A model generated the notes under the pieces. The model ran no database searches. It saw only the letters and a list, made by a program, of their open reading frames with translations, and was not told the DNA's origin. This document shows, one piece after another, positions 1 to 64,000 of a stretch of DNA of 64,000 nt; position 1 is the first letter of the stretch; every line of letters begins with the position of its first letter. A program made the translations under genes and the position numbers. The stretch lies in contig OZ242296.1 of assembly GCA_965207735.1 (NCBI GenBank), positions 4,352,001 to 4,416,000 on the forward strand, in the 5' to 3' direction. The stretch is from Candidatus Versatilivorator sp. (lineage in GTDB: Bacteria > Acidobacteriota > Terriglobia > Versatilivoradales > Versatilivoraceae).

Positions 1-122
1 GATTGGTCGAGGAAAAGCCCGACGCCTACAAGGACGTCAACCAGGTGGTGGAAGTGGTAGAAAGGGCGGGCATCGCCACCAAGCTGGCCAAGTTGGTTCC
101 TCTGGCTGTCATGAAGGGCTGA
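1..122 (+). CDS. rtcB: RtcB family RNA ligase, 3' end only (gene starts upstream of window)
   Basis: Frame from nt 3 reads [39 protein letters not shown], matching the RtcB C-terminal signature EE.P.AYKD....V...GI...L.P....KG; stop TGA at 120-122. Confidence 0.85.
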
Positions 123-138
123 TCGATACGATTCTACG

Positions 139-167
139 TTGTCGTAACAGCCAATCTGCGCTACCCT
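139..167 (+). promoter_or_regulatory. Putative sigma70-type promoter
   Basis: TTGTCG (139-144), 17-bp spacer, TACCCT (162-167), directly upstream of a structured non-coding region and the sigma factor gene. Confidence 0.4.
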
Positions 168-180
168 TTAAGGTTCGAAG

Positions 181-356
181 GCCGGTAAGAACTCCTGTAG
201 AGCGTGACCCGACATTGGCCCGTCAGAGCGAATCGACCGGGTGACGCCAACGACCCGAGTGGTCCTGCGAGCGATCCCTCGTTTTCAGAAATCCTTCCAG
301 GCAGTTTACCAGCCACACCACACGGAGGCCCGGGAGTGCGGCGCAGCCTTTCCGGC
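181..356 (+). ncRNA. Candidate structured RNA (6S-like long hairpin or 5' leader)
   Basis: GCCGGTAAG (181-189) is partly complementary to CCTTTCCGGC (347-356). ACTCCTG (191-197) pairs with CGGGAGT (331-337). There is an apical GACC-GGGT...ACCC-GAGT-GGTC hairpin (235-264). About 176 nt, just after the promoter, with no convincing ORF. Confidence 0.3.
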
Positions 357-485
357 GTTGAAGCTGCCGTGCCTTACATGGGCTGACCCACGGGCGACCT
401 TTCAAATCGTGCTCCGGACCTGAAAGCAAGGCCGCAATCATTCAGGGTCGCCTTCGAATCTCGAAAAGGCAAGTCGACCATACCC

Positions 486-2114
486 ATGATTCCCCGTACG
501 GAACAAGACAAGCTGTTGGAGCAGACCCTGACTCCGAGCGCCGACGCCCGGGAGGTTGCCCCACGGCCCGGGGCACTCGATGAAGAGCCCGCGGAAGCGC
601 TCCCGGAAGGAGCCAGCCGTTTTGTCGGAGAAGAAAGAGATCAGGCGTCTCCGGGAGGGCAGACCAGCGACGACGAGACCGTCGCTGTCGATGCCGGCGA
701 AGGCACCGGCACTCAGGACCGGGAGGACTCCGCTCAACTGGACCTGACACCCGGCGCTTTGGACCGTGCCAGCGAGACGGACCCGGTGAGTCTCTACTAC
801 CAGGAGATGCGGTCGGTTCCGTTGTTGACCCGCGAAGGCGAAGTCGCCTTGGCCAAACGCATTGAACGGGGCAACCTCCGGATTTCCAAGGCTCTGTCTC
901 GGTCGCCCTTCGTCGTGGGTGAAATCCTCCGGCTGGGTGCCCAACTGGAAAGCGGGGAGCGTTCCGTCAACCGGGTGGTCGTATCCAGCGGTGATTTGAT
1001 CGATGTGAGGCTTCGGGACGCGTTGAAACGGATCCAAGGAATTGGAGAGTTGGCCGAAGAATGGGAGGAGTTGCAACACCAATGGGCTTCGGCCGACCCT
1101 GTCGAACCCGGGGAGCGTCGCCGACTGGGTTACCGGCTTGCCCGTCACACCATCCTCGTCTCCCAAGCAGTCCGGCGCCTGCGACTGACCGACTCCGAGC
1201 GCGGTCGTTTGATCAGGGGTCTCAGCCAGCACTACGAAGACCTGTCCACCAACCGGTCCAAGTCGCGGGCCCCCGGCGGGACTGCAGCCCGTAGCGACCG
1301 CAAGCACCTTTCCCGGGCGGGCCGAGATGGGTTGCGGCGGACCCTGGCCGTCCTCACCCGAAACAGCAAGCTGGTAGCACTGGCCAAGCGGGATCTGGCT
1401 CAAGCCAATCTACGCCTGGTGGCTTCCATCGCACGGAAATACTCCGGACGCGGCCTGCCCATGCTGGACCTGATTCAGGAGGGCAATATCGGTCTCATGA
1501 GAGCGGTGGACAAGTTCGAATACCGGCGCGGCTACAAGTTCTCCACCTACGCCACCTGGTGGATTCGACAAGCGGTGACTCGAGCCCTGGCGGACCAGGC
1601 CAGGACCATCCGCATCCCCGTACACATGGTCGAGACCATCAACAAGCTGATCAGGGCGTCCAGGGCCCTGGTGCAGGAGTATGGAAGGGAGCCAAGCTCC
1701 GAGGAGATTGCAGGCCACCTGAACATCCCCGTAGGCAAGGTTCGCCAGGCCTTCAAGATCGCACGTCAGCCCATCTCCCTGGACACGCCCGTCGGTCAGA
1801 ACGAGGATTCGGTGCTGGGGAATCTGATCAAGGACGACAAAGCGGCCTCGCCGGACGATCTCCTGAAAAACCGGGACTTGAGAGAGGCTGCCGAAAGCGC
1901 TCTGAAGACGCTCAATCCGAAGGAAGAAAAGGTTATTCGGCTCCGCTTCGGCCTTGAAAACGGGGTCACCCACACGCTGGAACAGATTGGAAGAAATCTG
2001 TCCCTGACCCGTGAGCGCATCCGCCAGATCGAGGCCAAGGCACTGATCAAGCTCCGCTGTTCTCCCTCCAACCGCAAACTGCTCCATTTCCTCGATCCTG
2101 TCGACGAAGAGTAG
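486..2114 (+). CDS. rpoD: RNA polymerase sigma-70 factor, RpoD/SigA-like
   Basis: Region 1.2 [29 protein letters not shown]; region 2 [53 protein letters not shown]; region 4 [22 protein letters not shown]. Confidence 0.9.
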
Positions 2115-2124
2115 TCCCTTCCCG

Positions 2125-3459
2125 TCAATTCCGCTGTGGCGAGGGAATCCCGAACTGCTGTAATGTGTCCGTGAGAGTAGGCCGGCGGAGGCGGATTCTC
2201 TCATCGTTCAACAGGTAGGAGAAAATGTATCCCAGGGAGAGAATCACGACTCCGATCAGGAAGCAATAGATGACGGCGCGGTCGGGATATCTGTCCTTGA
2301 GGTGCCCGACATAAAGTGGCCCGAAGATCCCCGCCGCCGCCCAGGCTGTCAACACCGTCCCATAGATCGCCGACATTCGCTTGGCGCCGAAAACATCCAG
2401 AATGAAGGAAGGCATCGTGGCGAAGCCTCCTCCGAAGCAGAGCAGGATGTAGCAAACGAGCGCCGAGAAAACCCAGGGGTTGCGCTCGGTCATGAGAATG
2501 CCGAAGACGACCATCTGGCTGGCGAGGATAATGCGAAACACTCTGATACGCCCGATGCGATCCGACAGCAGCCCCCAAAATAATCGTCCCGCGCCGTTGC
2601 ACAACGAACTGACAGCGATCAAAGTGGCTCCATAGGCAACCAGGGTCGCAGGCTCGATCGTAGGATCCGACAACCCCCACACATCTTGCAGCAGCGGAGA
2701 CTGGAAGCTGATCACGGAGATCCCCGCGGAGATGTTGAAGAAGAAGACCAACCACATGACAATGAACCTGGACGAGAGCAGGCATTGCCCGATGGATTCC
2801 GATTCTTGAGGGGCGGCGCTCCCCGGGCTGGGGGCTGCAGCAGCAGGCGGATCGGAGAGAAGAAGACTGGATGGAATCAGGATGCAGGCGAATATGGCGC
2901 CGAGCCAAGCGAAGAGGAGTGACAGATTTCCCCCGGTAAAATACATCATGAGAACGGGCGCCAGCACCTTGCTGAGTAGAAATGCTCCGATGCCAAAGCC
3001 CATGACGACAATTCCGGTCGCCAATCCCTTGCGGTCCGGAAACCACTTTGCCGTCGTCGCGACAGGAGTCACGTAGCCAAGCCCGATCCCCGCCCCGCCA
3101 ATCACGCCATAACCGAGGTAGAACAGGAACAGGTTGTCGAGATGCAGGGCCAATCCGCCGATAAAATAGCCCGACGAAAACATCACGCTGCCGGCCGTCG
3201 CCAATAGTCGCGGTCCGGTCCTGGGCAGCAACATGCCTGCCCAGGCCGCTGAAAGCCCCAACGAGAAAATGACGATGCTGAACGCGATGGCGGTATGAGT
3301 GAAGGTCCAACCGTAGTCCTGGACCAGAAGCGTCTGGAAAAAACTCCAGGCATACACCGTCCCGAAACAGATCTGCAGCAGCGTGCAGAGCAGGACGATC
3401 ACCGTGCGAGGGAGTACGACGCGCGGCATGGCCATTCTCACTGCCTCCGAATCAGGCAT
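2125..3459 (-). CDS. MFS transporter, OFA (oxalate:formate antiporter) family
   Basis: About 12 TM helices; motifs G.VYAWS, GYVTPV.T..KWFPDRKGLATG..VMGFG.G, N..GRLFWG.LSDRIGR. Start is ATG 3459 (overlaps upstream stop) or 3435 (GGAGG RBS). Confidence 0.88.
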   Translation of the reverse strand: MPDSEAVRMAMPRVVLPRTVIVLLCTLLQICFGTVYAWSFFQTLLVQDYGWTFTHTAIAFSIVIFSLGLSAAWAGMLLPRTGPRLLATAGSVMFSSGYFIGGLALHLDNLFLFYLGYGVIGGAGIGLGYVTPVATTAKWFPDRKGLATGIVVMGFGIGAFLLSKVLAPVLMMYFTGGNLSLLFAWLGAIFACILIPSSLLLSDPPAAAAPSPGSAAPQESESIGQCLLSSRFIVMWLVFFFNISAGISVISFQSPLLQDVWGLSDPTIEPATLVAYGATLIAVSSLCNGAGRLFWGLLSDRIGRIRVFRIILASQMVVFGILMTERNPWVFSALVCYILLCFGGGFATMPSFILDVFGAKRMSAIYGTVLTAWAAAGIFGPLYVGHLKDRYPDRAVIYCFLIGVVILSLGYIFSYLLNDERIRLRRPTLTDTLQQFGIPSPQRN

Positions 3460-4192
3460 GAGGCCCGGGCGGATCGCCTTGGGCCTTGTCGAGATCCTTG
3501 ACCATCGAGAAATAGAGAAACAGGCGAGCCAGTTGTCCGACCTCGTCGTCGCGAGCCAGGAGCGTGTCGTCCGAACCGTCCTTGTTACGCTCCCGTGCCA
3601 GCCTGGCGGCATAGGCGATCACCGAGTCGATGGGCCTTGCGGCAAGCCTGACCAGCCAGATGGCGGAAAAGACCCCGATGATGAAGATAAAGGAAATGAG
3701 GTAGACCTGCTGCCCGACCGCCCGTTGAATCTTCAGCGCGATCAGTCCCGTATCCATGCCGATATGCACGGCGCCCGCCACACCGGCAAGGATGGGGCTG
3801 CTCACCTCGACGAAGTCGCCCATTCCGGGAAGATGGCGCTCCATGGTCGCCCTGGAGGAATGATCGCTCTCGGCGATTTCAGTGGGAATTCCGGGCACGA
3901 ACGTGTGGGCAAGAAACTCACCATGTTCGCTGGTGATGTAGATGTAGCTGATACCCTGGATTTCGATGAACTGGTCGATCAGGGACTGCAGAGCGGACAA
4001 GTCGCGGTTCAACAGGATATCGACGCTTGAATCGGCAATCGTCTTTGCGATCCCGCGGCTATTGCTCTCATACTCGGCGGACAGGTGGGTATCGACCGTA
4101 TAGATGCACAGGGCGGAGGTCGAGAGGCTGATCACAGCGAACAGGAAGAAGATGCCTACCAGGGTCTTCTGAAAAAGCTTCTGAATTTTCAT
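3452..4192 (-). CDS. Membrane sensor-like protein: TM, extracytoplasmic domain, TM, HAMP, with no output domain
   Basis: Two hydrophobic segments flank a ~140-aa domain; HAMP-like RPIDSVIAYAARLA...RDDEVGQLARLF; ends ~20 aa later. Confidence 0.7.
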   Translation of the reverse strand: MKIQKLFQKTLVGIFFLFAVISLSTSALCIYTVDTHLSAEYESNSRGIAKTIADSSVDILLNRDLSALQSLIDQFIEIQGISYIYITSEHGEFLAHTFVPGIPTEIAESDHSSRATMERHLPGMGDFVEVSSPILAGVAGAVHIGMDTGLIALKIQRAVGQQVYLISFIFIIGVFSAIWLVRLAARPIDSVIAYAARLARERNKDGSDDTLLARDDEVGQLARLFLYFSMVKDLDKAQGDPPGPHA

Positions 4193-5541
4193 GACGCAAA
4201 CCTGTCCTCCCAGCTCTCCAGAGTGACGAAGCGATCCTCTTCGACAACGGTGTAGTAGACCTGTTGCAAGCCCTGTCGCCGATCGGGTCCGAAGGAAACG
4301 CGCTCCGCAATGCCGATGTCGAAATTTCTGATGGTAAAGACCGAATCCTCGAGCTTGTCCCGGTCGGGTCGATCGCCCAAGCGCCGGAGGATCTCGACCA
4401 TCAGCTTGGCGTTGAGAAATCCCTCCAGGCTGACGAAGCTGTATGAGAATGACGAGTAGTCTTCCTTGAGCACGTGCGACGGAGGTTGAGGATTGTACCG
4501 ATCCATCATCTCTCGATACTGCTTGACCGCCGGGATGGACGTGTCCTCGTAACTGGGGACGACTTGAGAATTCACCAGTAGATTGGTGTAGCGCCGGCTG
4601 TCCTCCCGACCTTCCGTAATCAACTTCAGCAGGTTCTCGCTCCCTACAAAGGAGAGGTTGGCGATGGGGACTTCCAGTCCGAGGTCGACAGCGTCACGCA
4701 AGAACGCCGCGCAGGCGGCATAGGAGCCGATACAGATGACCGCGCTCGGGTTCACCTGCTTGAGTATCTCCACCTGGCGTCGCATACTGCCGGAATATTT
4801 TGCTCCCCGACGATAGGTGGCTTCCCCGACGATCTGCAAACCATGTTGACTCATCGCCCGCCGCACGCCGGCCCAGCCGCTGCGGCCATAGGCATCGGCC
4901 TGGTAGAACACGGCGATGCGTTCGTTGCCGATCGAGACGAAATTGTCGACCAGACCAGCGGTTTCCTGGCGATAGGAGGCACGAAGGTTGAAGGCAAAAT
5001 CCCCGTAAGGCGGTTCCCTCTGGGGTTGGGCGCCCGTGAATGGAAAGAACAGGTAGGCGTTTTGTTGCTGGAACTTCTTGAGCATGGGAAGAACACGGGT
5101 GACGGTCGGCGTGCCGACGTAGCCGAACAGGGCAAATACCTGATCCTGCTGCACCAGGGTCATGGTGTTGGTGACTGCCGGGTTCGGCTGGTAACCGTCG
5201 TCATAGGTCTTGAGTACGACCTTGCGGCCTCGGATGCCGCCGGCTCGGTTGACGTGCTCGAAATAGGCATTAGCGCCTCGGTACAGCTCGATGCCAAGAC
5301 CGCGTGAAGGACCGGAGAAAGCCGCCGATACACCAAGAACAATCTCGGCATCGGTGACCCCGGTCTGCTCCGCTCGCGTGTCGGGATGTTTTTCTCCGTT
5401 CATGTCGCGCTTCCTCCTTTGCTCGATCATTCCGAAAGGCTTCGCCCAGGTGTTGAGGCAGGAAAGCCAGGGAATGGCCATGAATCCGCCAAGACCGGAG
5501 CCCAGCAACTCCCGTCTCGTCATCCACCGCATGGCAGACAC
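4189..5541 (-). CDS. Periplasmic ligand-binding protein, branched-chain amino acid (PBP1) type, Tat-like signal
   Basis: TRRELL twin-arginine motif; LGVSAAFSGPS..LG, N..GGI.GRKV.L..YDDGYQP, FALFGYVGTPT, FNLRASY.QE motifs. Confidence 0.85.
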   Translation of the reverse strand: MSAMRWMTRRELLGSGLGGFMAIPWLSCLNTWAKPFGMIEQRRKRDMNGEKHPDTRAEQTGVTDAEIVLGVSAAFSGPSRGLGIELYRGANAYFEHVNRAGGIRGRKVVLKTYDDGYQPNPAVTNTMTLVQQDQVFALFGYVGTPTVTRVLPMLKKFQQQNAYLFFPFTGAQPQREPPYGDFAFNLRASYRQETAGLVDNFVSIGNERIAVFYQADAYGRSGWAGVRRAMSQHGLQIVGEATYRRGAKYSGSMRRQVEILKQVNPSAVICIGSYAACAAFLRDAVDLGLEVPIANLSFVGSENLLKLITEGREDSRRYTNLLVNSQVVPSYEDTSIPAVKQYREMMDRYNPQPPSHVLKEDYSSFSYSFVSLEGFLNAKLMVEILRRLGDRPDRDKLEDSVFTIRNFDIGIAERVSFGPDRRQGLQQVYYTVVEEDRFVTLESWEDRFAS

Positions 5542-5991
5542 CTCGCTAATGAATCGTCGATTGCAGATTTCTGTGCCCGATCAATGGGCCCATTATACTG
5601 AATACGGCCACTCAGGTGCCTGACGAACTGTCGAATTCCGACCGGGATTTCTGCTACGGCCGGTTTTCGACGCTGCGGCTTGAATGCGTTGTTCGGGCGG
5701 GTATCCCGGATTTCTCACCAGGGGAAGTGCTCTTCAGCAAAGTGCAGGGAGGGCGGGGCGTGCTTACCCGCATTCCTCGCCAGGTCGCTGGTGGCAAGAC
5801 GAAAAGTAGTTCATCCTCACTACCTTGATCGGCTCCATGGTAAGGGCTTGTAGGTAACAGACTGCGCTGGGCATGCCCAGGTCAGAAACGCGGCTTGGAG
5901 CGAATTTGGAGAGATTGCCCGTTTCGGAAGGATGCGACAGAATCGCCGGGTGAAAGGCTGGAGGGGAACGAAAGGAAAGAGACTGATGGCT

Positions 5992-7029
5992 CTACCCTGA
6001 GTAGAGCCGGGCGATCTCGTCGGTCTGGAAAGCGGGCCAAGGGACCGGTCGGCCGCCTCCCCTCTCCAGGGCCTCGACGCCGCTTCCCTCCTCCAGGACC
6101 TCTCCGATGCAAGCCACTGGAATGTCAGCCTGATCCAGGGCATCGCAGAGCCCTCGGCAACCCTCAGGACCACAGGCAATCAGCAGACTCCCCGAGCCGA
6201 TCAACCCTAGCGGATTGAGTCCCAATAGCTTGCAGATCCGAGCCGTCGGGCCGAGAACCGGAATGCGATCGGGATAGACTCGAAGGCGATGCCGGCCGGC
6301 GGCGCCCAGTTCCCGGAGGGCCGTCGCCAGGCCGCCTTCGGTGACATCGTGGAGGGCACGAACCTCCTCGCAGTCGGCCGCTATCTCGGCCTCCCGCAGT
6401 ATGCTGATGCCCGGGTCGGTCAGGAACCTCCGGCATTGCTCCACCTCTTCCTGCCGCATTCCGAGGTCCAACAGCTTTTGCGCGAACTCACGGGCAATCA
6501 GGGTCGTTCCCTCTACTGCCACACCCTTGGTGAAAAGAATTTGGTCCCCGGCCCGCATCTTGCGCTTGTCGATGAACCGGGACCGTGAGACCGTTCCCGC
6601 CAGTTGCCCCACGACTACCGGCCGGGTGACCGCGTCGGTAATCTCGGTGTGGCCGCCGCACAGGCTCACCCCAAATTGGGAGGCGGCATGCTGCAACTCC
6701 ACCATGACCTGGCGGACCCGGCTCGGCGGCGTCCCCGGCGGGAAAAGCAGAGTGGCCAGCATCCAGCGGGGCTTGGCGCCGCAGGTGGCCAAGTCGTTGG
6801 CGTTGACCACCATGGCGTAGTAGCCGACGGCGTCGGTGGCAAAGGTGATGGGGTCGGACTTGAGCACCAGCGTGTCTTCTCCGGCCAGGCTGACGGCGGC
6901 CACGTCTTCCCCCACCCGCGGACCTACCAGCACGGAGGGATCCTTGCAATCCAATACTTTCAGAAATTGGTCCAACAGCCGGTTGGGCAGCTTGCCGGCC
7001 GGCAGGGGCCGGGAATCGTCCAGGGACAT
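5992..7029 (-). CDS. AIR synthase-related (PurM/HypE-like) protein
   Basis: GPRVGEDVA, KSDPITFA, VNANDLAT.GA.P, GGHTEIT, LHDVTEGGL, NPLGLIGSGSLL motifs. Confidence 0.85.
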   Translation of the reverse strand: MSLDDSRPLPAGKLPNRLLDQFLKVLDCKDPSVLVGPRVGEDVAAVSLAGEDTLVLKSDPITFATDAVGYYAMVVNANDLATCGAKPRWMLATLLFPPGTPPSRVRQVMVELQHAASQFGVSLCGGHTEITDAVTRPVVVGQLAGTVSRSRFIDKRKMRAGDQILFTKGVAVEGTTLIAREFAQKLLDLGMRQEEVEQCRRFLTDPGISILREAEIAADCEEVRALHDVTEGGLATALRELGAAGRHRLRVYPDRIPVLGPTARICKLLGLNPLGLIGSGSLLIACGPEGCRGLCDALDQADIPVACIGEVLEEGSGVEALERGGGRPVPWPAFQTDEIARLYSG

Positions 7030-7053
7030 TTTCAAGACTTCCTTAACGGCAGG

Positions 7054-8307
7054 TCAGGGATAGAGTCCTCTCAGGCGGGTAGCCCTGGCCACTCGCTCGA
7101 TCCCGACCATGCTGGCTGCCGTCCGCATGGGAACCCTTCTGGCCACGGACAGATCCAGAACCGATTTGAAGCTGTGTCTCATAATGGTCTGCAGCCTTTC
7201 GAAGACGTCGGACTCCTCCCAGAAAAGGTGTTGAATGGATTGCACCCACTCCAGATAGGAGACTGTGACTCCCCCAGCATTGCACAGAACGTCCGGGATC
7301 AGGAACACCTCCTTGGCCTGGAGGATCTTGTCCGCGGCAGGGGTGGTGGGACCGTTGGCCGCCTCGGCAACGATCCTGGCCTGGATCCCGGCGGCATTTT
7401 CCTTGGTGATGGAGTCTTCCAACGCCGCAGGGATCAGAACATCGCAGGGACAATGGAGCAAATCCTCAGCCGGCATCGGCTCCGATTCCGGAAAACCCGA
7501 GACACTCCCCGTCTGCTCCTTGTACTCGATGAGCTTGCCGACCGGCAGTCCGTTCCCGTTATAGACACACGCCTGGGAATCGCTGACCCCAATCACCTTG
7601 ACTCCGGCTTCGTCCAGAAGCCGGGCCACCACCGAGCCGGCGTTCCCGAAGCCCTGAACGCACACCTTCAGAGTGTCCAGCTTCAGCTTGAGGTGCTCGG
7701 CGGCACACCCAATGGTGAAGAACACCCCGCGGCCGGTGGCCTGGGAGCGGCCCATGGATCCCCCCAGCTCCAAAGGTTTTCCGGTGACCACTCCCGGAAC
7801 GCAGTAGCCCTTGTTCATGCTGTAGGTGTCCATGATCCAGGCCATTACCTGGGGATTGGTGTAGGCATCCGGTGCCGGAATATCCTTTTCGGGACCGATA
7901 AAGGGAAGGATCTCGTTGGTGAACCTTCGGGTCAACCGTTCCAGCTCACCGCTGCTCATGCTTTTCGGGTTGCAGCAGACACCGCCCTTCCCACCGCCAA
8001 AGGGGATGCCCACGATCGCCGATTTCCAGGTCATCCAGGTCGCCAGCGCCTTCACTTCGTCCAGGTTCACCCTGGGATGATACCTGAGGCCTCCCTTGGC
8101 AGGCCCTCTGGCCGTGCTGTGCTGGACCCGGTAGCCTTCGAAACGCTCGATGCGGCCGTCGTCCAGTCGGACGGGTACGGAAACGATCAGGCAGCGTTCC
8201 GGGTACTTGATCTTGTTTCTCACGTCGTCGTCCAGTTGCAGGAGATCGGCCGCCGCCTCGAACTGCTCCATTGCCATGTCGAATACGCTTTGATGTTCTC
8301 TAGTCAT
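7054..8307 (-). CDS. gdhA: Glu/Leu/Phe/Val dehydrogenase (glutamate dehydrogenase)
   Basis: GYRVQH..ARGP.KGGLRY, PFGGGKGG, DIPAPD, VVTGKP...GGS.GR..ATGRG, QGFGNAG, EAANGP, NAGGVTVSY.EW; AGGAGG RBS before ATG 8307. Confidence 0.93.
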   Translation of the reverse strand: MTREHQSVFDMAMEQFEAAADLLQLDDDVRNKIKYPERCLIVSVPVRLDDGRIERFEGYRVQHSTARGPAKGGLRYHPRVNLDEVKALATWMTWKSAIVGIPFGGGKGGVCCNPKSMSSGELERLTRRFTNEILPFIGPEKDIPAPDAYTNPQVMAWIMDTYSMNKGYCVPGVVTGKPLELGGSMGRSQATGRGVFFTIGCAAEHLKLKLDTLKVCVQGFGNAGSVVARLLDEAGVKVIGVSDSQACVYNGNGLPVGKLIEYKEQTGSVSGFPESEPMPAEDLLHCPCDVLIPAALEDSITKENAAGIQARIVAEAANGPTTPAADKILQAKEVFLIPDVLCNAGGVTVSYLEWVQSIQHLFWEESDVFERLQTIMRHSFKSVLDLSVARRVPMRTAASMVGIERVARATRLRGLYP

Positions 8308-8638
8308 GGAGATTCCTCCTCTTTTGAACCGGCCATTCAATAGTAGGGATGCAAACCCTTGTCAACGGTTTGGCTCAGATTGGGGATAGAGGAGAGTTAA
8401 GAGCAAACTGGCACCTTTCCAATCACGCTTGTCTGAAACAACCGACAAAGACAAAAGAAAAAGAGTGATCCACGAAGGGACACTAAGAACGACGAAGGGA
8501 CACCAAGGTATTGAGGTGAACCGCGACGGGATGCCAAGGTCGCGAAGGGATAGCCGATTTCTGATTGTTTCACTTTTGGATGATCTGCCCGACAGGGCAG
8601 GGGCCTCGCTTGCCTGAAACAACCGACAAAAGACAAAG

Positions 8639-10125
8639 GAGCCTTTTGCAAAATTCGCAGATAGCGGGAATTTTCACGTGGGGAAAGATCAAGGAGGGCA
8701 GGTGGAAGGAGGGGCAAGACCACTGTCTGTTGTATCATGAAGGTGTCTGAACCACATGATGAACGGAGGTGGAACTTGCCCCTTAGGGAAACCCTATCAC
8801 GACACTGGTTCCGGTTTCAACGAGAGCTGTTTCCCCTGCTGGAGGAAGTTTTGGGGCCTCTGGGAGAGCGTTACCAGCGGCTGGTGCAGGTATTGGAGTT
8901 GGTGCGGGTGGAGGAGTTGCTGCCTTACAGTCGGGGCTGGCGTGGCCGGCCGCTGGAGGATCGGGCAGTGCTGGCGCGAGCCTATCTGGCGAAGTCGATG
9001 CTGGAGGTGGCGACCACGCGGGGATTGGTGGAGCGGCTGAGGAGTGAGGGGAGGCTGCGGCGGCTGTGCGGCTGGGAGAGGGCGTGGGAGGTACCGAGCG
9101 AGTCGACCTTCTCGCGGGCCTTTGCGGAATTCGCTGAGAGCGACCTGCCGGGGCGTTTGCACGAGGCATTGCTGGAGGAGACGCTGAAGGGCCACTTGGC
9201 GGGGCATGTGTCGAGGGACTCGACGGCGATTGCGGGACGGGAAAAGCCAGCGGCCAAGGCTGCGCCGGAGGCCAAGCGGAAACGCCGGCGGGGCCGGCCG
9301 CCGAAGGGCGAGCGACGGCCCAAGCGGTTGAGCCGGCTGGAGCGGCAGGGGTCGATGACGCTGGAGGAAATGTTGAAGGAGTTGCCCAAGGCCTGCGACA
9401 TCGGCGTCAAGCGCAACGCCAAGGGGCATCAGGAGAGCTGGACCGGCTACAAGCTACACCTCGACGCCATTGACGGCGGGATTCCGGTCAGTTGTCTGCT
9501 GACCTCGGCCTCGGTGCATGACTCTCAGGCAGCCATTCCGCTGGCGACGCTGACGGCAAGGCGGGTCGAGAGTCTCTACGACTTGATGGACAGCGCCTAC
9601 GATGCGCCGGAGATCCGGGCCTTCAGTGAGAAGCTGGGGCATGTGCCGATTATTGACGTCAACCCCCGCCGAAGAGCTACCTTGAAAGCCGAGCGGAAGC
9701 GGGAGGCACTGGCCCGGCGCTGTATCGGCCAAGTGACTCCCGAGGCGCGGCGCTACCGGGAACGCTCGACGGTGGAGCGGGTCAACGGACGGCTCAAGGA
9801 GGAGTTTGGCGGGAGGCAGGTGAGGGTTCGCGGCCCCGACAAGGTGAGGTGCCACCTGATGTTCGGCATTCTGGCCCTGACGGTGGATCAGTTGATGCGC
9901 CTGACGCTCTGAAGACCGGGTTGCCACCCCCAACCGCACAGCAGGTTCGCCCGCCTCAAGGCCGGGAGAGGGTAAGCTGTGCCTGCGTCCGGCGACCGCT
10001 GGCCATCCGGCCATCAGATTCGGGCTTTTTCCTTCAAAAGGGTCTTTGCAGCTGGGTAGTCACCGCCGGAACATCACTGTTGCCAGCCCAATGTCATGCC
10101 CGATTCCGAATTTTGCAAAAGGCTC
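8639..10125 (+). mobile_element. 1487-bp insertion sequence (DDE, IS4/IS5-like superfamily), copy 1
   Basis: Perfect 18-bp TIRs GAGCCTTTTGCAAAATTC (8639-8656 and 10108-10125); 4-bp target duplication AAAG (8635-8638 and 10126-10129). Confidence 0.95.
8737..9912 (+). CDS. DDE transposase (DDE_Tnp_1-like)
   Basis: PSESTFSR, RDSTAI, GYKLHL, VHDSQ, LMDSAYD, RY..RS.VERVN.RLK motifs; lies within the TIRs. Confidence 0.93.
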   Translation: MKVSEPHDERRWNLPLRETLSRHWFRFQRELFPLLEEVLGPLGERYQRLVQVLELVRVEELLPYSRGWRGRPLEDRAVLARAYLAKSMLEVATTRGLVERLRSEGRLRRLCGWERAWEVPSESTFSRAFAEFAESDLPGRLHEALLEETLKGHLAGHVSRDSTAIAGREKPAAKAAPEAKRKRRRGRPPKGERRPKRLSRLERQGSMTLEEMLKELPKACDIGVKRNAKGHQESWTGYKLHLDAIDGGIPVSCLLTSASVHDSQAAIPLATLTARRVESLYDLMDSAYDAPEIRAFSEKLGHVPIIDVNPRRRATLKAERKREALARRCIGQVTPEARRYRERSTVERVNGRLKEEFGGRQVRVRGPDKVRCHLMFGILALTVDQLMRLTL

Positions 10126-10273
10126 AAAGAAAAAGACTTATCCACGAAGGGGCACGAAGAACGACGAAGGGCCACTAACCCGCATTTCTCACCAGAGGTA
10201 GGAAGCATCGGTTCTCGGAATCTGGTAAAATACTCTTGTCTAAGGAGTTAACCAGATTCTTAAAGGAGAACCG

Positions 10274-11641
10274 ATGCCGACACAGTGTAACACCAAACCC
10301 CTGGAGTTTGAACCCCACGGCCGCCGCCGCGTGGTGGCTGATTTCGACGGCGGTCCCATCACTTCCGATGCCGGCTCCCTGCTGTTGCGCCGGGTGGATC
10401 GGGGCTTATCTCTCTCCGACCAGGTGGCCGACTGTTTCACCGATCACCGCGACCCCAAGCGGACCCAATACAGCCTGCGCACCCTCATCGCTCAGCGCAT
10501 CCGTGGCATCGCCCTCGGCTACGAGGATCTCATCGACCACGACCAACTCCGTCACGATCCCCTCATGGCCTTGTTTTCAGAGAAAGGCCGTCGTGGCGAC
10601 TCGCCTCCCCTGGCAGGCAAGAGCACCCTCAACCGACTCGAACACGCCCCCACCCAAGGCCCCACCCGCTACCACAAGATTGACCACGACCCCGAGGCCT
10701 TGCAAGCCCTCCTGGTGAAACTGTTTCTGCAAGCCCATCCCCAACCCCCCGATGAGATCATCCTCGACCTCGACGCCACTGACGATCCCCTCCACGGGGA
10801 ACAAGAGGACCGCTTCTTCCACGGCTACTACCGAGGCTACTGCTACCTGCCCCTCTACATCTTCTCGGGCCGCCATCTGCTCTCGGCCCTGCTCAGACCC
10901 GCCAACATCGATGCCTCCGCCGGCGCTCTGGAGCAGGTCCAGCGCATCGTCTCCCGCCTACGGCGTGTCTGGCCTCAGGTCAAGATCCTGCTGCGGGCCG
11001 ACTCCGGCTTTGCCCGTGAGGAGCTGATGGGGTGGTGTGAGCAGCATCAGGTCGACTATCTCTTCGGCCTGGCCCGCAACTCCCGCCTCCAAGACGCCAT
11101 CGCCCCCGAGTTGGCTCAGGCCCAGGCCCTCTCAGACCAGCAACAGCAGCCCGCCCGGATCTTCACCGACCTCTCCTACCGCACTCACAAGAGCTGGTCC
11201 CACGAGCGCCGCCTGGTCGCCAAAGCCGAGGTCCTGCCCCGCGGCCCCAACCCCCGCTTCGTCGTCACCTCTCTGTCGGTCCAGGACTACCCCGCCCAGT
11301 TCCTCTATGAGAAGATCTACTGTGCCCGCGGTGAGATGGAAAACCGCATCAAGGAGCAGCAACTCGACCTGTTTGCCGATCGCACCTCCACCCACTCCTT
11401 CCGGGCGAATCAGCTCCGGCTCCTGATGACCTCTTTCGCCTATGTGCTGGTGGAGGGCTTGCGCCGGCGGGCGCTGCAATCCACCTGCCTGGCCCGGGCC
11501 ACCGTCGGTTCCATCAGACTCAAACTGCTCAAGATCGGCGCTCAGGTCACCATCTCGGTCCGTCGCATCAAGGTCGCCATGGCTTCCGGATGTCCTTACC
11601 AGAGGGAGTTCCGCATCGCTTGGGCTCACCTGCCGCCCTGA
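10274..11641 (+). CDS. IS1380 family transposase
   Basis: FDGG.ITSDAG, GYEDL.DHD.LR.DP, LDLDATDDPLHG.QE, YCYLPLYIF, LRADSGF.RE, YC.RGEMENRIKE.Q, F.ANQLRL; AAGGAG RBS. Confidence 0.95.
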   Translation: MPTQCNTKPLEFEPHGRRRVVADFDGGPITSDAGSLLLRRVDRGLSLSDQVADCFTDHRDPKRTQYSLRTLIAQRIRGIALGYEDLIDHDQLRHDPLMALFSEKGRRGDSPPLAGKSTLNRLEHAPTQGPTRYHKIDHDPEALQALLVKLFLQAHPQPPDEIILDLDATDDPLHGEQEDRFFHGYYRGYCYLPLYIFSGRHLLSALLRPANIDASAGALEQVQRIVSRLRRVWPQVKILLRADSGFAREELMGWCEQHQVDYLFGLARNSRLQDAIAPELAQAQALSDQQQQPARIFTDLSYRTHKSWSHERRLVAKAEVLPRGPNPRFVVTSLSVQDYPAQFLYEKIYCARGEMENRIKEQQLDLFADRTSTHSFRANQLRLLMTSFAYVLVEGLRRRALQSTCLARATVGSIRLKLLKIGAQVTISVRRIKVAMASGCPYQREFRIAWAHLPP

Positions 11642-11863
11642 GGTGCCCTGACCCGACCGTCACTCCTGGCCCTTGAAGACGCGGCCACCAGGCCCGATGG
11701 CAGAGGTGTCGCTGTTTTCGAGGGAAAATGCCGCCTGAGGTTCCTCGGAGAGCCTCAGAAGCCTCCGCTGTTGGCCTTTGCCTACCGATCCAGCCACCAA
11801 CGTTGTTAAACTCGGCCTCAAATGCCTCCATGGCCCCTTTTACCGCTCCTGTGCGAACTCTGG

Positions 11864-12732
11864 GTAGAGTCGAGGACTGGCGCGTTGACTATAGGGTCCG
11901 GTGGCTATTCCGTCGCTTTCGCTTCGGGCCTCAGTCCGGCTCCCTTATCACGTTTCCAGTCCCCGCTCTCCGAACCGGACGTGCGGTTTTCCCGCATCTC
12001 GGCTCTCCAGTGGGATCATGCGTCTCGCACACAGGTCCCCGCTCGCATCCGTGGACGACTCCTATGGGATTGGCACCCGTCCCCCACTCCATCCACTTCC
12101 GCTCCCGGGTTGCCGCCAGGCCTGTTGATGCCCTGACGACGCCGTCCTCCTCCGACGACCCTTTCACTTTTGCATGTGATGCTTCCGGAGTCTCCGGCCC
12201 TTTTTTGGTCGGGGTTTCAGGCTTTCGCCACTCCCGGGACCCTTCCCCCTTCGGTCACCGCTCCTCACCTGAGGCCCCTTCCCTCCACCGGTATTACCCG
12301 GCTTCTCCGGTACTACAGGCCTCTCCGCCACCCTGTCGGCCTAGACTGACTCTCGCGAGCTTCCGGTTCGGTGCGTGCCTCACCACCCACAGGGCTTCCC
12401 ATGTTGCTGCCTTCTTCCCCTTCCATGCGTGCCAGCGCCACTACCCCGGCGGGTCCAAAGGGGTGCCCGCGTCGCTCGCTTCCCCCTCCGTCTTCGGCCT
12501 TCCCCATTTCTCAGGTGGGTCGGCCCCCGCATTGCCCGTTTCGAGGCCTGCTCGACGTTCACTCGCGTTCCGGCCCGCATGCTCGCTGAACCGCCTTAAG
12601 CGGCCCTTTGACACCAGAGGGCTTCAGACCATATCGTTACCTCCATGATCCGCCCTGGCTGCTACCAACCGGAGCGACAGTTGTTGGACGGGTTTCGCAC
12701 CCGTTGGAAGAAGGCGCCTTTCCATGGCGCAC
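11864..12732 (-). ncRNA. ORF-less group II intron (IIB-like), 869 nt
   Basis: Minus strand starts GTGCGCC (12732). Domain V is GAGCCGAGATGCGGGAAAACCGCACGTCCGGTTC (12005-11972) with the AGC triad and AC bulge. Domain VI ends CTCGACTCTAC (11864). D3-like GTAGTACCGGAGAAGCCGGGTAATACCGGTGGAGGGAAGGGG is present. EBS1 UGAGAAA sits in a CCCA/TGGG-closed loop. No RT ORF. Confidence 0.92.
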
Positions 12733-13132
12733 TGAGAAATGCGGGCTAAGGCGCTGAGGTTAACCGCGACGGGATACCAAGTTCGCGAAAGAATTGTCGA
12801 TTTCCGATTGTTTCACCCTCGGATGATCTGCCCGAAAGGGCAGGGGCTCGGCTTGTCTGAAACAACCGAGAAAAGAGTGATCCACGAAGACACACGAAGG
12901 ACCACTAAGGGCCAATAAGGCATTGAGGTGAACCGCGACGGGATTCCACGCTCGCGAAGGGATGATCGATTTCTGATTGCTTTACTCTCGAATGAACCGC
13001 ACTGCAGGTCGGGGCCGGACCAAACATGCACGCCGGTCTTGGCCGGAATCCCTGCCCTGCAATCCCATCGCCTTTCGACACCGATTAAGATACACTGGAG
13101 CCAACGATAGACTTTGAACCGGAGGGGGACTC

Positions 13133-13897
13133 ATGTGGGGCGTCAATCCTGTCACCGTCTTCTTCATTCTGGTGGTTGCCCTATGGTTGATCAATTCGAT
13201 CAATGTCTTGAGGGAATATGAGCGAGGCGTGATCTTCAGACTGGGGCGCCTGCTGGCTCAACCCAAGGGCCCCGGCCTTATCTTCGTCTTCTGGCCCATC
13301 GATCGCATTGTCCGCGTGTCCCTGCGAACCGTCGCTCTGGACGTTCCCACCCAGGACATCATCACCAGCGATAACGTCTCGGCGAAGGTCAATGCGGTGG
13401 TCTATTTTCGCGTGCTCGACGCCACCAAGGCGGTGGTCGAGGTTGAGAACTACCTATACGCCACCTCCCAGCTTTCGCAAACCACCCTGCGATCCGTTCT
13501 GGGCGAGGTCATGCTGGACGACCTGCTCAGCCGACGGGAGACGCTCAACATGAAACTCCAGGCTATCCTGGACAAGCAGACCGACCCCTGGGGGATCAAG
13601 GTCTCCCTGGTCGAAGTCAAGGCGGTGGACCTGCCTCAGGAGATGCAGCGGGCCATGGCCAAGCAGGCCGAGGCGGAGCGTGAAAAACGCGCCAAGATCA
13701 TTCACGCCGATGGCGAGTTCCAAGCGGCCGGCAAGCTGGCCGAAGCCGCCCACGTGATAGCCCGGCAACCGGTGGCTCTTCAACTCCGCTACCTCCAGAC
13801 CTTGACCGAAATCGGTGTCGAGAAGAACAACACCCTGGTGTTTCCCCTGCCCCTCAATCTCATCGATGCCATCATGAGCCTGAAGAAGAAGTCCTGA
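13133..13897 (+). CDS. SPFH/band 7 (stomatin/slipin family) membrane protein
   Basis: N-terminal TM; [65 protein letters not shown]. Confidence 0.93.
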
Positions 13898-14038
13898 CTC
13901 CTGTCGGTTGCGGAGCAGCCCATTGGGGGTGAAACAGGGGACTCGGGCAAGTGCCTCTCCAGGTTTGACACCGGATCAGCCGCATTTCTATACTGGATTT
14001 GTGGCCGCTACCCCAACTCCAACCCAGGTCTGACATAG

Positions 14039-14200
14039 CCCGCATTTCTCACCCGGCCGCTGGATTCACAATGAAAGGCCATTTATTTTCAGCAACTTGT
14101 TGGTCCGATGGTGATGCCTTGCGGTTACATACGGTGCTGGGCGCGCCCTGGCTTGCCCTTTTCCTGCACCATGATCACGCCTCCTGGTGAGAAATGCGGA
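14039..14200. mobile_element. 162-bp MITE with IS1380-type TIRs
   Basis: CCCGCATTTCTCACC (14039-14053) and GGTGAGAAATGCGGA (14186-14200) match the TIRs of the IS1380 at 10179. No coding capacity; flanks ATAG/CTGG are not a clean duplication. Confidence 0.75.
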
Positions 14201-14203
14201 CTG

Positions 14204-15829
14204 GTGACCGGTCCCGGCAAAACCGGCAGGTGCGGGGCTGCCAGGCAGCATTGGCGCCGCGCCGCCGTTGCCATCACCCTCATCCTCGCGTCATCCACGC
14301 TTCCCGCCGACTCATCCCCCGCGGATGCTCAATCCGAAACGCACTTGGCCAACGCTTCCCGGCTCATTCGGGACGGAGACCTGCGGAATGCCGAAACCGA
14401 GTTGCGACAGGCGGTAGAGCTGGTTCCCGACAATCCCGCTTATCTTGCCAGGCTGGGCCAAGTTCTGGGAATGCAGAACAGGATGGAGGAAGCTGCCCGC
14501 TACTACCGCCGGGCCTTGAAACTGGCGCCCGACAGTCTGGCCATTCGCCGCAATCTGGCGTTGACCCAGTGGTCTCGGCGCCGGTTTGCAGAAGCCAAGG
14601 CCAATCTGGAGCAGGTGCTTGCCAAGATTCCCGACGACGAGCTCACTCGGTTCCTGCTGGGAATGATTCTGGTGAATTCGGGAGAATATGCCCGGGCAGT
14701 TAGGCTGCTGGAGTCGGTGCCGGAACGGGTGCGCGGCGAAGGGGAAGCGGTGGCCGCTTTGGCCAGGGCGCAATACGGCCTGGGCAACAGGGAACAGGCC
14801 CGGGGCACATTGGAGTCGCTGGCGCTCAACCGGTCATTGCCCCCCGGCGGTGTCCATGCCTGCGCCGAGGCGGCTGCCAATGCCGAAGATTACGCCACCG
14901 CCGAGAAACTCTTCCTGTCCATCCGTTCCACTTTTCCCGACGCCGCGGCTCTGAGCTACCGGATTGCCCTCATGCAGTTCCGATCCAACAGGATCGACCG
15001 CAGCCGCCAAACTCTGCTGGAGGCGATCGGGAAGGGCCAACGCTCCGGACCGATCCACAATTTGCTGGGTCACTGTTTCGCGGCTCAGAACCAGTTGCAA
15101 AGCGCCGTTGGCTCCTTCGAACAGGCCATGGAACTGGAGCCGGCCGAGGAATCCCACTATCTGGATGCCGTACAGCTTCTTGCCGAGCACCAGATTTGGC
15201 GGGTCCTGATCCGAATCGCCGAAAAGGGAGTGGCTCGCATCCCTCAATCGGACCGTCTCTATCGGATGAAGGGCCTGGCCGAAACGGCCATGCTCTACAG
15301 CCAGGATTCCGTCCGATCCTATCGGCGGGCCCTTGAAATCAATCCGGATTCGGCCAAAGCCAACCTGGGGCTGGCCATAGCCCAGCGATCCTCAGGAAGG
15401 CGAGAGGCTGCCGCCACCACTCTCGAGAAGGGTATCCGGAAGTTCCCCGACCACGGAGCCCACTATCAGGAATATGGCCTGATGCTCCTCAGAGCCGGAG
15501 AGACCGGGGACGACGACGCCCTGAAACGAGCCGTTGCCCTGCTGCAGAAAGCCGTCGAGCTGGATGACTCGCTTCCCGAAGCGCACTACCAACTCGGCCG
15601 GCTGGCCCTGGAAAGCGGCCGGGCCGGTGAGGCGCTCCCCTACCTGGAAACCGTCGCCGGACTGACCCCCGATCAGAGCAAGGTCCACTTTCTGCTGGCG
15701 CGGGCCTACCGCCGCCTGGGGCGCGGCGAGGAGGCGCAATCTCATTTGAAGATCTTTCGCCGGATGAAGGCGGCCGAGGAGTCCAGGAGAGAGTCCGACG
15801 CGGGAAGCGAGCTACCTCAAAACGGTTGA
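14204..15829 (+). CDS. Tetratricopeptide repeat protein, probably exported
   Basis: Signal-like RRAAVAITLILA followed by many 34-aa TPR-like repeats (..LG..L.......A...Y..AL.L.P). Start uncertain because the ORF extends into the MITE. Confidence 0.85.
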   Translation: MTGPGKTGRCGAARQHWRRAAVAITLILASSTLPADSSPADAQSETHLANASRLIRDGDLRNAETELRQAVELVPDNPAYLARLGQVLGMQNRMEEAARYYRRALKLAPDSLAIRRNLALTQWSRRRFAEAKANLEQVLAKIPDDELTRFLLGMILVNSGEYARAVRLLESVPERVRGEGEAVAALARAQYGLGNREQARGTLESLALNRSLPPGGVHACAEAAANAEDYATAEKLFLSIRSTFPDAAALSYRIALMQFRSNRIDRSRQTLLEAIGKGQRSGPIHNLLGHCFAAQNQLQSAVGSFEQAMELEPAEESHYLDAVQLLAEHQIWRVLIRIAEKGVARIPQSDRLYRMKGLAETAMLYSQDSVRSYRRALEINPDSAKANLGLAIAQRSSGRREAAATTLEKGIRKFPDHGAHYQEYGLMLLRAGETGDDDALKRAVALLQKAVELDDSLPEAHYQLGRLALESGRAGEALPYLETVAGLTPDQSKVHFLLARAYRRLGRGEEAQSHLKIFRRMKAAEESRRESDAGSELPQNG

Positions 15830-15898
15830 GCCCACCCGGATCTTGGAAGTCCAATAGCCTGCCAGCCACAAGAGGGTCTGGACCAGGAGCATGAACCG

Positions 15899-16915
15899 AT
15901 GAGACAGACCGCCACCTTGATCACCGGAGCCAGCGGTGAAATGGGACATGGGCTCATTGGCCGGCTGGCGGATGAAGGCGTCGAGGACCTGGTCGCCTTG
16001 GATATCCGACCCATCGACAACCGGATCGGAAGTCAATGCAAGGCCTGCGTCAACGGAGACATTCTGGACGAGAGACTGCTGGAGAGGATGCAAAGCGAGT
16101 ACGAGATCCACACCGTCTATCACCTGGCGGCTCTGCTGTCCACGCGGGCCGAGTTTACCCCCGATGCCGCCCACCGGGTGAATGCGGGCGGCACGCTGAG
16201 ACTGCTCCAGATGGCCGTCGAGCAGTCTCAGTGGCACGGCCGCCCGGTGAAGTTCATGTTCCCCAGCTCCATCGCCGCCTACGGACTCCCCGGCCGGGCT
16301 GTCAAGCAACGCACCGGCAAGGTCCGGGAAACCGAGTGGAACTTCCCCACCACCATGTATGGCTGCAACAAGCTCTACTGCGAACATCTGGGGCGCTATT
16401 ACGCCAACCACTACCGGCAGTTGGCAGCCGATTCATCGGGTCGCGGCATCGACTTCCGCTGCATCCGCTTCCCCGGGCTCATCAGCGCCGTCACCCTGCC
16501 CAGCGGCGGCACCACCGACTACGCTCCGGAGATGATCCATGCCGCCGCCAGCGGGAAGAGGTACGGCTGCTTCGTGGTCCCCGACACCCGTCTCCCCTTC
16601 ATCGTCATGCCGGACGCCATCAACGCCCTGCTGCAACTCCAGAAGGCCCCTCGGGACAAGCTCCGTCAGACCGAGTACAACATCAGCAGCTTCAGCATGA
16701 CGGCCGCCGAAATACAGCAACGCATCCTCGAGGAGTGGCCTCATGCCGATATCGACTTCGATCCCGACCCAAAGCGCCAGGGCATCGTGGATTCCTGGCC
16801 GGCTGAAGTGGACGATTCGGCAGCCCGCACCGATTGGGGCTGGTCGCCCCGCTACGACAAGGAGGCCGCCTTCAGCCAGTACCTGATTCCTCGAATCAGG
16901 AGCCGGTATCCCTAG
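15899..16915 (+). CDS. NAD-dependent epimerase/dehydratase, L-threonine 3-dehydrogenase-like extended SDR
   Basis: LITGASGEMG, HLAALLS, PSSIAAYG, P.TMYG.NK, DFRC.RFPG.IS, GGTTDYA, RQ.IVDSWP, A..DWGW motifs. Confidence 0.85.
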   Translation: MRQTATLITGASGEMGHGLIGRLADEGVEDLVALDIRPIDNRIGSQCKACVNGDILDERLLERMQSEYEIHTVYHLAALLSTRAEFTPDAAHRVNAGGTLRLLQMAVEQSQWHGRPVKFMFPSSIAAYGLPGRAVKQRTGKVRETEWNFPTTMYGCNKLYCEHLGRYYANHYRQLAADSSGRGIDFRCIRFPGLISAVTLPSGGTTDYAPEMIHAAASGKRYGCFVVPDTRLPFIVMPDAINALLQLQKAPRDKLRQTEYNISSFSMTAAEIQQRILEEWPHADIDFDPDPKRQGIVDSWPAEVDDSAARTDWGWSPRYDKEAAFSQYLIPRIRSRYP

Positions 16916-17136
16916 TCTGGGACAGCTCTGTTGCGCCCCGAATGAGCAGCCGCGTCGCATGGGGCGGGGCGTGGCTAAGTGAATAGTGAAGAGTGGTGAG
17001 TGGTGGGCGGAGGGTTCCGGGAGCAGGCAAGCGCCGTAAGGCCTGGTTGCACTCTTTATGCGGCTTTTGCCGCCGCGCCAAGATCGACAAGACTCTTGAC
17101 GCATTGATTCAATCACTCTCCACTCTCCACTTACTA

Positions 17137-18168
17137 CTAGAAAGCTTCGAGCTTCCCCTGGGCCAAGGCGGGCAGGCTTCCGAGCTGTTCCCGGGTTCCG
17201 AGAACAATCATCCTCAGACCGGCTGTCAATGGGGTTTCGGCGGAGGGGCTGGCGTTGATCGCGCCGTCGGCCAGCTTGCAGGCCAGAACCGTGACGCCGA
17301 ATCGGGCACGCCAACGGCACTGCTCCAGGGTCTGGCCCACCAGCGGCGAGTCGGGCGCGAGTTGGAACTGTTCCATGAAGAGCTCGATTCCACCACCGTG
17401 GGCCACCTCATCCAGGAAGTTCGCGACCTCGGGCCGGATCAGCATGGTGACCATCCTGCGGCCGCTGAAACGATAGGGCAGGATGACCCGATTGGCGCCG
17501 GCTTTCACCAGCTTGCTTTCAGACTGCTCGTCGATGGCTCGAGCCACGATCAGGAGGTCCGACCTCACGCTGCGTGCGCTGAGCACGATGAAGACGTTCT
17601 GGGCATCGGAATCGGCGGCCACCAGCAGGCCGCGGGCCCGCCCGATTCCGGCTTGAGCCAGAAGAGCTTCGTTGGCTCCATCCCCCTGGAGCGCCGGGAA
17701 ACCGGATTGGCTGACCTGAGTGATCTTTTCGGGCGAGGGATCGATCACCACGAAGGGCAGGCCCTGGGCGTCCAACTCCTGAGCCACGTGGCGGCCCACC
17801 CGGCCGTAGCCGCAGACGATGACGTGATTGGAGAGTTTGTCCAACATGCGTAGCAAGCGTCGTTTTTGGAGGTAGGCCCGTCCTTCGCCGGAGAGCAGGA
17901 AATCGGCCATGCCGCTCAGCAGGTACATGGCCAGCCATCCGGCTCCCAGAATGAGCACGATGGTGAAGAGCTTGCCACCCGGCGTCAGGGGCTTGACTTC
18001 GCCGAAGCCGACCGTGCTCAAGGTGATCACGGCCATGTAGAGGGCATCCAGCAGCGCCATGCCCTCCAGCAGCCAGAACCCCGACGCACCCAGCAGCAGC
18101 AGGCCGACCAGGGCAACCGCCGTTTTCCAGAAGCGCCGATGAGGGTGGGAAACAACCCGCCTTTGCAC
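17137..18168 (-). CDS. Potassium channel with TrkA-N/TrkA-C (RCK) domains
   Basis: Two TM helices, pore signature TLSTVGFG, RCK motif HVIVCGYGRVG, C-terminal TrkA-C. Confidence 0.92.
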   Translation of the reverse strand: MQRRVVSHPHRRFWKTAVALVGLLLLGASGFWLLEGMALLDALYMAVITLSTVGFGEVKPLTPGGKLFTIVLILGAGWLAMYLLSGMADFLLSGEGRAYLQKRRLLRMLDKLSNHVIVCGYGRVGRHVAQELDAQGLPFVVIDPSPEKITQVSQSGFPALQGDGANEALLAQAGIGRARGLLVAADSDAQNVFIVLSARSVRSDLLIVARAIDEQSESKLVKAGANRVILPYRFSGRRMVTMLIRPEVANFLDEVAHGGGIELFMEQFQLAPDSPLVGQTLEQCRWRARFGVTVLACKLADGAINASPSAETPLTAGLRMIVLGTREQLGSLPALAQGKLEAF

Positions 18169-18337
18169 CAGGGACTCCTTGATCGACCCGGCAGCTCTCA
18201 GGATCAGCCAACTCGACCGAACGATAGCATAATTCAGGCCGATTCAACCAAGAGACCCTCGGCTGCCACCAACGTGGAGGGGTTTCGGGACACCGGCATA
18301 ACCCGCGCGGGCGTGTAGAATAGCAAGTGGAATATTT

Positions 18338-18420
18338 GTGATTGTTGATTTCTGATTGTCGATTGCGGAGCAAGGCCAACCGATGTTGCTTCAAATCAAA
18401 AATCCAAAATTCCAAAATTC
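18338..18420. repeat. Heptamer-repeat palindromic intergenic element (copy 1)
   Basis: ATTGTTGATTTCTGATTGTCGATTG...CAACCGATGTTGC...AAATCAAAAATCCAAAATTCCAAAATTC; a related element lies in reverse orientation at 63178-63284. Confidence 0.65.
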
Positions 18421-18519
18421 ACGATACTTGACTCATCTATCGACGTCGATTCGACTCAATAGCGCTGGAGAAACCGTCCCAACCCGCTCCTCCCCCGAAG
18501 CCGCCACGCGTGACAGGCC

Positions 18520-20922
18520 ATGGACCCTCCCACATTGAACATCCTGCCGGACCCGGGCGAGCCAGGCGGCCATGGCCCTTCAGGTCCCAAGCCGAACGCC
18601 GTGCGGGACCCAGTGTGCGGCATGTGGGTCGACCCCAAGACCGCGGCCGATTCGTACGCCTTTGGCGGCCAGACCTATTACTTCTGCCGCTCGCATTGCC
18701 GGACCGAATTCGAGGCCGACCCCGATCGCTATCTGGGCAGCCGGGAGACCGCCGCGGGCCCAGCCTCCGTCACCGAAACACCGGTCTTGAAGGACGAGGG
18801 CCAAACGGCGAGCTACACCTGCCCCATGCACCCCGAGGTCCTGGCCGACCGACCCGGTGCCTGTCCCCTGTGCGGCATGGCCCTGGAACCCAAAGCGATA
18901 ACCCTGAAGGAGCCCGACAATCCTGAGCTGTCCACCATGGGGAGCCGTTTCAAGGTCAGCCTGGTTCTAACTCTACCCATCTTCCTGCTGGCCATGTCGG
19001 AGATGATCGGGGGCAGCTTCCCGCGGCAGCACTGGCTGGCCGGGGTCTCGGCCTGGATTCAGTGCCTGCTGGCCGCCCCGGTGGTCTTCTGGGGGGGGTG
19101 GCCGCTACTGGCGCGCGGGTGGACTTCCCTGGCCCACCGCAGCCCCAACATGTTCACCCTGATCGGACTGGGCACAGCGACCAGCTACCTCTACAGCCTG
19201 ACAGCCACGCTGGCCCCCTCCCTGTTCCCCGATGCCTTTCGAGGTCCGGACGGAGCCGTCCCCGTTTATTTCGAAGCGGCCGCCGTTATCACCACTCTGG
19301 TGCTGCTGGGACAGGTACTGGAGCTTCGGGCCCGGCAGCGGACCGGCAGCGCCATCCGCTCGCTCCTGAGCCTGGCCCCCGAAACCGCACACCGATTGCG
19401 CGAGGACGAAGCGGAGGAGGAAATCCCGCTGGACCGAGTCTCCGTCGATGCGCGCTTGCGGGTTCGACCCGGAGAGCGCATCCCGACAGACGGAGAGGTC
19501 CTGGAGGGCTCCAGCTCGGTGGATGAATCCATGCTGACCGGCGAGCCCCTTCCGGTCCAGAAACTTCCGGCTGACCGGGTGACCGGCGGCACCATGAATC
19601 AGACCGGCAGTTTCGTCATGCGCGCCACCCGGGTGGGACAGGACACCCTGTTGGCCCGGATCGTCCGGATGGTGGCCGAAGCCCAGAGGACAAGCGCACC
19701 CATCCAGCGCTTCGCCGACGCGGTTTCCGCCCGCTTCGTCCCCGCGGTCCTCCTGGTGGCCCTGTTGACCTTTGTGGTCTGGAGCCTGCTGGGCCCGCAG
19801 CCGCCGATGGCCTACGCCCTGATCAATGCCGTGGCCGTTTTGATTATCGCCTGCCCCTGCGCTCTCGGCCTGGCCACACCCATGTCCATCATGGTGGCGA
19901 CCGGACGGGGAGCCGGCTCCGGCGTGCTGGTCAAGAATGCCGCGGCCCTGGAAGCTCTGGACAGCATCGACACCCTGGTGCTGGACAAGACGGGAACTCT
20001 CACCGAGGGCAGGCCCCGGCTGCGGACGCTGGTGGCCCTGCCGGGCTGGAGCGACGAGGAGCTGTTGTCGGCGGTGGCCAGCCTGGAGCAGGCCAGCGAG
20101 CACCCCCTGGCAGGGGCCATCCTGGAAGCGGCCAAAAGCCGCGGCCTTGACGCGGCCCCCGTCCAAGAATTCCAAGCCGTTCCTGGGAGAGGGATTCGGG
20201 GACGCGTCCGAGGACGGTCCCTGGTAGTGGGCAACGCCAAGATGCTGGAGGAATTGGGGATCGAGACGGGGGCGCCCCACCATCGCAGGGACAATCTGAT
20301 GGAGTCGGGCCAGGCCGTGGTGCTGGTGGCGGCCGACGGCCGATTGGCCGGATGGCTGGGGGTGGAAGACCCCCTCAAAAGCTCTGCCAAGGAGGCCGTG
20401 TTCCGACTGCAGCGTTCGGGACTGCGGATCCTGATGGTCACCGGGGACCACCGAACCTCCGCCGAAAAAGTGGCCTATGAGTTGGGGATCGACCAGGTCG
20501 TGGCCGAGGTGGATCCCCGCGAGAAGGGAGCGATCGTCAAACGGCTGCAAGCGGAAGGCAAGCGGGTGGCCATGGCCGGCGACGGCATCAACGACGCCCC
20601 GGCGCTGGCCCAGGCACAGGTGGGCATCGCCATGGGGGGCGGCACCGACGTGGCCATCGAGAGCGCCGGGATCACCCTGGTGGGAGGGGACCTGGGAGGC
20701 CTGGTTCGGGCCTTCCGCCTCAGCCAACGGACCATGCGCAACATTCGCCAGAACCTGTTTCTGGCATTTGTCTACAACCTGCTGGGCATTCCGGTTGCCG
20801 CCGGCCTCCTCTATCCGCTCTTCGGCTTGTTCCTGAACCCCATGATTGCCGCCGCCGCCATGACCTTCAGCTCCCTGTCGGTCATCGGCAACGCCCTCCG
20901 TCTCAGACGCCTGCCGCTGTGA
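18520..20922 (+). CDS. copA: Cu(+)-type P1B heavy-metal translocating ATPase with YHS and HMBD domains
   Basis: DPVCGM.V (YHS), YTCPMHPE...[47 protein letters not shown]. Confidence 0.92.
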
Positions 20923-21068
20923 GGATCGGGAATTAGGATCTTGCCTCCGGTGGCGGGCGGGAACCGTTGCGCCACTCTCCAATCAAGGGGTACAGTAGTG
21001 CAGAGCCCGGCTGGGGCGGGCTGCGGGTCAGGTTGCGAGCAGGGGTGCAGGAATCGGGAGGCAATGGA

Positions 21069-21863
21069 TTGCCGTTCACCGAATACCACAGGCGTGGCAG
21101 GCGCTTCCTCCACACGCTGGGACTGCCGCTGCTGGCAATGACTCTGACCTCGGCGGGACTGACTGCCGGCGAGCGGCATTCGCCCCGGGAGATTATCGAC
21201 CGAGTGGACCGCGTTTTGAGAGGAGCCTCCAGCCGCGGCGTAGCCACCATGAGGGTGATCACCCGGCACTGGGAACGAAGCCTGACCATGGAGGTCTGGT
21301 CCCTGGGCAGCGACTACTCCCTGGTCCGGGTCCTCTCTCCCGCCAAGGAAGCCGGCACGGGCACCCTGAAAGCCTCCAGGGACATCTGGAACTACCTGCC
21401 CAAGGTGGACCGTACCATCAAGATTCCCGCCTCCATGATGATGGGATCCTGGATGGGCTCCCACTTCACCAACGATGACCTGGTCAAGGAAAGCCGCCTG
21501 GTCGAGGATTACGAAATAGAAACCACCTTTGAAGGAACTCGCGAAAATGTCAAGGTCTGGGAATTTGCCCTGACCCCAAAGCCTGAAGCCGCCGTGGTCT
21601 GGGGAAAGATCGACTACCGGGTCCGTCAACGGGATTTCATGCCTCTGCAGGCACGCTACTTCGATGAAGAGGGCGAACTGGTGCGAACCCTTACCTTCAG
21701 CGACTTTCGGCGCATGGGAGACCGCCTGGTTCCGGCCCACATGGACATGCATCCTCACGACAAACCGGGGGAGCGGACGACCGTGAGCTACGACGAGCTG
21801 CAATTCGACCTGGACATCGACAAGTCCTTCTTCTCCCTGCGGACCCTCCGGCGCGGGAGGTGA
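21069..21863 (+). CDS. Outer-membrane lipoprotein-sorting (LolA-like) protein
   Basis: Signal-like N-terminus; SP.KE.G..TLK...IWNYLPKVDRTIKIP.SMMM.SWMGS.FTNDDLVKES family pattern; GGGAGG RBS before TTG 21069. Confidence 0.8.
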   Translation: MPFTEYHRRGRRFLHTLGLPLLAMTLTSAGLTAGERHSPREIIDRVDRVLRGASSRGVATMRVITRHWERSLTMEVWSLGSDYSLVRVLSPAKEAGTGTLKASRDIWNYLPKVDRTIKIPASMMMGSWMGSHFTNDDLVKESRLVEDYEIETTFEGTRENVKVWEFALTPKPEAAVVWGKIDYRVRQRDFMPLQARYFDEEGELVRTLTFSDFRRMGDRLVPAHMDMHPHDKPGERTTVSYDELQFDLDIDKSFFSLRTLRRGR

Positions 21864-21869
21864 GCGACC

Positions 21870-23129
21870 ATGGCTCTGCCTTCCTGGTGGCTAATCGGCT
21901 GGCGCAATCTCGGCCGCAACCCCAAACGCACCTTCATCACGGCCCTGGGCCTGGCAGCCGGCTACTTTGCCGTCATCTTCATGGTAGGCTTCGCCGACGG
22001 ACTCAAGGTGGAGATGATCGACAACGGCACCGGCCTGATGACGGGGCAGATACAGATCCACTCGCCCCGCTACAGGCCGGACCGCAGCCTCTACGAGACC
22101 ATCGGGGGCCGTGCCGGAGCCGACTTCGAAGCCGTAATCCGGACTGCGGTCCGAGACCCCGCCGTGGTCGGGGCCGCTCCCCGAGTCTACGGCGCGGGGC
22201 TTCTGAGCTCGGGACAATCCACCAGGGGTGGCATGCTGATGGGCATCGACCTCGATCGCGAGCCCGGGGTCAGTCGCCTCATGAATTCTCTTTCGCAAGG
22301 GCGGGCTCCAGCCCCGGCAGCCAACGAACTGATGATCGGAACCGAAATGGCTCGCCGGCTCGAACTGCAGGTCGGCAACGAGGTCATCCTGGTGGCTCCC
22401 GCGGCAGACGGCTCCATGGGCAACGACATTTTCCAGGTATGCGGGCTCTACCGGACGGGAATGGCGGACCTGGACGGCGCCTTCGCCCTGGTGCCGATCC
22501 GGTCGCTGCAGCGTTTGCTGGCTCTCGATCCGGGGAGGATTCACGAGATCGCCCTCTCTACCGCCGATCCCTGGCTGGCTCCGGAAGCCGGCCGCCGGCT
22601 GGTTGCCGGCCTGGCGCCCCTGGGGGTAGAGCTGGAGGTCCTTGACTGGACCCGGCTGCGGCCGGAGATGCTCGAATACGCGCTTTTGATGGATTCCTGG
22701 TACTCGATCGTGGTGCTCATCGTCTTCGCCTTCGCCCTGTTCGGCGTCGCCAACACCATGCTCATGTCCACTTTCGAGCGACGGCGGGAGTTCTCGGTGA
22801 TGCTGGCTCTGGGAGCCAGACCCCACCAGATATTGCTCACGGTGGTTTCGGAAGCCACGGCGCTGGGATGGATCAGCCTGGCCCTGGGCGTGGCCGTCAC
22901 CTTTCCGCTCATTGCCTGGTGGCACCATTACCCGATCGACCTGAGCTGGATCTACGGCGATCTCACCATGTTGGGAGCGCTGATACGCCCCGTTCTCAGG
23001 ATCGAGTACAACCTCCCCGTGTCTCTGTGGACCGGCCTGGCGCTGCTGGTGACCGCGGTGACAGCCGGTCTCTACCCGGCGGCGCGAGCCGCATGGCTGC
23101 CACCGGCCGACACGCTCTCGGGCCTATGA
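21870..23129 (+). CDS. ABC transporter permease, FtsX/LolE/MacB-type
   Basis: WRNL.RN..RT, large periplasmic domain, GVANTMLMS.FERRREF.VM.ALG, YPA.RA. Confidence 0.88.
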   Translation: MALPSWWLIGWRNLGRNPKRTFITALGLAAGYFAVIFMVGFADGLKVEMIDNGTGLMTGQIQIHSPRYRPDRSLYETIGGRAGADFEAVIRTAVRDPAVVGAAPRVYGAGLLSSGQSTRGGMLMGIDLDREPGVSRLMNSLSQGRAPAPAANELMIGTEMARRLELQVGNEVILVAPAADGSMGNDIFQVCGLYRTGMADLDGAFALVPIRSLQRLLALDPGRIHEIALSTADPWLAPEAGRRLVAGLAPLGVELEVLDWTRLRPEMLEYALLMDSWYSIVVLIVFAFALFGVANTMLMSTFERRREFSVMLALGARPHQILLTVVSEATALGWISLALGVAVTFPLIAWWHHYPIDLSWIYGDLTMLGALIRPVLRIEYNLPVSLWTGLALLVTAVTAGLYPAARAAWLPPADTLSGL

Positions 23130-24403
23130 GCTTCAAGACCGCCGTCATTACCAAACTGGCCCTGCGCAACCTGAGAAGACAGGCCAGACGCAGCCTGCTG
23201 ACGGCTGCCTCCATGATTGCAGGCGGCGCCCTGTTGATTTTCAGCCTGATCCTGGGGGACGGAACCCACGAACAATGGATCGACTCGGCCGTGCGCATGG
23301 CTGACGGACACCTTACGATCCAGTCGCCCCGATTCCAGGGGAGCCGCGCCCTGAAGGACCGGATGCCTGGCGAATCCCGAGCCATTGTGGAACAAGCCTT
23401 GCTCCAAGGAGGCACAGTCGGCGAGATCCGTGTCATGGCCCCCCGGCTCGCCGTCACCGGCATGGCCAGCTCCGCGGCCGGGGCGCGACCAGCTCGCATC
23501 CTGGGGGTCGACCCTGCTGTTGAGGCCTCCTTTTCCGTCCTGGACGAGAAAGTGCGGCAGGGCCGATACCTGCGACCAGGCGACAGGCTGGCCGCCTACG
23601 TGGGAATCGGGCTCCTCGAAGCCCTCGATCTGCGGCTGGGCTCCAAGTTTGTCCTCACCGCCCAGGATGCCGGCGGGGAGATCGCCGGCCAGCTGGTTCG
23701 GGTGGTAGGGACCTTTCGCACCGGCATCCCCGAGGTGGACCGCTCGCTCCTGCATATACCGCTTTCCACCGCCGGGGCCTGGCTGGGCTGCAGCGGCGAT
23801 GTCACCTCCATGGGGCTGCTGTTGGGGAACAGCGAGCAGGTGCCTCAGGTTCGGCGCTCACTGCAGCAAAGGCTCTCGGAAACTCACGGGACGGAAGCGT
23901 TGCGGGCATTGAGCTGGCGGGAATCCCTGCCGGAGCTGGATGCCGCCGTAAAGATCGATGACTTCTCCAACTACCTCTTTCAGGGGATCCTTTTCGGCAT
24001 CATCGCCCTGGGAATCGTCAACACGGTGCTCATGTCGGTGATGTATAGGAGGAGGGAGTTCGGCGTGCTTCAGGCCCTGGGTCTGACTCCCGGCCAATCG
24101 GCCAGCCTGGTTCTGGTGGAGGGCTTGATTCTGACCGTTCTCAGCGGGACTATCGGCATTGCCCTGGGTCTGTCGGTCACCTGGTTCGTCTGGGGAGAGG
24201 GGCTTGACCTATCCTCCATGATGGACAATGAGTGGACTTTCTCCGGGGTGGTGATGGAGCCGCTGGTGGTGCCCAGATTTCGGGTGGTCCGGGTTGTGCA
24301 GGGTCTGTCGTTCATTATTGTCATTGGTATGCTGGCCTCCCTCTACCCGGCCCTGAGAGCCGTGCGCATCGACGTGGCCGAAACCATGAAGTTCGAGCGC
24401 TGA
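23126..24403 (+). CDS. ABC transporter permease, FtsX/LolE/MacB-type (second subunit)
   Basis: LALRNL.R..RRSLLT, GIVNTVLMSV..RRREFGVL.ALG, SLYPA.RA; ATG overlaps the previous stop. Confidence 0.88.
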   Translation: MSFKTAVITKLALRNLRRQARRSLLTAASMIAGGALLIFSLILGDGTHEQWIDSAVRMADGHLTIQSPRFQGSRALKDRMPGESRAIVEQALLQGGTVGEIRVMAPRLAVTGMASSAAGARPARILGVDPAVEASFSVLDEKVRQGRYLRPGDRLAAYVGIGLLEALDLRLGSKFVLTAQDAGGEIAGQLVRVVGTFRTGIPEVDRSLLHIPLSTAGAWLGCSGDVTSMGLLLGNSEQVPQVRRSLQQRLSETHGTEALRALSWRESLPELDAAVKIDDFSNYLFQGILFGIIALGIVNTVLMSVMYRRREFGVLQALGLTPGQSASLVLVEGLILTVLSGTIGIALGLSVTWFVWGEGLDLSSMMDNEWTFSGVVMEPLVVPRFRVVRVVQGLSFIIVIGMLASLYPALRAVRIDVAETMKFER

Positions 24404-24415
24404 AGGAGCGAGATT

Positions 24416-25123
24416 GTGGGCAACCCGGCCCTGCGTACCGAAGCGGTGTGGAAGGTCTTTCATCAGGAAGCGGAAGAGGTGCGGGCCGTGCGCGGGGTCA
24501 CCCTCACCATCCAGCCCGGAGAGTTCGTGGTGCTGGCCGGCCCCTCGGGATCGGGCAAGACCACCCTGCTCAACCTGATCGGGGGATTGACCCCGCCCAC
24601 GGACGGCCGAGTGTGGGTGGATGGACTGGAACTGACCCGGATGAGCAGTCGCGAGCTTGCCCGGATGCGCCTGGAGAAACTGGGCTTCATCTTCCAGTCC
24701 TACAACCTGCTGCCGGTCCTCTCGGCCCTGGAGAACGCCGAGTTCCCGCTGCTGTTGCGTGGCCTGGAGCGAGGCCGACGAGAGCGGCGGGTCCGCGAAC
24801 TGTTTCAGCGCACCGGACTGGCGGGGCTGGAACACCGCCGGCCCGGGAAGCTGTCGGGGGGGCAGCAGCAGCGGGTGGCCGTCATCCGGGCGGTGGTGGG
24901 AGAACCCGCCCTGGTCCTGGCGGACGAGCCCACCGCCAACCTCGACTCGGCCGCCAGCGACGTCCTGCTGACCGTGATGGAGGAACTGAACCGGGATCTT
25001 GGAACCACCTTCCTCTTCGCCACCCACGACTCCCGACTGATGGAACGGTCCCGTCGCCTGATCCACCTGGTCGACGGTCAAATCGTCTCTGACCAATGGC
25101 AAGAGCCCCGGCGCGAATTATAG
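24416..25123 (+). CDS. ABC transporter ATP-binding protein, LolD-like
   Basis: Walker A GPSGSGKTT, GFIFQSYNL, LSGGQQQRV, LADEPTANLD, ATHD. Confidence 0.93.
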   Translation: MGNPALRTEAVWKVFHQEAEEVRAVRGVTLTIQPGEFVVLAGPSGSGKTTLLNLIGGLTPPTDGRVWVDGLELTRMSSRELARMRLEKLGFIFQSYNLLPVLSALENAEFPLLLRGLERGRRERRVRELFQRTGLAGLEHRRPGKLSGGQQQRVAVIRAVVGEPALVLADEPTANLDSAASDVLLTVMEELNRDLGTTFLFATHDSRLMERSRRLIHLVDGQIVSDQWQEPRREL

Positions 25124-26301
25124 TTTCCGCTGCATTCCTCCTGGCCATGGGGGTGAACCAGGGCGGCCCCGGACCGGCAGCGGCCCAGACGCCCCTGATC
25201 CGGGGTTACTATCACAACCTTCCCCTGTGGAGCCGGGCGACCCCCTCCCGTGCCGGGTTCTTCGGCGACTTCAACCGTTTCCGGCTGATGAGCGAGCCTC
25301 GCTGGGGGCCCCTCTCCCTGGAGATCGCTTACGAGCACACCCTCGGCTTGAACCGGCTGCAGACCTCCCCCGCGCTTGCGATCGCCGGCGTCCCCGAAAT
25401 CAGTCCCTGGCTGGACCTCCAATGGAACCTTTGGGAAAAGGAGCATGTGAGCTGGCAGCATCGCTTCGATCGCCTCAACCTGAGCTGGGCGCCCACCGGA
25501 AATCTGGACGTGACGCTGGGGCGCCAGACCGCCTCCTGGGCGACCACGCTCTTTCTCACCCCGGCCGACCCCTTTTCCCCCTTCAACCCCGCCGATCCCT
25601 TTCGGGCCTACCGGGGAGGCATCGACGCCGCCCGGCTTCAATTCCATCCGGGCCCTCTCAGCCAGGTCGAGGTGGTGGTGCGGCCCACCCGGTCGGCCGC
25701 CGGGAGGGAAATCACTGCCCTGGGGCGAGGCCTGGCTACCTGGAAGAACTGGGAAATCTCGGGTTGGGCCGGAGCGCTCTTCGACGAGCCTGCCGCGGCC
25801 GGGGCGGTTTCCGGCTCGCTGGGCCCCGTGGCGCTGCGCGGCGAGGCATCGCTGCGCAGGATACATGGTGAAACCGTGCTGAGAGGAACCCTGGGCATCG
25901 ACCGCCGCCTCACCGTATCCAACCGCGACCTCTACCTGGTGGCCGAGTACCAGCACGACGGCCTGGGCGCCGCCGGCGCCGATGAAACCTCGTCGGTCCT
26001 GGAGTCTGCGGTCTTCACCCGGGGCGAGATGCAGGTTCTGGGGCGCGACGAGGCCGCCGCCCAGGCCCAATATCAGCTCCATCCCCTATGGAGCCTGTCG
26101 CTGCTCTGCCTGTGGAACCTCAACGACCGCAGCTCTCTGCTGGCTCCAAGCCTCTCCTACTCGGCAAGCAACGAAGTCACCATCACCGGCGGCCTCTTCA
26201 AGGGATTCGGCGATATCTCCCCGGGCTCCGAGGAACCGCCCGCCTCCGAATATGGAGGCCTCGGCACCACGGCCTACCTTTCGTTGAGCATTTACTTCTG
26301 A
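25096..26301 (+). CDS. Putative outer-membrane beta-barrel protein
   Basis: Signal peptide, alternating amphipathic strands, DRL.L...LGRQ..SW motif, terminal aromatic YLSLSIYF. Confidence 0.7.
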   Translation: MARAPARIIVSAAFLLAMGVNQGGPGPAAAQTPLIRGYYHNLPLWSRATPSRAGFFGDFNRFRLMSEPRWGPLSLEIAYEHTLGLNRLQTSPALAIAGVPEISPWLDLQWNLWEKEHVSWQHRFDRLNLSWAPTGNLDVTLGRQTASWATTLFLTPADPFSPFNPADPFRAYRGGIDAARLQFHPGPLSQVEVVVRPTRSAAGREITALGRGLATWKNWEISGWAGALFDEPAAAGAVSGSLGPVALRGEASLRRIHGETVLRGTLGIDRRLTVSNRDLYLVAEYQHDGLGAAGADETSSVLESAVFTRGEMQVLGRDEAAAQAQYQLHPLWSLSLLCLWNLNDRSSLLAPSLSYSASNEVTITGGLFKGFGDISPGSEEPPASEYGGLGTTAYLSLSIYF

Positions 26302-26451
26302 AAGCCCGCACGATCTATTCCCGGGCTTGGGCCTGCACCCTCCTCGTCCGTGATAGACTTACGCGGCACGCGCACCATGCCCAGGCCAGGGACGGTCCCA
26401 AATGCCGGGGCTGATGCCCCCGTTCCATCCGGAGAATTCAAAGGAGCCGCC

Positions 26452-27480
26452 ATGAAAATCGCCAACCTTCGCGGACCCAGAGACCTGCACATCGAAGAGC
26501 AACCCCTGGATACCGGCAACCTGAAGCCGGACGAAATCTGGATCCGGACCCGGGTGAGCGCCCTGAAGATCGGAACCGACCGAGGCAACTACGAGGGGGC
26601 CGAACATGTCCCCGGAGCCCCGATATATCCCCGGTGGGTGGGAGACAGCAATCTGGGAATCGTGATGGGAGTGGGCAGTGCGGTCCGTCGGGTCCAAGTC
26701 GGGGACCGGGTGGTAACCCGGCAACCCCACCAGTCGGAATACATCACCAACGAGTCGGCCAGCCTGGTGAAGGTTCCCGAGGGCGTGGACGACGAGGACG
26801 CGGTGTGGTGTCACCTCTATGGGCTCAGCTCCCTCTGCTACCGCAAGGCCCATTTCGAGCCGGGCGAAAACGTGGCCGTGGTCGGACTGGGAGTGCTGGG
26901 TCTGGGAGCGGTGGCGCTGGGGCCGCTGTTTGGTGGGCGAGTGATTGCGATCGGCAACAGCCCCACCCGTCTGGAGATGGCCCGGCGCATGGGGGCTCAC
27001 GAAGGCTTCCTCTACAACGATCCGGACCTGAAAGCCAAGCTGGACGACGCCACCGGAGGAGCCGGCATCGACCTGGTGATCCTGACAGCCAATCCCTGGC
27101 CCGCCTACCGCACCGCCCTCGAGATTGTGCGCCAGCACGGCCGAGTTTCCATTGTCAGCCTCCTGGGGCGAGGAGAAACTCAACTGGACTTCAATCCTTT
27201 GTCCATGTCCCTGTTCTACACCCGGGGCATCACGCTGCACGCCGTTTCGGGACCGACGGGATATCTCTATCCGGACGGAAACGGCGGGCCCACCATGGAA
27301 AACCGCTTCTCCAACGATCGAGCCGCCGAACATGTTCTTTTTCTGATGGAGACGGCCTCGCTGGAACCCAAAAAGCTGATCACCCACCGCTTCCACTACT
27401 CCCGGATGAAGGAAGCCTACGAGATGATCTTCCATCGGGAAAAATCCATGTTGGGTGTTCTGTTCACCTGGGAAGATTGA
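26452..27480 (+). CDS. Medium-chain (zinc-binding ADH superfamily) dehydrogenase
   Basis: GroES-like N-domain (VG..V..VQVGDRV), Rossmann VAVVGLGVLG, LITHRF; AAGGAG RBS. Confidence 0.82.
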   Translation: MKIANLRGPRDLHIEEQPLDTGNLKPDEIWIRTRVSALKIGTDRGNYEGAEHVPGAPIYPRWVGDSNLGIVMGVGSAVRRVQVGDRVVTRQPHQSEYITNESASLVKVPEGVDDEDAVWCHLYGLSSLCYRKAHFEPGENVAVVGLGVLGLGAVALGPLFGGRVIAIGNSPTRLEMARRMGAHEGFLYNDPDLKAKLDDATGGAGIDLVILTANPWPAYRTALEIVRQHGRVSIVSLLGRGETQLDFNPLSMSLFYTRGITLHAVSGPTGYLYPDGNGGPTMENRFSNDRAAEHVLFLMETASLEPKKLITHRFHYSRMKEAYEMIFHREKSMLGVLFTWED

Positions 27481-27490
27481 GGAGACTCCA

Positions 27491-28441
27491 TTGCGACGCC
27501 TGTGGTTGGCGGCAGCCTTTGCGGTGCTGGCCGGAATTGCGCTGTGGCCTGACCTGAACCCTATTGCCGGCTCAAAATACCGGGTCGTCCACGGCTGGCC
27601 GCGGGCGCCCGAAGGATCCCCCTTTGCCGGGGTCGCCGGGGTGGACGTGGATTCACAAAACCGGGTTTTCATCTTTCAACGCACCGACCCGCCCATCCTC
27701 TGTTTCGACGGGGCCACCGGCAAGCTGCTGGCATCCTGGGGCGAGGGCCGGTTCACCGAGGCGGCCCACGGCCTGGAGGTCGATCCCTGGGACAATGTCT
27801 GGGTGGTGGACGTGAGTCACCACCAGGTCTTCAAGTTCAGCCCCCGGGGAGAGCTGTTGATGACCCTGGGAACCCGAGGAACTCCCGGCCTGGGACCCGC
27901 GCACTTCAACAAGCCCACCGACGTGGCCGTGGCCGGCAGCGGGGAGATTTTCGTAGCAGACGGCTATGTCAACAGCCGGGTAGCCAAATTCTCCGCCGAC
28001 GGGAAATTTCTGATGGACTGGGGAAGCAAGGGAGACCGGACGGGGCAACTCGACACGCCTCACGGAATCGCCATCGACAGCCGGGGCAGAGTCTACGTGG
28101 CCGACCGGGGCAACCAGCGCATCCAGGTGTTCGATGGCAAGGGAAGGCTGCTCCACCACTGGAGCAGTCCCCGGATGCGCCGCCCCTGGGGCCTGGACAT
28201 CGGAGCCGACGGGTCGGTCTTCGTGGCCGACGGAGGGGACCTGGTCCATCGGGACAAGAAAGAACGGATCCTGAAGTTCAGTCCCGAGGGCAGGCTGTTG
28301 GATCTGTGGGGCTCTTTCGGGAGATACGACGGGCAGTTCTACTGGGCCCACGACGTTGCGGTGGCCCCCTCCGGAGAGGTCTACGTCTGCGACGTGCTGG
28401 GCCGGCGGGTCCAGAAGTTCGCGGCCGGCCCCTCCGGCTGA
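27491..28441 (+). CDS. NHL-repeat beta-propeller, peptidyl-alpha-hydroxyglycine alpha-amidating lyase-like
   Basis: N-terminal signal/TM; repeats AHGL.VD..DNVWV.D, FNKPTDVAV...GEIFVADGY.NSRV.KF, PHGIAID..GRVYVADR.N.RIQVFD. Confidence 0.85.
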   Translation: MRRLWLAAAFAVLAGIALWPDLNPIAGSKYRVVHGWPRAPEGSPFAGVAGVDVDSQNRVFIFQRTDPPILCFDGATGKLLASWGEGRFTEAAHGLEVDPWDNVWVVDVSHHQVFKFSPRGELLMTLGTRGTPGLGPAHFNKPTDVAVAGSGEIFVADGYVNSRVAKFSADGKFLMDWGSKGDRTGQLDTPHGIAIDSRGRVYVADRGNQRIQVFDGKGRLLHHWSSPRMRRPWGLDIGADGSVFVADGGDLVHRDKKERILKFSPEGRLLDLWGSFGRYDGQFYWAHDVAVAPSGEVYVCDVLGRRVQKFAAGPSG

Positions 28442-29580
28442 CAGAGGGAACGGCCGCTGCCCGACTCGAACAGGTGCGCCTTGGATAGATCCAGACTCAC
28501 CCTTTCGGGCGGGGGCCGGCCCGCCGCTTCAGGCCCCCAGAGCGCAAGCAGCGTATGGGCGCCGGCTTTGAGATAGAGAAGGACACTGCTGCCCATCGGC
28601 TCGACCACCTCCACCTCGATTTCCACTCGCACAAGACTCGAGTTCCCGTCTGGCCCGGACCCGCAATTGAGAATGTGTTCCGGGCGAACGCCCAGGGTGA
28701 CCTGTTGGCCGCTCCAGTCCCCATTAAGGGTGAGTTCTGAGAGCGGCAGCCGCAGGCTTTCGGTCTCCAGCCAGAGCTCCCCGTCCCGAGCGGCCACCCG
28801 CCCTTCCAGAAAGTTCATCTCAGGCGATCCCAGGAACCCGGCCACAAACCGGTTGGCCGGCCGATTGTAGAGATTCAGGGGAGTATCCACCTGCTGGAGG
28901 ATCCCCTGGTTCATGACGGCGATGCGGTCTCCCATGGTCATGGCCTCGACCTGGTCATGGGTCACGTAGACCGTGGTCACTCCCAGCCTGCGGTGCAGCT
29001 TGACCAGCTCGATCCGAGTGGCCACCCGCAACTTGGCGTCCAGGTTGGAGAGGGGCTCGTCCATCAGGAATGCCTTGGGCTCGCGGACGATGGCCCGCCC
29101 CAGGGCCACCCGCTGGCGCTGCCCGCCCGAAAGCTGCTTGGGACGCCGGCCCAGCACCTCCTGAAGCTCCAGCATCCGCGCAACAGACTGGATCCGCCGA
29201 TCGATGCCTTCCCGTTTCCTCTTCCAGGCCTGGCGGTCGAGAATCCAAGTCAGGGGACCATGGGGAGGCGTCCTCAGGCGCAGGCCGAAGGCCAGATTTT
29301 CCCGGACGTTCATGTGGGGATAGAGGGCATAGTTCTGAAATACCATGGCCACGTCCCGATCCTTGGGAGAGAGGCTGTTCACCCGGCGGTCCCCGATATG
29401 GATCTCCCCGCCGGTCAGTTCTTCCAGGCCGGCAATGCAGCGCAGCACCGTGCTCTTGCCGCAGCCCGAGGGACCGACCAGCACCAGGAACTCCCGGTCG
29501 GCGATCTCCAGGCTCAGGTCGTCCACCGCCGTCACCTCGCCGAACCGCTTGGTGAGATTTTGCAGCCTGATCTCGGCCAT
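28381..29580 (-). CDS. Sugar/polyol ABC transporter ATP-binding protein (MalK/UgpC-like)
   Basis: GPSGCGKST, AMVFQNYALYPHM, LSGGQRQRVALGRA, DEPLSNLDAKLR, YVTHDQ.EAMTMGD, TOBE-like C-terminus. Confidence 0.93.
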   Translation of the reverse strand: MAEIRLQNLTKRFGEVTAVDDLSLEIADREFLVLVGPSGCGKSTVLRCIAGLEELTGGEIHIGDRRVNSLSPKDRDVAMVFQNYALYPHMNVRENLAFGLRLRTPPHGPLTWILDRQAWKRKREGIDRRIQSVARMLELQEVLGRRPKQLSGGQRQRVALGRAIVREPKAFLMDEPLSNLDAKLRVATRIELVKLHRRLGVTTVYVTHDQVEAMTMGDRIAVMNQGILQQVDTPLNLYNRPANRFVAGFLGSPEMNFLEGRVAARDGELWLETESLRLPLSELTLNGDWSGQQVTLGVRPEHILNCGSGPDGNSSLVRVEIEVEVVEPMGSSVLLYLKAGAHTLLALWGPEAAGRPPPERVSLDLSKAHLFESGSGRSLCQPEGPAANFWTRRPSTSQT

Positions 29581-29663
29581 AGGATTGGATGACCCCGGAT
29601 TCCATGGGCTTAGGGCCGGGAGGTGTTTAACGTAATTGTATCGCAGGCGCTACCCTTCACTCA

Positions 29664-29827
29664 CGGGACGCCGCGTCTGCCCCCCTCCGGATCGACCGCG
29701 GGCTTCGCCAAAGGGACGCCGCGTTCGCCCCCCTCCGGATCGACTGCGGGCTCCGCCCTTGTCTCTCCGACTCCCCCTCAAGGGGGGAGTGACACAGGCG
29801 AAGGCTGATGCGGTGGGGGGGCCAACC
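29664..29827. repeat. REP-like palindromic element, family A
   Basis: CCCCCTCCGGATCGAC...GCCCTTGTCTCTCCGACTCCCCCTCAAGGGGGGAGTGA; the same modules occur at 37137-37830 and 49373-49571. Confidence 0.85.
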
Positions 29828-30105
29828 TATAGCCCGCGGCGCCCCGCCTTCGGGGCAGAATAGCGGAAATCCAAGGCAATGGGAAGCCGAGCCCCGGTTG
29901 CCCCCGAGTTGCTCTCGGGCCTGTTCCGGCCCTCCACCGCGGACCGGCTCCCAACCACCTTGGAGGTATGAGCATCCGGTTGACGCAACGGGAGGAGCAG
30001 GATATGTTACGGCGGCAGGCCGGCCCCCTGGATACCTCGGCCGATTCCTGACCCGCTCCACAGCCGTTCCCGCCACGGGAGCGCCGGGCCGGTCGCTCGA
30101 AGCCC

Positions 30106-31653
30106 ATGAACCTCGCCCTCTTGTTAAGCCGCGCCGCCCGGGCCCACGGAGGCAAGCCTGCCCTGGTGCAGGGCGACCGGATCCTGAATTACGAGGAGTT
30201 CAACCGGCGGACCGGCCGATTGGCCGGGTCCTTGAGGGGCCTGGGAATCCGGTCAGGCGACCGGGTCGCTATCCTCCAGCACAATGCGCCGCCGTTTCTG
30301 GAGACCCTGTTTGCTCTCTTTCGCCTGGGGGCAGTGGCGGTCCCTCTCAACTTCAGGCTCCATTCGCGCGAGATTCGCTACATCCTGGAGCAGAGCCGGT
30401 CCACCGCCGTGATCCACGGCGACTTTTTCAACCCCCGGATTCCACAAGCCCGCCAGGGCACCTCGGTGAGCCACTGGATCAGCACCGGCAAGCCCGCTTC
30501 CGACGACTCCCTGGGCTACGAGGATCTGCTGGCGCAGGGTCCCGAACTCCCGGACGATGTCGAGCTTGACGAGGACGCTCTGGCTTGGCTCTTCTACACT
30601 TCCGGCACCACCGGCAAGCCCAAGGGAGCCATGCTCTCCCACCGCAACCTGCTGGCCATGATCATGAGCTTCTTCGCCGACCACTACGTCCCCGACGAGA
30701 CCGACGTGGCGCTTCACGCTGCCCCTCTCTCGCACGGCAGCGGCCTCTACGCACTTCCCCTGGTGGCCCGCGGCGTCACCAACATTCTTCACGATTCGGT
30801 GGGCTTCAGCCCGGCTGGGGTGTTTGAGGAGATCACCCGCTGGAAGGTCACCCTCATTCCCTTTCTGGCCCCCACTCAGGTCAAGCGGCTGGCCGAGGAG
30901 CCGGTCGGCCCCGGCCACGACCTTTCCACCCTGCGGGCCATTGCCTGGGGCGGCGCCCCCATGTACGTGGAAGACGCCCGCCGGGCCGCGACCCGGTTCG
31001 GTCCCATCCTGACAGAGCTCTACGGGCTGGGAGAGTCCCCCATGACCATAACCGCCCTCAGCCGGCGAGCCATGGCGGCGGAGCTGGAGAAGGCGCCGCC
31101 CCTGCTTACCGCGGGACTGCCGCGCACCGACGTGGAAGTCCGCGTTGTGGACGAGGCCGGCCAATCGCTGCCCGCCGGCAGCTCCGGCGAGGTCCTGGTG
31201 CGAGGCGGCGTGGTCATGAAGGGTTACTGGAACAACCCGCGAGCCACGTCCGAGACCTTGCGCGGGGGCTGGCTCCACACCGGAGACATCGGCTACCTTG
31301 ACGAACGTGGGTTTCTCTTCCTGGTAGACCGCAAGAACGACATGATCCTCTCCGGAGCGTCCAACATCTATCCGCGAGAGGTGGAGGAAGCCCTGATGGA
31401 GCACCCTGAGGTGGCCGAAGTGGCCGTGTTCGGCGTGCCCGATCCGGAATGGGGAGAATCGGTGAAAGCAGCCGTCAGGCCCCGCCATCCGCAAGCCCCG
31501 CCGCCCGTCCCGGAGCTGATTGCCTTCTGCCGGGAGCGCATCGCCAGCTTCAAGAAGCCGCGATCGGTGGTCTTCGTGGAGGAAATTCCCAAGAATGCCT
31601 ATGGGAAAACCCTGCGACGGGAACTGAGAGAGCGCTACGGCACTCCGGATTGA
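30106..31653 (+). CDS. AMP-binding acyl-CoA synthetase (long-chain fatty acid-CoA ligase family)
   Basis: YTSGTTGKPKG, YGLGE, GWLHTGD.G, DRK.DMI.SG..NIYP.EVE, PD..WGE, K.PR, PKNAYGK. Confidence 0.92.
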   Translation: MNLALLLSRAARAHGGKPALVQGDRILNYEEFNRRTGRLAGSLRGLGIRSGDRVAILQHNAPPFLETLFALFRLGAVAVPLNFRLHSREIRYILEQSRSTAVIHGDFFNPRIPQARQGTSVSHWISTGKPASDDSLGYEDLLAQGPELPDDVELDEDALAWLFYTSGTTGKPKGAMLSHRNLLAMIMSFFADHYVPDETDVALHAAPLSHGSGLYALPLVARGVTNILHDSVGFSPAGVFEEITRWKVTLIPFLAPTQVKRLAEEPVGPGHDLSTLRAIAWGGAPMYVEDARRAATRFGPILTELYGLGESPMTITALSRRAMAAELEKAPPLLTAGLPRTDVEVRVVDEAGQSLPAGSSGEVLVRGGVVMKGYWNNPRATSETLRGGWLHTGDIGYLDERGFLFLVDRKNDMILSGASNIYPREVEEALMEHPEVAEVAVFGVPDPEWGESVKAAVRPRHPQAPPPVPELIAFCRERIASFKKPRSVVFVEEIPKNAYGKTLRRELRERYGTPD

Positions 31654-32251
31654 CCCCAATGTCTCAGCGGAAGGCGGGAATGCACGCCATGGAATGCAGC
31701 AAGAGGAATTCGGGATGAAGCCGAAGGGTCCGATCCGGGTGGGGGCCGATGTCGGGGGAACCTTCACCGACGTGGTCCTGGCCGATGCCGGGGGAAACGT
31801 CTGGACCGCCAAGGTTCCCTCGACGCCGCCCGACTTCGAGACCGCGGTGCTCAACGGCATCTCGCGGTTGCTCCACGACACCGCGGCTTCCGGGTCGGAG
31901 GTGGCCGAAGTGGTTCACGGGACCACCGTGGCCACCAACGCCATCCTGGAGCGGCGCGGGGCGCTGACGGCCCTGATCACCACCCGGGGATTCCGGGACG
32001 TGCTGGAGCTGCGCCGCATCCGGGCGCCCCAGATGTATGACCTCTTTTTCCAGAAACCCAAGGAGTTGGTGGAGCGCTGCCTGCGGTTCGAACTCGGGGA
32101 ACGCCTGACCGCCCGGGGCGAGGTTCTGGCCGAGGTGGACCCGAACGACCTGAACCGCATCGCCCGCGGCCTGAAGGAAGAGAAGGTCGAATCGGTAGCC
32201 GTGTGCCTGCTGCACGCCTACGCCTGGCCCCAACACGAGACTTTGGTGGGA

Positions 32252-33738
32252 GAGCCTTTTGCAAAATTCGGAATCGGGCATGACATTGGGCTGGCAACAG
32301 TGATGTTCCGGCGGTGACTACCCAGCTGCAAAGACCCTTTTGAAGGAAAAAGCCCGAATCTGATGGCCGGATGGCCAGCGGTCGCCGGACGCAGGCACAG
32401 CTTACCCTCTCCCGGCCTTGAGGCGGGCGAACCTGCTGTGCGGTTGGGGGTGGCAACCCGGTCTTCAGAGCGTCAGGCGCATCAACTGATCCACCGTCAG
32501 GGCCAGAATGCCGAACATCAGGTGGCACCTCACCTTGTCGGGGCCGCGAACCCTCACCTGCCTCCCGCCAAACTCCTCCTTGAGCCGTCCGTTGACCCGC
32601 TCCACCGTCGAGCGTTCCCGGTAGCGCCGCGCCTCGGGAGTCACTTGGCCGATACAGCGCCGGGCCAGTGCCTCCCGCTTCCGCTCGGCTTTCAAGGTAG
32701 CTCTTCGGCGGGGGTTGACGTCAATAATCGGCACATGCCCCAGCTTCTCACTGAAGGCCCGGATCTCCGGCGCATCGTAGGCGCTGTCCATCAAGTCGTA
32801 GAGACTCTCGACCCGCCTTGCCGTCAGCGTCGCCAGCGGAATGGCTGCCTGAGAGTCATGCACCGAGGCCGAGGTCAGCAGACAACTGACCGGAATCCCG
32901 CCGTCAATGGCGTCGAGGTGTAGCTTGTAGCCGGTCCAGCTCTCCTGATGCCCCTTGGCGTTGCGCTTGACGCCGATGTCGCAGGCCTTGGGCAACTCCT
33001 TCAACATTTCCTCCAGCGTCATCGACCCCTGCCGCTCCAGCCGGCTCAACCGCTTGGGCCGTCGCTCGCCCTTCGGCGGCCGGCCCCGCCGGCGTTTCCG
33101 CTTGGCCTCCGGCGCAGCCTTGGCCGCTGGCTTTTCCCGTCCCGCAATCGCCGTCGAGTCCCTCGACACATGCCCCGCCAAGTGGCCCTTCAGCGTCTCC
33201 TCCAGCAATGCCTCGTGCAAACGCCCCGGCAGGTCGCTCTCAGCGAATTCCGCAAAGGCCCGCGAGAAGGTCGACTCGCTCGGTACCTCCCACGCCCTCT
33301 CCCAGCCGCACAGCCGCCGCAGCCTCCCCTCACTCCTCAGCCGCTCCACCAATCCCCGCGTGGTCGCCACCTCCAGCATCGACTTCGCCAGATAGGCTCG
33401 CGCCAGCACTGCCCGATCCTCCAGCGGCCGGCCACGCCAGCCCCGACTGTAAGGCAGCAACTCCTCCACCCGCACCAACTCCAATACCTGCACCAGCCGC
33501 TGGTAACGCTCTCCCAGAGGCCCCAAAACTTCCTCCAGCAGGGGAAACAGCTCTCGTTGAAACCGGAACCAGTGTCGTGATAGGGTTTCCCTAAGGGGCA
33601 AGTTCCACCTCCGTTCATCATGTGGTTCAGACACCTTCATGATACAACAGACAGTGGTCTTGCCCCTCCTTCCACCTGCCCTCCTTGATCTTTCCCCACG
33701 TGAAAATTCCCGCTATCTGCGAATTTTGCAAAAGGCTC
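32252..33738 (-). mobile_element. 1487-bp insertion sequence, copy 2 (inverted relative to copy 1)
   Basis: Same 18-bp TIRs (32252-32269 and 33721-33738); target duplication GGGA (32248-32251 and 33739-33742); same length and same translated ORFs as copy 1. Confidence 0.95.
32465..33640 (-). CDS. DDE transposase, identical protein to 8737..9912
   Basis: The 391-aa translation in the ORF track is the same as for copy 1. Confidence 0.93.
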   Translation of the reverse strand: MKVSEPHDERRWNLPLRETLSRHWFRFQRELFPLLEEVLGPLGERYQRLVQVLELVRVEELLPYSRGWRGRPLEDRAVLARAYLAKSMLEVATTRGLVERLRSEGRLRRLCGWERAWEVPSESTFSRAFAEFAESDLPGRLHEALLEETLKGHLAGHVSRDSTAIAGREKPAAKAAPEAKRKRRRGRPPKGERRPKRLSRLERQGSMTLEEMLKELPKACDIGVKRNAKGHQESWTGYKLHLDAIDGGIPVSCLLTSASVHDSQAAIPLATLTARRVESLYDLMDSAYDAPEIRAFSEKLGHVPIIDVNPRRRATLKAERKREALARRCIGQVTPEARRYRERSTVERVNGRLKEEFGGRQVRVRGPDKVRCHLMFGILALTVDQLMRLTL

Positions 33739-35294
33739 GGGAGACTATTTGCGCCGAAATCTCCCCGATGTGCAGATATCTCTCTCCTCCGAGGTGCTTC
33801 GCGAGCGCAAGGAATACGAACGCACCGCCACCACCGTGGTCAATGCCTACGTGCGGCCGGTCATGCGCGGCTACCTGGCGGCCATGAGGTCGGGATTGGA
33901 GGCCCTGGCCATCCGCTCGCCCCTGCTGATCATGCAGTCCGCCGGGGGGTTGACCCCGGAAGAGGAGGCGGCCCTCCGTCCCGTATACATGCTGGAATCG
34001 GGCCCGGCCGCCGGGGTGCTCGCCTCCCAGGCTACCGCCCGCCACCTGGGACTGGAGAACGTCATCACCCTGGACATGGGGGGGACCACCGCAAAGGCTT
34101 CCCTGATCGAGGGCGGCCGGGTGCGCTACAGCCCCGAATACGAGGTCGGCGCGTCCCTTTCGGCGGGAAACCGCCTGACGGGCGGAGGCGGCGAGCTCAT
34201 TCGGGCCCCCAGCATCGACCTCGCCGAGGTGGGCTCCGGCGGAGGCAGCATTGCCTATCTGGACGGAGTCGGCGGGCTGCGGGTGGGTCCGCGCAGCGCC
34301 GGGGCCGTCCCCGGACCCGCCTGCTATTCCCGCGGCGGGTTGGAACCGACCGTGACCGATGCCAACGTGGTGCTGGGATACATCCGCCCGGGCCGACTGG
34401 CCAACGGGGACATCGCCATCGACCCGGATGCCGCCGCAAGCACCGTTCGGGATCGGATCGCCACTCCTCTGGGAATGGATCTGCTGCAAGCGGCCGAAGG
34501 CATCCACCGCATTGCCAACGCCAGGACCATGCGAGCCCTGCGCGCCGTCTCCACCGAGCGGGGCCGGGACCCTCGAGAGTTCGTGTTGATGGCCTTTGGC
34601 GGATCCGGCCCCGTCCATGCGGCGGGTCTGGCCCGGGAGCTGCACATCCGTCAGGTCATCGTTCCGCCCCTGCCGGGCCTGTTCAGCGCCCTGGGTCTGC
34701 TGGCCTCGGGAGTGGAGCACCACGACGTCAGGAGCTGCCTGCTTTTCGCCACCGACGCCGAGGCGGCAAGCCTGGAGCGAGTTCGGCAGGAGTTGAGGCA
34801 GAAGATGCTGGACCGCTTCGAAGCCGAGGGCTACGCCGCCTCCCGGGTCGCCTTGAGCTGGAGCGCCGACCTGCGCTTTCAGGGACAGGCCTCCGAGATC
34901 CGCCTCGAGCTCTCCGGCGACCCCCTGGACGGACCCGGGATCCAGGCCTTGAACGAGGCCTTCGAAACCGAACACCAGCGGCTATACGGCCACCGGTCGG
35001 ATCCCGAAAATCCCACTGAAATCATTGCCGTGCGCCTGGTGGGACAGGTGGCTGCCCCCGGGCGGGAGGCGGGGTTCAGACACGGGGCATCCGCCTTTGC
35101 GGCCCGGTCTCGCCGGCAGGCCTACTTCGGCTCCGACTACGGTGTCATCGACACTGCGGTGGTGACCCGCTCAAACCTTTCCGGGACCGCCAGGGGCTCC
35201 CTGTTGATCGACGAATACGACTCCACCATCGTCGTCCCTCCCTTCATGTCGGTTCGGCGGGACGAACATGGGAATGTGGTCATGGGGGTGGAGG

Positions 35295-37073
35295 ATGAGT
35301 AACGCTGACATCACAGGCGGAACACGACCTGCCGGGGAAGCTCCCATCGATCCCGTCACCCGGGAGATCATTCAGAATGCCCTGGCTTCCGCCGCCGACG
35401 AGATGGCCCTGGCCCTCTACCGGACCGCCTACTCCACCATCGTGCGCGATTGCCTGGACTACTCCACCTCTCTTTGCAATGCCGAGGGAGAGATGATCGC
35501 CCAGGGCGTCACCACTCCCCTGCACCTGGGCACGGTGCCCTACGCCATGGAGACCCTCTTCCGGAAGTATGGAGAGAGCATGTGCCCGGGAGACATCTTC
35601 ATTCTCAACGACCCCTTCGACGGGGGCATGCACATCCCGGACATCTTCATCGTGAAGCCGGTCTTCTGGGAGGACCGGCTGGCCGCCTTTGCCGTAAGCA
35701 CGGCCCACCACCTCGACCTGGGGGGACGGCTACCCGGCAGCTCGGCCTGCGACAACACCGAAATCTTTCAGGACGGCCTGCGGATTCCCTGGCTGAAGCT
35801 CTACCGGCGGGGAGAGCCCGATGAGGCTCTCTTTGCCCTGCTCAGAACCAACGTCCGGGTGCCGCGCATGACCATCGGGGACGTGCAGGCCCAGATCGCC
35901 GCCTGCCACATCGGGGAGCGGGCCATCCATGAACTCATCCGGCGCTACGGCCTGGGGACCTTCACTCGCTGCGCGTCCGAGCTGATCGCATACACCGAAA
36001 GGCTGCTTCGACGGGAAATCGCCTCCTGGCCCGACGGCTGCTACGCCTTTACCGACCACATGGACAGTGACGGCGTCGGCGGCCCCCCGGTACCTATAAA
36101 GGTCACGATAACCGTGAAGGGAGACTCCCTGACCGCCGATTTCACCGGCTCTGCCCCCCAGGTGCGGGGAGCCATCAACTGCACGCTCTCCTTCACCGCC
36201 TCGGTGGTGGCCCTCTGCATCCGCTCGGTCATGCAGGAGGAGGTCCCCAACACCGCCGGACTCTTCAAGCCGCTGAGGATCGTGGCTCCTCCCGGCACGG
36301 TGGTGCACGGAGTCATGCCGGCAGCTTCCTCCATGAGGGGAATTACCGGATTCCGCATGGTCGATGCCGTGTTCGGCGCCCTGGCAGGCCTTCTGCCGGA
36401 CCGCGTCTTTGCGGCCGGCGAAGGCGGCAACACCCTGGTGATCATCGGCGGCTTGCGGGAACAAGGCGGCCGCCGGGCGCCCTATGTCTATTACGAACTC
36501 CTCTCGGGCACCTGGGGAGGCCGTCCCGACCGGGACGGCAACGACGGACTGTGCAACATCGCCAACGTGGCCGCCAATATCCCGGTGGAGCAGGCCGAGT
36601 CCGAGTATCCCGTCCACATCGAACGCTACGGAATGGTGACCGACAGCGGAGGGGCCGGCCGATTCCGGGGCGGTCTCGGCATCGAGCGCGAGTGGCGCCT
36701 GCTGGAAGGGGAAGCCCACCTGGCCATCCGCTCAGACCGCAGGGACCATCCCCCCTACGGGCTCTCCGGCGGCCTGCCGGGAAGGGGCTCCATCAACGAG
36801 CTGCGGGGGAAAGAGGAGACCAGGGTCCTGCAGACCATGATCTCGACCTCCATCAAGCAGGGCGAGCGCATCTACCACCGGCAGGCGGGCGGCGGCGGCT
36901 GGGGCAACCCGCTGGAGCGGTCCCCCCAGGCGGTGGAGCGGGATGTCAGGAACGACAAGGTTTCCCCGGCGGCCGCCCGGCGGGAGTATGGAGTGGCGAT
37001 CGACGAGCGGACGGGCAAGGTCGATGCCGCTGCGACGGAGGAGTTGAGGCGGGGGCAGCGTGACGCGGGATGA
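35295..37073 (+). CDS. Hydantoinase B / 5-oxoprolinase subunit
   Basis: DP.T.EII..AL....EM, S..VRD..DYST, NDP..GG.H.PD, AHH.D.GG..PGS, EI.Q.GL.IP, E..E..YP, DSGG.G.FRGG.G, GGGGWG.P..R. Confidence 0.92.
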   Translation: MSNADITGGTRPAGEAPIDPVTREIIQNALASAADEMALALYRTAYSTIVRDCLDYSTSLCNAEGEMIAQGVTTPLHLGTVPYAMETLFRKYGESMCPGDIFILNDPFDGGMHIPDIFIVKPVFWEDRLAAFAVSTAHHLDLGGRLPGSSACDNTEIFQDGLRIPWLKLYRRGEPDEALFALLRTNVRVPRMTIGDVQAQIAACHIGERAIHELIRRYGLGTFTRCASELIAYTERLLRREIASWPDGCYAFTDHMDSDGVGGPPVPIKVTITVKGDSLTADFTGSAPQVRGAINCTLSFTASVVALCIRSVMQEEVPNTAGLFKPLRIVAPPGTVVHGVMPAASSMRGITGFRMVDAVFGALAGLLPDRVFAAGEGGNTLVIIGGLREQGGRRAPYVYYELLSGTWGGRPDRDGNDGLCNIANVAANIPVEQAESEYPVHIERYGMVTDSGGAGRFRGGLGIEREWRLLEGEAHLAIRSDRRDHPPYGLSGGLPGRGSINELRGKEETRVLQTMISTSIKQGERIYHRQAGGGGWGNPLERSPQAVERDVRNDKVSPAAARREYGVAIDERTGKVDAAATEELRRGQRDAG

Positions 37074-37136
37074 GGCCGCGTTCTGCCCTCATTAGCTCGG
37101 CGGCGCGGCGACCGGCGTCCTGCAATCCTCACACAT

Positions 37137-37830
37137 TAGACCGGGAACATGGTTTACACCCTGCCCAGGAATCGGGCAAGGCCCCCCATGCAAGTCTCGA
37201 GTATCACTCCCCCCTTGAGGGGGAGTCGGAGAGACAAGGGCGCAGCCCGCGGTCGATCCGGAGGGGGGCAAACTCGGCGTTCCGTAAGAGCCGATCAGCG
37301 GCACTCACAGAGCCACAAAGCGAGACGGACCTGCTCCACCGGCACGCGTTGTCCCAAAGCTGCGCCGGCGTCTGCCCCCCTCCGCATCAGCCTTCGCCAT
37401 TCGGCTCGACTTCTGCGACTCCCCCTCAAGGGGGGAGTGATATCCGTGTTATGAAGTGGGAACGGAGTTTATGCGGTAGACCGGGAACATGGTTTACATC
37501 CTGCCCAGAAATCGGGCAAGGCGCCCCATGCAAGCCTCAAGTATCACTCCCCCCTTGAGGGGGAGTCGGAGAGACAAGGGCGCAGCCCGCCGTCGATCCG
37601 GAGGGGGGCAGACGCGGCGTCGCGAGGGGGCTCCGCCCGCAGTCGAGCCGGAGGGGGGCAAACTCGGCGTCCCGGAAGAGCCGATCAGCGGCACTCGCAG
37701 AGCCGCATAGCGAGACGGACCTGCTTCAATGGCACGCGTTGCCCCAAAGCCGCGCCGGCGTCTGCCCCCCACCGCATCAGCCTTCGCCATTCGGCTCGAC
37801 TTCTGCGACTCCCCCTCAAGGGGGGAGTGA
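37137..37830. repeat. Tandem ~340-bp duplication built from family A palindromic modules
   Basis: TAGACCGGGAACATGGTTTACA at 37137 and 37477; each unit is bounded internally by TCACTCCCCCCTTGAGGGGGAGT ... ACTCCCCCTCAAGGGGGGAGTGA. Confidence 0.88.
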
Positions 37831-37891
37831 TTCGAGTTTCTTGAAGGACGTTTTGCGGAATTGGGGGAGAAGGCCCGGCGAAGAGTGCCGC

Positions 37892-39040
37892 CTACGGGGC
37901 CTTGGCCGAGGCGCTGCGGTTGAGCGGCAGCGCGTCGCAGAGGTGGAGCGCCACCAGCGGATAGAGGGTCCCGCTGAAGGCGATGAAGTGGTAGTTGTCG
38001 GTGTTGAGCGAACGGGTCCACCAGCGACCCGACTCTCGCTGATTTGCCAGCAGCCACCGGACACCCTTTTGGATCCCGGGATCCCGGGCGCTGACTCCGG
38101 CCTCTCGTAGCGCAACGAGAGCCAGACCCGTCTGGTGGCCGTCGCTGGGAGGGTCGGCGAATTCCTTTTCGGCCCTGAGCTTCTCGGCCCGGTTCCCCTC
38201 GCCCCACTCCTCGGGTCGGGCAAAGGCGCGTAGCGCCCACCCTCCGTCGGCCCGCTGCTTGCTCCGGATCATTTCGATGATCCGTTCCTTTTCACCCTCC
38301 TCCAGCAGGCCTTCCAACTTGGTCGAGGCCAACAGGAGCATCACCCGCCCATAGTCGTGCGGCGGTTCAACCTTGCGGAGGTAGTCCTGCAACCGCTTCA
38401 CCCCGGCTTTCAGTCCCTCGTCGCTCAGGCCGGACAGCCAACCCGGAGCCGTCCCCACCGCCAGGGCCGCTATCGTAGCTTCCTGAAAGGCGCTGGATTC
38501 CAGAGGCGGCCAGCACAGGGCGGCCTTCCACTCCCCGGTGGGAAGCTGCCGGTCAAGCAGCTGTTTCAAGGCCTGCTCGGTTTCGTCCGACAGGGTTCCG
38601 GTCACATGGGCATCCCATTCGGCCAGGCCGCGGGCAAGGTAGATCATTTGCGAATCCCCAAGCTTGCCTTTCTTGCCCAGTCGTGCGGTTCCTTCTCGAA
38701 GCACCTTCCCAAAAAAATCGCGCAACTCCCCGGAGGGTTGACCCAGGGAACGGGTCAGCGAGGGCCGCAGTGCCATGTAGCTGCCATTGGTGTGGCAGGT
38801 CACGCACTTGTGTCCGCGGCTCCAGGCAGTGGCCCCCTGGTCGAGAAAGTCCAGGGCACGCTGCACCGAGACCTCCCGGAGCTTGGGCTCATCGGCGTCC
38901 AGTCTGGGAATCTGGATGGATTCGAATTCGTATTGATACTTGAACTTGTCCTCTCCCCCGGCAACCCCGGCTGCTCCCAACAACAGCAGCGCTCCCAAGC
39001 CGCCGGCCAGCCATGCTCTCTTCACCGTTCGATCGATCAT
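37892..39040 (-). CDS. Exported prenyltransferase/squalene-hopene cyclase-like repeat protein
   Basis: Signal peptide; QW-type repeats (RQLPTGEW, KQRADGGW, NQRESGRW); C..CH motif CVTCHT; SDGH.TG. No DXDD cyclase motif seen. Confidence 0.7.
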   Translation of the reverse strand: MIDRTVKRAWLAGGLGALLLLGAAGVAGGEDKFKYQYEFESIQIPRLDADEPKLREVSVQRALDFLDQGATAWSRGHKCVTCHTNGSYMALRPSLTRSLGQPSGELRDFFGKVLREGTARLGKKGKLGDSQMIYLARGLAEWDAHVTGTLSDETEQALKQLLDRQLPTGEWKAALCWPPLESSAFQEATIAALAVGTAPGWLSGLSDEGLKAGVKRLQDYLRKVEPPHDYGRVMLLLASTKLEGLLEEGEKERIIEMIRSKQRADGGWALRAFARPEEWGEGNRAEKLRAEKEFADPPSDGHQTGLALVALREAGVSARDPGIQKGVRWLLANQRESGRWWTRSLNTDNYHFIAFSGTLYPLVALHLCDALPLNRSASAKAP

Positions 39041-39102
39041 CCCCCACCTCGCTGCCTTTGTTTTTTGTCGGGCAAGCCTCTCCTACCCGCCCCGCCCTCC
39101 CA

Positions 39103-40140
39103 TCATCGCAAATTCCGGCGCAACTCGTCCATGCTTCTCACCGGAGCCCAGGACAAAGTGTCGATGGACTCCTCGGCAGCCAGACCCAGGCGGTGCAGCC
39201 TGGCCATATCTTCGGCCGGCACCCCCGAGGAGGGCTTGCCCTCCAGTTGGTCCAGGAAGTCCGACAGGCACTCCCGCAAGCCGGGCCATCCGGCGAAGGG
39301 CCGCAGGGCCGAGACCACTCGGTCCACCCGCCACTCCGGGAGGGACCGGCTTCGAAGCCGCAACTCCCCGGTAAAGAGATCCGCAAAGAGGTCTCCGTCC
39401 CGGCCCTGGATCTCGACCCAGGTTTCGGGGCCCTGAACGCTGGAGATGTTGGCCTGAAAGGTTCCCCAAACCCCGCCGTAGTCCAGCTGGGTCAGGGCGT
39501 AGGCCTGCATGCGGCCTTCGGTTCCCCGGCCATCCTGCACCAGCACTCTTTGAGGTTGAGAACCCAGCATCGCGTCCAAGGCGTCCACGTACCAGGGAGC
39601 CAGCACATGGCTCAGGCAGAGCCCGCCTCCCGGCCGGGCATTCCAGTTGCCGTTCATCCGGATCCTGGCGGTCTGCGGCTCTCCGATGGCCCCCTCGGCC
39701 AGCCTTTGGGCGGCCGCGGCCACCACCGGGAGGAACCTCAGCTCCAGGTCGGCCTGCTGGATCTGGCCGGCCCCCAGCAATTCCACCAGAACCGGAGCGA
39801 TCCGGTCCCGACGGTGCGACACCGGGGGCTCGTAGAAAAAGGGAATTTTCGAACCGATCGCGGCCAGCAGACTCGGCTCGTGCAGGGCTTCGGGAAGAGC
39901 CATCAGCACGCCATCCAGACCGCCGGCGTCCAGCAAGGCTTGGAAGTGAGGATAGATGCGGACCTGGCTGCCCAGTTCCTCCCGGATGCGCTGCCGACTG
40001 GCCTGGCTGGGAACCGCGGCGGCCACCACCGTGCCCCTGCCGTCAGCCCGCAGGGCCGGCACATAAGCCTCGCGAGCCCAGTTGCCGTAGCCGGCAAGTC
40101 CGATGCGCAGCGGGTTCGTGTCAGGGTCTCTTTGCGTCAC
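39103..40140 (-). CDS. Gfo/Idh/MocA family oxidoreductase (divergent)
   Basis: LRIGLAGYG..A...Y.PAL, LD.V....P..LH; EPP in place of the usual EKP; G.IGE. Confidence 0.78.
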   Translation of the reverse strand: MTQRDPDTNPLRIGLAGYGNWAREAYVPALRADGRGTVVAAAVPSQASRQRIREELGSQVRIYPHFQALLDAGGLDGVLMALPEALHEPSLLAAIGSKIPFFYEPPVSHRRDRIAPVLVELLGAGQIQQADLELRFLPVVAAAAQRLAEGAIGEPQTARIRMNGNWNARPGGGLCLSHVLAPWYVDALDAMLGSQPQRVLVQDGRGTEGRMQAYALTQLDYGGVWGTFQANISSVQGPETWVEIQGRDGDLFADLFTGELRLRSRSLPEWRVDRVVSALRPFAGWPGLRECLSDFLDQLEGKPSSGVPAEDMARLHRLGLAAEESIDTLSWAPVRSMDELRRNLR

Positions 40141-40330
40141 GACAGCCTCACGACCGAGGCGAATGGTCAGTGGCTAGTGGCCAGTGCCTAGTGATTGGCC
40201 AGCTCGCGGCCTGTCCCGTGGATGATACAAGATGGAACAACGAATCTTCATGGCCTATCGGGAACAAGGGCCGTGTCCAGTTAAATTGATTTTCTACATA
40301 TTGAACATGGATACACAGGATTGAGCGGAG

Positions 40331-41527
40331 TCATCCGGGTCGGGCGCGAAATCCCAGCAGGGCCTCCACCGTGCGGGCGGCCGCCAGCAAGGCTCCGTCC
40401 TCCATGGGGCGCGCCGACAACTGCAGGCCCAGCGGCAACCCCTCGGGGGACAGCGCCGCCGGCAGCGTCACCGTGGGGCACCCCGTATAGGTCCAGAGCA
40501 GGCTGAAGCGGGGATCGCCGGTAATGGCCAGACCCCGGGGGGCGGGTCCCTCGGCCGAGGGAGACAACACCAGGTCCACTTCCTCCAGCAATCCCGACAG
40601 GGAGACGGTCAGCGAGCGCCGGTGTTGCTGAATCCGTTCCAGGGCTTCAGGAGTGACCGCTTCCCCGTCCAGCAGCAGCGCACGCAGCTTGGGGGGATAA
40701 CGGTCGCCGTGGCGTGCCATCAGTTCCGCGTGCCCTCGGGCTCCCTCGGACGCAATCAGGTCGAAGTGATTCCTGTAGGCGGCGACACACGCTTCGGGCA
40801 AGCTCATTCTCTTGACCTCGCATCCCCCGGCGGCCAAACGGTCCCCGGCCTGCGACAGCGCCCTCAGCATGACGCCGGCGGCGGGCTCGGTATGCAGGTC
40901 CGGCGCCAATCCGATCCTCAAGCGTCCGGGCTCCCCTGCCGTGGGCTCTCCCAACAGAGCAGCGACGGCCTGTTGCATATCGCTGACGCCGCGGGTGAAT
41001 AAACCCACCGTATCCACGCTGGGGGAAAAGGGAAAGACGCCGGTGACCGGCAGGCGTCCGTAGGTAGGCTTGAACCCCGTGACCCCGCAGTAGCTGGCGG
41101 GACGATTGACCGACGCCACCGTCTGGGAACCCAAAGCCAACCGAACCATCCCACAGGCCACGGCCGCGGCCGACCCGCTGCTGGAGCCCCCGGGAGTGTG
41201 GCCGGGATTCCAGGGATTGCGGGTGGCTCCCGGATCCAGAAAAGCAAACGTGGTGGTGACGGTCTTGGAGAGGACGAAGGCGCCCAGAGACAGCAGGCGC
41301 CCCACCACGCCGGCGTGTTCCCGGGCCGGTGTTTCCGGGAGAAAGTCCACGTTGCAGCGGGTCGGCATTCCCTGGACGTCGATGATGTCCTTGACCCCCA
41401 GCGACCAGCCGCTTAGCGGCCCGGCGCCGCTCTGCCGGCGGCGCAGCCGGGCCCCGACCGGGTCCCAGTCCACCAGGGCCTCGACGGTTGCCTCCCAACG
41501 CCGGATGGCTGCAAGCTCCTCTTCCAT
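40331..41527 (-). CDS. Amidase signature family protein
   Basis: GVKDIID, TRNPWN..HTPGGSSSGSAAAVA.G, GSQT..S..RPASYCGV.GFKPT, GLPLGLQL. Confidence 0.92.
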   Translation of the reverse strand: MEEELAAIRRWEATVEALVDWDPVGARLRRRQSGAGPLSGWSLGVKDIIDVQGMPTRCNVDFLPETPAREHAGVVGRLLSLGAFVLSKTVTTTFAFLDPGATRNPWNPGHTPGGSSSGSAAAVACGMVRLALGSQTVASVNRPASYCGVTGFKPTYGRLPVTGVFPFSPSVDTVGLFTRGVSDMQQAVAALLGEPTAGEPGRLRIGLAPDLHTEPAAGVMLRALSQAGDRLAAGGCEVKRMSLPEACVAAYRNHFDLIASEGARGHAELMARHGDRYPPKLRALLLDGEAVTPEALERIQQHRRSLTVSLSGLLEEVDLVLSPSAEGPAPRGLAITGDPRFSLLWTYTGCPTVTLPAALSPEGLPLGLQLSARPMEDGALLAAARTVEALLGFRARPG

Positions 41528-41626
41528 GCCTGTCCCTCCGAGGTTGCCCCGACGCCGGGTTTCCGGGAATCTTGGGTATAATCATCCGGGCGCGACTCCA
41601 CCCGACCCGGCCCGCCGCCCGACCCC

Positions 41627-42532
41627 ATGCAACCCATCGCCCTGCTGCTGATCCTGATCTCCGCGGTCATTCACGCGGGATGGAACACCCTCGGCAAGCG
41701 GAGCCGCCCCAGCGCCCCCCTTTTCCTGGCTGCCAACCTGGTCGGGTGCCTCTGCCTGCTGCCGGGGCTGGCCTACCATATCCCGAAAATTCCTGCGATT
41801 CTAGCGGAATTGTGGCCGCTGCTTGCGGTCAGCGGCTGCGCTACCGTCATCTACTACCGCTGCCTGGCCACCGCCTACAACTCCGGGGATCTCTCCCTGG
41901 CCTATCCGCTTTCACGATCCTCCCCGCTGTTTATCGTGGCGGTCATGTTCCTGCTGGGAAGGGGCTCCGAGATCAGCCGCGGATGCCTGGCCGGGATCGT
42001 TCTGGTGGTGGCCGGCTGCATTCTCCTGCCCATGAGGCACCTGGCCGACCTCAAGAGCAGCCACTACCTCAGCCGTGTCTTCCTGGCGGCCCTGATGGCG
42101 GCCCTGGCCACCACCGCTTACTCCATCGCCGACGAGCAGGCCTTGCGACTGCTGGTTTCGGGGCGGTTGGGGGCGTTTTCCAACCTCGAGGCCAGCTGGG
42201 TTTATTTTGCCTTGTGGGTCCTCTCCTCCAGCGGTTTGCAGGCGGTGGTGGTGCTGGGCCGCAAGCCGGAGCGGGCTACCTTCCTGGAGCTCATTCGCCG
42301 GCGGGCCCGGACCTACGTCCCTCTGGGACTGGGCATCAACCTGGGCTACCTGCTCATCCTGGCTGCCATGACCTGGAGCCATAACGTCAGCTACGTGGTG
42401 GCCTTTCGCCAGATCGGCATCCCGCTGGGAGCCTTGCTGGGTGTCTTCTGGCTCAAGGAGCCACTTCCCCTCCCCAAGGCCCTGGGCTTGCTGATTCTCC
42501 TCATCGGCTTGGCCTTGGTGGCGGCCGGCTGA
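41627..42532 (+). CDS. EamA/DMT family transporter
   Basis: SA..HA.WN...K, AY..GDLS..YPL.RS.P, VSYVVAFRQ, LKE; about 10 TM helices. Confidence 0.85.
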   Translation: MQPIALLLILISAVIHAGWNTLGKRSRPSAPLFLAANLVGCLCLLPGLAYHIPKIPAILAELWPLLAVSGCATVIYYRCLATAYNSGDLSLAYPLSRSSPLFIVAVMFLLGRGSEISRGCLAGIVLVVAGCILLPMRHLADLKSSHYLSRVFLAALMAALATTAYSIADEQALRLLVSGRLGAFSNLEASWVYFALWVLSSSGLQAVVVLGRKPERATFLELIRRRARTYVPLGLGINLGYLLILAAMTWSHNVSYVVAFRQIGIPLGALLGVFWLKEPLPLPKALGLLILLIGLALVAAG

Positions 42533-42657
42533 AAGAGCCCGGAGAGCGAATCTCAAAGGGAGTGACATTGATCCGGGGCTCTTGTATATTTTGTTTCATC
42601 CTTCAATCGGCAACCTCGACTCTGCGCCCGGGGCGGGGACGGCCGCGGGGAGCTTGG

Positions 42658-45213
42658 ATGGACAGGCCATCGCCACATTCCGGCCCAATTCGGACAGCCC
42701 ACAGGAGGTTTTCAGCAGCCTGCCTGGGTGCAACCCTGCTCCTGATGGCCGGGCTTCCGGCCCGCGCCGCCGTGGACTTCCAGGATCAGGTGTTACCGGT
42801 CCTGCAGGAGAGCTGCCTCCCCTGCCATGATCGCCACACCCGAACCAGCGGCTTTTCGGTGGAAAGCCTGGACTCGGTTCTGTCGGGAGGCGCCCGCCAC
42901 GGGGCCGCCGTCATGCCGGGAGCCCCTGAGCAGAGCCCCCTGTTAAAGGTGCTGCGCGGAGAGCTGGAGCCGCGGATGCCCTTGGGCCAAACCCTTTCCG
43001 AAGACCGGATCCAACTCATCGAGCAGTGGATCGGCGGGCTCTCGGCCACTCCCGGGGCGGACTCGCCGGCGGAGCCCTACTGGGCCTACGTCAAACCGGC
43101 TGCCGGGCCGCCCTCCGAGGTACAGGGCGCGCCCTGGATCCGGAACGGCATCGATGCCTTCATATGGAAACGCCTGCAGGAGGAGGGACTCTCACCCGCA
43201 CCCCCTGCCTCCCGGAGGACCCTGATCCGCAGGTTGTTCTTCGACCTTCTGGGGGTGCCGCCCGAGCCGGCCGAGGTGGAGGCCTTTGTCGACGATCCCT
43301 TCCCCAACGCCTATGAAGCCCTGGTGGACCGCCTGCTGGCCGATCCCCGCTACGGGGAGCGCTGGGGGCGCCACTGGCTGGACCTGGCCCGCTATGCCGA
43401 CACCAACGGCTACGAGGGCGATCCGGAGTACTACCACACCTGGCGCTACCGGGACTACGTCATCGATGCCTTCAATGGGGACAAGCCCTACGACCTGTTC
43501 GTGAAGGAACAGTTGGCCGGGGACGAGTTCTTCGAGATGATGTCGGCTGGAGCGCTGCCGCCTCCGGACCCGGAAAAGGTGGTGGCCCTGACCTTTCTGC
43601 GGCTGGCTCCCTTCACCGAGCCTCGCGGCGAAGAGGACCGGCACGTCCTGCTCAGTGAAATGACCTCCACCGTGGGTTCCGTTTTCCTTGGGCTGACGGT
43701 GGGCTGCGCCCAGTGTCACGATCACAAGTACGATCTGCTGCCTACCAGGGACTTCTACCGGCTCAAGGCCTTTTTCGCCACGGTGCAGATCGATCCCCCG
43801 CGCCCAGGGGACATCCAGCAACTGGGAGGGCCGCAACCCGCCGGATTCGTCAATCCGGTCCGCGGAGAGCGGTGGGAGCGGGAGCGGGCCGCATTGGAAC
43901 AACGGTTGCAAGCCACCGAAACGTCTTTCTCCCTCTTCTACGAACCGCTGCTGGAGCGACTGAAAGCCTACAGGATGGAAGCCGCCCGGGACCGCCTGTC
44001 GTCCCCCGAAGTCGAAACGCCCACCCTCAAGGACCTGAAGAAAGCCATCCGGGACGACCAGGGCTACCGGAAGTTCTCCATGGAAGAACACCGGCGGTTC
44101 TCGGACTTCAGCCACCGCGTTCTTCGGCTCAAGAACGCCATCGAGCGTCGCAAACCGTTGGCCATGTCCTTGAGAAACGCCGACGGTCCTCCCTACGGCC
44201 CCAACGTCTCCACCACCTACGTCCTGGAACGGGGCCAATGGAACCGCAAGGGAGAACCGGTGGAACCGGGATTTCCCAGCGCCGTCGAGGGCCACTCCCG
44301 ACCGGCCCGGATCGACCTGGATCCCTTCGGACGCTACCCGACCCGGGGCCGCCGACTGGTACTGGCAAAGTGGATCGCCAGCCCCGAGAATCCCCTGACG
44401 GCCCGGGTGATGGTGAATCGTCTCTGGCATTGGCACTTCGGGAGAGGCATCGTGGACACGCCCAGCGATTTCGGCAAGAACGGGGCGGCCCCGACCCATC
44501 CCCGCCTGCTGGACTGGCTGGCGCGCGAGCTGGTGGAGCGCAACTGGAGTCTCAAAGCCATGCATCGACTCATGGTGACCTCCGGCGCCTACCGCCAGTC
44601 TTCCCTCCACTCCGATCCCCATGCCGCCCGGATCGACCCGCAGAATCGATTCCTGTGGCGCTTCCGGCGGCGGCGTCTGGAGGGAGAAGCCGTCCGCGAC
44701 AGCATCTTGACGGCCAGCGGCAGACTCAACGGCGACCGGGGCGGACCTCCCGTCTTTCCTCCCCTGCCCCGGGGACTTGACGAAACCCAGAAGGTCCAGG
44801 GCACCAACACCTGGGAGACCATGTCCGACCCCCGGGCCCGCAAGCGAAGCGTCTACATCTTTCAGCGTCGCTCTCTGAGCATGCCCCTGATGGAGACCTT
44901 CGACGCTCCGGTGCCCAACGCTTCCTGCGCCCGGCGGGAGACCTCGGTCTCGGTCCTGCAGGCCCTGACCATGTACGACGGGGAGTTTGTGAACGAAGAG
45001 GCGCGCCACTTCGCCGAGCGGGTCAAGCGCGAGGGCGGCGCCGGCCCTGCCTCCCGGATCCGGCAAGCCTTCCGCATTGCCCTGGGCCGCGACCCCCGTC
45101 CCGACGAGACCGCCGGGGCGCGGCGACTGCTGGAGGAGAGCCGCTCCGGCGAGGGACTGACAGCTCTCTGCCGGGTGCTGCTGAACAGCAACGAGTTTGT
45201 GTATATCGATTAG
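42658..45213 (+). CDS. Planctomycete cytochrome c / DUF1549 / DUF1553 (PSD1) protein
   Basis: CLPCH and CAQCHDHKYD motifs, YGERWGRHWLDLARYADT.G, NPLTARV.VNRLW..HFG.G.V.TP.DFG, PTHP.LLDWLA, L.NSNEF.YID. Confidence 0.92.
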   Translation: MDRPSPHSGPIRTAHRRFSAACLGATLLLMAGLPARAAVDFQDQVLPVLQESCLPCHDRHTRTSGFSVESLDSVLSGGARHGAAVMPGAPEQSPLLKVLRGELEPRMPLGQTLSEDRIQLIEQWIGGLSATPGADSPAEPYWAYVKPAAGPPSEVQGAPWIRNGIDAFIWKRLQEEGLSPAPPASRRTLIRRLFFDLLGVPPEPAEVEAFVDDPFPNAYEALVDRLLADPRYGERWGRHWLDLARYADTNGYEGDPEYYHTWRYRDYVIDAFNGDKPYDLFVKEQLAGDEFFEMMSAGALPPPDPEKVVALTFLRLAPFTEPRGEEDRHVLLSEMTSTVGSVFLGLTVGCAQCHDHKYDLLPTRDFYRLKAFFATVQIDPPRPGDIQQLGGPQPAGFVNPVRGERWERERAALEQRLQATETSFSLFYEPLLERLKAYRMEAARDRLSSPEVETPTLKDLKKAIRDDQGYRKFSMEEHRRFSDFSHRVLRLKNAIERRKPLAMSLRNADGPPYGPNVSTTYVLERGQWNRKGEPVEPGFPSAVEGHSRPARIDLDPFGRYPTRGRRLVLAKWIASPENPLTARVMVNRLWHWHFGRGIVDTPSDFGKNGAAPTHPRLLDWLARELVERNWSLKAMHRLMVTSGAYRQSSLHSDPHAARIDPQNRFLWRFRRRRLEGEAVRDSILTASGRLNGDRGGPPVFPPLPRGLDETQKVQGTNTWETMSDPRARKRSVYIFQRRSLSMPLMETFDAPVPNASCARRETSVSVLQALTMYDGEFVNEEARHFAERVKREGGAGPASRIRQAFRIALGRDPRPDETAGARRLLEESRSGEGLTALCRVLLNSNEFVYID

Positions 45214-45226
45214 AAGGAGTTGGACC

Positions 45227-46693
45227 ATGAATGAGGAACACCGAAACCACATCGCCAAGCTGCCGCTGCAGGCTCTGTCCCGGCGGGACTTTCTCTGCCG
45301 TTCCTGCAACGGGATCGGAGCCCTGGCCCTGGCCGGCATGCTGGCGGACGAGTTGCCCGCAGGCACCCCGGAGGCGTCGGAACCTCCCCTGCCTCACTCC
45401 GGGCGCAAAGCCAAGCACTGCATCTTCATGTTCATGGCGGGAGGGGTCAGCCACGTGGACAGCTTCGACTACAAGCCGGCTCTGCAGAAACTCGCCGGGC
45501 AGGAGCTGCCCCCCTTGAGCGGTCTTTCCGGCGAGATCCAGGGCTACCTCAACAAGCCCCACCGGGTCATTCCCAGCGCCTTTGAATTCAAGCGCTACGG
45601 CCAGTCGGGGCGCGCCATCTCCACCCTCTTTCCCCGCATCGGCCAATGTGCGGACGACCTGGCCTTCGTCTATGGGATCGAGGTCGAGAACAACAACCAC
45701 GGCCCGGCCACCATGCACGTCAACACCGGGTCCCAGTTTCAGGGCAGCGCTTCGGTGGGTTCCTGGGTCGCCTATGGACTGGGCAGCCCCAACCGGAACC
45801 TGCCCGGCTACATGGTGATCCAAGACCCCAGAGGCGCCCCGGTGAACGGCGCCGCCGTCTGGGGGAGCGGCTATCTGCCCGCGGCCTACCAGGGCACCGT
45901 GCTGCGCTCCAGCGGCGCCCCCATTCTGCACCTGGACCTTCCCAGCGGAGTGGACCGCGCCCAGCAGCGGCGGGAGTTCGACCTGCTCCACTTCCTCAAC
46001 TCCCGGCACCTGGACCAGCGGCCCGGCGCTTCCGAGCTGGAGGCCAGGATCAGCGCCTACGAGCTGGCGTACCGCATGCAGGCCTCGGCCCCGGAAGCGG
46101 TGGATCTGTCGGGAGAGTCGGCCCACACCCGTCGTCTCTACGGACTGGACAATCCCGTCACCGAGGGGTTCGGGCGCCAGTGTCTGCTGGCCAGGCGGAT
46201 GGTGGAACGGGGAGTCCGGTACACGCTGCTGGTCCACGGCGTGGAGATCAACAAGCACAGTTGGGACGATCACACCAATGTGGAGGGACGCATGCGGAAC
46301 CACGCCGCCGAGGTCGACCTGCCGGTGGCGGGGCTTCTGCAGGACCTCAAGCAGCGAGGGCTGTTGGATGAAACGCTGGTGGTCTGGGCCTCGGAAATGG
46401 GCCGCACCCCTTTCCTCAACGACCTCGAGTCCAAGACTCCCGGCCGCGACCACAACCAGTTCGCCCTGGCCATGTGGATGGCTGGCGGAGATGTCAAGGG
46501 CGGCGCCACCGCCGGAGCCACCGACGAGTTCGGCGTCAAGGCCCTGGAGGAACAGATCCCCCTGCGCGACGTGCACGCCACCATCCTCAACCTGCTGGGG
46601 TTGGACGACCGGCGCCTGACCTACCTCCATGCCGGCCGCTTCCGCCGCCTGACCGACATCGGCGGCCGCGTGCTCCACGAGATCATTGCCTGA
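45227..46693 (+). CDS. DUF1501 domain protein (Tat signal)
   Basis: SRRDFL, AK..IF.FM.GG.SH.D.FDYKP, GSW..YGLGS.N..LP, FG.QCLLARR.VE.GVR, DLK.RGLLDETLV.W..E.GRTP, GRDH, RLTD..G.V. Confidence 0.92.
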   Translation: MNEEHRNHIAKLPLQALSRRDFLCRSCNGIGALALAGMLADELPAGTPEASEPPLPHSGRKAKHCIFMFMAGGVSHVDSFDYKPALQKLAGQELPPLSGLSGEIQGYLNKPHRVIPSAFEFKRYGQSGRAISTLFPRIGQCADDLAFVYGIEVENNNHGPATMHVNTGSQFQGSASVGSWVAYGLGSPNRNLPGYMVIQDPRGAPVNGAAVWGSGYLPAAYQGTVLRSSGAPILHLDLPSGVDRAQQRREFDLLHFLNSRHLDQRPGASELEARISAYELAYRMQASAPEAVDLSGESAHTRRLYGLDNPVTEGFGRQCLLARRMVERGVRYTLLVHGVEINKHSWDDHTNVEGRMRNHAAEVDLPVAGLLQDLKQRGLLDETLVVWASEMGRTPFLNDLESKTPGRDHNQFALAMWMAGGDVKGGATAGATDEFGVKALEEQIPLRDVHATILNLLGLDDRRLTYLHAGRFRRLTDIGGRVLHEIIA

Positions 46694-46781
46694 CCCAATA
46701 AAGGCGGTGGTCAGCGCTTAGCCCTCAGGAGGTCATGGTGTACAATAGAGAGCAACTCGGAACGACACGGAACGCAACGGA

Positions 46782-47072
46782 ATGACCACCGCTGTTTTCG
46801 ACACTCTAAATGCCGCCCGCCAGCTTGAAGACGCCGGCATCGAAACTAGGCAGGCCGAAGCCATCGTTTCCACCATGGCCAAGGCTTTCGACGATTCCGT
46901 CGCCACCAAGGCCGATCTAGCTGCCCTCAAGGCCGACATAGCCGCCGTCAAGGCCGAACTCAAACAGGACAACGCCGACCTCAGAACCGAACTTGCCACC
47001 GCGGTCAACCGGATACTGCTGGCGCAGCTCGCCATTGCCGGACTGCTCTTTGCCGCTCTCAAGCTGTTTTAG
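46782..47072 (+). CDS. Small coiled-coil protein, DUF1640/CCDC90-like
   Basis: FDTL..A..L..AG....QAEAI, ATKADL, heptad repeats, C-terminal TM. Confidence 0.75.
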   Translation: MTTAVFDTLNAARQLEDAGIETRQAEAIVSTMAKAFDDSVATKADLAALKADIAAVKAELKQDNADLRTELATAVNRILLAQLAIAGLLFAALKLF

Positions 47073-47258
47073 CCAAGCCTTCGAGTTGGGGTTGAAGTCC
47101 GACCGGAACGTCAAAGGCCGTAAGCCAAGCGCCTACATTCTCCAATAGTTTTTCTTCGTGTCCCTTCGTCGTCCTTCGTGCCCCTTCGTGGATATCTCTT
47201 TTCCTTCGTGGACTGAGAGCCGACGTTCGCCGCACTTGGCGTGAAATGCGGGTCTGCA

Positions 47259-48740
47259 TCACAGGTCCATCACCCGGTCCACGTCCGGGTCCAGCTTTGG
47301 GGGCTTGGAGAGGAGGGAGATTCCGAAGAAGAGGGTGAGGGAGACCAGCAGGGCGATGGCTCCGGCGTCGATGCGGAAGGGGATCTGGATATTCAGCAGC
47401 TTGACTCCCAGATTGATGACCAGGCTGGAGATCATGGCGGTGTTGGCGGCCAGGGCGGTGGCCCGCTTCCAATTGAAGCCGATGGTCACCACCGGGACCA
47501 GGGCCGCCGCAAAGGTGCCCCAGCCAAAAGCTCCCAGGATGGCCACCAGGTCGCCGGAATAGACGGCAATCAGGGACGCCGCCAGGGCAATGACCACCGT
47601 GGCCGTTCGGGCCCACAGCAGTTCGTTCTTCAGAGACCGGCCCCGCAGGGATTGGGGAATGTCGTGGACGATGGCGGCCGATCCGATGTTCAGGAAGCCG
47701 TCGGCGGTGGACATGATGGCGGCGAACAGGGCCGCGAAGACCAGGCCGGCCAGCAGCGGATGGGTATAGGCCTGCAGAAATTGGGGCGCCGCGGCATCGA
47801 TCCCGGGCAGTTCGGGATGGCTGCCCGACAGCACCAGAGTTCTCATGGCCAGGCCGATGGCCAGCCAGAGGAGCGCGGTCAGCGAATACCCCACCACCGA
47901 GATGGGCAGGGTGCGCCGCACATCCTCCACCCGCTTGCTCATCATCAGCTTGGTGATCACGTGAGGCTGGCCCGAGGCCCCCAGGGTGAAGAGGAAATAC
48001 CAGGAGAGGCATCCCAGCATTCCCACCGATCCCCAGGGGCTGATGGCTTCCGGGTCGTCGGCCCCAATGGTCAGTGACATGCCGGCAAAGCCGTCCGGAA
48101 CGGCGGTGGTGGCCGCCACCAGCACCAGCAGGGCCGCAATCACCATGATGAAGCCTTGAATCACGTCGGTGTAGACCGAGGCGATGATGCCGCCGGTGAC
48201 GCAGTAGAACACCAGGACCGCGAACGACACGGTCACGCAGGCTTCCAGGCTCAACCGTCCGATCGGTGTATTGGCGATGATGTCCTGCAGGACGGTGGCC
48301 ATGGCCAGAATCTGCGTCCCCAGGTAACCCATCACACCCAACAGGATGGCGAGGGAGGTCAGCAGGCGGGTAAGCCGGCTCTTGTACCGGGCGGCCACCA
48401 CGTCCGGCAGCGACACCGACTCTTTCAGCTCGGCCAGCAGGCGAATGCGCTTCCCCAACAGGTAGAAGGAGATGCAGGTGCCCATGGGGGCACTGATCAC
48501 CATCCACAGGGAGCTCATTCCCATGTGGTAGACCAGCCCCGGCCCGCCCACGAAGCCGAAGCCGCTCATGATGCTGGAAAAGACTGCGAAACCGGTGACG
48601 ATGACCCCCAGGTTCCGGCCGGCCATGAAGAAATCCGCGCTGGACCGGGTCCGCCGAAGCGCCCACAGCCCCACCACTATGCAGATTCCCATGTAGAACA
48701 CCACCGAGAACAGGATGGTGACGCCCCGGTCCGTGTCCAT
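47259..48740 (-). CDS. Sodium:solute symporter (SSS, PutP-like)
   Basis: DFFMAGR.LG, S...SG..F.G.PG, Y...GG..A.V.TD.IQG, GQPH, AA.FAAIMSTAD; about 13 TM helices. Confidence 0.9.
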   Translation of the reverse strand: MDTDRGVTILFSVVFYMGICIVVGLWALRRTRSSADFFMAGRNLGVIVTGFAVFSSIMSGFGFVGGPGLVYHMGMSSLWMVISAPMGTCISFYLLGKRIRLLAELKESVSLPDVVAARYKSRLTRLLTSLAILLGVMGYLGTQILAMATVLQDIIANTPIGRLSLEACVTVSFAVLVFYCVTGGIIASVYTDVIQGFIMVIAALLVLVAATTAVPDGFAGMSLTIGADDPEAISPWGSVGMLGCLSWYFLFTLGASGQPHVITKLMMSKRVEDVRRTLPISVVGYSLTALLWLAIGLAMRTLVLSGSHPELPGIDAAAPQFLQAYTHPLLAGLVFAALFAAIMSTADGFLNIGSAAIVHDIPQSLRGRSLKNELLWARTATVVIALAASLIAVYSGDLVAILGAFGWGTFAAALVPVVTIGFNWKRATALAANTAMISSLVINLGVKLLNIQIPFRIDAGAIALLVSLTLFFGISLLSKPPKLDPDVDRVMDL

Positions 48741-49345
48741 CAGCCATCCTCCTCGGGCGATTCGGGGGCCGTCCGGGTGGAGTTCGCCGCCGGCGCGGCG
48801 TCGACCAGCTCCCGGAAGCTGCGGCTGTCTTCCTTGCGGAACACCCAGTCCTCGAACTTCAAGCTGTATACCAGCACGAAATAGAGGGGAAACGGCCACA
48901 GGACCCAAAGCATGACGGCCGTAGGCGGCGGTAGCGACACCAGGAGCCGGGTGGGATCCTTCAGGTAGTCCTGGTAGGCGAGGATCAGGACCATGAAGAC
49001 GGCCAGGAAGAGGACGCCGCCCAGCAGGAGGGCTCTTCTCTTGGCCCGGGAAGAACCCCTGGCGCCTCGCAGGCCAAAGCCCAGACAGGCGACAAAAAGC
49101 ATCAGCTGCAGAATCCCGAAGGCCGTGCCCAGCCACAGGACCTGAGCATGCCGCTCCCCGGCCCCCCCTTGCCGCATGGTGCTCAGCTGCCCGTGCCCAT
49201 ACCCCTGGCTGTCGGGAGGCTCTTCCCAAAAGAGGGCCACTCCCACCACCAGGCACAAAGCCAGCAGCAGTCCGAAAAGGACCCAGTGCAGGGAGTCGGA
49301 GTCAGTAGGGCGGGTTTTGGTCAAGGGGAAAGCGTGCTCCTTCAC
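48740..49345 (-). CDS. Hypothetical membrane protein (4 TM), translationally coupled to the SSS gene
   Basis: Four hydrophobic segments; its TGA overlaps the symporter ATG (TGATG). Confidence 0.7.
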   Translation of the reverse strand: MKEHAFPLTKTRPTDSDSLHWVLFGLLLALCLVVGVALFWEEPPDSQGYGHGQLSTMRQGGAGERHAQVLWLGTAFGILQLMLFVACLGFGLRGARGSSRAKRRALLLGGVLFLAVFMVLILAYQDYLKDPTRLLVSLPPPTAVMLWVLWPFPLYFVLVYSLKFEDWVFRKEDSRSFRELVDAAPAANSTRTAPESPEEDG

Positions 49346-49372
49346 ACGATTGAGTCTGGTCCTGGCTGGCTG

Positions 49373-49571
49373 TGCCGCTGATTTCCACTTACGGGGCGCC
49401 GCGTTACCCCCCTCCGGATCGACTGCGGGCTGCGCCCTTGTCTCTCCGACTCCCCCTCAAGGGGGGAGTGATAATTGAGGCCTGCATAAGACGCTTCTAT
49501 CACTCCCCCCTTGAGGGGGAGTCGCAGAAGCCGAGCCGAATGGCGAAGGCTGATGCGGTGGGGGGCCAACG
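49373..49571. repeat. REP-like palindromic element, family A
   Basis: ACTCCCCCTCAAGGGGGGAGTGA followed by the inverted TCACTCCCCCCTTGAGGGGGAGTCGCAGAAG...GGCGAAGGCTGATGCGGTGGGGGG. Confidence 0.85.
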
Positions 49572-49620
49572 CCGGGCTACCAGATGCGGCCGTCGCCACG
49601 CCAAGTCGCTTCTACCCCGC

Positions 49621-50394
49621 TCAGATCATTCGCTCCACGTTGCCGCAGACGCTTAGGGCTTGACCCGTGATCGCGGATCCCGCCTTGGAACAGAGGAAGA
49701 GGGCCATGTTGGCGATCTCGTCGGGGTTCACCATTCTGCGAAGCGAGACCTGCCTCAGGTGTTCCGCCTCCAGTTCCTCATAGGGTTTTTGGATAGCCGC
49801 CGCCTTGGCGGTGATGACCGAGCGGATGCGGTCGCCCTCCACCATTCCGGGCAGCAGGGCATTCACCCGAATCCCGTGAGGCCCCACCTCCATGGCCAGG
49901 CTCTGAGTGAAGCCCACCACGGCCCACTTGGAGGCGGCGTAGGGGGTTCGCATGGGATACCCCAGCCGGCCGGCCACCGAGGAAAGGTTGATGATCGAGC
50001 CGCCTCCCGCCTGCTTCAGCAGGGGCACCGCCAACCGGGCGCAAAGGAACTGGCCGGTGATGTTGACGTCCAGAGTCCGGCTCCAGTCCTCCGGGCTCAC
50101 CTGCTCCACCGGCGCGGTGGGGCCGGCAATGCCGGCATTGTTGATCAGCACGTCCAGTCCGCCCATATGGGCCGCCAGGTCCCCAAAGACCCGCTCCACG
50201 TCGGCGGGAATGGCCACGTCGGCCCGGGTGAAGCCCACTCCCGGAAGCTCCTGGAACAGATCCGCGGCCCGGTCCCCGGAAACATCGCACACGTGCACCC
50301 TGGCTCCCTCCCCCAGGAAGGCAGCCGCAATCCTGCGCCCGATGCCGGAAGCTCCGGCCGTTACCAGCACTCGTGTTCCCTCTCGAATCTTCAT
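49621..50394 (-). CDS. SDR family oxidoreductase
   Basis: VLVTAGASGIG, LDVLINNAG, NLSS, Y..SK (PYAASKW), GIRVNA..PG, ITGQ...V.G. Confidence 0.92.
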   Translation of the reverse strand: MKIREGTRVLVTAGASGIGRRIAAAFLGEGARVHVCDVSGDRAADLFQELPGVGFTRADVAIPADVERVFGDLAAHMGGLDVLINNAGIAGPTAPVEQVSPEDWSRTLDVNITGQFLCARLAVPLLKQAGGGSIINLSSVAGRLGYPMRTPYAASKWAVVGFTQSLAMEVGPHGIRVNALLPGMVEGDRIRSVITAKAAAIQKPYEELEAEHLRQVSLRRMVNPDEIANMALFLCSKAGSAITGQALSVCGNVERMI

Positions 50395-50453
50395 GGTTCG
50401 CTCGTTGGTTGTTTGCTGAGCCTCTGCCCGCGGTTTGCGTCGGGGGGCTCCGA

Positions 50454-51392
50454 TCACCCGTGGAACAACCGCAGCAACGCCAGAAAGCGGCGGTCTCGCT
50501 CCGACACCTTCGCCTGTGCCGTCTCCGGGGTGTAGTGGTAGATCCCCTCTCCGCTCTTGACTCCGAAACGGCCCGACCGGACGGCGTCTGCCAGTACCGC
50601 CGGAAGCTGCCGGTCGGATCGGACATCCGTCACCAGGTTCTCGAACACGCTGGCGGTGACGTCCAGGCCCGCGAAGTCGATGACCTCCAGCGGGCCGATG
50701 GCCGCCAAGCGAAAACCGATGGTGCTCTTCACCGCCCGATCGATCTCCTCGGGGTCCGCCACGCCCCGGTCCAGCAGGTCCAGGATCTCCCTGAGCATGG
50801 CAATCTGGATGCGGTTGACCAGAAATCCGGGAACTTCCTTCTTCAGTTGTACCGGGGATTTCCCGACCTGTCGCAGCACGGCCAGGGTCGCTTCGACGGC
50901 CTCGGTCCCGGTTTTCTCTCCCGGAACCACCTCCACCAGCGGCACGATGTGGGGCGGATTGAACCAGTGGGTGATCAGGGCCCGCTGGGGACGGCTCAGA
51001 TCCCCGGCAAGCTCGGAGATGGGGAAACTGGAGGTGTTACTGGCCAGGATGGTCTCGGCTGAAACCCGGGACTCCACCCGGCTGAACAGCCGGCGCTTGA
51101 CCTCCAGGTCCTCGGCAACCGCCTCCACCACCAACTCGGCCCCCTCAACCGCTTGGGCTTCGGTCTCACAGACGCGGAAACGGGCCAGCGCCGGTACAAT
51201 GGCCGCCTCTTCCCCGAAACCGGCTTGGGCAGCCGTCCTCAGGTTTTGCTCGATCCGGCCGGCCACCGATCCTCGCACCTCCGGGGACTGGTCGTAGCCG
51301 CTGACCCGGCAGCCCCCCAACGCAAAGGCCTGGGCGATACCATGACCCATGGTTCCCAGCCCCAGCACCGCGATATTTCCGATAGTGGACAA
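50454..51392 (-). CDS. 3-hydroxyacyl-CoA dehydrogenase family protein
   Basis: GLGTMGHGIA, EAV.EDL.VK, LASNTSS, HWFNPP..VPLVEV, PGF..NR.Q, G.KSG.G.Y.Y; GAGGAG RBS before TTG. Confidence 0.9.
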   Translation of the reverse strand: MSTIGNIAVLGLGTMGHGIAQAFALGGCRVSGYDQSPEVRGSVAGRIEQNLRTAAQAGFGEEAAIVPALARFRVCETEAQAVEGAELVVEAVAEDLEVKRRLFSRVESRVSAETILASNTSSFPISELAGDLSRPQRALITHWFNPPHIVPLVEVVPGEKTGTEAVEATLAVLRQVGKSPVQLKKEVPGFLVNRIQIAMLREILDLLDRGVADPEEIDRAVKSTIGFRLAAIGPLEVIDFAGLDVTASVFENLVTDVRSDRQLPAVLADAVRSGRFGVKSGEGIYHYTPETAQAKVSERDRRFLALLRLFHG

Positions 51393-51405
51393 AGGTCGGT
51401 TCTCC

Positions 51406-53070
51406 TCACCCCCAGGGATCGGGAGCCAGGGCCTCCATGTCGGTGACCGCATCCAGCACCACCGGGCGGTCGGCCTGCAGCGCCTCCTCCAGGGCGGGGA
51501 CCACCCCCTCGGGCTGCTCCACCCGGATGCCCCGGCAGCCCAGGGACTCGGCCATGGCCGCGATGTTCAGGTCCCGGAACTGCCACATCTCCAAACCCTG
51601 GCGCTGCACCCCTCCGTAGGCGCTGGCGAATATCTCGGTCTCCTGATTGAGGGAACGGTTGTCGTTTACCACGATCACGGGATGGATGCCGTAGCGGAGG
51701 GCCGTCTCCAACTCCGACAGGTGGTAGTAGAAGCCGCCGTCGCCGGTGAAGCAGACCACCGGCCGTTGGGGCGCGGCGCACTTGGCCCCGATGGCCGCCG
51801 GCAGGCCCCAGCCCAGCGATCCGGCAGCCCGTATATAGCTCTGGCCGGGGTGGTGCAACTCGATGTGGGTCCCCGACCAGATCCCCGAGTGGCCGGTATC
51901 CGACACCAGGATCGCGTCCGGCGGCAAGGCCGATTCTATTTCCTTGCAGAGGCGCTCCGGGCGCATGGGCACCGCCGGCGAAGACCGCAGGGGAGCTACC
52001 TCCGAACGCCATTCGGCCACCACCTGCTCCACCCGCGAGAGCCACTCGGAGTTGGGCGGCCGCGAGGCCAGGGCCGCATTCAACTCCTGCAGCCCGACCT
52101 TGGCATCGCCCCACAAGCTGCACAGGTTGGGGTAGTTGCGGCCCAGTTCCCCGGGTTCGATGTCCAGTTGAAGGACGGGAGTCCCCTTGGGCGGAATGCG
52201 CCAACTGTTGGTGACCTGCCCCCCGGTGCGGCTGCCGATGAAAAAGACAAGGTCGGCCTCGGACACCAGCCGGTTGGCGCAGTCGCGGGAATAGGAGCCT
52301 ACCACTCCGATGGACAGGGAGTGGTTTTCCGGAAGGGTCCCCTTGGCGTTCAGAGAGGTCGCCACCGGGATGGAGAGCTTTTCCGCCAACTGCCTCACTT
52401 CGGCCTGGGCTCCGGAAAGGGTAACTCCTCCGCCGGCGACAATGACCGGCCGGCGGCTTCGGCTCAACAGTTCGGCCGCCCGCTGCAAGCTGTCGGGCTC
52501 CGGTCGAGGGCGGATGGCGGGATATCGAGCGAACTGGGGCTCGAAGACGGCGTCCAGATCAGCCTCTCCCTCGATGGCCTGACCGAAGTTGCCCGCGATC
52601 TCCAGGTGAACCGGAGCCGGGCATCCGGTGGTGGCTTCCCGGAAAGCCTGGCGGAGGAGGTCGGGCAGGCGCTGGGGCAGATCCACCTGGACGTTGAACT
52701 TGCTCAAGGGCTCGAACAGGGGAAAATCATCCACCTCCTGGTAGACGCCGCGGTGCTTGCTCTCGGGAAGCCGGCCACCGTTGACGGCAATGACCGGAGC
52801 GCAGGCCAGATAGGGGTCTCGCAGCCCTGCCGCCAGGTTGGCGGCGCCGATGGTCTGGGCCATGGCCACCCCGGGCCTGCCCGAGATGCGGGCGTAGCCG
52901 TCGGCCATGTAGACGGCCGCCTTCTCGCTGTGGGCCGTCACCCGCACGATATCGAGGCTTTCCATCTCGGCCAGGGCCGGTGTCAGGATGGTGGGGACCA
53001 GAAAGACGTGGGTGACTCCATAGGCCTGCATGGCCTCGGCAAAGTAGCGGGATCCCGTCATGGGTGGCAT
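51406..53070 (-). CDS. Thiamine pyrophosphate-binding enzyme (acetolactate synthase-like)
   Basis: H.E..A.YMADGYAR.SGRPGV, PVHLEI, RPVIVAGGG, GSLGWGLPAAIGAK, TPP motif GDGGF...ELETA.RY......V.ND. Confidence 0.9.
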   Translation of the reverse strand: MPPMTGSRYFAEAMQAYGVTHVFLVPTILTPALAEMESLDIVRVTAHSEKAAVYMADGYARISGRPGVAMAQTIGAANLAAGLRDPYLACAPVIAVNGGRLPESKHRGVYQEVDDFPLFEPLSKFNVQVDLPQRLPDLLRQAFREATTGCPAPVHLEIAGNFGQAIEGEADLDAVFEPQFARYPAIRPRPEPDSLQRAAELLSRSRRPVIVAGGGVTLSGAQAEVRQLAEKLSIPVATSLNAKGTLPENHSLSIGVVGSYSRDCANRLVSEADLVFFIGSRTGGQVTNSWRIPPKGTPVLQLDIEPGELGRNYPNLCSLWGDAKVGLQELNAALASRPPNSEWLSRVEQVVAEWRSEVAPLRSSPAVPMRPERLCKEIESALPPDAILVSDTGHSGIWSGTHIELHHPGQSYIRAAGSLGWGLPAAIGAKCAAPQRPVVCFTGDGGFYYHLSELETALRYGIHPVIVVNDNRSLNQETEIFASAYGGVQRQGLEMWQFRDLNIAAMAESLGCRGIRVEQPEGVVPALEEALQADRPVVLDAVTDMEALAPDPWG

Positions 53071-53194
53071 GGGTGTCCTTCAGGTCGGGCTTGACGGCTG
53101 GCAACGCTGGCGCGAATATTACTCTGCACTGCCTCTCGACACAACCCCGTTGCGGAGGTTGAAACAGCAGAAAGGCACAGGTCAGGAGCAATCG

Positions 53195-54160
53195 ATGCAT
53201 GGCAAGCCGCCCGACCGCCGGGATTTTCTTCGGAATTCATTCCAACTCATGCTGCTGGGCGCAGGCTGGAGCTGCGCCTCCCGGGAGGGCGGCGGCAAGA
53301 AGCCATCCGGGCAGGCGGATGGCAAGGAGGCTCGCATGAAACTATCGCTGTCGGCCCGGGTTGCGGAGAGCTTTTCCAACAAGGAAGAGGCCTCGCTGAA
53401 CCTGGAGGAACTCATCGACCTGGCCCGGAACCACGGGTATCGGGCCCTCTGCATGCGGGCCTCTCAGGCGGGCATTCATTCGCCGCCCGAACAAGTGGCC
53501 CGCATGAGCCGCCGGATCGAGGAGGCCGGCCTCCGGGTCTCCATGGTCACCGGAGACTTCGCCGTGCCCCGCAACGACGAGCTGGGGCCGGCCGGCCTCC
53601 GCAACATCGCGCCCTTCCTGGACCTGGCGGAAACCTTTGGAGCCGACCTGATCCGAATCTGCATGAAGAAGGAGGAGGACATTCCCTGGGCCCAAACGGC
53701 TTCCGACACCGCCGCCGAGCGAGGCATCCGCCTGGCCCACCAGTCCCACTGCTCCAGCCTGTTCGAAACCGTAGAGGGCTCCCTCCGGGTGCTGGAAAAG
53801 GTGGACCGCCCCAACTTCGGGATCATTTACGAACCCGCCAACTGGATGATTGCGGGAGAAGACTACGGCAGCGAGACCATCAAGAGATTGGGGCCTCACC
53901 TTTTCAACGTCTACGTCCAGAATCACCGCCTCAATCCCCAGGGAGAGGGGGTGGTCCAAACCTGGAATCGCGGCCCGGTCCGACTGGACCACATCGGCCT
54001 GTGGGAGTCGGGAGGGGTCAATTTCGAAGAGGTCTTCCAGGGCCTGGAGGACATCCAATACCGGGGCTATGTCACCATCCACCAAGCCTTTGCAGGCATC
54101 ATGTCGGTGGCCGCCGCCGCCCGCCGCAGCGCGACGTTCCTTGAACCCTGGATGGAGTGA
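53195..54160 (+). CDS. Xylose-isomerase-like TIM barrel (sugar phosphate isomerase/epimerase)
   Basis: DRRDFL Tat-like N-terminus; LDLAE.FGA..IR, L.HQ.H, V..PN.G...EP.N, G.V.F......L..I.Y.GYVT. Confidence 0.8.
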   Translation: MHGKPPDRRDFLRNSFQLMLLGAGWSCASREGGGKKPSGQADGKEARMKLSLSARVAESFSNKEEASLNLEELIDLARNHGYRALCMRASQAGIHSPPEQVARMSRRIEEAGLRVSMVTGDFAVPRNDELGPAGLRNIAPFLDLAETFGADLIRICMKKEEDIPWAQTASDTAAERGIRLAHQSHCSSLFETVEGSLRVLEKVDRPNFGIIYEPANWMIAGEDYGSETIKRLGPHLFNVYVQNHRLNPQGEGVVQTWNRGPVRLDHIGLWESGGVNFEEVFQGLEDIQYRGYVTIHQAFAGIMSVAAAARRSATFLEPWME

Positions 54161-54184
54161 AAGAGGAATCGTAGTTGGGGTACG

Positions 54185-54448
54185 TCAGAGGAGATCTTGG
54201 GGCTTGGTAGCCGGATCTGCGATATTCGGGAAGTCCTCGTCCAAGGACCTCAAACGGGACAAGACCTCGCCAAGTGACGGAAGTTCTTGGACAGGCACGA
54301 CCACCAGACGGTCCTCTTCCCTGCTTATCAATACTTCGTCTGTGCTCAGTTCAAACTCTTTCGGGATTCTTAGAGCCTGATTGTGGCCACTGCGAAACAG
54401 CCGCGCACGGCGAGTCCGACTCGGCATGTTCGGTTTTCCTTTCGGCAT
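54185..54448 (-). CDS. vapB: VapB/VagC-type antitoxin (AbrB/MazE fold)
   Basis: ARLFRSG.NQALRIPKEFEL...EV.I.RE..RLVV.P is the typical VagC/VapB N-terminus. Confidence 0.8.
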   Translation of the reverse strand: MPKGKPNMPSRTRRARLFRSGHNQALRIPKEFELSTDEVLISREEDRLVVVPVQELPSLGEVLSRLRSLDEDFPNIADPATKPQDLL

Positions 54449-54479
54449 ATGCTAAATCAGTTCCAGGGGAAATTGCTGC

Positions 54480-54560
54480 CGCCGCCTTCGCGGCTCGGGC
54501 TTTCGTCGCATCCTTTTCCATGGGCTTACGCCCACGGCTACCTGCTGCCGCCGCCGCAAC
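54480..54560. repeat. REP-like element, family B
   Basis: CGCCGCCTTCGCGGCT...CCATGGGCTTACGCCCACGGCTACCTGCTG; inverted relative at 56774-56860 and a partial direct copy at 56617-56632. Confidence 0.65.
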
Positions 54561-54778
54561 GTCCCTACAAAATCCAGTGATGTCTATCGTCGTCCAGTAG
54601 AGTCCATAACCATATTATTTATGAGTGTCTTATCCCAGTTATACTGTGGGTTGACTTGCTACCAACGTCCCCTGTAATCCATTGCCATCCCCCATAATAT
54701 GGGGGGATAGATACTGTAACGGACTTCGCTCCTGCCCGACCTAAGACCAAACCCACCGACTGCCACCCCAGCAACGCC

Positions 54779-55300
54779 CTCTCGGCTGCCTTCCTGCGCT
54801 CCGCTCCGCCCGGAAGATACGCCGATGGAAACGGATTGTACCTCTTCGTCCAGCCCAGCGGAACCCGCAGTTGGATTCAACGCCTGGTCGTCCGTGGCCG
54901 AGCGTCGGAGATTCTCGAAGCGGCACGGACCCTGGGCGAAGGAGCCGGTCCTCTGGTGTTCACCCGTGGGCAACGGAAGCCGCTCAATGACAAGGAGCTG
55001 CGGTGGCTGGTCCGCGAGCAGGGGATTGCGGCCGTGCCGCACGGGTTCAGATCCAGCTTCCGGGACTGGGCGGCCGAAGAGACGGATCATCCCCGGGAGG
55101 TGGTCGAGGCGGCCCTGGCGCATGTGGTCCGGAACCGGATCGAGGCGGCCTATGCCCGCTCGGACCTGTTCGAGCGCCGGCGTGTCCTGATGGACGACTG
55201 GGCGCGTTACCTGGCCCAGGGGATCGGTTGCCCGGGGCAAACCAGGGTGAGAGCCAGGCTCCAAGTTCCCTGCAGAGGAAGAAGGGAGCGGCGGGGATGA
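54779..55300 (+). pseudogene. P4-like tyrosine integrase remnant with internal deletion
   Basis: Arm-binding segment LSAAFLRSAPPGRYADGNGLYLFVQPSGTRSWIQRL..RGR joins in frame to the C-terminal PHGFRSSFRDWAAE...EAALAH....EAAYARSDLFERRR.LM..WA. No start codon upstream of the arm segment; core-binding domain missing. Confidence 0.85.
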
Positions 55301-55415
55301 TGGGGGGCAAGGGGGAGTTCCCCCCGGTCGGGGGTTCGAAGGGGCGGGAGCCCCTCGCCAGCGCCAATGTACTACATTGGGTAGGCTGGCTCCCCGGCAC
55401 TACGCGTTGCGGCGC

Positions 55416-56243
55416 CGGCCTCGCTGTCCCCGCCTCGCCCGGCGCGTCGGCGCGCCACACGAGACGGGTGCTGGCGGTGAGAGCGCCCTTTTTCGGCGCT
55501 GGCGCGCCACGGAGGAGGGCAAAGGTGGCCAGGGGTCCGGACACCCTTTGCCCCCGCGCGGAGGTCGCTCTCTCCGCATGGCGACCCCAGGACCGCTGAG
55601 CGAGCCGGCCATTCCGGTTTCCCCACAGGCGGCGGTCCCTGCGGTCCCTGAGACGGAAATCGGTCCAGGAGGCGTTCCGGGGTGTCCTGATATGCCAGGG
55701 AGTGAGAAAGCCCAGCCAGCCCCCCGCAAAGCTCGCGGATTCAGGGGTCAGGACACGATCGAACGCCATGGCGGCCTCGGTGTCGTCATGGAGAAGATCG
55801 ACCAATGGGAGCAGGAAGACCCGGCCTCCAACGGCCGCGACATGATCGACGATTTCCGCCTCCGGGGGTCAAGGACGTGGCGTCGTAGGGGTGTCCACCT
55901 TTCAGACGGGGGGGTGGACATCCAAGGTGGACATGATTTCGACCACCCCAACGCTCCTCTCTCAGAGGGCGGAGTCCTCGCCGTCGTGGTCCAGGTTGTG
56001 CCCGGAAACCCGCATTGGAAGCGGGTTGGCACGGATTCCCCGCGTCCGCTGCGGAAAAGCGAAGCGAGGCTGCGCCTCGCGCGTCCCCCCCTCGCCCGGC
56101 GGGGTGGCGCGCCGCACGAGAGGGGAGGAAGTGGAGGGAGCGACCCCCTCATTTTTGCCGCTGGTGCGCCACGAGCGGGTGGAAAGGTGGCCAGGCCTCT
56201 GGCCACCCTTCCGCCCCTCGTTTTCGGGGGTCGCTCCCTCCAC
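55416..56243. repeat. Two diverged copies of a ~165-nt structured element (55416-55577 and 56073-56243)
   Basis: Shared order GCCTCGC..TCCCC..CTCGCCCGGC...GGCGCGCC.CACGAGA.GG...GAGCG.CC...GCTGG.GCGCCACG...AAAGGTGGCCAGG...CACCCTT...GGTCGCTC, with internal inverted repeats. Confidence 0.75.
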
Positions 56244-56937
56244 AGTGATCCCTGGCGGGAAGGCCTCCAGCGCCTTGTCATCCAGCGGCACCTCAACGTC
56301 GGCTCCCGGTTGCGCGGCCTCGTCTATGAAGCCCTCGAAGAACAGAAGACCACAGATGGCCAAAGGCCGAGAAGGGCAAGGCTGGAGGATGCTCACAACC
56401 CGACATCTCCGGACTGCAGCACCGGCAGCTTGCCACCCCGCTCGACGTTCCCGGACGCAGAGTCTCGGGGGTTGCAACATCGTAAGACCTGTCCACCAAC
56501 GTCCTGAATAGTCCAGTGGATTCCCGTTCAAATAGAGGGATATAATGAGGGGATTACAACAGGACAAACCACAGTAAGTCTATTATAATGAGCAGTTACA
56601 AGTTTTCTGATGTAGTCGCCGCCTTCGCGGCTTTCTGGAACCCCAGGCCGGTGCCGCGGGGATCATCACTTGAATTCCTGTCTGCCGGCAGTGTTTTGCT
56701 GTAAGGGATAGCGGTGAAGCCGCGGTTGACTTAGGTCGGTTGAGGAAACGCCTCGTACAGGTCTTCCTTATAGAGCGGCGCAGCCGCGCCAGCAGGTAGC
56801 CCCGGGCGTGAGCCCGGGGTCGTTTGAACCCGGCGCTACCGTAGCCGCGTAGGCGGCGAGTTAGGAGCGTCCTTACCAGGACTCAGTGCCTCTTAAAAAA
56901 ACACCAAACAGTTACGGCTTCTCAAGAGGTCGCCCTC

Positions 56938-57939
56938 CTAATACCACTTGGCCTTGTCCACCAGGTTGCGCAGGGGCCTGCCCTCGGCGAAACGGCGCAC
57001 GTTGTCCAGCAGAACCGCCAAGTGGCGTTCGGCGATTCTGGGGGTAGCCGCGGCCACGTGCGGCGTGATGATTACGTTGTCCATCTTCCAGAGCGGATGG
57101 TCCGGGGGGAGGGGCTCAGTCTCGAAGACATCCAGTCCGGCCCCCGCGATATCGCCCGCCTGAAGCGCTTCGGTCAGATCGGCCAAGTCTACGATCATCC
57201 CACGGCCGATGTTGATGAAGTAGGCTTCCGGCTTCATTTGTTGAAATAGCGGACGGCGGAACAGCTTCTCGGTCTCCGGCGTGTGTGGGGCCGCAACCAC
57301 CACGAAATCGCTGGCGGAGAGCAGGTCGGGCAGTCGGTCCGGCCTCCACAGAGCCTCCACCCCATCCAGAGCCTGCTGTTGCTGCGGATCCACGGCCAGC
57401 ACCCGCATCCCGAAGGCCAGTCCTCGCCGGGCGATTTCGGAGCCGATGCTACCCAGACCGACGATTCCCAGGGTTGAATCCGGAAGATGCCGGTGGGCGC
57501 GGTCCATGCCGCTGACCCTCGAGGGTCCCAGGACAAAACCCGAGCGTTCGGCCTCTCCGCCCGCCGCTTCCCAGTGAGACCGGAGCTGCTGCCGGAGGTA
57601 CAGGGGGAAATTGCGGGCGAAGCAGATGATGTAGCCGAAGACGTGGTCGGCAATGACATCGGCATAGATCCCGCGCATGTTGGTGAGCCGGCAGGGGTGG
57701 TCCGCCAGCGCCGGGAACATGTAGTGCTCCAGGCTGGCGGTGGGAGACTGCACCCAACTCAGCCGGCCTGCCGCCGCCAGCAGTGAGGGCGTGAGCTTTC
57801 CGAAAAAGGCGTCAGCGTCGGCGATCTCCCGCAGAGCCGCTTCCTCCCCGTCGACGTTCACCACCGACATGGGCCGGGCGGCCTCCACGATCTTCCGGAG
57901 CCGTTCCGATTCAACCGCCGGAAAAATCAGAATCTTCAT
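56938..57939 (-). CDS. D-2-hydroxyacid dehydrogenase (NAD-binding)
   Basis: TLGIVGLGSIG, SDFVV...P.TPET, MK..AYFINIGRG, GAGLDVFE.EPLP.DHPLW..NVIITPH. Confidence 0.92.
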   Translation of the reverse strand: MKILIFPAVESERLRKIVEAARPMSVVNVDGEEAALREIADADAFFGKLTPSLLAAAGRLSWVQSPTASLEHYMFPALADHPCRLTNMRGIYADVIADHVFGYIICFARNFPLYLRQQLRSHWEAAGGEAERSGFVLGPSRVSGMDRAHRHLPDSTLGIVGLGSIGSEIARRGLAFGMRVLAVDPQQQQALDGVEALWRPDRLPDLLSASDFVVVAAPHTPETEKLFRRPLFQQMKPEAYFINIGRGMIVDLADLTEALQAGDIAGAGLDVFETEPLPPDHPLWKMDNVIITPHVAAATPRIAERHLAVLLDNVRRFAEGRPLRNLVDKAKWY

Positions 57940-58015
57940 GACGGCACCTCAGCGTCACCTTCCCAAAACCTGCCTGAATGTGGAGCCGTGTCTATTGACT
58001 CGGACAACCCGGTCC

Positions 58016-59305
58016 TCACACCGACCAGGGCTCCCGATACTCCTTGGTCAGCATGGCGTTGGCTTCGGGGTCGTTGAGAATGGTTTCGGTTTCGGGATCG
58101 AGGTGAAGCACCCGCTGGGTCAGGTAGGCGATGTCGCCCAGATGGCTGAGCGCGCAGGAGAGATGGGCCACCTCGGCCGAGGCGTTGGGCTGCTTGCGGG
58201 AACGCACGCAGTCCAGGAAATTGGCAAAATGCTCCTCCTTGCCGATGCCGCCGCGCATGCCCGGCCCCTTTTCCTCTTTTTTGCCCAGGTAGACCTGAAA
58301 GTAGCCGCGCCGCGAGAAGATCATGAAGCCCTCGGTGCCGTAGAAGGCGTTGCCGCTGTCGAAGCCGTAGCCTCCGTAGGGCGTCCAGCCGCGGTCCTCG
58401 TAGAGCAGCACCTTGTCGTCCGGATATTGATAGGCCACCATCATGTTGTCGGGGTACTCCCGCACACCTTCCAGGTCGATGCGGCTGCCGTGGGCGGTAA
58501 TCCTGACGGGCAGGCCCTTGGGATTCAGCCCGAAACGGGCCATGTCCAGGTCGTGGCTGCCGTCGTTGCCGATGTCGCCGTTGCCGTAGTCCCGGTGCCA
58601 CTGCCAATAGTTGTGAAAGCGATTGGCGTTGAAGGGCCGCTTGGGAGCCGGACCCAGCCACAGGTCGTAGTCCACCCCGGGCGGGACCGGACCGTCCGGA
58701 ACCGGGGTGCGGTGCCTGTGGCGCTGCAGGTTCCAGGCCTTCGACATCTTGACTTCCCCGATCACCCCCGCCTTCAACAACTCCCCGGCCTTGAGCGTCA
58801 CCGGGCTCGAGCGCATCTGGGTGCCCTGCTGCACAACGCGGCCGTGCTTCCTGGCCGTGTCCAGTATCACCCGTCCCTCCCGAAACACGTGGCTGGCCGG
58901 TTTCTCCACGTAGAGATCCTTGCCCGCCTGCAGCGCCCGAACGGCAATGGGCGCATGCCAGTGGTGAGGGGTAGCAATCACCATGGCATCGATGGCGGGG
59001 TCATCCAGCAGATGGCGAAAATCGACGACTACCCTGGGCTTCCGCCCGGTGGCCTGCTTGACGGTCTCGGCCGCGCGCTGCCGGAACTCCCGGTCCACGT
59101 CGCAGACCGCCAGGCAGTCCGTATCCGGCCGCGCCAGGATGCGCTTCAGATGGCTGTTACCGATCCCCCGCAGTCCGATGACGGCCATCCCCAAGCGGTC
59201 GTTGGCGGACCAGGCCCGACGGGCCGTCAACACCGGGCCCAGCGCTCCCAGCGCCGCCCCACGGGCCGACCGGGATAAGAAGGTCCTTCGGGTGAGAGGA
59301 TTCAC
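58016..59305 (-). CDS. Gfo/Idh/MocA oxidoreductase, Tat-exported
   Basis: TRRTFL; SANDRL..AVIG, IATPHHWHA, GKD.YVEKP, QGTQMRS, DYDLWLGPAP, GD.GN.G.H.LD. Confidence 0.92.
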   Translation of the reverse strand: MNPLTRRTFLSRSARGAALGALGPVLTARRAWSANDRLGMAVIGLRGIGNSHLKRILARPDTDCLAVCDVDREFRQRAAETVKQATGRKPRVVVDFRHLLDDPAIDAMVIATPHHWHAPIAVRALQAGKDLYVEKPASHVFREGRVILDTARKHGRVVQQGTQMRSSPVTLKAGELLKAGVIGEVKMSKAWNLQRHRHRTPVPDGPVPPGVDYDLWLGPAPKRPFNANRFHNYWQWHRDYGNGDIGNDGSHDLDMARFGLNPKGLPVRITAHGSRIDLEGVREYPDNMMVAYQYPDDKVLLYEDRGWTPYGGYGFDSGNAFYGTEGFMIFSRRGYFQVYLGKKEEKGPGMRGGIGKEEHFANFLDCVRSRKQPNASAEVAHLSCALSHLGDIAYLTQRVLHLDPETETILNDPEANAMLTKEYREPWSV

Positions 59306-59357
59306 GACAATCTCTCCTTGAAATCGTTGTCTCCCGCCGCGATGCGGTTAACGCCGT

Positions 59358-60428
59358 TCAGACCTCCGCTTCCACCTTGCGGATCATCTCGTTCAGATTG
59401 CGGTAGTTGATCTTCATGGCCTCTACGCGGGAGCCGCTGGGGGGGCGGAAGTGTGTGGCCAGGGAGAGGAAGACGTCGCAGCCGTGGTCGCGCATGCCGC
59501 GCAGAATGGTGAGGTAGTCCACGTCGCCGTCGCCGAGCGGACGGTATTCGAATTTGAGCTTGCGGCCGTCGAGCACGTGCAGGTCCTTGAGGTGAAGCCC
59601 GTGGAGATAGGGCCGAATGTTCGCGAAGCCGGCGGTGGCCACGTCCCACTCGCCGCAGTTCCAGCAGTCGGCCGGCCCCCACATCACCGTGAGGCGGCGG
59701 GAGCCCACCCGCTCCACCAGGCTGCGGAAGTTGCCGGTGGTGTTGGTGTAGTTCCAGGGCATCATGGAGAGGGCCACGTCCACCTGGTAGCGCTCGGCCT
59801 CCTCCGCCACCAGGGTGAAGGCCTTCACCAGCTTCTCCATGTCCACCTCGGCGATGACCCCGCCCCGGGTGAGCCAGCGCATAGGCCAGGTGGGTTTGCC
59901 GCTGGAGTACTCGCCCGGCCAGGCGAAGGTGAAGGCGCCCACGGCGCCCACGCCGATGCGGGAGGCGATCTGCATGGAGCGAACCAGGTGCTGGAAGTCC
60001 TTTTTGAACCCCTGGTGATCCGCCATGGTCTTGAGATCCAGGTCGGTCAGGTGAATGTGCTTGAAGGGATTGCCGGCGTTGAACAGAAAGATCTCGAGGC
60101 CGTGCCGCTCCACCCGCTGGGCCATGCGGTCGGCGGCCGCGTCGCTCATTTCAGCCACGGGGGTCTCGTTGAGCAGGCGATTGAACCAGACGTAGTCCAC
60201 GCCGACCTCCTTGGCCTGGGCCAGTTCCTGGTCAAAGGGAAGCCTCAACTCCGGCGTGTACATGGCCAGCCGGAAACGGTGTCCGGTGCCGGCCTTTTCA
60301 GGCGATCCAGCGGCCCTGCCGGGGGCCGCGCCGGCCCGGGCCTGACCGGCTCCCGCAGTCACTAGAGCACCGGCAGCCATGCCCAGGCCGGCGCGTTCGA
60401 TGGTGGTCAGAAATTCTCGTCGTCTCAT
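59358..60428 (-). CDS. Xylose-isomerase-like TIM barrel protein, Tat-exported
   Basis: MRRREFL; HLKD, PLG.G.VDY..IL..., L.THF. Confidence 0.82.
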   Translation of the reverse strand: MRRREFLTTIERAGLGMAAGALVTAGAGQARAGAAPGRAAGSPEKAGTGHRFRLAMYTPELRLPFDQELAQAKEVGVDYVWFNRLLNETPVAEMSDAAADRMAQRVERHGLEIFLFNAGNPFKHIHLTDLDLKTMADHQGFKKDFQHLVRSMQIASRIGVGAVGAFTFAWPGEYSSGKPTWPMRWLTRGGVIAEVDMEKLVKAFTLVAEEAERYQVDVALSMMPWNYTNTTGNFRSLVERVGSRRLTVMWGPADCWNCGEWDVATAGFANIRPYLHGLHLKDLHVLDGRKLKFEYRPLGDGDVDYLTILRGMRDHGCDVFLSLATHFRPPSGSRVEAMKINYRNLNEMIRKVEAEV

Positions 60429-60459
60429 CTCATCTCTCCTTCCAGCGGGGATTCCCAGA

Positions 60460-61770
60460 CTACAAGCCTTCCACGGTCCAGGGTTCCCGGTAGGTCTTGG
60501 TCAACATGGCGTCGGCCCTGGCATTGTTGGTGAAGCTCTCGCTCTTCGGATCGAATTGCAGCACCTGAGAGAGCCGGAAGGCGATCTCCCCCAGATGGAT
60601 CAGGGCGCAGGAAAGGTGGGCTTCCCCGGCGGGAGCGGTGGGGCGGGAGCGGTCGCGCACGCACTGGAGAAACTGGGCCATGTTCTGACGACCGGTCTCA
60701 GACAGGCTCCCTTCCTTCATGCCCTCTCCCTTGCGCTCTTTCTTGCCCATATAGACCTGAAAATATCCTCGCCTCGAGAGCACCATGTACCCCTCGGTCC
60801 CGTAGAAGGTGTTGCCGCTGTCATACCCATGGAGTCCGTAAGGCGTCCAGAGGCGCTCTTCATAGAGGAGCACCTTGCCTTCCTCGTACTGGTAGGCCAC
60901 CATCATGTTGTCCGGGTATTCCCGCGCCCCCGCCAGGGCTATTCGGCTTCCGTGGGCGGTAATGCGCTCGGGGTGAGTCTTGACCCCCAGCGCCCAGCGG
61001 GCAAGGTCCAGATCGTGGGCCCCGTCGTCACCGATGTCCCCGTTGCTGTAGTCGCGGAAGAGTCTCCAGTTTCGATGGAATCGATTGGGGTTGAAGGGGC
61101 GGCGGGGGGCCGGACCCAGCCACATCTCGTAGTCGACTCCCTCGGGAACCGGCCCATCGGCCACCTCCGGGCGCTCGATCTGCCGCTGCACGTTCCAGGC
61201 CTTGGTCGTCTTGATCTCGCCCAGGGTCCCCGAAGCCAGGATCTCGCCGGCACGGGCCAGCAGCGGGCTGGCGCGCATCTGGGTTCCGTGCTGAAAGATC
61301 CGCTGGTATTTCCGTTCGGCCTCGACCAGAAGCTGACCCTCCCGAAAGACGTGGCTGGCGGCCTTTTCCACGTAGACGTCCTTGCCCGCCTTCATGGCCC
61401 GCAGGGCAATGGGGGCGTGCCAGTGGTGAGGGGTGGCGATAACGACCGCCTCGATCGAGGGGTCGGCCAGGACCTGGCGGAAGTCGCCTTCCAGCTTGGG
61501 CGTTTGGCCGGTCGCATTCTTGACCGTCTCACTTGCCTTCTGCAGGACCGCCGGGTCCACGTCGCACAGGGTCACAATGTGGGCATCGGTCCGGTTGGCC
61601 AGGGTCCTGACGTGAAAGTGGCCCATGCCGTTCATGCCGATGACGGCCACGTTCACCTTCTGGTTGGGCGAGGCGGAGCTGGACCGGATTGCCAGAGTAC
61701 CCATCATTCCCAGAGCGGCCGATCCTCCCAGGGAATAGGACAGGATCCTACGACGAGAAATCGATTTCAT
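60460..61770 (-). CDS. Gfo/Idh/MocA oxidoreductase, Tat-exported (paralogue of 58016..59305)
   Basis: SRRRIL; IATPHHWHAPIA, GKDVYVEK, HVFREG, AWN.QR, WLGPAP.RPFN.NRFH, REYPDNMMVAYQY, LTK.YREPW.V shared with the paralogue. Confidence 0.92.
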   Translation of the reverse strand: MKSISRRRILSYSLGGSAALGMMGTLAIRSSSASPNQKVNVAVIGMNGMGHFHVRTLANRTDAHIVTLCDVDPAVLQKASETVKNATGQTPKLEGDFRQVLADPSIEAVVIATPHHWHAPIALRAMKAGKDVYVEKAASHVFREGQLLVEAERKYQRIFQHGTQMRASPLLARAGEILASGTLGEIKTTKAWNVQRQIERPEVADGPVPEGVDYEMWLGPAPRRPFNPNRFHRNWRLFRDYSNGDIGDDGAHDLDLARWALGVKTHPERITAHGSRIALAGAREYPDNMMVAYQYEEGKVLLYEERLWTPYGLHGYDSGNTFYGTEGYMVLSRRGYFQVYMGKKERKGEGMKEGSLSETGRQNMAQFLQCVRDRSRPTAPAGEAHLSCALIHLGEIAFRLSQVLQFDPKSESFTNNARADAMLTKTYREPWTVEGL

Positions 61771-61858
61771 GTCTTGTATCTCCGTTGCCGCTGGTCGGCG
61801 GGTGCACCCTACATGCCCCCGCCTGGGTCGGACTCCGTTGGCTCCCGCGGCCTGTCGC

Positions 61859-63166
61859 TCAGTCCTGCAGCCTGTGGTCGGAGCTTTCGGGCGCGAAGAA
61901 GATCACGACGATCCCGACCGCGTAGATGAAACTGGTCACCCTTCCGATGCGGGCGTAGTCCCCGTCGAAGTGAGCAATCAGCCATCCGGCCAACAATACG
62001 GCTACCGCCGTCAGAATGCGACCGAAATTGAAGCTGACCCCGGAGCCGGTGGAGCGAGCCGCGGTGGGAAAAAGCTCCGGAAGGAACAGCGGCAACCATC
62101 CGAAGTAGACCCCGGAGAAAAATCCCAGGGCCGAGGCCCAAATCAGGAAGCTGTCATCGACGGGAGTGAGCAACCAGAACATGTACTGACTGGAAAACAG
62201 AGCTCCCAGACTCATCAGGAAATAGGTGCGGCGGCGGCCGACCAGGCTGGCGATGACGCCCCCCAGGAGGCTGCCGATCGTCCCTGTCAGGGATCGGTAG
62301 AACTGAACCCAGGACTTCAGAAATGGGTCGGGCGGATCGGCCGCCGCGCCGGCCTCGCCCGCCCAGGGAATCATCCAGTTGGAGGCGCCCCATCCCCCCA
62401 GCAAGGGAACCGTCCCCAAGGCGATCCCGATCAAGGTCAGACTTCGCAGAGGCGGCCGGAAGACCTCGGCGGTGGCTTTGGATTGCTTTTCTCCAGCGGG
62501 TCGGGGAGCGTCTCGTTGCGCCAACCAGCGGGGTGACTCCGGAACCGCGGCCAGAACGAACAGACCCAAAACGACGGGCGCTGCTCCCACCACCATCACC
62601 CATCGCCAGGTGTCGGGGGTGATTTCGACTCCCGTGGCGGTCCAGGCCATCAGGAGCAGGCCCACGTTGGCCGCCGTCCCCATGATGCCCGCCAGGATCG
62701 GTCGTGAGAGATCGGACCAGGCCTCCGAGACAATGGCCACGCCATTGGGCCACATGCCCCCGATGCCCAGGCAGGTCAAAAATCGTATGACCAGCAACTC
62801 GAAGGGACTTTGAGCCCACCAGGCCAGACCGGAAAAAATGGAGAGGCACAGAATGCTCCACCCCATGGCCCTGACACGGCCGAACCGGTCTCCCAGCCGC
62901 CCGAAAAGCCACCCCCCGGCAGCGGCGCCAAAGAGAAAGGCGCATACATACCAGGCGAACCACTTTCCGACCAGAGCCTCGTTGGTCGACTGGAGCAGGT
63001 CGATGGCCGCCGAACGCATGGCCAGGGCGGTGATGGACATCTGCACCCCGGCGAACATCCATCCCAGAAAGGCAGTCACCACGATCAGGTAGCGGCCGGC
63101 GGCGGATAGCGGCTGGGGAGCAGGACCCGGCAGTCCCGCTGCTGAAATATCCGGCTTGGTTGTCAC
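61859..63166 (-). CDS. MFS transporter
   Basis: FG.LGDRFGRVRAM, GIGG.WP.G.A.VSE.W, VPESPRW, LPELFPT..R.TG.G.SFN.GR. Confidence 0.9.
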   Translation of the reverse strand: MTTKPDISAAGLPGPAPQPLSAAGRYLIVVTAFLGWMFAGVQMSITALAMRSAAIDLLQSTNEALVGKWFAWYVCAFLFGAAAGGWLFGRLGDRFGRVRAMGWSILCLSIFSGLAWWAQSPFELLVIRFLTCLGIGGMWPNGVAIVSEAWSDLSRPILAGIMGTAANVGLLLMAWTATGVEITPDTWRWVMVVGAAPVVLGLFVLAAVPESPRWLAQRDAPRPAGEKQSKATAEVFRPPLRSLTLIGIALGTVPLLGGWGASNWMIPWAGEAGAAADPPDPFLKSWVQFYRSLTGTIGSLLGGVIASLVGRRRTYFLMSLGALFSSQYMFWLLTPVDDSFLIWASALGFFSGVYFGWLPLFLPELFPTAARSTGSGVSFNFGRILTAVAVLLAGWLIAHFDGDYARIGRVTSFIYAVGIVVIFFAPESSDHRLQD

Positions 63167-63177
63167 CCGATTCCCTC

Positions 63178-63284
63178 GATTGTGGATTGTAGATTGTGGA
63201 TTGTAGATTGTGGATTTCGGATTTAGGGCAACAACAGTTGCGAAAATTCTCCAATCAACAATCAGAAATCAACAATTCAAAATC
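63178..63284. repeat. Heptamer-repeat palindromic intergenic element (copy 2)
   Basis: (GATTGTG/GATTGTA)n ... AATCAACAATCAGAAATCAACAATTCAAAATC; its reverse complement aligns with 18338-18420. Confidence 0.7.
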
Positions 63285-63311
63285 AGACCCTTCGTGTATA
63301 TCTCTTTTTTG

Positions 63312-63722
63312 CTACAGCTTGACTCCCCGCCATTCGCCTTTGTCTGCGGTCACGTCCACCACGTTGCCGTCGGGGTCTTCGATCTTGAAGGCGCGATCGG
63401 GCAGCCGGCGTCGGTCCAGATCGATGCGCTCCTTGACGGTCTTGGAGGCCTCGGCGCCCCATTGGCGGCAGCGCTGCCAGGCGGCCTCCAGGTCCTCCAC
63501 CATGACGCCGAAGTGCACATACTCGTTGCCCTCCTCGATGCGGGGTCGATCGCAGTCGGCGGGCTGTTGAATCAGAGTGATGTTGGTCACGCCGTCGGTC
63601 AGGTCCATGCCCAGCCGGCTGGGCCGATAGCCGATGAATTTCCACCCGAAGACACTTTCGTAGAAGCGACGGGACTCCTCCATGTTACGGCAGCGGAGAG
63701 CCAGATGACGTATTCGAGCCAT
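63312..63722 (-). CDS. VOC/glyoxalase family protein
   Basis: IRHLAL...ME.S.RFY..VFG, HFG..V.DLE, K..DPDGN.VD. Confidence 0.88.
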   Translation of the reverse strand: MARIRHLALRCRNMEESRRFYESVFGWKFIGYRPSRLGMDLTDGVTNITLIQQPADCDRPRIEEGNEYVHFGVMVEDLEAAWQRCRQWGAEASKTVKERIDLDRRRLPDRAFKIEDPDGNVVDVTADKGEWRGVKL

Positions 63723-63802
63723 GATATGCCTCCTGAATCAGTCTCTTCGTGGTCCGTCTTGGATATCTTTTCCGCAGTTTGTGGGTCCGAGACACTGACG
63801 CC

Positions 63803-64000
63803 CTAAATCAGCTCCTCGATTGGCCTTCCGGTGGTGTCGTCGAAGGAGTTGGCGATCTTGATGGGCCGGCCCACCGGGGTCATGTACTCCTTGGTCCAGT
63901 CTATGCCCATGGCCTTGTAGATGGTGGCGAAAACGTCTCCCACCGAGATCGGACGCTCAGCCACGTATCCGCCCCTCTCGTCGCTGGCTCCGATGACCTG
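63803..64000 (-). CDS. DUF1501-like protein, C-terminal part (gene starts beyond window)
   Basis: Minus strand reads QVIGASDERGGYVAERPISVGDVFATIYKAMGIDWTKEYMTPVGRPIKIANSFDDTTGRPIEELI*, the usual DUF1501 C-terminal pattern. Confidence 0.75.
   Translation of the reverse strand, partial: QVIGASDERGGYVAERPISVGDVFATIYKAMGIDWTKEYMTPVGRPIKIANSFDDTTGRPIEELI

Follow-up and report, generated by a model that had tools for sequence, protein, structure and literature searches.

A protein-less group II intron at the ends of IS1380-type elements and its probable mosaic ancestry

The interrupted IS1380 element and its intron

The window, a stretch of 64,000 nucleotides from a Candidatus Versatilivorator sp. 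genome, contains an IS1380-family element whose right terminal inverted repeat (TIR) is interrupted by a group II intron (Table 1). The element combines TIRs and a 4-bp duplication with a DDE transposase that matches PF13701 (E-value 8e-150) and the IS1380 model NF033539 (410 bits, cut-off 180), and 21 full-length copies of it were found in the genome. The joined exons matched the left TIR for 19 bp and diverged beyond that point, which places the intron 13 bp inside the right TIR, as proposed in the initial annotation; the single CTAA duplication around IS plus intron and the intact transposase gene reported there were also recovered. The first base of the 3' exon presumably serves as IBS3, as in IIB introns. 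The empty site of the element lies in an interspersed 'ACGAAG' repeat with 375 BLAST matches, over 200 of which span its core, and no Rfam family matched this repeat.

Table 1. Features of the interrupted element, with positions in the window, and further mosaic copies
Feature	Position or locus	Strand	Basis or remark
Left part of interspersed 'ACGAAG' repeat, interrupted by the IS	10126..10174	+	BLAST; limits approximate
Target-site duplication CTAA, left	10175..10178	+
Left TIR of IS1380, 19 bp, empty intron target	10179..10197	+
IS1380-family DDE transposase, 455 aa, intact	10274..11641	+	PF13701, NF033539
Right TIR, inner 6 bp (start of 3' exon); first base C, putative IBS3	11858..11863	-
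ORF-less group II intron, 869 nt	11864..12732	-	Rfam, fold, sequence ends
Domain VI, ~105 nt, predicted long stem, bulged A near 3' end	11864..11969	-	predicted folds
Domain V, catalytic hairpin	11972..12005	-	Rfam match and fold
Domain IV remnant: decayed RT gene start and end around structured core	12010..12278	-	alignments to RT introns
Ancestry-switch zone, DII/DIII to start of DIV	12272..12337	-	informative-site maps
EBS1 UGAGAAA, predicted d3 hairpin, complementary to TIR bases -7 to -1	12507..12513	-
EBS2 CGGGC, complementary to -14 to -10	12534..12538	-	register scan z 6.4
Right TIR, outer 13 bp (end of 5' exon), IBS1 and most of IBS2	12733..12745	-
Target-site duplication CTAA, right	12746..12749	+
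Right part of interrupted 'ACGAAG' repeat	12750..12850	+	limits approximate
Mosaic copies	G000:C1:1134708-1135573, L162, L011, L012

The Rfam models named for checking in the initial annotation both scored above their cut-offs on the minus strand: group-II-D1D4-4 (RF02003) at 12706-12563 with 80.8 bits (cut-off 49) and Intron_gpII (RF00029) at 12007-11864 with 41.2 bits (cut-off 40). The intron begins with GTGCG and ends with CTCTAC, consistent with the GUGYG and AY ends of group II introns, and RF00029 together with the predicted folds revealed a domain V hairpin and a domain VI with a bulged A, which we take to be the branch point. A domain I scaffold carrying an EBS1 complementary to the 5' exon was indicated by RF02003 and covariation. 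The predicted fold had a z score of -4.1 against 20 shuffles, and of the 125 pairs predicted for DIV-DVI, 11 had a two-sided change in a set of 10 copies. The longest sense frame comprises 107 codons and YADD is absent, so the intron lacks an RT ORF, as first described, while remnants of the ORF ends are retained inside DIV.

Pairing between EBS and IBS was examined across related introns. For EBS1-IBS1 (-6 to -1), 5.0 of 6 positions were paired among 27 distinct EBS1 sequences, compared with 2.98 ± 0.20 after shuffling, and for EBS2 (-14 to -10), 2.80 of 5 were paired among 34 types, compared with 1.90 ± 0.14; the compared introns are kin, and these tests overstate the significance of the covariation. 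The complementarity of EBS1 to the TIR bases before the junction, noted at the outset, was thus accompanied by covariation with targets in relatives. Two candidates had been put forward for EBS2. CGGGC, whose partner consists of the last base of the duplication and the first four bases of the TIR, covaries with targets, whereas UGCGGG, despite matching the TIR of the window element at 7/7 positions, is nearly invariant in the family and does not covary (3.07 vs 3.11 of 7 paired, p 0.75).

Copies, targets and RT-encoding relatives

The ORF-less intron is present in 28 copies in the genome, which are at least 99.6% identical. TIRs of IS1380 (1,698 bp; six copies) or its MITEs (130-246 bp; 19 copies) hold 25 of the 28, and the other three occupy lone TIR-like sites. 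The occupied IS1380 ends included four right and two left ends, and MITEs were occupied at both end types, in agreement with the earlier suggestion that each element offers two targets. All 28 copies share the insertion register 13|14 at the 3' edge of a TIR 13-mer, which is exact in 27 copies and has a single mismatch in one. The genome contains 157 instances of this 13-mer, where 0.14 would be expected, and with 28/28 copies at its edge, the association cannot be attributed to chance. The shared register of all copies bears out the proposal of a non-autonomous intron specialized on IS and MITE ends.

The search for the intron family and its 3' module covered 61 genomes. An identical register was observed in G005, G009, and G011, as well as in the MITEs of another family in G056, and sister introns occupy IS1634 ends, again in the same register. 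For the introns of G047 and G055, no partner TIR was found near their targets and a search with degenerate patterns was empty; they were left out of the TIR-homing count. A metagenome scan with a module-specific 20-mer yielded nine stretches, all distant (60-74% in DIV). Several apparent target rules were discarded. For example, the absence of elements occupied at both ends (0/62, p 0.036 if independent) is explained by strand bias, and a MITE in G011 (L036) had both ends occupied. Similarly, upstream position preferences reached p<0.03 in a few of the many tests made, mostly owing to IS1182 neighbors, and IS1182 adjacency was unreplicated, as 0/3 such sites were occupied in G009 (occupancy ~1%) and 1/1 in G011.

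Besides the 28 ORF-less copies, the genome of the window holds 15 RT intron loci, which all belong to the local type. This genome is closed, and its introns comprise three EBS types. An RT-encoding relative sharing EBS1, the kind of intron that the initial annotation proposed to look for, was identified at G000:C1:5004992-5006987, located in a diverged IS1380 left TIR. Thirteen RT introns carry EBS1 UGUCUUU, and most of them lie within the 'ACGAAG' repeat family. In the two RT introns scanned, RVT_1 and GIIM were present with no En match. The candidate helper RT was 45% identical over 439 aa to that of Ni.ha.I1 (class F/g3), with a similar C-terminus, and 30% identical to that of Sr.me.I2 (g1), in a comparison confined to these two exemplars. 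The class D motif LX3AX3PXLF[V/A]HW (PMC4615759) was absent from four RT C-termini on inspection, and a plasmid search returned only RTs less than 60% identical.

RNA contigs from three libraries of three studies covered the intron, including the DIV specific to the ORF-less form, and also contained pieces of RT-like sequence; these contigs represent relatives (85-100% identity), and expression cannot be ranked from their depth. Among the joints listed (15 of 32) in the relatives' RNA contigs, none was a splice or circle joint. Separately, the transposase was thinly covered by RNA contigs, which proves nothing.

Ancestry and route of spread

The two halves of the ORF-less intron differ in their relationships. 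The window copy is 93% identical over its first 455 nt to the RT intron with the same EBS1, and only ~73% identical in DV-DVI. Among themselves, the local RT introns are 84-86% identical in the 5' part and 95-96% in DV-DVI. ORF-less copies from six genomes, among which five EBS1 variants occur, share the 3' module (DIV remnant through DVI) at 92-99% identity. In AU tests on 19 introns, the tree of each half was rejected on the other half (p 3e-45 and 6e-37). The ORF-less DV-DVI clade was sister to a distant RT clade (bootstrap 99), while the ORF-less 5' halves nested within the local clade according to target. The switch in ancestry was mapped to intron nt 395-411 in L004, L012, and L162, and had occurred by nt 462 in the window copy. 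L162, found afterwards, provided a further example. Its DIV is 99% identical to that of the window copy, and its 5' half matches the UGUCUUU RT intron, in whose target L162 is located, at 98% and the window copy at 85% identity. The ORF-less element is thus a mosaic, with a 3' module of distant origin and a 5' half that likely came from a same-target RT intron.

The three repeat-targeting mosaics with breaks at nt 395-411 have two DIII sites in common, and they may therefore descend from one capture followed by later exchanges within domain I. An apparent crossover between two introns was observed in one relative, where the RT intron of L042 has two parents and is joined to one IS1634 end and one IS1380 end. 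The mosaics were seen in MAG assemblies; L042, a single case, could be a chimera produced by assembly.

With the origin placed at the skew minimum that coincides with dnaA (3.54 Mb), 25 of 29 copies were oriented with the replication fork (p 1e-4), a bias toward the lagging-strand template like that of RmInt2-type introns. Exact sites were occupied in 24/66 cases in one orientation vs 3/81 in the other, and the IS and MITE hosts had no strand bias (10/21 and 16/41). An origin at the global skew minimum of 4.51 Mb (23/29) was dropped. The window copy is one of four strand exceptions under the simple two-replichore model, and it fits only if the skew-reversed region 3.98-4.51 Mb is counted as inverted, a post hoc choice. 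As 25 of 29 copies face the fork, retrohoming in trans is the likely main route, and the 28 near-identical copies at matched targets point to mobilization by a resident RT. The intron would be released by splicing from read-through transcripts, and its domain IV remnant would be bound by a resident RT. It would then reverse splice into the lagging-strand template at the fork and be primed by the nascent strand, as in RmInt1 and RmInt2. The DIV remnant aligns best to a distant RT intron, so we can only assume that local RTs bind it.

Two other accounts of the copy number were considered. The initial annotation had raised the possibility that the retained outer 13 bp let the IS carry the intron as cargo; the transposase would then still use this end, and units of IS plus intron would multiply through transposition. 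The outer 13 bp and the duplication are intact in 21/26 occupied elements vs 24/36 empty ones, and alternative right ends are tolerated by the IS1380 family. Additionally, just one of the 528 pairs among 33 MITEs was identical; its two members carry the intron at the same end but lie in unrelated surroundings, and the clustering of MITE pairs gave a raw permutation p of 0.005. However, the clustering weakened among the 24 MITEs with intact TIRs (p 0.06) and among occupied MITEs (p 0.09), and in a third MITE, whose haplotype is almost the same, the intron lies at the opposite end. Transposition would also randomize orientation, whereas 25-26 of 29 copies are fork-oriented on unbiased hosts, which bounds the randomized share at ~0.2-0.3 (upper 95% limit 0.55-0.63). 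Both shared intron SNPs were found across different host elements or ends, and the host elements and ends are diverse. Carriage by the IS is therefore unlikely as the main route, and the identical MITE pair is compatible with rare co-transposition. Gene conversion at the DNA level between elements with identical TIRs, or inflation by assembly, would require no RNA mobility; the repeats are numerous and identical, L042 indicates recombination between copies, and conversion between intron copies has been reported for c-Ha.de.I1 (PMC3522654). This explanation appears extremely improbable given the fork-orientation bias, the base-exact insertion at various ends and lone sites with just ~15 bp in common, and the recurrence of the register in G005, G009, G011, and the MITEs of another family in G056. 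Against inflation by assembly, the independent contig set of run X1, which may be the source sample, contained exact pieces of the intron and IS.

The mosaic pattern could alternatively reflect conservation or convergence of DV-DVI in derivatives of local RT introns that lost their ORF and acquired point mutations in the EBS, as in TeI3, for which such a history is documented (PMC2882425). Remnants of the RT gene on either side of the deletion fit this account, as do two further ORF-less types in the sample, with lengths of 721 and 719 nt (L020, L112) unlike that of the module; the DV-DVI of L020 is unrelated to it. Yet the DV-DVI of the ORF-less introns diverges by 27% from local RT introns that differ mutually by ~5%, dozens of consecutive informative sites change parent at a single point, and the AU tests oppose a shared tree. 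Deletion from a co-resident RT intron is thus very unlikely, and it is largely refuted for the ORF-less family with the conserved 3' module.

Retrohoming of a protein-less intron with a borrowed resident RT, into one position of IS1380-type TIRs at which 28 near-identical copies are found, with a 5' half derived by recombination, is the account that we hold with good confidence. The module would be joined to the domain I of another intron near DII/DIII, whether by crossover, by gene conversion, or by template switching of the RT. With EBS1/2 and IBS1/2 on the same side of the crossover, the product would match its 5' exon and home to the targets of the donor, so that a new front half would provide the donor's landing sites and probably its enzyme. 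We lean slightly toward a broader satellite reading, in which a non-coding 3' module of ~410 nt (DIV remnant, DV, and DVI) from a distant lineage repeatedly captures the target half, enzyme, and landing sites of resident RT introns. If so, the landing sites would be IS1380 and MITE ends as well as two unrelated repeat families, the module could outnumber its same-target donor 28 to 1, and natural domain swapping would retarget a ribozyme at a reusable DII/DIII seam. Full-text literature searches returned no report of such specificity capture.

Comparison with known systems

Homing into TIRs and trans-mobility of ORF-less introns both have precedents, in RmInt2 and TeI3 respectively, and in its original framing the finding adds one more clear case of these habits; what is new is the mosaic structure. 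It adds a wholesale swap of domain I to EBS mutation, the described route of changing target specificity. A review regards ORF-less bacterial introns as rare and suggests that derivatives without mobility are not maintained (PMC4424553), while the ORF-less module persists in at least six genomes of a genus. The closed genome and its copies make testable the pairing of RT and RNA, the silencing of IS ends, and DII/DIII retargeting of class F-like introns.

The novelty of TIR homing implied by the initial annotation was overstated, since experiments had shown that RmInt2 of Sinorhizobium meliloti GR4 homes into the inverted repeats at the two ends of ISRm17 (PMC4615759). As described in PMC4615759 and PMC5894124, RmInt2 resembles the intron studied here in being En-minus, in its two sites per element at both IS inverted repeats, in its lagging-strand-template bias, and in EBS1/2/3 pairing. 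It differs in belonging to class D, encoding its own IEP, and having seven copies (PMC4615759), and its target is an ISNCY-family IS (PMC10194956). In contrast, the present intron is ORF-less, class F-like, mosaic, and present in 28 copies in IS1380 and MITEs, with sisters at IS1634 ends. Similarities to class F/g3 introns such as Ni.ha.I1 include the lack of an En match in the RTs scanned, the presence of EBS1 and EBS2, and a long structured DVI as in IIF (PMC3552965 and PMC3753933).

TeI3 of Thermosynechococcus elongatus likewise includes ORF-less introns that outnumber RT-encoding ones, retain remnants of the ORF ends, and occur in families with differing EBS; these introns are mobilized in trans, as is proposed here. 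According to PMC2882425, TeI3 arose through one deletion from a local intron followed by parallel divergence, and its EBS families are separate from those of RT introns. Here, in contrast, the same EBS types occur in ORF-less and in RT introns, the ancestry is not single along the length, the 3' module is distant, and the target is a TIR. The IEPs of TeI4 have an En domain (PMC2882425), for which no match was found in the two RT introns scanned here. For c-Ha.de.I1, a long-tract exchange between related intron copies in one genome was described (PMC3522654), similar to the exchange proposed here; in that source it is a single event that inflated divergence, rather than the gain of a target by an ORF-less module.

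The window intron and its copies

The 869-nt intron in the window, with a GTGCG 5' end and a CTCTAC 3' end, is a real element. Two Rfam models matched it above their cut-offs, and it contains no reverse transcriptase (RT) frame, in agreement with its initial annotation as an ORF-less group II intron. In silico excision regained a 19-bp right terminal inverted repeat (TIR) identical to the left TIR of the surrounding IS1380 element, the 455-amino-acid ORF of which is the IS1380 transposase, and a CTAA duplication was found outside both ends of the IS plus intron. All coordinates of the initial annotation proved correct.

Locations of the intron, its host, and neighboring or related features
Feature	Location	Strand	Remark
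ORF-less intron	11864-12732	minus	EBS1 UGAGAAA
group-II-D1D4-4 match	12706-12563	minus	Rfam
Intron_gpII match	12007-11864	minus	Rfam
Left TIR of IS1380	10179-10197
Promoter-like match	12608-12637	plus	TTGACA-18-TATCGT
Second transposase gene	8737-9912	plus	DUF772 and DDE, IS1182/IS5-like, under curated cut-offs
'ACGAAG' repeat	10126-10174, 12750-12850, about 8420-8640, 12860-12990
Acido-Lenti-1 RNA	56774-56819	minus	47.7 bits
IS1182-family copy (L149)	G000:C1:5072668-5074255		one of 13 copies
117-nt intron remnant	G000:C1:4260992-4261108
Palindrome repeat	G000:C1:1135586		one of 15 sites
IS1634-type end	G000:C1:824537-826620		one of 24 sites
Skew-reversed segment	G000:C1:3984693-4507577		includes the window
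ORF-less copy with IS1634-type insertion (L046)	G009:C1:550756-552839
G000, genome holding the window (C1, its contig); G009, a relative. Bare numbers are window positions.

In the genome, a single contig of 5.26 Mb, BLAST identified 28 copies of the ORF-less intron with 99.6-100% identity. All 28 were preceded by the TIR 13-mer (one with one mismatch) and followed by CC, placing them at the TIR register and not at unrelated targets. TIR pairing produced 63 elements, of which 62 remained after removal of one 2-kb mis-pair: 21 IS1380 elements and 41 MITEs (130-254 bp). The hosts of the 28 copies were six IS1380 elements (four right ends and two left), 19 MITEs, and three lone TIR-like sites.

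RT introns were found at 15 loci of this genome. One shares its EBS1 with the window copy, providing the RT-encoding relative that the initial annotation proposed to look for, and is hosted by a diverged IS1380 element, in its left TIR. Another, with the EBS1 UGUAAUU, is in a palindromic repeat that also houses an ORF-less copy (90% identical) and a 117-nt remnant, while the other 13 have the EBS1 UGUCUUU and are mostly inside the abundant 'ACGAAG' repeat. The two RTs scanned both contained RVT_1 and GIIM, with no match to an endonuclease domain. In a comparison of one of these RTs with two exemplars, identity was 45% to Ni.ha.I1, which belongs to g3 (former class F), and 30% to the g1 representative.

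The 'ACGAAG' repeat, with over 200 matches in the genome and no match to an Rfam family, is additionally the target of at least four IS1380 copies among the flanks listed. The palindromic repeat is GC-rich with a central 19-bp palindrome, and three of its 15 copies contain introns: one RT intron, one ORF-less mosaic, and the remnant, which is placed at the exact palindrome target and consists of a 5' start fused to a 3' end of the ORF-less type. Just upstream of the window IS1380 is a second transposase gene. An IS1182-family element (NF033551, 388 bits) is flanked by CTAG duplications, and in nine of its 13 copies the left end directly adjoins a TIR. In the favored orientation, IS1182-adjacent TIRs were intron-filled in 7/7 cases versus 18/57 of the others (p 0.0008), with too few cases among relatives to replicate this effect. 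The promoter-like match in the 5' part of the window intron (a consensus match only, with 0.2 +/- 0.4 expected) is directed outward across the TIR, and would point at the IS1182 transposase gene in IS1182-adjacent copies. Head-to-tail intron arrays were observed at six loci (L076, L100, L108, L109, L112, and L121), including one (L112) in which a pair of ORF-less copies, each 719 nt long, precedes RT-encoding ones. An ORF-less copy in a relative (L046) is interrupted by an IS1634-type element.

Ancestry of the two intron halves

Sequence comparisons indicate that the ORF-less element is a mosaic of two ancestries. The window copy shares 93% identity with the RT intron of the same EBS1 over the first 455 nt, but only 73% in DV-DVI, whereas local RT introns are 84-86% identical among themselves in the 5' part and 95-96% in DV-DVI. 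The 3' module (the DIV remnant, DV, and DVI) is 92-99% identical among ORF-less copies with the EBS1 UGAGAAA, UGUAAUU, UGUGUAU, UGUGUUU, and UGUCUUU, found in genomes G000, G004, G005, G008, G009, and G011. Among 61 genomes searched, the DIV part was present in six of the 14 genomes of the genus (G000 included), with a weaker match in G048. At three loci (L004, L012, and L162), the parent indicated by informative sites changes at nt 395-411, and AU tests on 19 introns rejected the tree of each half on the other half. A wider set comprised 33 of 39 loci, six having been lost to a boundary rule, and lacked the last 27 nt of the ORF-less introns. Here, DV-DVI of the ORF-less copies formed a clade whose sister was a distant clade of RT introns (bootstrap 99), while the 5' halves nested in the local clade, sorted by target. 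No RT of the distant clade was found among the 15 RT loci of G000. L162, identified in a later search, fits the mosaic prediction: its DIV is 99% similar to the window copy, its 5' half is 98% similar to the UGUCUUU RT intron, and its insertion site is the target of that intron. Those mosaics that target repeats may all trace back to a single initial capture.

An RT intron in G009 (L042) has an IS1634 end as its 5' exon and an IS1380 left end as its 3' flank. Up to about nt 1500 its sequence agrees with the UGUUAAU type (142 versus 38 informative sites), and beyond that point with the UGAGAAA type (52 versus 3), and it looks like a crossover product between two introns. Being a single MAG locus, it could be an assembly chimera.

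Target recognition and mode of spread

The proposed EBS1, UGAGAAA, was upheld by covariation with targets among relatives' intron loci (two of 123 rows left out): on average 5.0 of the six positions from -6 to -1 pair across 27 distinct hexamers, compared to 2.98 +/- 0.20 in 10,000 shuffles. Of the two EBS2 candidates, UGCGGG was rejected, showing no covariation with targets among relatives, while the 5-mer CGGGC against -14 to -10 was the best of 40 register pairs (z 6.4; 34 types, 101 targets), although the z-values of these pairing tests are overstated because the introns compared are kin. Position -14 is the last duplication base, outside the TIR; CGGGU variants had A there in 5/5 targets, and the commonest CGGGC type had G in 16/21. 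Sister introns with the EBS1 UGUUAAU are at ends of IS1634-family elements, also with 13 outer bp preceding the intron (13|14). IS1634-type ends occur at 24 sites in G000, but the genome yielded no UGUUAAU intron. Introns of a further family within the class likewise occupy MITE or IS1380 ends (G056 at 13|14 and G048 at 12|13), as do introns L113 and L119, from records titled Gemmatimonadota or Palauibacter; for many other relatives' introns, TIR identity of the target was not demonstrable.

With the origin placed at dnaA, coinciding with a skew minimum, 25 of the 29 same-EBS1 introns were on the lagging-strand template (p 1e-4). The window sits in a segment of reversed skew (3.98-4.51 Mb); counting this segment as inverted, a post hoc choice, raises the number to 26. 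This segment likely reflects a recent inversion or misassembly. The hosts showed no orientation bias (IS1380 10/21, MITEs 16/41), and the strand bias explains why no element of this genome was filled at both ends. The pattern is that of En-minus retrohoming, demonstrated with lagging-strand-template bias for RmInt1 and RmInt2 (PMC4615759). The initial annotation had suggested that the IS may carry the intron as cargo, and one identical MITE-plus-intron pair was indeed found (raw p 0.005). However, its significance disappeared under controls, a near-identical MITE haplotype was occupied at the opposite end, and intron SNPs were common to different hosts. Together with the strand bias, these observations leave co-transposition at most a minor route.

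Proposed mechanism and known systems

Under retrohoming, read-through transcripts would be spliced with the help of a resident RT that binds the remnant of DIV. The resulting RNP particle would then reverse-splice into TIRs where the lagging-strand template is exposed, with sites chosen by EBS1, EBS2, and probably EBS3. The 3' module may occasionally be joined to another domain I via recombination among intron copies or RT template switching. Since a crossover would keep EBS1/2 together with their own 5' exon, its product would stay matched to its target, and could launch a new homing wave. RNA contigs of three studies covered the intron, including the ORF-less DIV; these are contigs of relatives, in which strand, level, and splicing are not readable.

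Gene conversion between group II intron copies has been reported (PMC3522654), and class F/g-type introns as well as ORF-less ones are reported to be strand-biased (PMC8919778). Full-text searches, with little subscription literature and including term searches in PMC4424553, PMC2882425, PMC2504315, PMC8919778, PMC5894124, and PMC3522654, returned no report of an ORF-less module capturing domain I of co-resident introns. TIR homing and ORF-less trans-mobility are already known. RmInt2 likewise resides in IS inverted repeats, but its host is ISRm17, an ISNCY element (PMC4615759; PMC10194956), whereas the hosts here are IS1380 and MITEs. TeI3 is also ORF-less and trans-mobilized, but originated from a single local deletion (PMC2882425), whereas the intron described here appears to be a mosaic with a 3' module of a distant clade.
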